Shown here: in pieces, positions 1-18,478 of the stretch
How the letters are laid out: every line of letters begins with the position of its first letter
How positions within the stretch are numbered: position 1 is the first letter of the stretch
Source: a bacterium
Lineage (GTDB): Bacteria; Bacteroidota; Ignavibacteria; UBA10030
Length of the DNA: 18,478 nucleotides
Assembly (NCBI GenBank): GCA_043803945.1
Contig: JAZDJN010000069.1
Span: forward strand, 1 to 18,478
Direction: 5' to 3'
Made by a program: the position numbers and the translations under genes
Notes under the pieces: generated by a model
The model's database searches: none
What the model was told of the DNA's origin: nothing
Seen by the model: only the letters and a program-made list of their open reading frames with translations

Positions 1-67
1 ATCTGACAATTTCTTGCTGAATAGCAATACGAATAATGTCTGCATCTTTGATTTCGAGCCGTTTCAT
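1..67 (-). CDS. N-terminus (partial, runs off the window) of an IS630-family transposase/HTH ORF
   Basis: Reverse complement reads MKRLEIKDADIIRIAIQQEIVR from ATG at 67. This resembles the N-terminus of the IS630-type HTH proteins that continue 'SEESRYDHRLH' (recalled, not searched). Not in the ORF track because it is cut by the window edge. Confidence 0.6.
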   Translation of the reverse strand, partial: MKRLEIKDADIIRIAIQQEIVR

Positions 68-136
68 TTCATCTTTCCGCTTTTTTCTTTAATATAACGG
101 AAAGATATTTTATGCGCAATTATTTATGTCGCTATG
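1..136 (-). mobile_element. Left end of a probable IS630-family insertion sequence
   Basis: Upstream of the transposase-like start lies (minus strand) CATAGCGACATAAATAATTGCGCATAAAA, ending at 136 and abutting a TA at 137-138. IS630/Tc1 elements insert at TA. The partner inverted repeat is outside the window. Confidence 0.5.
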
Positions 137-176
137 TATAGCAATCACCGAAGCAGAGCTTAGAAACCAACGTTGC

Positions 177-240
177 ATTCCGCTCATTGAACGGAGCGAA
201 ACATGATTCCCGCTCGCTTGTCCGCCAGACACATGGAGAA
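177..240 (+). ncRNA. Conserved structured intergenic element, copy 1 (partial: P2 and P3 only)
   Basis: ATTCCG-9nt-CGGAGC hairpin (177-197), GAAACATGATTCC linker, then CTCGC-TTGTCCGCCAGACA-CATGGAGAA. Homologous to 1924-1987 and 17593-17656. Confidence 0.6.
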
Positions 241-307
241 AACGTAGACCGCATAATTGTTACCTGATCAGTTTTTAAGATATTATGAAAAAACAAAAGG
301 TGCACCG

Positions 308-1858
308 ATGAGGCTTCTAAAACTTATTATCACCATTCTTCTCTTCATTACTTCCATCAACGCCCAAACAGGCCTACGAACACTCCTTGAAGGCTATGGA
401 ACTCCTGGATCCAAAGATGCTTTAGGTTCGGGCATCATTGGCTTGGGGGATATTAACAATGATGGATGGGATGATTTTGCCGTAAGCGCCAGCGGATTGC
501 GAAAGACATTCATTTACTTTGGAGGACCTGGAAAGTTAGATGCCAATCCTGATGTTGCAATAAAGGGTGGCAATACAATGGTGATGGGTGATTTGAATGG
601 CGACGGGAGAAAGGATTTGGTTATTTGGCTGAGTGGATATGGTTATGGGATTGATACAGTGCTAGTCTATTTTGGAAAACAGCCTTCCCCGCTAGCCTTA
701 GATACAATTCCAGGATTAATATTAACAGGTGAGGTTGTTGAATGCCAGTTTGGAGCATCCATGGCAACAGGTGATTTGAATAATGATGGATTTGATGATT
801 TGGTTATTAGTGCAAGATATTTTAATTACTTGCGTGGGAAAGTGTATATATATCTGGGAAAAAAAAGACTGAGTGGTTTACCGGACTATGTTGCAATTGG
901 AGATTCTGCAAATGTTGGCTATGGCTATATCGTTCAGATTGATGATATAAATGGCGACAGATGGGTGGATCTTTTAATTAGTTCAGATGATCGTGGAGGT
1001 TTTTCAATGATTGATATTTTCTATGGTAGAGAAGAATTTACATTCACAAAGAATACCTTTAATCAACGATTAAATTCCAGACTAGTTTCTAATGGAACGT
1101 ATCTATACCTGGCAAGACTTGTTGATCTGAATAGTGACGTTATAAAGGATCTCTATTTCAGTCATCCTCAAGGGAAAGAAGGGTACGCTTTCTTAGGGAA
1201 TAAGGATTCCATTCGTTGGATACCCGATCTGATCTATCCTAATCCGGATCCGACATTTTTCACTCGCATGAGCCCATATGCGCATGATATTGGTGACTTC
1301 AACGGAGATGGAATTAAGGATTATGTGCTTTATGCCAGTATCGGTGCCCCCTGTGCACTTGTCTACATTGGAAAATCGAGCCAACCAACAAAACCATATG
1401 GTGTAAGAACGATTGTTGGATTACAGTATATTGCAGGTGTTGGGGATGTCAACGGAGATGGTGCAGATGATTTTGGCATGACTGTTCCTACTGATGCTCT
1501 CGATAGAGGTTATTTTGTCATCATCTCGGGAGAGAAAGGAGTATCAGAGGTCTCTCATGAGGAGAATGCTTATCCAAGAAATTATTCCCTCCGGCAGAAT
1601 TTTCCAAACCCATTCAATCCTTCAACAACAATAGAATATTCTCTCAAATCGCGAGAGAAGGTGTCTCTTGTCATCTATGATACATTGGGAAAAGAAATTC
1701 GAAACCTTGTCGAACAGATTAAAGATGCAGGAAAACACAGAGTTATATGGGACGGTAGGGATGCACGGGGAAGCAACGTCCCTTCAGGAGTGTATTTCTA
1801 TAAACTCATTGTTGGTTCTCAAACAATGATTCCAAAGAAAGCCATCCTCATAAAATAA
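308..1858 (+). CDS. Secreted FG-GAP repeat (integrin-alpha-like beta-propeller) protein with T9SS-type/FlgD-Ig C-terminal sorting domain, paralog 1
   Basis: Repeated GDxNxDGxDD Ca-binding motifs and 'FGASMATGD..GKVYIYLG'. Signal peptide MRLLKLIITILLFITSINA|Q. C-terminus QNFPNPFNPSTTIEY...WDGRD...PSGVYFY. Start moved to ATG 308 because it aligns with the starts of paralogs 2 and 3. Confidence 0.9.
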   Translation: MRLLKLIITILLFITSINAQTGLRTLLEGYGTPGSKDALGSGIIGLGDINNDGWDDFAVSASGLRKTFIYFGGPGKLDANPDVAIKGGNTMVMGDLNGDGRKDLVIWLSGYGYGIDTVLVYFGKQPSPLALDTIPGLILTGEVVECQFGASMATGDLNNDGFDDLVISARYFNYLRGKVYIYLGKKRLSGLPDYVAIGDSANVGYGYIVQIDDINGDRWVDLLISSDDRGGFSMIDIFYGREEFTFTKNTFNQRLNSRLVSNGTYLYLARLVDLNSDVIKDLYFSHPQGKEGYAFLGNKDSIRWIPDLIYPNPDPTFFTRMSPYAHDIGDFNGDGIKDYVLYASIGAPCALVYIGKSSQPTKPYGVRTIVGLQYIAGVGDVNGDGADDFGMTVPTDALDRGYFVIISGEKGVSEVSHEENAYPRNYSLRQNFPNPFNPSTTIEYSLKSREKVSLVIYDTLGKEIRNLVEQIKDAGKHRVIWDGRDARGSNVPSGVYFYKLIVGSQTMIPKKAILIK

Positions 1859-1893
1859 TGCAAAAAACAAAACCAAGGAGGTGGTTTTTATGA
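1858..1893 (+). CDS. Putative 11-aa translationally coupled micropeptide MQKTKPRRWFL
   Basis: ATG overlaps the upstream stop (TAATG). Same length, position and RRWF ending as 17525-17560. Confidence 0.4.
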   Translation: MQKTKPRRWFL

Positions 1894-1898
1894 GATGA
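1875..1898 (+). promoter_or_regulatory. Strong Shine-Dalgarno (AAGGAGGT) followed by an ATG-AGA-TGA minigene
   Basis: AAGGAG at 1875-1880, 9-nt spacer, ATGAGATGA at 1890-1898. The SD sits largely in the loop of the AAAACCA/TGGTTTT hairpin (1869-1888). Same spacing at 17542-17565. Confidence 0.5.
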
Positions 1899-1911
1899 AG
1901 TAGATTCAAAG

Positions 1912-2036
1912 GAATAGCCCTCGATCCCGCTTTTCAGGCGGGATGAAAAATGATCCCTGCTCGGTTGTCCGCCAGACAAATTGAGAAGAAATACATCTTT
2001 CGGGATGTGTAAGTATCCCCGAGGGCTTTTGTTTTT
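1912..2036 (+). ncRNA. Conserved structured intergenic element, copy 2 (complete), ending in a U-rich tract
   Basis: P1 AGCCCTCG (1916-1923) pairs with CGAGGGCT (2020-2027). It encloses P2 ATCCCGC/GCGGGAT (1924-1944), P3 CTCGGTTGTC-CGCCA-GACAAATTGAG (1960-1985) and P4 ATACATCT-TTCG-GGATGTGT (1991-2010). TTTGTTTTT follows. G-U pairs and the UUCG loop favour the + strand. Confidence 0.7.
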
Positions 2037-2077
2037 ATAATACCTTTTTACTCACGATTTATCAAGGAGGAAATACA

Positions 2078-4030
2078 ATGAAAAGGAAAGCATGCTTTTA
2101 CTCGATTCTATTTCCTATCTTCATTCTTCTTATGAACATGGAACAGGAAGCACAGACTCAGTCGAAATTTCTAATTGGCGTCGATTGGATAACGCTGCCC
2201 CCTCGTCCGCCGTACACTAACATCATTCCGACCAAGGCAGAATGGGATACACTATCGTCACTCGGTGTGAATTGCGGGATGATTGCATTGCCTGAGAGAG
2301 ATAATATTCAAGATTATTATAACTCAGTTTCTACAGCTCTTGGAAGCTCACCCATCGATCTCATAATTTTTGGATACAGGTTCTCACGTTTCACAGATGG
2401 ACATCGCTGGGTGTATCACCCTGAATACAATCAGCATTATCCAGGCTTCACGGGCAGGAGAGGCCAAGGCTCTTTGGAAGGAGCAGGTAGTGCCGACGCC
2501 GATTTAGATCAAACACAAGTAAATATTAACGCTTGGCGAGTTCTATCGGGCAGTGGCGGAGATTCTTCTGGTTATATTGCCAATGGACTGCTAATGAACT
2601 CAGAGCAACCAGATTCCGTTAGGTACTTTATAAAAGTGAGAATGCGGCTTGTGTTAGATACACCGTTTGACAACAAGCCAGCTCTTGTTGTTAAGGCTGT
2701 TCGTGCCGACACCACAATGGTGGATACCATATTTGCCAATGAGTTCAGTAATTATAACTACAGGGAAGTTCCCTCTCTCGTATTTAGAAAAATGCCCGTT
2801 GGCCAAACAGCACAACCCCAACAAAGTATTAATGAAATTAGGGTCAGCCATGTCCCCCCACGCGATACGATAGGATATGCAACAGGCCATCCCGATGAAG
2901 TGATATCTACCGCAAGTAACACAGCTTTTGATTATCAACTCTATTGGCCCGGCCAGGTCTCTTGCTTCGTCGATTATATCGCGATAGATGATAGTGTGAG
3001 TAATCGTTTATTCTTAGGAACAAATGATACAGCCATTTCAGGGGAGGTCATACGATTCAGGGATAGCACAAAACTTATCAAGTTTAAAATCAACGATGAG
3101 CCAGCTTCACCACACTGGCCATTGGTTGGATATGTTGATAATATCATTCGATCAAATCTTACTGCCGGAAATTTAACTAAACGCGGATTTCACTATAACA
3201 TTGGTTATGATAATCCCGATCCAGATCGAATGGTGAAGAGAAATATCCGGATAACCGGAACCATGCAAAACATGGCCGATATTTATCCGTTTAAAGCCGA
3301 TCTTTCAAAAACTCCATGGCCCAGCAGTAACAATTATACTTCCGAGATCCAATGGTGGGTGCAAACCTACCTGATTGATAAACTTGCAATCAATATTAAA
3401 CATTCGAAGGCAAACGACCGGGATTTTTGGTATCAAGCTCAGGCACACTCCTGGGAAAACTTTGAAAATGGTATATGGAATGGCGATCAGAGGGAACCGA
3501 CGGTTGGAGAAATAAGACTCCAGGTAAATCTTGCTCTTGCTTATGGTGCGAAGGGGATACAATACTTTCTCTACAGATCATATGATTCACAAGCTGATCG
3601 AATCAGAGGCATTGGGCTAACCAATGTCGATGGTTCAAAAAGAGAGATAATACATCAAGGTACTTCATATGCAGGGAATAAATGGGAAACGGTCAAAGCG
3701 ATCAATCAAAAGCTTTCTTCACTCGGCCCTACTCTAGTAAATCTCACTTGGCTTGGAGCAAAAAGTTGGCATAATGAAACGGTGTACGGTTCCTGGGGAT
3801 CTCTAATAACCTCGATTCACACTGAATATCCCACTGAAACAAAATATATCGAAACGGCTCATTTTCAATATAACAATACTAACTATTTTTATGTTGTCAA
3901 TCGCAGAACAAAGCCTGATGAGTCAAGAACAATCAAGCTAACCTTTAACAATACAGTACCATGGAATATAATCGATATAGCACCTGGCATATCAACGCGT
4001 ATCAGATCTAATGACACATTTTCCATCTAA
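2078..4030 (+). CDS. Secreted glycoside-hydrolase-like (TIM-barrel) protein; N-terminal part of a gene interrupted by an in-frame TAA
   Basis: SD AAGGAGG precedes the ATG; hydrophobic signal peptide. Motifs 'INDEP', 'DIYP' and 'REPT..EIRLQVNLALAYGAKGIQYFLY' resemble GH-A clan/GH42-like barrels. The frame continues past the stop. Confidence 0.75.
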   Translation: MKRKACFYSILFPIFILLMNMEQEAQTQSKFLIGVDWITLPPRPPYTNIIPTKAEWDTLSSLGVNCGMIALPERDNIQDYYNSVSTALGSSPIDLIIFGYRFSRFTDGHRWVYHPEYNQHYPGFTGRRGQGSLEGAGSADADLDQTQVNINAWRVLSGSGGDSSGYIANGLLMNSEQPDSVRYFIKVRMRLVLDTPFDNKPALVVKAVRADTTMVDTIFANEFSNYNYREVPSLVFRKMPVGQTAQPQQSINEIRVSHVPPRDTIGYATGHPDEVISTASNTAFDYQLYWPGQVSCFVDYIAIDDSVSNRLFLGTNDTAISGEVIRFRDSTKLIKFKINDEPASPHWPLVGYVDNIIRSNLTAGNLTKRGFHYNIGYDNPDPDRMVKRNIRITGTMQNMADIYPFKADLSKTPWPSSNNYTSEIQWWVQTYLIDKLAINIKHSKANDRDFWYQAQAHSWENFENGIWNGDQREPTVGEIRLQVNLALAYGAKGIQYFLYRSYDSQADRIRGIGLTNVDGSKREIIHQGTSYAGNKWETVKAINQKLSSLGPTLVNLTWLGAKSWHNETVYGSWGSLITSIHTEYPTETKYIETAHFQYNNTNYFYVVNRRTKPDESRTIKLTFNNTVPWNIIDIAPGISTRIRSNDTFSI

Positions 4031-4054
4031 ATTCTACCCGGTGATGGAAAGTTA

Positions 4055-5851
4055 TTGCGATCGGAAATAGGTACACCTGATCCACCCAACCTCACCTCAC
4101 CCCAAAACGGTGCACCAAATGTTGATCCACTTCCTCAATTGTGGTGGGAACTGGTCACTGGCTGTATAATGTATCATATTCAGATAGCTAAGGACTTTGG
4201 CTTCACGGAAAAAAAAGACAGCGCTTTTGTAACTGAAAATTATAAAAGCGGTTTTTCCGAGTTAAGTGAAATGACTCAATACTTCTGGCGCGTCCGGGCC
4301 ATTCTGTCAAACGATACAACATGCTGGTCCTCAATCTGGAATTTCACCATTGGTCTTGGATCTCCAGAAGTGCTTTTACCACTTAATGGGGCAAGCAATA
4401 TCTCGTTGCAGCCAACATTTCACTGGAACCATTCTGACTACGCCACAACATACCGTCTACAAGTATCCAGCGATTCAGTATTCTCTCCAACTCATATTAT
4501 TGTGGAATCTTCATCAAATGATACTTCCTATACTCTCAGCGGATTGTTGAGTACGAGTACAGACTATTTTTGGCGTGTCCGTGAATTAGCCTTGACAGAT
4601 ACTGGTAGCTGGTCGTGGGTGCGAAGGTTTACTACCCAATCCGGAATAATTCATCACAGCATTAGACTTCCCCAAGGCTGGAACATGAACTCCAGCTTAG
4701 TCGCTCCACGAGACTCGACGCTTGATACAGTGTTTGTAAAAATCAAATCCCACCTTATTATAGCAAAGAATGGAGCCGGTCAAGTCTATTGGCCTGTATT
4801 TAGTATCAATACAATCGGTAAGTGGAAATGGTGGCATGGATATCAAATCTATATGAATGTAACCGATACACTCACGATCGAAGGTAATGAAGTAGAACCA
4901 TATACACATCCAATTGCACTCATTCAAGGATGGAATCTCTCGGCTTATCTCCGGAATAAGCCAATGAGGTGTGATTCAGCAATAAATAGTATAGCATCCA
5001 CTCTTGTACTATTGAAGAACAATGAAGGTCAAACTTATTGGCCTGAATATTATCCCAATATCTTCATTGATATGAAACCTGGACAAGGTTATCAGATATA
5101 CCTCTCAAGTGCAGCAACCCTCACCTATCCACCGAATCAATCTCCTGCTCCTCTACAATTGCTTTCAAAAACACATTCATTGACATCAAATGTTTTTGAA
5201 TATCCAAAACCAAAACACTATAAATCGGATAACCTCAACACAGGAGTGAATGCAACCCTATTAATCGAAGCTCCTGGATTGAAAGATGAAGATGAGATCG
5301 CCGTTTGGGATAAAGGAAAACGACTTGTTGGTTCTGGAATTATCAAAGCTGGAAAAGCTGTAATAACCATTTGGGGTCAGAATGAGATTACAAAAGATAA
5401 GGTAGAAGGTCCTTTAAAAGGGGAAATTCTGAACCTCACCTGCTGGACACAAAAGGATGGAAAAGAAAAATCTATTGAACTTAATCCGTTGAATGACGTA
5501 CTCACAAAGAAAAAGATAGATAATGTCTTGCGATATGAAAAAGATGGTGTATGGACTGTTCGCCTCTCCGATCAGGGGTCAAATCAAAATCAAGAGGCGC
5601 TTTTAGAGAATTATCCCAATCCGTTTAATCCAACGACAATGATACGGTTTGCAGTCCCAACTGATGGAAAAGTAACATTGAGAATATTCGATATTCTCGG
5701 AAGAGTTGTCATGACGCTACTTGATGAGCCGCGAGTTGCAGGATTTCATCAAGTCCAACTCGATGCGAGCCACCTCCCATCAGGAATGTATGTCATTCAT
5801 CTCAAGACAAAAGAAACGAACCTATCGAAAAAAATAATCCTCACAAAATAG
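4055..5851 (+). CDS. Two Fn3-like repeats, 'L.QGWN..S' repeat domain and T9SS-type C-terminal sorting domain; C-terminal part of the interrupted gene
   Basis: Repeats of 'P.L.SP.NGA.N....P...W...Y.(L/I)Q...D..F...YFWRVR'. C-terminus ENYPNPFNPTTMIRF...LPSGMY. No SD or signal peptide of its own, and in frame with 2078-4030. Confidence 0.75.
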   Translation: MRSEIGTPDPPNLTSPQNGAPNVDPLPQLWWELVTGCIMYHIQIAKDFGFTEKKDSAFVTENYKSGFSELSEMTQYFWRVRAILSNDTTCWSSIWNFTIGLGSPEVLLPLNGASNISLQPTFHWNHSDYATTYRLQVSSDSVFSPTHIIVESSSNDTSYTLSGLLSTSTDYFWRVRELALTDTGSWSWVRRFTTQSGIIHHSIRLPQGWNMNSSLVAPRDSTLDTVFVKIKSHLIIAKNGAGQVYWPVFSINTIGKWKWWHGYQIYMNVTDTLTIEGNEVEPYTHPIALIQGWNLSAYLRNKPMRCDSAINSIASTLVLLKNNEGQTYWPEYYPNIFIDMKPGQGYQIYLSSAATLTYPPNQSPAPLQLLSKTHSLTSNVFEYPKPKHYKSDNLNTGVNATLLIEAPGLKDEDEIAVWDKGKRLVGSGIIKAGKAVITIWGQNEITKDKVEGPLKGEILNLTCWTQKDGKEKSIELNPLNDVLTKKKIDNVLRYEKDGVWTVRLSDQGSNQNQEALLENYPNPFNPTTMIRFAVPTDGKVTLRIFDILGRVVMTLLDEPRVAGFHQVQLDASHLPSGMYVIHLKTKETNLSKKIILTK

Positions 5852-5907
5852 GAGAGGAAAGAAATAGATATTATCGCTCAACAGTCAGAGTGATAAAGAG
5901 AAATCAT

Positions 5908-5940
5908 TAGTGAAGGCCCTTAATTGGGCCTTCTCTATTG
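5908..5940 (+). terminator. Probable intrinsic terminator hairpin
   Basis: GAAGGCCC-TTAATT-GGGCCTTC (5912-5933), about 60 nt after the stop, with a pyrimidine-rich but imperfect U tail. Confidence 0.6.
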
Positions 5941-6094
5941 TCAGCCGACACCTTGATGGTAGTAATCTGTGTCTCAATCCTTTGAATACAGCACCGGACA
6001 TTTTCCATCCACTGCGATTTCCTATAAGAAAAGTTGAACGAGGAAAGGCAGAAGCTCTTCACTGCAGGAAATATGATTGATTTTGTGAGTTCTC

Positions 6095-6121
6095 TTGACG
6101 ATTTTCATTTAGTCATATAAT
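6095..6121 (+). promoter_or_regulatory. Possible sigma70-like promoter
   Basis: TTGACG (6095-6100) and TATAAT (6116-6121), but the spacer is only 15 nt. Confidence 0.3.
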
Positions 6122-6137
6122 ACTTTTTGAGAACAGG

Positions 6138-7298
6138 ATGAAACAGCAACAAAAATTTATTGACGGTCTGTTACAGGCATGGCGCGATGAGATGGTCAGC
6201 GCAAAGAACTATCGGGCATTGGCAGAGAGGGAGCAAAACGATCGCCGAAAAGCAATTCTTGAGCGGATGGCAAAAGCGGAAGAACGCCACGCCTCCCGAT
6301 GGGCGCAGCGATTGAAGGAGCTCAATGTTCAGGTTCCCGAGTATGCCGAGTCGATGAATGAAAAAATTCACCGGTGGATCATCATGCGAAGCGACGCAGA
6401 ATCTGCGGCGAAGATGCTTGAGGAAGCAGAATCGGCGGCAGACACGCTGTACGAAACACTGCTTGCCTCAGCCCCCAACGATGAAGATCGAGCAGCGCTG
6501 CATGAAGTGAAGCTCGAAGAGAACACACACAGCAAGATGCTGGAAGAATTTGCCGGTTCGCATCAACCCTCCTTTGTGCAGTCGCGTCTCGAACATATTC
6601 TGGGGAGAGAACGCTGGCATGTTCGCGCGGGCGGATGGTTCGGTCAAGCCATCTACGGTGCGAACGACGGGCTTGGGGCTGCATTCGGCGTAGTGAGCGG
6701 CGTGGCCGGAGCAACACAGGCAAACAGCGAATTTGTTCTTCTGAGCGGGATTGCAGCGGCGATTGCCTCTGCCTTGTCGATGGGAAGCGGTGCATACCTT
6801 GCCACGAAATCGGAACGGGAAGTCTATGAAGCGGAGATAGAAAAGGAACGCCGCGAAATTGAAGAGAGCCCCGAAGAAGAGATCGAAGAGATGGAATTGT
6901 TCTATCAATTGAAAGGATTCTCGCCCGAACAGGCAAAGTTGCTCGCTGCAAAACTTGCCGAGCAGCCCGATCATCTGTTGAAAGCCCTTGCCCACGAAGA
7001 GCTCGGCTTGTCCGAGCAATCGTTCCCGAACCAGTGGCGGTCAGCAATGAGCGCTACCATCAGCACGGCGATTGGGGCAATTATTCCAGTGCTGCCGTTT
7101 CTCTTTAGCACGGGACAGACAGCATTACTGCTGTCATTTATCGTCAGCACCCTGGCGCATTTTCTGGTCGGTGCCTCTAAAGTGTTTGTTACCGGCCGTT
7201 CATGGATGAAGAGTGGAATCGAAATGACGCTGGTCGGCCTCGGTGCCGCACTCATCACGTATGCCGTAGGCATGCTGATTGCACCGATTATCGAATAG
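6138..7298 (+). CDS. Ferritin-like (erythrin) domain plus VIT1/CCC1 membrane domain; MbfA-like iron exporter
   Basis: N-terminal di-iron motifs 'DEMVSAKNY', 'AEERH', 'EENTH'. VIT1 signatures 'IYGANDGL', 'ALSMGSGAYLATKSE', an acidic cytoplasmic loop and C-terminal TM helices. Confidence 0.88.
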   Translation: MKQQQKFIDGLLQAWRDEMVSAKNYRALAEREQNDRRKAILERMAKAEERHASRWAQRLKELNVQVPEYAESMNEKIHRWIIMRSDAESAAKMLEEAESAADTLYETLLASAPNDEDRAALHEVKLEENTHSKMLEEFAGSHQPSFVQSRLEHILGRERWHVRAGGWFGQAIYGANDGLGAAFGVVSGVAGATQANSEFVLLSGIAAAIASALSMGSGAYLATKSEREVYEAEIEKERREIEESPEEEIEEMELFYQLKGFSPEQAKLLAAKLAEQPDHLLKALAHEELGLSEQSFPNQWRSAMSATISTAIGAIIPVLPFLFSTGQTALLLSFIVSTLAHFLVGASKVFVTGRSWMKSGIEMTLVGLGAALITYAVGMLIAPIIE

Positions 7299-7318
7299 AC
7301 TTTCAACGTCTCATGAAA

Positions 7319-7430
7319 AAGAAACCGCCAAGCCGCCAAGAATATTTTAGATTGTTTATTTTAAGAAGGATTCGAAATCAATACATAAAAACATTCTGGC
7401 GTTTTGGCGTTCTTGGCGGTTTGATTTCTT
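7319..7430. repeat. Long imperfect inverted repeat built from (C)GCCAAG units (REP/MITE-like)
   Basis: AAACCGCCAAG (7322-7332) pairs with CTTGGCGGTTT (7412-7422). Tandem GCCAAG / TGGCG units on the arms enclose an AT-rich spacer. Confidence 0.65.
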
Positions 7431-7487
7431 TACAGTGGCCTCAAATAGAGAATAAATGTACCTGCTCATCGTTGAATCCGGAGGAGT

Positions 7488-8120
7488 ATGAAGAGCAAAA
7501 CAACACTATGGAATCCGCAGGAACGGAAACTTCTTGCATCGTTACGCTCACCGGAAGGTGTCCAGCAGTATCTCGACAATCTTCCTTATAATGCGAAGGA
7601 GAGCTGTTACTCTCCCCGGTTTGTCATGAACAGCGGGGCAGCACACTGTATGGAGGGAGCCCTCTTTGCGGCGGCCGCGCTTGAATTCCTTGGGTACAAG
7701 CCGCTGATTGTCGATCTGATCGCTCAACGCGATGATGATCACATCATTGCCATCTATAAGCGAAACGGAAAATGGGGGTGTGTGGCGAAATCGAATTATA
7801 CAGGTCTTCGATACCGGTCGCCGGTCTACCGGACATTGCGCGAACTCGCGCTTTCGTTCTTCGACGATTACTTCAATGTGAAACAGGAGCTTACGCTGCG
7901 AGGGTATTCCCCGCCGCTCCTGCTGTCGAAGAGGCATTTTGGGAAGTGGCAGATTCGTGAAGACGATCTCTACGATGTCTCCGATCACTTTGAGAAGATG
8001 AAACAAATTCCTCTGATCACAAAGGCTGAAGTCCGTTCCTTGCGGCGTGTTGATGACAAGTTGTATCGGGCGGGATTGCTCGGCTCGAACCCGAAAGGAT
8101 TGTATAAGATAAAAGTGTAA
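7488..8120 (+). CDS. Conserved hypothetical protein, transglutaminase/papain-like fold with a putative Cys-His-Asp site
   Basis: SD GGAG upstream. Motifs 'QQYLDNLPYN', 'AHCMEGALFAAAAL', 'DDDHIIAIY', 'KSNYTGLRYR'. Confidence 0.7.
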   Translation: MKSKTTLWNPQERKLLASLRSPEGVQQYLDNLPYNAKESCYSPRFVMNSGAAHCMEGALFAAAALEFLGYKPLIVDLIAQRDDDHIIAIYKRNGKWGCVAKSNYTGLRYRSPVYRTLRELALSFFDDYFNVKQELTLRGYSPPLLLSKRHFGKWQIREDDLYDVSDHFEKMKQIPLITKAEVRSLRRVDDKLYRAGLLGSNPKGLYKIKV

Positions 8121-8223
8121 CCTGACAGCACGAAGTGAGTATCAAAAATTAACACAACTGCATAACGTGCTTTTCAGATGGTTACGTAAAAACTGATTGG
8201 GATGATTATGAAGCTGTTTTTCG

Positions 8224-8282
8224 GACTCACCCCCCTTTCTCCCCCTTCTCTAAAAATAGAGAAGGGGGTTGGGGGATGAGTC
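8224..8282. repeat. GC-rich REP-like palindrome
   Basis: GACTCA-CCCCC...CCCCCTTCTCTA-AAAA-TAGAGAAGGGGG-TT-GGGGG-A-TGAGTC forms one long hairpin. Confidence 0.75.
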
Positions 8283-8370
8283 AGAAGACAACGGTGATTC
8301 ATCAATTGTTTGCATTGTCATTTTGCCCTTTTCAATATTATTTTTGATTTCAAAACCACAAAGGATAACC

Positions 8371-11300
8371 ATGAACAAGCAGAAACATTCTGGATTCACA
8401 AAACAGCCAGGGCGTCTCCTGTGCATTTTTGCCCTCATACCCTTGCTAACGCACTTGCTCTACGCCGATGCGCCGCAAGGTTACTATCGGTTCCCGGCGC
8501 TCTCGGGAAACAAAATCGTCTTTACCGCAGAGGGCGATCTCTGGAAAGTAGATCTCGCCGGCGGCATTGCACAACGCCTCACTTCACACCTTGGCTCAGA
8601 GACATACGCCGCTGTCTCACCCGATGGTAAACTGATTGCCTTCTCGGCTCAGTACGAAGGCCCGACAGAAGTGTACACTATGCCGATTGAAGGCGGCCTT
8701 CCCACGCGCCGGACATTCGACGGCGATGCCGCCATTGTTATTGGCTGGACACCCGATGGAAAAATTCTTTATCAGAGCGGACATTTCTCGACACTTCCGA
8801 ACAAACAACTCCTCACAATCGATCTGAAAACAGGAACAGTAAATTTGCTGCCGTTGAGCCAGGCAAGCGACGGGTATTTCGATGGCACGGGAATTACACT
8901 CTATTTCACAAGGCTGCCGTTTCAGGGAAGCCACACGAAGCGGTATAAAGGAGGCACAGCACAAAATATCTGGAAGTATGTACTCGGTTCATCGGAGGCC
9001 GTACCGCTCACACCCGATTATCCGGGCACGAGTAAAACTCCACAGTGGTGGAAGAATCGTCTTTACTTTGCAAGCGACCGCGATGGAACCATGAACCTCT
9101 GGTCGATGAACGAAAACGGTAAAGATCTCAAACAAGTGACTGTTCATAAAGGATGGGATGTGAAGTCTCCCGCACTTCGTGATGGTAAAATTGTCTATCA
9201 GCTTGGTGCCGATCTTCATGTCTATGACATCGAAACGAACACCGACCACCTCGTACCGATCACGCTCTCCTCAGATTTCGATCAGGAGCGCGAAAAATGG
9301 GTCAAGAAACCCCTCGACTATCTCACATCAAGCAGCATCTCTCCAACGGGAGATAAAATCGGACTTGTGTCGCGCGGACAGGTGTATGTTGCACCCGCCC
9401 AACAGGGAAGGTTGACGGAAGCTTCCAGGAAAAAGACAGTTCGATATTACAGCGCTCAATTTATGCCAGATGGCAAATCGCTTGTTGTTCTCTCGGATGA
9501 AACGGGTGACCTTGAGTTCTGGAAAATACCCGCCAATGGTATCGGCGATCCGGAGCAGCTGACACGGGAGGGCAAAGTGTATAAGTTCGACGGGACACTC
9601 TCTCCGGATGGGAAATGGCTGGTGTTTGGCGACAAAGATCAGAAGTTGTGGCTCTTCAATATGACCGAGAAGAGCATGAAGCAGATAGCATCGTCCGAGG
9701 TGGATGGATTCGGAGGGTTCAACTGGTCTCCTGACAGCAAGTGGTTTACCTATGTAGAGTCTGCCAAAAATCTTACTTCACAGATCAAACTGTACAATGT
9801 TGCCGAGGGGAAGAGCGTTGTTCTTACACGGGACCGTGTCGACAGCTACAGTCCGGTCTGGAGCGAGGACGGCAAATGGATCTATTTCTTCTCTGATCGA
9901 TTCTTTCAATCGCTCGTTGGCAGTCCGTGGGGAGCACGGCAGCCGGAGCCGTTTTTTGATAAAACAACAAAACTCTACACCGTGTCATTGAGGAAAGAGG
10001 GCCGCTCTCCATTCCTTCCGTCTGATGAACTTTCTGCGGCACAACCGGAGGAGAAGGAAAAAGAGAAGGGGGCAGAGAAAAAGAAGGAAGGAGAGGAGCA
10101 GAAAAAAGACAAGGGTATAGAGGTTCTGATCGATGTTGATGGAATTCAGGACCGGGTAATGGAAGTGCCGGTGCCAGCCGGCCGGTATCGTGAGTTGACG
10201 ATGAACGACAAGTACCTCTTCTGGGTAGAATCTGATCTCTCGGCCAACGCGAAGATCAAGCTTGTCGCTCTCGAAATCAAAAATAAAGATATTGCCGCGA
10301 AAACCCTTCTCGAAGAAGTGAACGGCTATGAGCTTTCACGCAACGGGAAGAAGATTCTCGTTCATAAAGGAAGCGACTTCTATGTCATTGATGCGGCATC
10401 CTCGCCTCCCTCGGAGCTGCCCAAGAGCAAAGTAAATCTGGATAGTTGGAGTTTTACGGTCAACCCAAAACAGGAGTGGCGCAGCATGCTCATTGAAGCA
10501 TGGCGGATGGAACGGGATTATTTCTATGATCCCAACCTCCATGGCATTGACTATCAGGGATTGCTGAATCGGCATCTCGAGGTTGTTCACCGCGTGACAG
10601 ATCGGGATGAATTGAATGATTTGATTTCGAGCCTCGTCGGCGAACTGGCCGCACTCCACATTTTTGTTTCTGGCGGCGATCGGCGGACAAGCCCGGACCA
10701 AATTACTCCGGCATCACTCGGAGTGCTTCTGGTAAAGGATGAGTCGAACGGCGGGTACAGAATTCAACATATCTATCAATCCGATCCGGATTATCCCGAT
10801 GTTGCTTCACCTCTGAGTAAACCGGGCCTCACAATTCGCGAGGGAGATATCATCAAGTCGATTAATGGTGCACCAATACTTTCCGTGGAATCTCCTTCAT
10901 TGCTTCTCAGAAATCAAACAGGCCAGCAGGTGTTGCTCAAACTCAAATCGGCAAGCACTGGAAAAGAGTACGATGCCGTTGTAAAGCCGTTCTCTCAGGG
11001 AGAAGAATCAAACCTCCGCTACTCCGAATGGGAATATACACGCCGGTTGCGGGTAGAGGATGCGGGCAAGGGAGACCTCGGGTATGTTCACCTTCGAGCA
11101 ATGGGCGGGGGCAACTACACCGAGTGGGTCAAGAATTTTTATCCGGTCTTCAATCGCAAGGGGCTCATTATCGATGTGCGCCATAACCGGGGCGGGAATA
11201 TCGATTCGTGGATTCTGGAAAAATTGATGAGGAAAGCATGGTTTTTCTGGAAGAACAGAATGGCCATGCCAACGTGGAATATGCAGTATGCGTTCCGGGG

Positions 11301-11691
11301 ACACCTGGTGGTTCTCTGCAACGAGTTCACGGCTTCGGATGGTGAAGCGTTTACCGAAGGATTTCGCCGTCTCGGGTTGGGCAAGGTTATCGGCACCCGC
11401 ACCTGGGGAGGCGAGATCTGGCTTTCTGCACGGCCATGGCTGCAGGATAGAGGAATGGCAACAGCGGCTGAGACCGGAGTGTACGGCCCTGGAGGCGAGT
11501 GGCTCATCGAAGGCCATGGTGTCGATCCTGATATGGCGGTCGATAATTTGCCGAAAGAAACATTCGAGGGCAAAGATACACAGCTTGAAGCTGCCATAAA
11601 GTACCTGCAGGAGCAAATCAAACTGCACCCGGTGGAAGTACCGCCGGCGCCGAAATTTCCAAACAAAGCATTTGATTACAATAAGAAATAA
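8371..11691 (+). CDS. Tricorn protease homolog (peptidase S41B), secreted
   Basis: PD40 propellers 'YRFPAL..KIVFTAEGDLW' and 'SPDGK.IAF', 'KRYKGGTA', a PDZ segment, 'IIDVRHNRGG', catalytic 'TASDGEAF', 'GTRTWGG', 'IEGHGVDPD'. Start set at ATG 8371, with AAGGA SD and a signal peptide ending LYA. Confidence 0.95.
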   Translation: MNKQKHSGFTKQPGRLLCIFALIPLLTHLLYADAPQGYYRFPALSGNKIVFTAEGDLWKVDLAGGIAQRLTSHLGSETYAAVSPDGKLIAFSAQYEGPTEVYTMPIEGGLPTRRTFDGDAAIVIGWTPDGKILYQSGHFSTLPNKQLLTIDLKTGTVNLLPLSQASDGYFDGTGITLYFTRLPFQGSHTKRYKGGTAQNIWKYVLGSSEAVPLTPDYPGTSKTPQWWKNRLYFASDRDGTMNLWSMNENGKDLKQVTVHKGWDVKSPALRDGKIVYQLGADLHVYDIETNTDHLVPITLSSDFDQEREKWVKKPLDYLTSSSISPTGDKIGLVSRGQVYVAPAQQGRLTEASRKKTVRYYSAQFMPDGKSLVVLSDETGDLEFWKIPANGIGDPEQLTREGKVYKFDGTLSPDGKWLVFGDKDQKLWLFNMTEKSMKQIASSEVDGFGGFNWSPDSKWFTYVESAKNLTSQIKLYNVAEGKSVVLTRDRVDSYSPVWSEDGKWIYFFSDRFFQSLVGSPWGARQPEPFFDKTTKLYTVSLRKEGRSPFLPSDELSAAQPEEKEKEKGAEKKKEGEEQKKDKGIEVLIDVDGIQDRVMEVPVPAGRYRELTMNDKYLFWVESDLSANAKIKLVALEIKNKDIAAKTLLEEVNGYELSRNGKKILVHKGSDFYVIDAASSPPSELPKSKVNLDSWSFTVNPKQEWRSMLIEAWRMERDYFYDPNLHGIDYQGLLNRHLEVVHRVTDRDELNDLISSLVGELAALHIFVSGGDRRTSPDQITPASLGVLLVKDESNGGYRIQHIYQSDPDYPDVASPLSKPGLTIREGDIIKSINGAPILSVESPSLLLRNQTGQQVLLKLKSASTGKEYDAVVKPFSQGEESNLRYSEWEYTRRLRVEDAGKGDLGYVHLRAMGGGNYTEWVKNFYPVFNRKGLIIDVRHNRGGNIDSWILEKLMRKAWFFWKNRMAMPTWNMQYAFRGHLVVLCNEFTASDGEAFTEGFRRLGLGKVIGTRTWGGEIWLSARPWLQDRGMATAAETGVYGPGGEWLIEGHGVDPDMAVDNLPKETFEGKDTQLEAAIKYLQEQIKLHPVEVPPAPKFPNKAFDYNKK

Positions 11692-11714
11692 GATTGGAGA
11701 AGGAGAAATTTGTC

Positions 11715-12614
11715 ATGGAGTCAACAATCATTCTTAAGCTTTCAACGGTAATGCTGGGCATTCTGTTTTCTATCACAATGGTGCATGCACAGAAGCTCAA
11801 AGTTCTTATCTCTGTGGACATGGAAGGGATTACCGGCGTGGTGAACAGCGAACAGGTTACTCCGGGCCCCGATTACAACCTTGCACGCAAGTGGATGGCA
11901 GGAGATGTGAACGCGGCCGTCCAGGGTGCGCTCGATGCAGGTGCAACAGAAATTCTTGTAAACGATTCGCATGGCAGCATGCGCAACATTATCATGAATG
12001 ATCTTCACCCTGCCGCAATGCTGATTTCCGGTACGCCAAAGCCGCTCGGTATGATGCAGGGGATTGACGAAAGTATCGATGCCGTACTCTTTGTAGGGTA
12101 CCACGCTCGTGCCGGTACCATCGACGGCGTTCTCGATCATACAATCTCGAGTACCACGGTCTCATCTATCATCATCAATGGCAAAGAGCTGCCGGAACTG
12201 GGCATCAATGCTCTGGTGGCAGGCTATTTCGGTGTGCCGGTCGTATTTCTTTCCGGTGATAAAACAACCTGCGAACAGGCAACAGTGCTCCTTGGGAATA
12301 AGATAACAACTGTTGCTGTGAAGGAAGCGATAGGCCGGTATGCAGCCAAGAACCTTTCACTTGAAAAAGCACAACAACTGATACGCGAACAGGTAAAACA
12401 AGCGCTCGGGAAACGCAAAGAAGTTAAACCGTTTAACTTCGCGGCGCCATATATGTATGAGTTAAAATATTTCCGAAGCTCTCAAGCCGACAATGCAATG
12501 GCAATACCGGGAGTGAAACGTCTGAATGCCCTCACGGTGCAGATTGAATCGCAGGATTATCTTGCCGGCTATAAATTTTTTCGTGCGCTGATTACGCTGG
12601 GGCGCGATAATTAA
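11715..12614 (+). CDS. dppA: D-aminopeptidase DppA (peptidase M55) with an N-terminal signal peptide
   Basis: Zn-ligand motifs 'SVDMEG', 'NDSHG', 'GYHA', 'LDHT', 'PELG', 'SGD', 'VKEA'. SD AAGGAG before ATG 11715. Confidence 0.92.
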   Translation: MESTIILKLSTVMLGILFSITMVHAQKLKVLISVDMEGITGVVNSEQVTPGPDYNLARKWMAGDVNAAVQGALDAGATEILVNDSHGSMRNIIMNDLHPAAMLISGTPKPLGMMQGIDESIDAVLFVGYHARAGTIDGVLDHTISSTTVSSIIINGKELPELGINALVAGYFGVPVVFLSGDKTTCEQATVLLGNKITTVAVKEAIGRYAAKNLSLEKAQQLIREQVKQALGKRKEVKPFNFAAPYMYELKYFRSSQADNAMAIPGVKRLNALTVQIESQDYLAGYKFFRALITLGRDN

Positions 12615-12629
12615 TTAGGGCTATTACTG

Positions 12630-12693
12630 AAATATAATGATGTATTTTGGATCCCATACTCTCTCCCCCCAAGACGAGGACATCATTATATTT
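12630..12693. repeat. Perfect 14-bp inverted repeat with a 36-nt spacer
   Basis: AAATATAATGATGT (12630-12643) and ACATCATTATATTT (12680-12693). Inner TTTTGG/CCAAGA pairing is also possible. Confidence 0.7.
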
Positions 12694-12730
12694 TTCGACC
12701 TCAGATTTTTTATAGAGGACAGACCAAACT

Positions 12731-12754
12731 GTAGGACAAGTCGCTGACTCGTCC
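12731..12754 (+). repeat. GTAG-type REP-like hairpin
   Basis: GTAG foot overlapping the stem GGACAAGTC-GCT-GACTCGTCC (one mismatch). Confidence 0.45.
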
Positions 12755-12912
12755 ATAGTGAGATTGCGACAATATATCATAGTACGGGCGTTCAAAGTTT
12801 GTACAGACCTTCCCAAAAATGTATAGAGCGAACCCAGTCTGTTGGGGCGGCAGTACAAGCGGGGGCGGAGTCACATTTTCTCAACAGCCATGCAAAACAC
12901 CAGACTATCTGT

Positions 12913-12933
12913 CGTCTCCCTACGAGGGGGACG
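12913..12933 (+). other. GC-rich hairpin
   Basis: CGTCTCCC-TACGA-GGGGGACG, no U tract. Confidence 0.4.
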
Positions 12934-12986
12934 CACATGAATTTCTGAATGCAATGAGAGAAATTTATTCAGGACATAGGGAACGT

Positions 12987-13292
12987 ATGAAAATTCTTGC
13001 GCTTGAAAAAGAAGTACCCGGAGTAACAAACGATCAATTCACACCGGAGCTCTTACGTCAGGAAGCAGTAAAAGCTTGGGAGCTTTATCAGTCCGGGATT
13101 ATCCGCGAGATATACTTTCGCCAGGATTGGCATGGCGCCGTGCTGATGCTGGAATGTGCAGATAGCACAGCGGCAAGATCAATTCTCGGAACACTGCCGC
13201 TGGTAAGAGACAAACTCATCGACTTTGAAATCATACCTCTCGGTCCCTATACTGGATTTTCACGATTATTTTCTCCTCAGCCCCATCAATAA
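12987..13292 (+). CDS. Muconolactone delta-isomerase-like (dimeric alpha-beta barrel) small protein
   Basis: 'EAVKAWELYQSGIIREIYFR...GAVLMLEC...ARSILGTLPLV..KLIDFEIIPLGPY' matches the MIase-like family pattern. Start moved to ATG 12987 (101 aa). Confidence 0.75.
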   Translation: MKILALEKEVPGVTNDQFTPELLRQEAVKAWELYQSGIIREIYFRQDWHGAVLMLECADSTAARSILGTLPLVRDKLIDFEIIPLGPYTGFSRLFSPQPHQ

Positions 13293-13334
13293 TCTAACGA
13301 CAGGAGATATTTGTTCAAGCGTGACAATTCCTTA

Positions 13335-13359
13335 TCTTCCCTCTGAAACGAAGGGAAGA
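13335..13359 (+). promoter_or_regulatory. Hairpin covering a purine-rich putative RBS region of the next gene
   Basis: TCTTCCCT (13335-13342) pairs with AGGGAAGA (13352-13359). Confidence 0.35.
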
Positions 13360-13372
13360 ATCGTGTACCATC

Positions 13373-13816
13373 ATGGATGATCCATTAAAAGTTCTTGCTG
13401 TTTTCGGAGCAGCAATCGTAGAAATCTGGGCTGCCGTCCCGACCGGATTTTATTTGGGCCTCCATCCGATTGAGATTGCTCTTATCTCGGCGGCGGGAGG
13501 ATTGTTTGGCGTGGCACTGGTTTTCCTGCTTGGAGAACCAGTGAGGAATTTAATCCTGAGGCGGTATAAGCGCCAGATGGAAGAAGGAAAATCTTCCCGC
13601 ATCCGGGAAATCTGGTTCAAGTATGGTATTATCGGACTGGGATTACTGGCGCCATGGCTCACCGGCGCACCGCTTGGTGTTGCACTTGGGTTATTGCTCG
13701 GTGCGCGCCCACGACAACTGCTTATCTGGATCAGCCTTGGTACGATCCTGTGCAGCATCCTGCTGACGATTTCCGCAGCACTCACCATTGCGGGCATTGA
13801 TGCTGCAAGCCGCTAA
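13373..13816 (+). CDS. Small integral membrane protein, 'small multidrug export protein'-like
   Basis: 'EIWAAVPTG...GLHP', 'KYGIIGLGLLAPWLTGAPLG' and about four hydrophobic segments. Confidence 0.75.
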   Translation: MDDPLKVLAVFGAAIVEIWAAVPTGFYLGLHPIEIALISAAGGLFGVALVFLLGEPVRNLILRRYKRQMEEGKSSRIREIWFKYGIIGLGLLAPWLTGAPLGVALGLLLGARPRQLLIWISLGTILCSILLTISAALTIAGIDAASR

Positions 13817-13903
13817 AGTTCATATGACCGTTCGTTCTACTGCCGGAAATGTAATAGAAGAAAAAATGAACGTGTGAGAAATATCCATCGGCCGCTCATA
13901 CTC

Positions 13904-14029
13904 GCAACGCAATCGATTCCCAGAAATTATGTTATCGACAAACAGGGAAAGATTGTCTATCAGGGAATGGGATATACGTCGGAAGAATTTGCGCACATGA
14001 TTGAGGTAATCAAGACACAACTCAAATAA
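13904..14029 (+). pseudogene. C-terminal fragment of a TlpA/AhpC-TSA-like thioredoxin-fold protein
   Basis: Frame reads ATQSIPRNYVIDKQGKIVYQGMGYTSEEFAHMIEVIKTQLK*, with the cis-Pro loop and 'IDKxGKI' typical of TlpA C-termini. No 'FWATWCxxC' N-terminal half and no ATG upstream in frame. Confidence 0.7.
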
Positions 14030-14152
14030 GCCCTCCTGTGGTTGCCACCCAAAAGCCACCCTATACATTTAGATACTTCACCCGAGCGCAGATAAGGGAC
14101 ATTATTCTTCATCCTTTTGTATTCTTTGCGATCTCAGCAGTTAATGATTCTC

Positions 14153-14181
14153 TTGACTTTCATATTCTATAATTATAACAT
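14153..14181 (+). promoter_or_regulatory. Putative sigma70-like promoter
   Basis: TTGACT (14153-14158), 17 nt, TAACAT (14176-14181). Confidence 0.5.
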
Positions 14182-14389
14182 TGCATTCATCAGGGCCGCC
14201 TACCGTAACTGAAACAGTCGATTTGAGATAGGCATTCGAAGACTCGACAATACATGTTTTAGTCTAACACTAAAGCATTAAAATGTTGTGCACTCCTTTC
14301 TGATACATACGATACCGATCAATTTCATTCTATAGAACGTTGCTGCTCGTACCATGAGCGCCAGAAACTCCAGAACTGGAGGGAGAACG

Positions 14390-14458
14390 ATGCAACGCTT
14401 CATTGCTATTTGCTTTATAGCACTACTCAATCTCAAGGAGGTGATGAGAAATGCTTAA
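14390..14458 (+). CDS. 22-aa upstream ORF MQRFIAICFIALLNLKEVMRNA overlapping the next start
   Basis: Preceded by GGAGGGAG. Signal-peptide-like N-terminus. Its stop lies just inside the 14451 gene. Confidence 0.35.
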   Translation: MQRFIAICFIALLNLKEVMRNA

Positions 14459-15662
14459 AGTTCTAACGATCGCTGTTTTCTTAGCCGCTTCCGCCACCCG
14501 TGTAAGTACCCAAACGTTGGAAGGTATGGCAAAGGAGGTTTGGAGTGAGCCACAGATAATTCTCCCGACCGGTAAAGCCGTAAATCCTGCGATCACCAGT
14601 ACAGGCGACACGTTATATTGTCTTGGCATGAATGGACTTTCTCGCAGTGTGAAGGTTAGCGGTGTATGGTTAATGCCTCAAGCTCTGCCAGCATGGGTGA
14701 ACTCATCTCTTGCTAGGTACCCGGCGATAACTCCCGACGAACGGCGATTGTACTTCATTGATTATGGAGGATACGGTGGATGGGATTTGTGGATGACGGA
14801 GTGGTCAGACAGCTTGAAGGATTGGACCGAGGTAATTAACTTAGGCCCCACGATAAACACAAGCAAAGATGAATGGTGCGCTTTTGCACCAGACAATAAA
14901 ACGCTCATCTTTGTTCGGGATGTGTTTACATCACAGATTCTTCTTTCACGCTGGAATGATTCGACAAAATCCTGGTCAGCGCCGATATCCCTTGACCAGG
15001 AAAGAGTATCACGAGGGTGGGGAGTAAGCGGAATTACAATGCCTGGCAACAAAAAGAAGTTATACGTGGGTCGATATACTCAAGTAAATGGCTTCTTTGA
15101 GTGGGAGTTGATGGTGTCTTACAAAGATAGTGCAACAGGACGGTTCACCATGCCGCTACGTTTGAATATTAACTCACATCCTCCAGATACAACACCGACT
15201 TATAATCCCGAGAACCGCGGCTATGACGCCTTTCCGTCGGTTACGCCGGATGGGAAATGGATGTTTTTTGAAACTGACCGCTCACCAGACTCCATCAATA
15301 CGAACTATCACGATATCTATGTCAGCCGTTTGCTATTAGATGAGAATGGAGACACGGTGATGACGTCAGTGTATGATGATCTTGTTCAAAAACTTATAGG
15401 CACGCGGCTCGTAGGCAATTATCCAAACCCATTGAATCCATCGACAACGATTGTATTCGAAGTAAACAGGCAAGAACCGGTTAAGATAACGCTGTATGAT
15501 ATAACAGGCAGAATGATCCGAGTGTTAGTTGATTCAGTCTATGGACCGGGGAGATGCCGCGTTCCTGTTAACCTCGGTAATTTACCCTCGGGGACTTATT
15601 TCTATCAGATAGAGGTCAAGAACAGTCAAGCTCAATGTAGGAAGTTGATTCTTATTCATTAA
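14451..15662 (+). CDS. Secreted PD40/WD40-like beta-propeller protein with T9SS-type C-terminal sorting domain
   Basis: SD AAGGAGGTG and a signal peptide. Repeats 'PAITPDERRLYF..GGYGGWDLW', 'NLGPTINT', 'FPSVTPDGKWMFFETDR'. C-terminus GNYPNPLNPSTTI...LPSGTYFY. Confidence 0.85.
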   Translation: MLKVLTIAVFLAASATRVSTQTLEGMAKEVWSEPQIILPTGKAVNPAITSTGDTLYCLGMNGLSRSVKVSGVWLMPQALPAWVNSSLARYPAITPDERRLYFIDYGGYGGWDLWMTEWSDSLKDWTEVINLGPTINTSKDEWCAFAPDNKTLIFVRDVFTSQILLSRWNDSTKSWSAPISLDQERVSRGWGVSGITMPGNKKKLYVGRYTQVNGFFEWELMVSYKDSATGRFTMPLRLNINSHPPDTTPTYNPENRGYDAFPSVTPDGKWMFFETDRSPDSINTNYHDIYVSRLLLDENGDTVMTSVYDDLVQKLIGTRLVGNYPNPLNPSTTIVFEVNRQEPVKITLYDITGRMIRVLVDSVYGPGRCRVPVNLGNLPSGTYFYQIEVKNSQAQCRKLILIH

Positions 15663-15690
15663 GACTATAATTGATCATCGAAATATTAAC

Positions 15691-15718
15691 TTGACATTTT
15701 CAAAGAATCATATACGTT
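15691..15718 (+). promoter_or_regulatory. Putative sigma70-like promoter
   Basis: TTGACA (15691-15696), 16 nt, TACGTT (15713-15718). Confidence 0.5.
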
Positions 15719-15968
15719 AAAGCTAAGCTCTCACCAGTCTACCGGTTCTAAGCAGGGACGATTCTAAGAAATATTCCTCTTTTTTCGTTGCCGGGTACGA
15801 GTGCATGATATAGAAGTTATGTAACAAATCTTCTCGTTCTATGCATATACCGATTCTCACTACTCTCCCCCTCTCCAAACGCTATTATTGCAGCAAGAAT
15901 ACACCAAAATGTGTTAGAGGAAAAGCAGAAAATATGGACAAGGAGAGCCATTTATTAATGGTGCACCA

Positions 15969-17525
15969 ATGAAACCGCTAAAGATTCTTTTTGCCACCCT
16001 CTTATTCATTACCATCACCAAGGCACAAACGAGCTTACGAAATCTCCTTGAGGGATATGGAGCACCAGGATCCAAAGATGCTTTAGGTTCAGGCATCATT
16101 GGTTTAGGAGATATCAACAATGATGGCTGGGACGATTTTGCGGTAAGTGCAAGCGGTTTACGAAAGACATATATCTACTTTGGAGGACCTGGAATCTTAG
16201 ATGCTATCCCTGACGTGGCCATTAAAGGTGGAGGCACAATGGTGATGGGAGATTTGAATGGCGATGGAAAAAAAGATTTGGCGATCTGGTTAAGCGGATA
16301 TAGCTTTGGGGGCATTGATACGGTGCTAGTCTATCTGGGAAAACAACCTTCTCCAATCGGTCTGGACACAATCCCCTCATTAATACTTTCTGGTGAAAAT
16401 GTTGAAGATCAATTTGGAGCAACCATGGCGATTGGCGATTTAAATAAAGACGGATATGATGATTTAGTTATTAGTGCAAGATATTTTAATTACTCGAATG
16501 GAAAAGTCTATATATATATGGGAAAAAAATTACTCGGTAATCTCCCCGATTTTACTGCATTGGGTGATACTACAATTTCTGGTTATGGTTATATTATCCA
16601 AATTGCTGATGTGAGTGGTGATGGAGTTGACGATTTAGTTATTAGCTCTCCTGATCGTCGCCAAGAGTCTACTCTGCTTGATATTTTCTATGGTCGAAAA
16701 GGATTCTCTTTTACACAGAATGCTTTCAATCACCGCTTAGATTCCCGAAATATTATTAATGGTGCGTATCTATACCTAGCAAGACTTGTCGATGTGAATT
16801 GTGACGGGATAGATGACCTCTATTTCAGTCATCCTCAAGGGAAAGAAGGATACGCATTCTTAGGGAGGAAAGACTCGATGCGTTGGACACCCGACCTGAT
16901 TTATCCTAATCCTGATCCAACATTTTTCACTCGTATGAGTCCGTATGCTTGTGATATTGGAGACTTCAACGGAGATGGAATTGAGGACTATATTCTCACT
17001 GCCAGCATTGGTGCTCCCTGCGCACTAGTTTACATCGGAAAATCAAACCAACCGACAAAACCTTATGGCGTAAGAGCAGTTGTTGGATTACAATATATAG
17101 CTGGTGTTGGTGATGTGAATGGTGATGGGGCAGATGATTTTGGTATGACAGCTCCTACCGATGCGCTAGATAGGGGTTACTTTGTCATCTTATCAGGAGA
17201 GAAAGGAGTATCAGAAGTCTCCAACGAGAAAAACGTATTCAATGAAAATTACTCCCTGCAACAGAACTTTCCCAACCCCTTCAATCCCATGACAACAATT
17301 GAGTATTCTCTTTCTAGGAGAAATCAAGTCTCACTAATTATTTATGATACCTTAGGAAAAGAGGTGCGAAAACTTGTCAATCAAATTCAAAATGAAGGAA
17401 ATTATAGAGTACTCTGGGATGGAAGGGATGCTCAGGGTAACCACGTCTCTTCTGGTGTGTATTATTACAAACTTATTCTTGGTTCTCGAACAGAGATTTC
17501 AAAGAAGGCAATCCACTTGAGATGA
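15969..17525 (+). CDS. Secreted FG-GAP repeat protein with T9SS-type/FlgD-Ig C-terminal domain, paralog 2
   Basis: Collinear over its full length with 308-1858, with long identical peptide blocks such as PDLIYPNPDPTFFTRMSPYA and DLYFSHPQGKEGYAFLG. Confidence 0.92.
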   Translation: MKPLKILFATLLFITITKAQTSLRNLLEGYGAPGSKDALGSGIIGLGDINNDGWDDFAVSASGLRKTYIYFGGPGILDAIPDVAIKGGGTMVMGDLNGDGKKDLAIWLSGYSFGGIDTVLVYLGKQPSPIGLDTIPSLILSGENVEDQFGATMAIGDLNKDGYDDLVISARYFNYSNGKVYIYMGKKLLGNLPDFTALGDTTISGYGYIIQIADVSGDGVDDLVISSPDRRQESTLLDIFYGRKGFSFTQNAFNHRLDSRNIINGAYLYLARLVDVNCDGIDDLYFSHPQGKEGYAFLGRKDSMRWTPDLIYPNPDPTFFTRMSPYACDIGDFNGDGIEDYILTASIGAPCALVYIGKSNQPTKPYGVRAVVGLQYIAGVGDVNGDGADDFGMTAPTDALDRGYFVILSGEKGVSEVSNEKNVFNENYSLQQNFPNPFNPMTTIEYSLSRRNQVSLIIYDTLGKEVRKLVNQIQNEGNYRVLWDGRDAQGNHVSSGVYYYKLILGSRTEISKKAIHLR

Positions 17526-17560
17526 TGTTTGAGATAAATCTAAGGAGATGGTTCATATGA
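17525..17560 (+). CDS. Putative 11-aa translationally coupled micropeptide MFEINLRRWFI
   Basis: ATG overlaps the upstream stop (TGATG). Homologous to 1858-1893. Confidence 0.4.
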   Translation: MFEINLRRWFI

Positions 17561-17565
17561 GATGA
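17542..17565 (+). promoter_or_regulatory. Shine-Dalgarno plus ATG-AGA-TGA minigene, second copy
   Basis: AAGGAG at 17542-17547, 9-nt spacer, ATGAGATGA at 17557-17565. Confidence 0.5.
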
Positions 17566-17580
17566 ATATCGTTTAATAAA

Positions 17581-17701
17581 GAATAGCCCTAGACTCCGAT
17601 CAATGAACGGAGTGAAAAACGATTCCTACTCGCTTGTCCGCCAGACAAATTGAGAAGAAATACATTGTTCAGATAGACTACAGAACATTTACATTCTGAG
17701 G
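17581..17701 (+). ncRNA. Conserved structured intergenic element, copy 3
   Basis: GAATAGCCCT start; P2 ACTCCG-9nt-CGGAGT (17593-17613); 32 nt identical to copy 2 (17634-17665); a different P4 TGTTC/GAACA (17666-17687); weakened P1 partner CTGAGG (17696-17701). Confidence 0.65.
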
Positions 17702-17765
17702 ACGAAGGTGTCTTTGCGTGATTACTTCGTGAGGTAGAGTGAAAACCATTTATAAAGGTGTACCG

Positions 17766-18359
17766 ATGAAACCACTAGAACTTTTATTTGCCACATTCTT
17801 ATTCGTTACTATCACAAACGCTCAAACGAGCTTACGAAATCTTCTTGAAGGATATGGGACACCCGGCTCGGATGATGGATTGGGCTCCGGTATCATCGGC
17901 TTGGGCGATATCAACAATGATGGCTGGGATGATTTTGCGGTAAGTGCAATTGGTATACATAAGACCTTCCTTTATTTCGGAGGACCAAAAATCTTGGATG
18001 CCGCCCCCGATATTGTACTTAAAGGTGGTGGTCGAATGTCAATTGGAGATTTGAATGGTGATGGAAGGAAAGATTTAGTTATTAGGCAAAGCGTTACAAC
18101 AGGCAATATCGATACATTGCTTGTATATTTTGGGAAACAACCTTCTCTTGCTTCTCCCTTATCTCTTGATACAATCCCTGGTTTTATTTTTTATAGTGAA
18201 ACTGGAGTAGATATGTATGGTTACTCTTTTGCCATTGGTGATTTAAATGCTGATGGATTTGATGACCTTGTGGTGAGTGCTAGTTGGTATAGCTCTTATA
18301 GAGGGAAAATATATGTCTATCTTGGAGGAAAGACACTAACTGATGTTACGCAAAAATAG
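17766..18359 (+). pseudogene. FG-GAP repeat protein paralog 3, truncated after about three repeats, no C-terminal sorting domain
   Basis: Aligns to the first ~190 residues of paralogs 1 and 2, then stops at TAG 18357-18359. No convincing continuation in any frame. Start set at ATG 17766 by alignment. Confidence 0.75.
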
Positions 18360-18478
18360 GTTTTGCGGTCCAATCGATCGGTTGAAGAGATCTCAAATGC
18401 TTGAATGCGGTTTTCAGTGCATGTAAATGCAGATTGAGTTTTAACCCTTCATATGAGACCGCGGTTATTCTGTGCATC

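What the first reader, a model, noticed from the sequence alone, without database searches (positions are those of the whole stretch)
1912..2036. Unrecognised multi-stem RNA motif, present three times, always in front of a secreted-protein gene
Seen in sequence: three copies at 177-240, 1912-2036 and 17581-17701. The P2 stem covaries: ATCCCG/CGGGAT in copy 2 versus ACTCCG/CGGAGT in copy 3 (two compensatory pair swaps), and TTCCG/CGGAG with a G-U pair in copy 1. The enclosed segment is 9 nt in all three. TTGTC-CGCCA-GACA is invariant, and 32 nt are identical between 1965-1996 and 17634-17665 although the neighbouring paralogous genes differ at many synonymous sites. P4 keeps a hairpin shape with unrelated sequence. 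In copy 2 an 8-bp long-range P1 closes the structure directly before a U-tract; in copy 3 P1 is weak and the U-tract is missing. Inference: a cis-regulatory RNA (attenuator, riboswitch-like, or processing/stability element) that tunes expression of tandem T9SS-type cargo genes. I cannot match it to any riboswitch or ribozyme consensus I know.
Basis: partly seen in the sequence, partly recalled or inferred. Interest (0 to 1): 0.9.

Follow-up and report, generated by a model that had tools for sequence, protein, structure and literature searches.

The report
Mini-ORF plus four-way-junction terminator RNA
A conserved, previously uncatalogued RNA element of Ignavibacteria-type bacteria sits between a beta-propeller gene and a secreted protease or other large secreted-protein gene; it joins a tiny translated-looking reading frame to a branched transcription terminator and probably sets how much of the downstream gene is made.

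Summary
The element is larger than described. It starts about 35 nt further 5' with a very strong Shine-Dalgarno site and a 2-5-codon mini-ORF (mostly AUG-AGA-UGA). An A-rich spacer follows, then a junction of P2, a long P3 and P4. The closing helix P1 (AGCCCUCG/CGAGGGCU) is followed directly by a U-tract, so it looks like an intrinsic terminator. I found 33 copies by inspection of model hits: 8 in this genome plus one relic, 22 in 18 related genomes, and 3 on metagenome contigs. All hits lie within one class. None reaches any Rfam threshold. Covariation supports all five helices. Every copy with identifiable neighbours is co-oriented with them. Upstream is a beta-propeller gene ending 0-28 nt before the SD in most copies. 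Downstream is a signal-peptide protein, often an S8 subtilase. My best reading (about 0.5) is an intercistronic attenuator gated by translation of the mini-ORF. A terminator-embedded aptamer or protein site, or a constitutive terminator or stabiliser, remain open. There are no expression data.

The parts
136..279 (+). Copy 1, partial: P2 (178-196) and long-form P3 (about 198-243, core 218-231). It has no SD or mini-ORF, no P1, no P4 and no U-tract. It lies in the 5' UTR of the FG-GAP gene at 308-1858.
   Evidence: R1 match at 46.3 bits; alignment A1; coordinates.
308..1858 (+). Upstream gene of copy 2: FG-GAP beta-propeller protein with a T9SS C-terminal sorting domain. Its stop lies 18 nt before the SD.
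   Evidence: Pfam FG-GAP and Por_Secre_tail; gap.
1877..1885 (+). Copy 2: extended Shine-Dalgarno site GGAGGTGGT.
   Evidence: 8 of 9 match to GGAGGTGAT, 8 nt before the ATG.
1890..1898 (+). Copy 2: mini-ORF ATG AGA TGA. An overlapping second frame, ATG AAG TAG, lies at 1895-1903.
1916..1923 (+). Copy 2: P1 5' arm AGCCCTCG.
1924..1944 (+). Copy 2: P2 hairpin.
   Evidence: MFE structures; covariation in helix 2.
1945..2001 (+). Copy 2: long P3. The lower stem is GAAA.AUG/CAU.UUUC, the middle CUC/GAG, the apical stem UUGUC/GACAA with loop CGCCA.
   Evidence: MFE structures; helices 3 and 4.
2002..2019 (+). Copy 2: P4 hairpin GGGAUG/UAUCCC.
   Evidence: helix 5.
2020..2038 (+). Copy 2: P1 3' arm CGAGGGCT (2020-2027) running into the U-tract TTTTGTTTTTAT.
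2078..4030 (+). Downstream gene of copy 2: 650-aa protein with a signal-peptide-like N-terminus and no Pfam or NCBIfam family. Together with 4055-5851 it corresponds to the single 1049-aa gene behind the C18 copy.
15969..17525 (+). Upstream gene of copy 3: FG-GAP protein with a T9SS sorting domain. Its stop lies 18 nt before the SD.
17544..17670 (+). Copy 3, 5' part only: SD GGAGATGGT (17544-17552), mini-ORF ATGAGATGA (17557-17565), P1 5' arm AGCCCTAG (17585-17592), P2 (17593-17613) and P3 (17614-17670). It has no P1 3' arm and no U-tract.
   Evidence: R1 match at 150.3 bits; only 25.4 bits with the short-form model; MFE structure; coordinates.
17739..18359 (+). Downstream gene of copy 3: FG-GAP paralogue, cut short near the end of the contig. 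Its likely start is the ATG at 17766, preceded by GGTG.

Best explanation
The element is an intercistronic cis-regulatory RNA, transcribed with its two flanking genes.

Layout, in order:
- the stop codon of a beta-propeller gene;
- 0-28 nt later (129 nt in the C35 copy and 128 nt in G064, the two copies that also lack a mini-ORF), an extended Shine-Dalgarno site, GGAGGUGAU-like;
- a 2-5-codon mini-ORF, AUG-AGA-UGA in 13 copies;
- an A-rich spacer;
- a branched structure of P2, a long P3 and P4, closed by the GC-rich helix P1;
- a U-tract directly after P1;
- 26-118 nt later, the SD and start codon of a signal-peptide protein, which is an S8 subtilase, a metalloprotease precursor or a large T9SS cargo protein.

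Shown here: the structure, its covariation, its strand, the mini-ORF architecture, the U-tract, the gene context and the absence from Rfam.

Inferred: P1 plus the U-tract acts as an intrinsic terminator once the junction has folded. It limits read-through from the propeller gene into the secreted-enzyme gene. A ribosome loaded on the mini-ORF decides whether the P1 5' arm is free when the 3' arm emerges. That ribosome could arrive by re-initiation after the upstream gene.

I favour ribosome occupancy blocking P1, which gives read-through, because:
- in the 3-5-codon forms the stop codon lies 1-3 nt before P1;
- in the AUGAGAUGA forms the stop overlaps a second AUG (AUGA), and that frame ends 12 nt or less before P1 or runs into P1/P2.

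The opposite sign is not excluded. Ribosome binding could free a P1 5' arm that otherwise pairs with the SD, and so favour termination.
For: **Structure**
- Single-sequence MFE closes P1 in 25 of 27 copies and gives the three-hairpin junction in 14 of 27.
- Of 27 cores, 20 were folded against dinucleotide shuffles. In 14 of those 20, none of 200 shuffles folded as well; z ranged from -0.86 to -7.46.
- On the 22-row alignment A8, 83.4% of cells pair against 70.6% when shuffled (0 of 500 shuffles reach it).
- 22 of 30 pairs change on both sides, against 13.4 expected.
- The covariation score is 0.308, against 0.120 shuffled and at most 0.134 for slid partners.
- P1 itself covaries: AGCCCCCG/CGGGGGC, AGCCCUUG/CAAGGGC and AGCCUCUUG/CAAGAGGCU.

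**Strand**
- 32 G-U cells in A8.
- Forward against reverse model scores are, for example, 123.9 against 30.4 bits.

**Terminator**
- 21 of 27 copies have at least 6 U in the 10 nt after P1, against 4.2% of random genomic 10-mers.

**Mini-ORF**
- 18 of 29 tabulated copies have an SD matching GGAGGTGAT at 7 or more of 9 positions, an ATG 8-10 nt after the GGAGG core, and an ORF of 5 codons or fewer that ends before P1. One more was read by eye and two are ambiguous.
- Two of three further copies also have one.
- The sense codon varies while start and stop stay in frame: AGA, AGC, CUA, GAC, and longer peptides MKK, MKQR, MKRR, MIVQS, MVLQR.
- Genome-wide in G000, 23 sites combine an SD matching at 8 or more of 9 positions, an ATG and an ORF of 6 codons or fewer. 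Five of the 23 are element copies.

**Context**
- Upstream proteins carry beta-propeller repeats in 17 of 20 scanned and in both window cases.
- Downstream, Peptidase_S8 is found in 9 of 17 and PepSY or FTP propeptides in 2 of 17.

**Published analogues**
- Translation of a short ORF can decide termination in the bmrB-bmrCD system (PMC4191407, abstract).
- Two-codon minigenes act in cis (PMC8708949 and PMC3262186, abstracts).
Against: - There are no expression or 3'-end data: no sequencing run was listed.
- Eight of the 29 tabulated copies have no recognisable SD-plus-AUG mini-ORF yet mostly keep P1 and the U-tract (C35, G064, G173, G023, G017b, G077 weak, G042 and G146b with AUA). The terminator part therefore does not depend on the mini-ORF.
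- In the commonest form the AUG-AGA-UGA stop lies 10-19 nt before P1. By recalled knowledge, a ribosome protects roughly 12-15 nt 3' of the P site. It would therefore not cover P1 unless it re-initiates on the overlapping frame, whose length (2-16 codons) and peptide are not conserved.
- No conserved antiterminator was found. SD:P1-5' pairing appears in the MFE of partial transcripts in only about 5 of 22 copies and is weaker than P1.
- P1 and the P3 apex are conserved in sequence, not only in pairing. That fits recognition by a factor at least as well.
- Six of 27 copies have a weak U-tract.
- A8 is fitted to the model, which favours the structure.
- Chance alone gives an in-frame stop before P1 in 24-69% of shuffled spacers per copy (13 valid rows).
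Confidence: 0.5

Rival explanations
1. A terminator-embedded aptamer or protein-binding RNA. The junction binds a small molecule or an RNA-binding protein, and this stabilises or destabilises P1. The terminator stem is then itself the switch, and the mini-ORF is secondary or has a separate role.
For: - The closing helix runs directly into the U-tract, so P1 formation equals termination.
- Sequence conservation is concentrated in P1, the P3 apex (UCUCUGCCAGGAGA-like) and the A-rich strand after P2, while P2 and P4 vary freely.
- Some copies keep P1, P3 and the U-tract without a mini-ORF.
- Copies 1 and 3 of the window and C95:2205-2300 keep the P2-P3 part alone in FG-GAP gene leaders.
- An aptamer embedded in a terminator stem is documented for HMP-PP riboswitches (PMC6478431, abstract).
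Against: - The conserved nucleotides lie mostly inside helices, not in junctions or internal loops.
- P2 and P4 are reduced or lost in several members. That is unusual for a ligand pocket formed by a junction.
- The regulated genes are secreted proteases and adhesin-like proteins, not one metabolic pathway, so no ligand suggests itself.
- There is no weak similarity to any riboswitch model.
- This reading does not explain why an unusually strong SD and a mini-ORF accompany about two thirds of copies.
Confidence: 0.2
2. A constitutive intercistronic terminator and 3'-end stabiliser or processing site. The very stable branched structure ends or attenuates the propeller-gene transcript at a fixed ratio and protects its 3' end. 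A ribosome parked on the mini-ORF would merely shield the RNA. The terminated SD-to-U-tract piece might persist as a 3'-UTR-derived small RNA.
For: - The element follows a stop codon by 0-28 nt in most copies.
- It is very stable, at -18 to -48 kcal/mol.
- The A-rich spacer is complementary to the U-tract and extends P1 in the MFE of several copies.
- The downstream gene has its own SD, and conserved boxes (GAUAC, AAACACAAAA) follow the U-tract and could belong to a separate promoter or leader.
- The same kind of gene pair also occurs without the element, only 18 nt apart, at G077:C131.
- A two-codon mini-ORF that may protect mRNA from endonuclease attack is described for axe-txe (PMC8708949, abstract).
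Against: - A plain GC hairpin would do the same job. Conservation of a long P3 with a defined apical sequence across at least 9 families is not explained (families f1, f2, f5, f7, f8, f19, f21, f28 and the metagenome copies).
- The conserved start and stop architecture and the extended SD suggest a selected interaction with ribosomes.
Confidence: 0.2
3. A mobile or selfish intergenic repeat (MITE- or REP-like). The terminal inverted repeats would be the P1 arms with their A/T-rich flanks, and there would be no RNA function.
For: - The distribution is patchy, for example 7 of 86 genomes of the family by my reading.
- G000 holds 8 copies.
- The arms form a perfect 8-bp inverted repeat with complementary flanks.
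- Earlier notes of this scan report REP-like repeat families elsewhere in this genome (unchecked).
Against: - All copies with identifiable neighbours are co-oriented with both genes. Only G173 scores about the same on both strands.
- The internal helices P2 and P4 differ completely in sequence yet keep pairing. That pattern indicates selection on RNA structure, not recent transposition.
- The copies within G000 are old and diverged and travel with paralogous gene cassettes.
- The SD and mini-ORF lie outside the inverted repeat yet are the best-conserved part.
- No transposase, target-site duplication or near-identical copy was seen.
Confidence: 0.04

Closest known systems
Ribosome-mediated transcription attenuators with a leader ORF. 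Examples are bmrB-bmrCD of Bacillus subtilis (PMC4191407, abstract read), msrD leader regulation (PMC10314930, search listing only), and the classical trp/his/pyrBI leaders (recalled).
   Same: A short ORF with its own ribosome-binding site stands immediately before or over an intrinsic terminator. Whether and where a ribosome sits decides termination of the downstream gene.
   Different: - The ORF here is only 2-5 codons and carries no run of regulatory codons.
- No conserved alternative antiterminator hairpin was found.
- The terminator stem encloses a 57-96-nt three-hairpin insert.
- The element is intercistronic, directly behind another gene.
- The controlled genes encode secreted proteases or T9SS cargo, not biosynthetic or resistance genes.
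- Nothing has been tested experimentally.
HMP-PP (thiS motif) riboswitch, a 'terminator-embedded aptamer' (PMC6478431, abstract read).
   Same: A conserved functional RNA is built into the stem of an intrinsic terminator, so the sensing domain and the terminator are one structure.
   Different: - The thiS aptamer is unusually small and sits in an otherwise classic hairpin. Here the stem closes a multi-helix junction.
- The thiS ligand and gene association are clear, whereas no ligand is indicated here.
- thiS has no mini-ORF.
- There is no sequence or model similarity: Rfam gives no hit.
Two-codon minigenes that act in cis: axe-txe mg2 (PMC8708949, abstract read), the EHEC LEE1 leader AUG-AAA-UAG (PMC3262186, abstract read), phage lambda bar minigenes (recalled), and bacterial 'start-stop' sites (bioRxiv 10.1101/520783, search listing only).
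   Same: All share an SD, an AUG, one sense codon and a stop. Translation of the mini-ORF, rather than its product, matters, and its position relative to the next feature is critical.
   Different: - Those minigenes modulate translation or stability of a closely adjacent cistron. Here the next feature is a terminator arm 1-19 nt away, and the next gene starts about 170-200 nt further on.
- Here the minigene belongs to a family-wide conserved RNA architecture.
Internal (intra-operon) partial terminators that set expression ratios between cistrons (general knowledge, recalled).
   Same: Both sit between co-directional genes, and both have a GC-rich stem followed by a U-tract.
   Different: Ordinary examples are simple hairpins without conserved sequence. 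They have no associated mini-ORF and no family-level covariation.

Membership tests
Any Rfam 15 family (riboswitches, leaders, ribozymes, sRNAs) | A covariance-model score at or above the family's gathering threshold. | tested here: not met
   There were 0 matches at gathering thresholds in the whole window and in 4 loci with other members. With permissive E-values on three copies, the best scores were 13-20 bits against thresholds of 35-90.
Intrinsic (Rho-independent) terminator | A GC-rich stem followed immediately by a U-rich tract. | tested here: met
   P1 is 7-9 bp and GC-rich. In 21 of 27 copies at least 6 of the next 10 nt are U, against 4.2% of random 10-mers. Six of 27 copies have a weak tract.
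Intrinsic (Rho-independent) terminator | A simple hairpin with a short loop. | tested here: not met
   The P1 arms are 57-96 nt apart and enclose up to three hairpins. The consensus terminator scan does not flag the site.
Intrinsic (Rho-independent) terminator | RNA 3' ends at the U-tract in vivo or in vitro. | not testable with these tools
   No sequencing run could be listed.
Leader-ORF (ribosome-mediated) transcription attenuator | A short ORF with an SD directly upstream of the terminator. | tested here: met
   18 of 29 tabulated copies meet the script's criteria. One more was read by eye and two are ambiguous. Two of three further copies also have one. Eight of the 29 lack it.
Leader-ORF (ribosome-mediated) transcription attenuator | Mutually exclusive antiterminator and terminator structures. 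| tested here: inconclusive
   In partial transcripts the SD pairs with the P1 5' arm in the MFE of about 5 of 22 copies. No conserved alternative helix was found.
Leader-ORF (ribosome-mediated) transcription attenuator | Regulatory codons or an arrest motif in the leader peptide. | tested here: inconclusive
   The last sense codon is Arg (AGA or CGA) in most copies, and Lys/Arg-rich peptides occur (MKK, MKQR, MKRR). The sequence here is A-rich anyway, and there are no codon runs.
Leader-ORF (ribosome-mediated) transcription attenuator | Location in the 5' leader of the regulated operon. | tested here: not met
   The element lies 0-28 nt behind the stop codon of a co-directional gene in most copies.
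Riboswitch | Direct binding of a small ligand, and association with genes of one pathway. | not testable with these tools
   Binding cannot be tested here. The gene association is with secreted proteases and T9SS cargo, which points to no metabolite.
MITE / REP-type mobile repeat | Copies in both orientations relative to genes, near-identical copies, and target-site duplications. | tested here: not met
   All copies with neighbours are co-oriented with them. The copies are diverged with compensatory changes. No duplications were seen.
tRNA or tRNA-like cloverleaf | Recognised by a tRNA finder; T-loop and D-loop consensus. | tested here: not met
   ARAGORN finds 0 genes in the window. The P4 loops are variable, 3-8 nt, with no T-loop motif.
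Two-codon minigene | SD, AUG, one sense codon, stop. | tested here: met
   AUG-AGA-UGA occurs in 13 copies, with AUG-AGC-UGA, AUG-CUA-UGA and AUG-GAC-UGA in others. Translation itself was not tested.

The most novel reading that the evidence does not exclude
This may be a new class of riboregulator in which a relay of tiny coupled reading frames delivers a ribosome to the 5' arm of a branched, terminator-closing junction. The relay would run from the upstream gene's stop, to the SD and AUG-NNN-UGA, to the overlapping AUG. Transcription of secreted protease and T9SS cargo genes would then report the translational state of the cell, such as amino-acid or tRNA supply or termination and recycling capacity. 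The conserved P3 could be a second input for a ligand or protein. It would be the first described cis-regulatory RNA family specific to Ignavibacteria and the first tied to secreted degradative enzymes.
Probability: 0.3. Interest if true: 0.75.

Novelty: new variant of a known kind. Interest (0 to 1): 0.6.

Why it matters
Cis-regulatory RNAs are almost unknown in Ignavibacteria and are rare for secreted-enzyme genes in any lineage. This element gives a defined, compact and testable candidate. It has about 130-165 nt, clear helices, a two-codon frame and a built-in terminator.

If the mini-ORF gates the terminator, it would show a minimal form of translation-coupled attenuation working between cistrons rather than in a leader. 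It would also suggest how these bacteria tie protease and T9SS cargo output to translational status.

If instead the junction binds a factor, it is a new terminator-embedded sensor.

Either way, the covariance model can now annotate these sites. Gene callers currently overrun them with spurious upstream start codons, for example the mechanical ORFs that start at window 257 and at L001 6332.

Tried and rejected
- **Rfam.** No family matched at gathering or permissive thresholds.
- **tRNA-like reading.** ARAGORN found nothing.
- **Consensus terminator and promoter scan.** It does not see the split stem, and promoter-like hits are at shuffle level.
- **Genome contigs pattern scan.** I used SD + ATGAGATGA + TGAAAAAT. 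It returned 54 loci. Only one (L020, the same place as G012:C74) is a member by the model; the rest are chance.
- **Metagenome pattern scan.** It returned 11 loci, of which 3 are members.
- **Sequencing runs.** None was listed, so expression and 3' ends could not be examined.
- **16S rRNA 3' end.** I looked for it in the assembly to check the anti-SD, and it was not found.
- **Antiterminator search by folding partial transcripts.** No conserved alternative helix emerged.
- **Shuffle test for an in-frame stop before P1.**
  - The script chose a wrong ATG, the one inside GGUGAUG, in 7 of 20 rows. I drop those rows.
  - In the 13 valid rows the stop is always present, against 24-69% per row by chance.
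  - For the 7 valid rows that are not ATGAGATGA, the joint chance is about 0.002. The rows are not independent.
- **Search with the upstream PD40 protein across 81 genomes of the order.**
  - There were 4 genomes with a hit.
  - G080 has a different, GC-rich, roughly 300-nt structured spacer behind its orthologue.
  - G077:C131 has no spacer element at all.
  - The element is therefore not obligatory for this gene pair.
- **Model hits in genus g17** (G056, G106, G107, G112 with two hits, G115) and in G125. By eye these are a different motif and a plain hairpin, and they were not counted as members.
- **Earlier findings of this scan.** Nothing was found near the site, by sequence or by words.
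- **Literature.** Three searches for a description of this motif found no paper that mentions Ignavibacteria together with such an element.
Full report
**1. Observation**

The core TTGTCCGCCAGACA occurs at 218, 1965 and 17634 and only once more in the genome, at C18:42303 on the minus strand.

The P2 arms and their 9-nt enclosed segments are as described. So are the 32-nt identity between 1965-1996 and 17634-17665, the 8-bp P1 with a U-tract in copy 2, and its absence in copy 3. Copy 2 folds into a closed multi-branch structure at -50.8 kcal/mol, with z = -5.0 and 0 of 200 shuffles as good. Copies 1 and 3, which lack the closing helix, do not stand out.

The elements in the window are 79-81% identical and the flanking paralogous genes 69-77%. 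The window copies are therefore paralogues carried along with duplicated gene cassettes. Within the window alone the case for selection would be weak.

**2. Anatomy, after adding more copies**

I built a covariance model from five copies (R1) and a second from ten short-form copies (R2).

In this genome R1 finds 8 places:
- C69:136-279, 1877-2040 and 17544-17701;
- C18:42241-42406 (minus strand);
- C96:1332-1475;
- C95:205-340 (minus strand);
- C23:2195-2365;
- C35:92562-92702 (minus strand).

nhmmer adds a P3-only relic at C95:2225-2281.

The parts, in order, are:
- an extended Shine-Dalgarno site, GGAGGUGGU or GAGGUGAUG;
- 4-6 nt later a mini-ORF, AUG-AGA-UGA in 13 copies;
- an A-rich spacer;
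- the P1 5' arm, AGCCCUCG;
- P2, a variable hairpin;
- a long P3, with a lower stem such as GAAAAA/UUUUUC, an internal loop, and an apical stem-loop UCUCU-GCCA-GGAGA (this genome's long form has an extra UUGUC-CGCCA-GACAA tip);
- P4, a variable hairpin;
- the P1 3' arm, CGAGGGCU;
- a U-tract.

Single-sequence folding closes P1 in 25 of 27 copies and gives the full three-hairpin junction in 14 of 27. The shorter members have a reduced P2 and/or P4 but keep P1 and P3. I folded 20 of the 27 cores against shuffles. In 14 of the 20, none of 200 dinucleotide shuffles folded as well, and z ran from -0.86 to -7.46.

**3. Covariation and strand**

On the 22-row forward-strand alignment A8, the measures are as follows:

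| Measure | Observed | Control |
|---|---|---|
| Cells paired | 83.4% | 70.6% shuffled (0 of 500 reach it) |
| Pairs changed on both sides | 22 of 30 | 13.4 shuffled |
| Covariation score | 0.308 | 0.120 shuffled; at most 0.134 slid |

All five helices show double changes. This alignment is fitted to the model, which favours the structure. Independent support comes from the single-sequence folds above and from striking individual cases:
- P1 as AGCCCCCG/CGGGGGC (G049a, G225), AGCCCUUG/CAAGGGC (G146a) and AGCCUCUUG/CAAGAGGCU (G235);
- P2 as CACCAUC/GAUGGU instead of GUCCCG/CGGGAU (G146a);
- a P3 lower stem flipped to UUUUU/AAAAA (G064).

A recurrent C-A mismatch in P1 (AGCCCCCG/CGAGGGCU) is unexplained.

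The transcribed strand is the gene-sense strand. There are 32 G-U cells in A8, and forward model scores far exceed reverse scores, for example 123.9 against 30.4 bits.

**4. Terminator and mini-ORF**

In 21 of 27 copies at least 6 of the 10 nt after P1 are U, against 4.2% of random genomic 10-mers. Six of the 27 are weaker.

Among the 29 copies tabulated:
- 18 have an SD matching GGAGGTGAT at 7 or more of 9 positions, an ATG 8-10 nt after the GGAGG core, and an ORF of 2-5 codons that ends before P1;
- one more (G012:C74) is evident by eye;
- two are ambiguous (G146a, G005);
- eight have none. Two of those carry AUA in place of AUG with the frame kept or extended.

Of three further copies from other orders, two have an AUG mini-ORF (MD*, MVLQR*) and one has AUU-AGA-UGA.

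The middle codon changes while start and stop stay in frame: AGA, AGC, CUA, GAC. The longer versions encode MKK, MLK (weak SD), MRE, MKQR, MKRR, MIVQS and MVLQR. The stop ends 10-19 nt before P1 in the two-codon forms and 1-3 nt before P1 in the 3-5-codon forms.

In the AUGAGAUGA forms the UGA overlaps a second AUG. That second frame ends 3-12 nt before P1 in 9 of the 12 computed cases and runs into P1/P2 in the other 3.

Genome-wide in G000 there are 1,364 sites matching the SD at 8 or more of 9 positions. Only 49 precede an ATG-started ORF of at least 50 codons, and 23 precede an ORF of 6 codons or fewer. Five of those 23 are element copies. The SD is therefore unusually strong, and the pairing of SD and mini-ORF with the structure is far from random.

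A shuffle test gives modest further support. In the 13 valid rows an in-frame stop before P1 is always present, against 24-69% per row by chance. Seven rows were dropped for a wrong start choice by my script.

**5. Distribution**

| Search | Model | Genomes with a hit (G000 included) | Members by my inspection |
|---|---|---|---|
| 101 relatives incl. G000 | R1 | 3 of 101 | 3 |
| Family | R2 | 13 of 86 | 7 |
| Order | R2 | 14 of 151 | 12 |
| Class | R2 | 6 of 151 | 6 |
| Phylum | R2 | 4 of 151 | 4, all in the same class |

- In the family search, five genomes of genus g17 carry a different motif and one has a plain hairpin.
- In the order search, two of the hits are that g17 motif.
- In the phylum sample, none of the 114 genomes from families that did not appear in the class sample had a hit.
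- All these searches used the stricter filters, so the counts are lower bounds.

Pattern scans added three metagenome contigs. They added nothing new among the species genomes: 1 true hit of 54, the same place as G012:C74, whose record is titled 'Bacteroidota bacterium'.

Earlier notes of this scan call the genome Ignavibacteria. I did not verify that label.

In total I count 33 copies: 8 in G000 including the partial copy 1, 22 in 18 other genomes, and 3 on metagenome contigs. The C95 relic is extra.

**6. Context**

Every copy with recognisable neighbours is co-oriented with both. G173 has no clear neighbours and scores alike on both strands.

The upstream ORF ends 0-28 nt before the SD in most copies. 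The exceptions are C35 (129 nt) and G064 (128 nt), which also lack the mini-ORF.

Upstream proteins carry beta-propeller repeats in 17 of 20 scanned:
- PD40 in 11;
- FG-GAP in 3;
- BNR/Sortilin in 2;
- Reg_prop in 1.

Two partial ORFs showed only the sorting domain, and one upstream gene is an isocitrate/isopropylmalate dehydrogenase. Both window cases are FG-GAP.

Among 17 downstream proteins scanned:
- 9 have Peptidase_S8;
- 2 have PepSY or FTP propeptides;
- 4 are large proteins with fn3, Laminin_G_3, beta-helix or InlB-repeat domains;
- 2 have no family.

Por_Secre_tail was found in 3 of the 7 full-length downstream proteins.

All downstream N-termini read like signal peptides. This is by eye, with no predictor run.

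In G000 the downstream proteins fall into two homologous groups. The 650-aa and 598-aa pair in the window equals the single 1049-aa gene at C18, at 65% identity over 656 residues. The 650-aa domain has no Pfam or NCBIfam family. The protein atlas offers only a lead towards GH42/GH2-like clusters.

The propeller-protease pair also exists without the element, at G077:C131 with an 18-nt spacer.

**7. Mechanism**

What is shown is the architecture. Function is inferred.

P1 followed at once by a U-tract means that folding of the junction creates an intrinsic terminator between the two cistrons. The mini-ORF places a ribosome directly 5' of the P1 5' arm. It has an SD stronger than that of nearly all genes here, and it sits where a ribosome leaving the upstream gene could re-initiate.

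In the 3-5-codon forms a ribosome at the stop codon must cover that arm. This rests on recalled knowledge that a ribosome shields roughly 12-15 nt 3' of the P site. In the two-codon forms this would need re-initiation at the overlapping AUG. AUGA overlaps are a common coupling signal (recalled).

I therefore favour translation-dependent antitermination. On this model, active coupled translation keeps P1 open and lets RNA polymerase run into the protease gene, and an unoccupied mini-ORF lets P1 close.

The reverse sign is possible. The P1 5' arm (CCCUC) resembles the anti-SD and pairs with the SD in the MFE of about 5 of 22 partial transcripts. That helix is weaker than P1.

Three things keep a factor-binding or constitutive role open:
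- copies that lack the mini-ORF but keep the terminator;
- the sequence conservation of P1 and the P3 apex;
- the P2-P3-only modules in FG-GAP leaders (copies 1 and 3, and C95:2205-2300).

I put the gated-terminator model at about 0.5. An aptamer or protein site is at 0.2, a constitutive terminator, stabiliser or processing site at 0.2, and a mobile repeat at 0.04.

**8. Comparison and novelty**

No Rfam family matches.

The element works most like leader-ORF attenuators such as bmrB-bmrCD (PMC4191407, abstract). It fails their membership features of a 5'-leader position and a demonstrable antiterminator.

It shares the 'structure inside the terminator stem' idea with HMP-PP riboswitches (PMC6478431, abstract). 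It shares the two-codon minigene with axe-txe and LEE1 (PMC8708949 and PMC3262186, abstracts).

Three literature searches found no description of such an element in Ignavibacteria or next to T9SS or protease genes. Supplements could not be consulted.

I rate it a new variant of a known kind: a new RNA family that combines known parts in an undescribed arrangement and context.

**9. Limits**

- There are no expression data.
- The taxon label is unverified.
- Member calls for weak hits were made by eye.
- Related sequences are not independent.
- The covariation alignment is model-fitted.
- Ribosome footprint arguments rest on recalled general knowledge.

Noticed in passing
L089:1501-1637 (-), L090, L091, L092, L093, L098 (genomes G056, G106, G112, G115, G107; genus g17): A different conserved structured element of about 130 nt gave weak hits to model R2. 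It is closed by a long helix, AACGUCCUCGAU...AUCGAGGACGUU, followed by U-rich sequence, and it is nearly identical in five genomes of one genus. It has no mini-ORF, and L089 has no Rfam match at gathering thresholds.
   Followed up: partly
window 2039-2077; L011 1476-1530; L005, L008, L015, L086, L087, L102, L103, L104 downstream of the U-tract: A conserved box (A/U)A(A/U)GAUAC lies about 13-20 nt after the P1 3' arm in about 13 of 29 copies. A CA-rich box, AAACACAAAA, lies in the leader of the downstream gene in several copies. These could be a promoter or leader element of the downstream gene, or a further part of the RNA.
   Followed up: no
window 2078-5851 versus L001 3054-6203 (-): The 650-aa and 598-aa genes behind copy 2 together correspond to the single 1049-aa gene behind the C18 copy, at 65% identity over the first 656 residues. 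This is either a split or a fusion.
   Followed up: partly
window 2078-4030: The 650-aa secreted-looking domain has no Pfam or NCBIfam family. It is shared with the C18 and C35 downstream proteins. The protein atlas gives only a lead to clusters where under half the members carry GH42 or GH2 domains.
   Followed up: partly
L002 2205-2300 (-) = C95:2205-2300; window 136-279: Relics consisting only of the P2/P3 part of the long form sit about 60-220 nt upstream of FG-GAP genes. This suggests that the module either has a role of its own in those leaders or decays slowly after cassette duplication.
   Followed up: partly
window 18360-18478: The FG-GAP paralogue behind copy 3 stops at 18359 after 206 codons, where its paralogues have about 520. 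The last 120 nt of the contig look unrelated. This may be a truncation, an insertion or an assembly end.
   Followed up: no
L115 (G080:C2), about 300 nt downstream of the PD40 gene: Behind the orthologous PD40 propeller gene, this relative has a GC-rich, very stable (-87 kcal/mol over 257 nt) intergenic region in place of the element.
   Followed up: no
window 6138-7298: This gene fuses a rubrerythrin/ferritin-like domain to a VIT1 iron-transporter domain. As far as I recall this is an ordinary, known architecture.
   Followed up: no
P1 of G012:C107, G180, G202, G077, C35, G064, G146b, G023: These copies share a C-A mismatch at the same P1 position (AGCCCCCG paired with CGAGGGCU). G049a and G225 restore a C-G pair there. 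It is unexplained and could matter for a tunable terminator.
   Followed up: no
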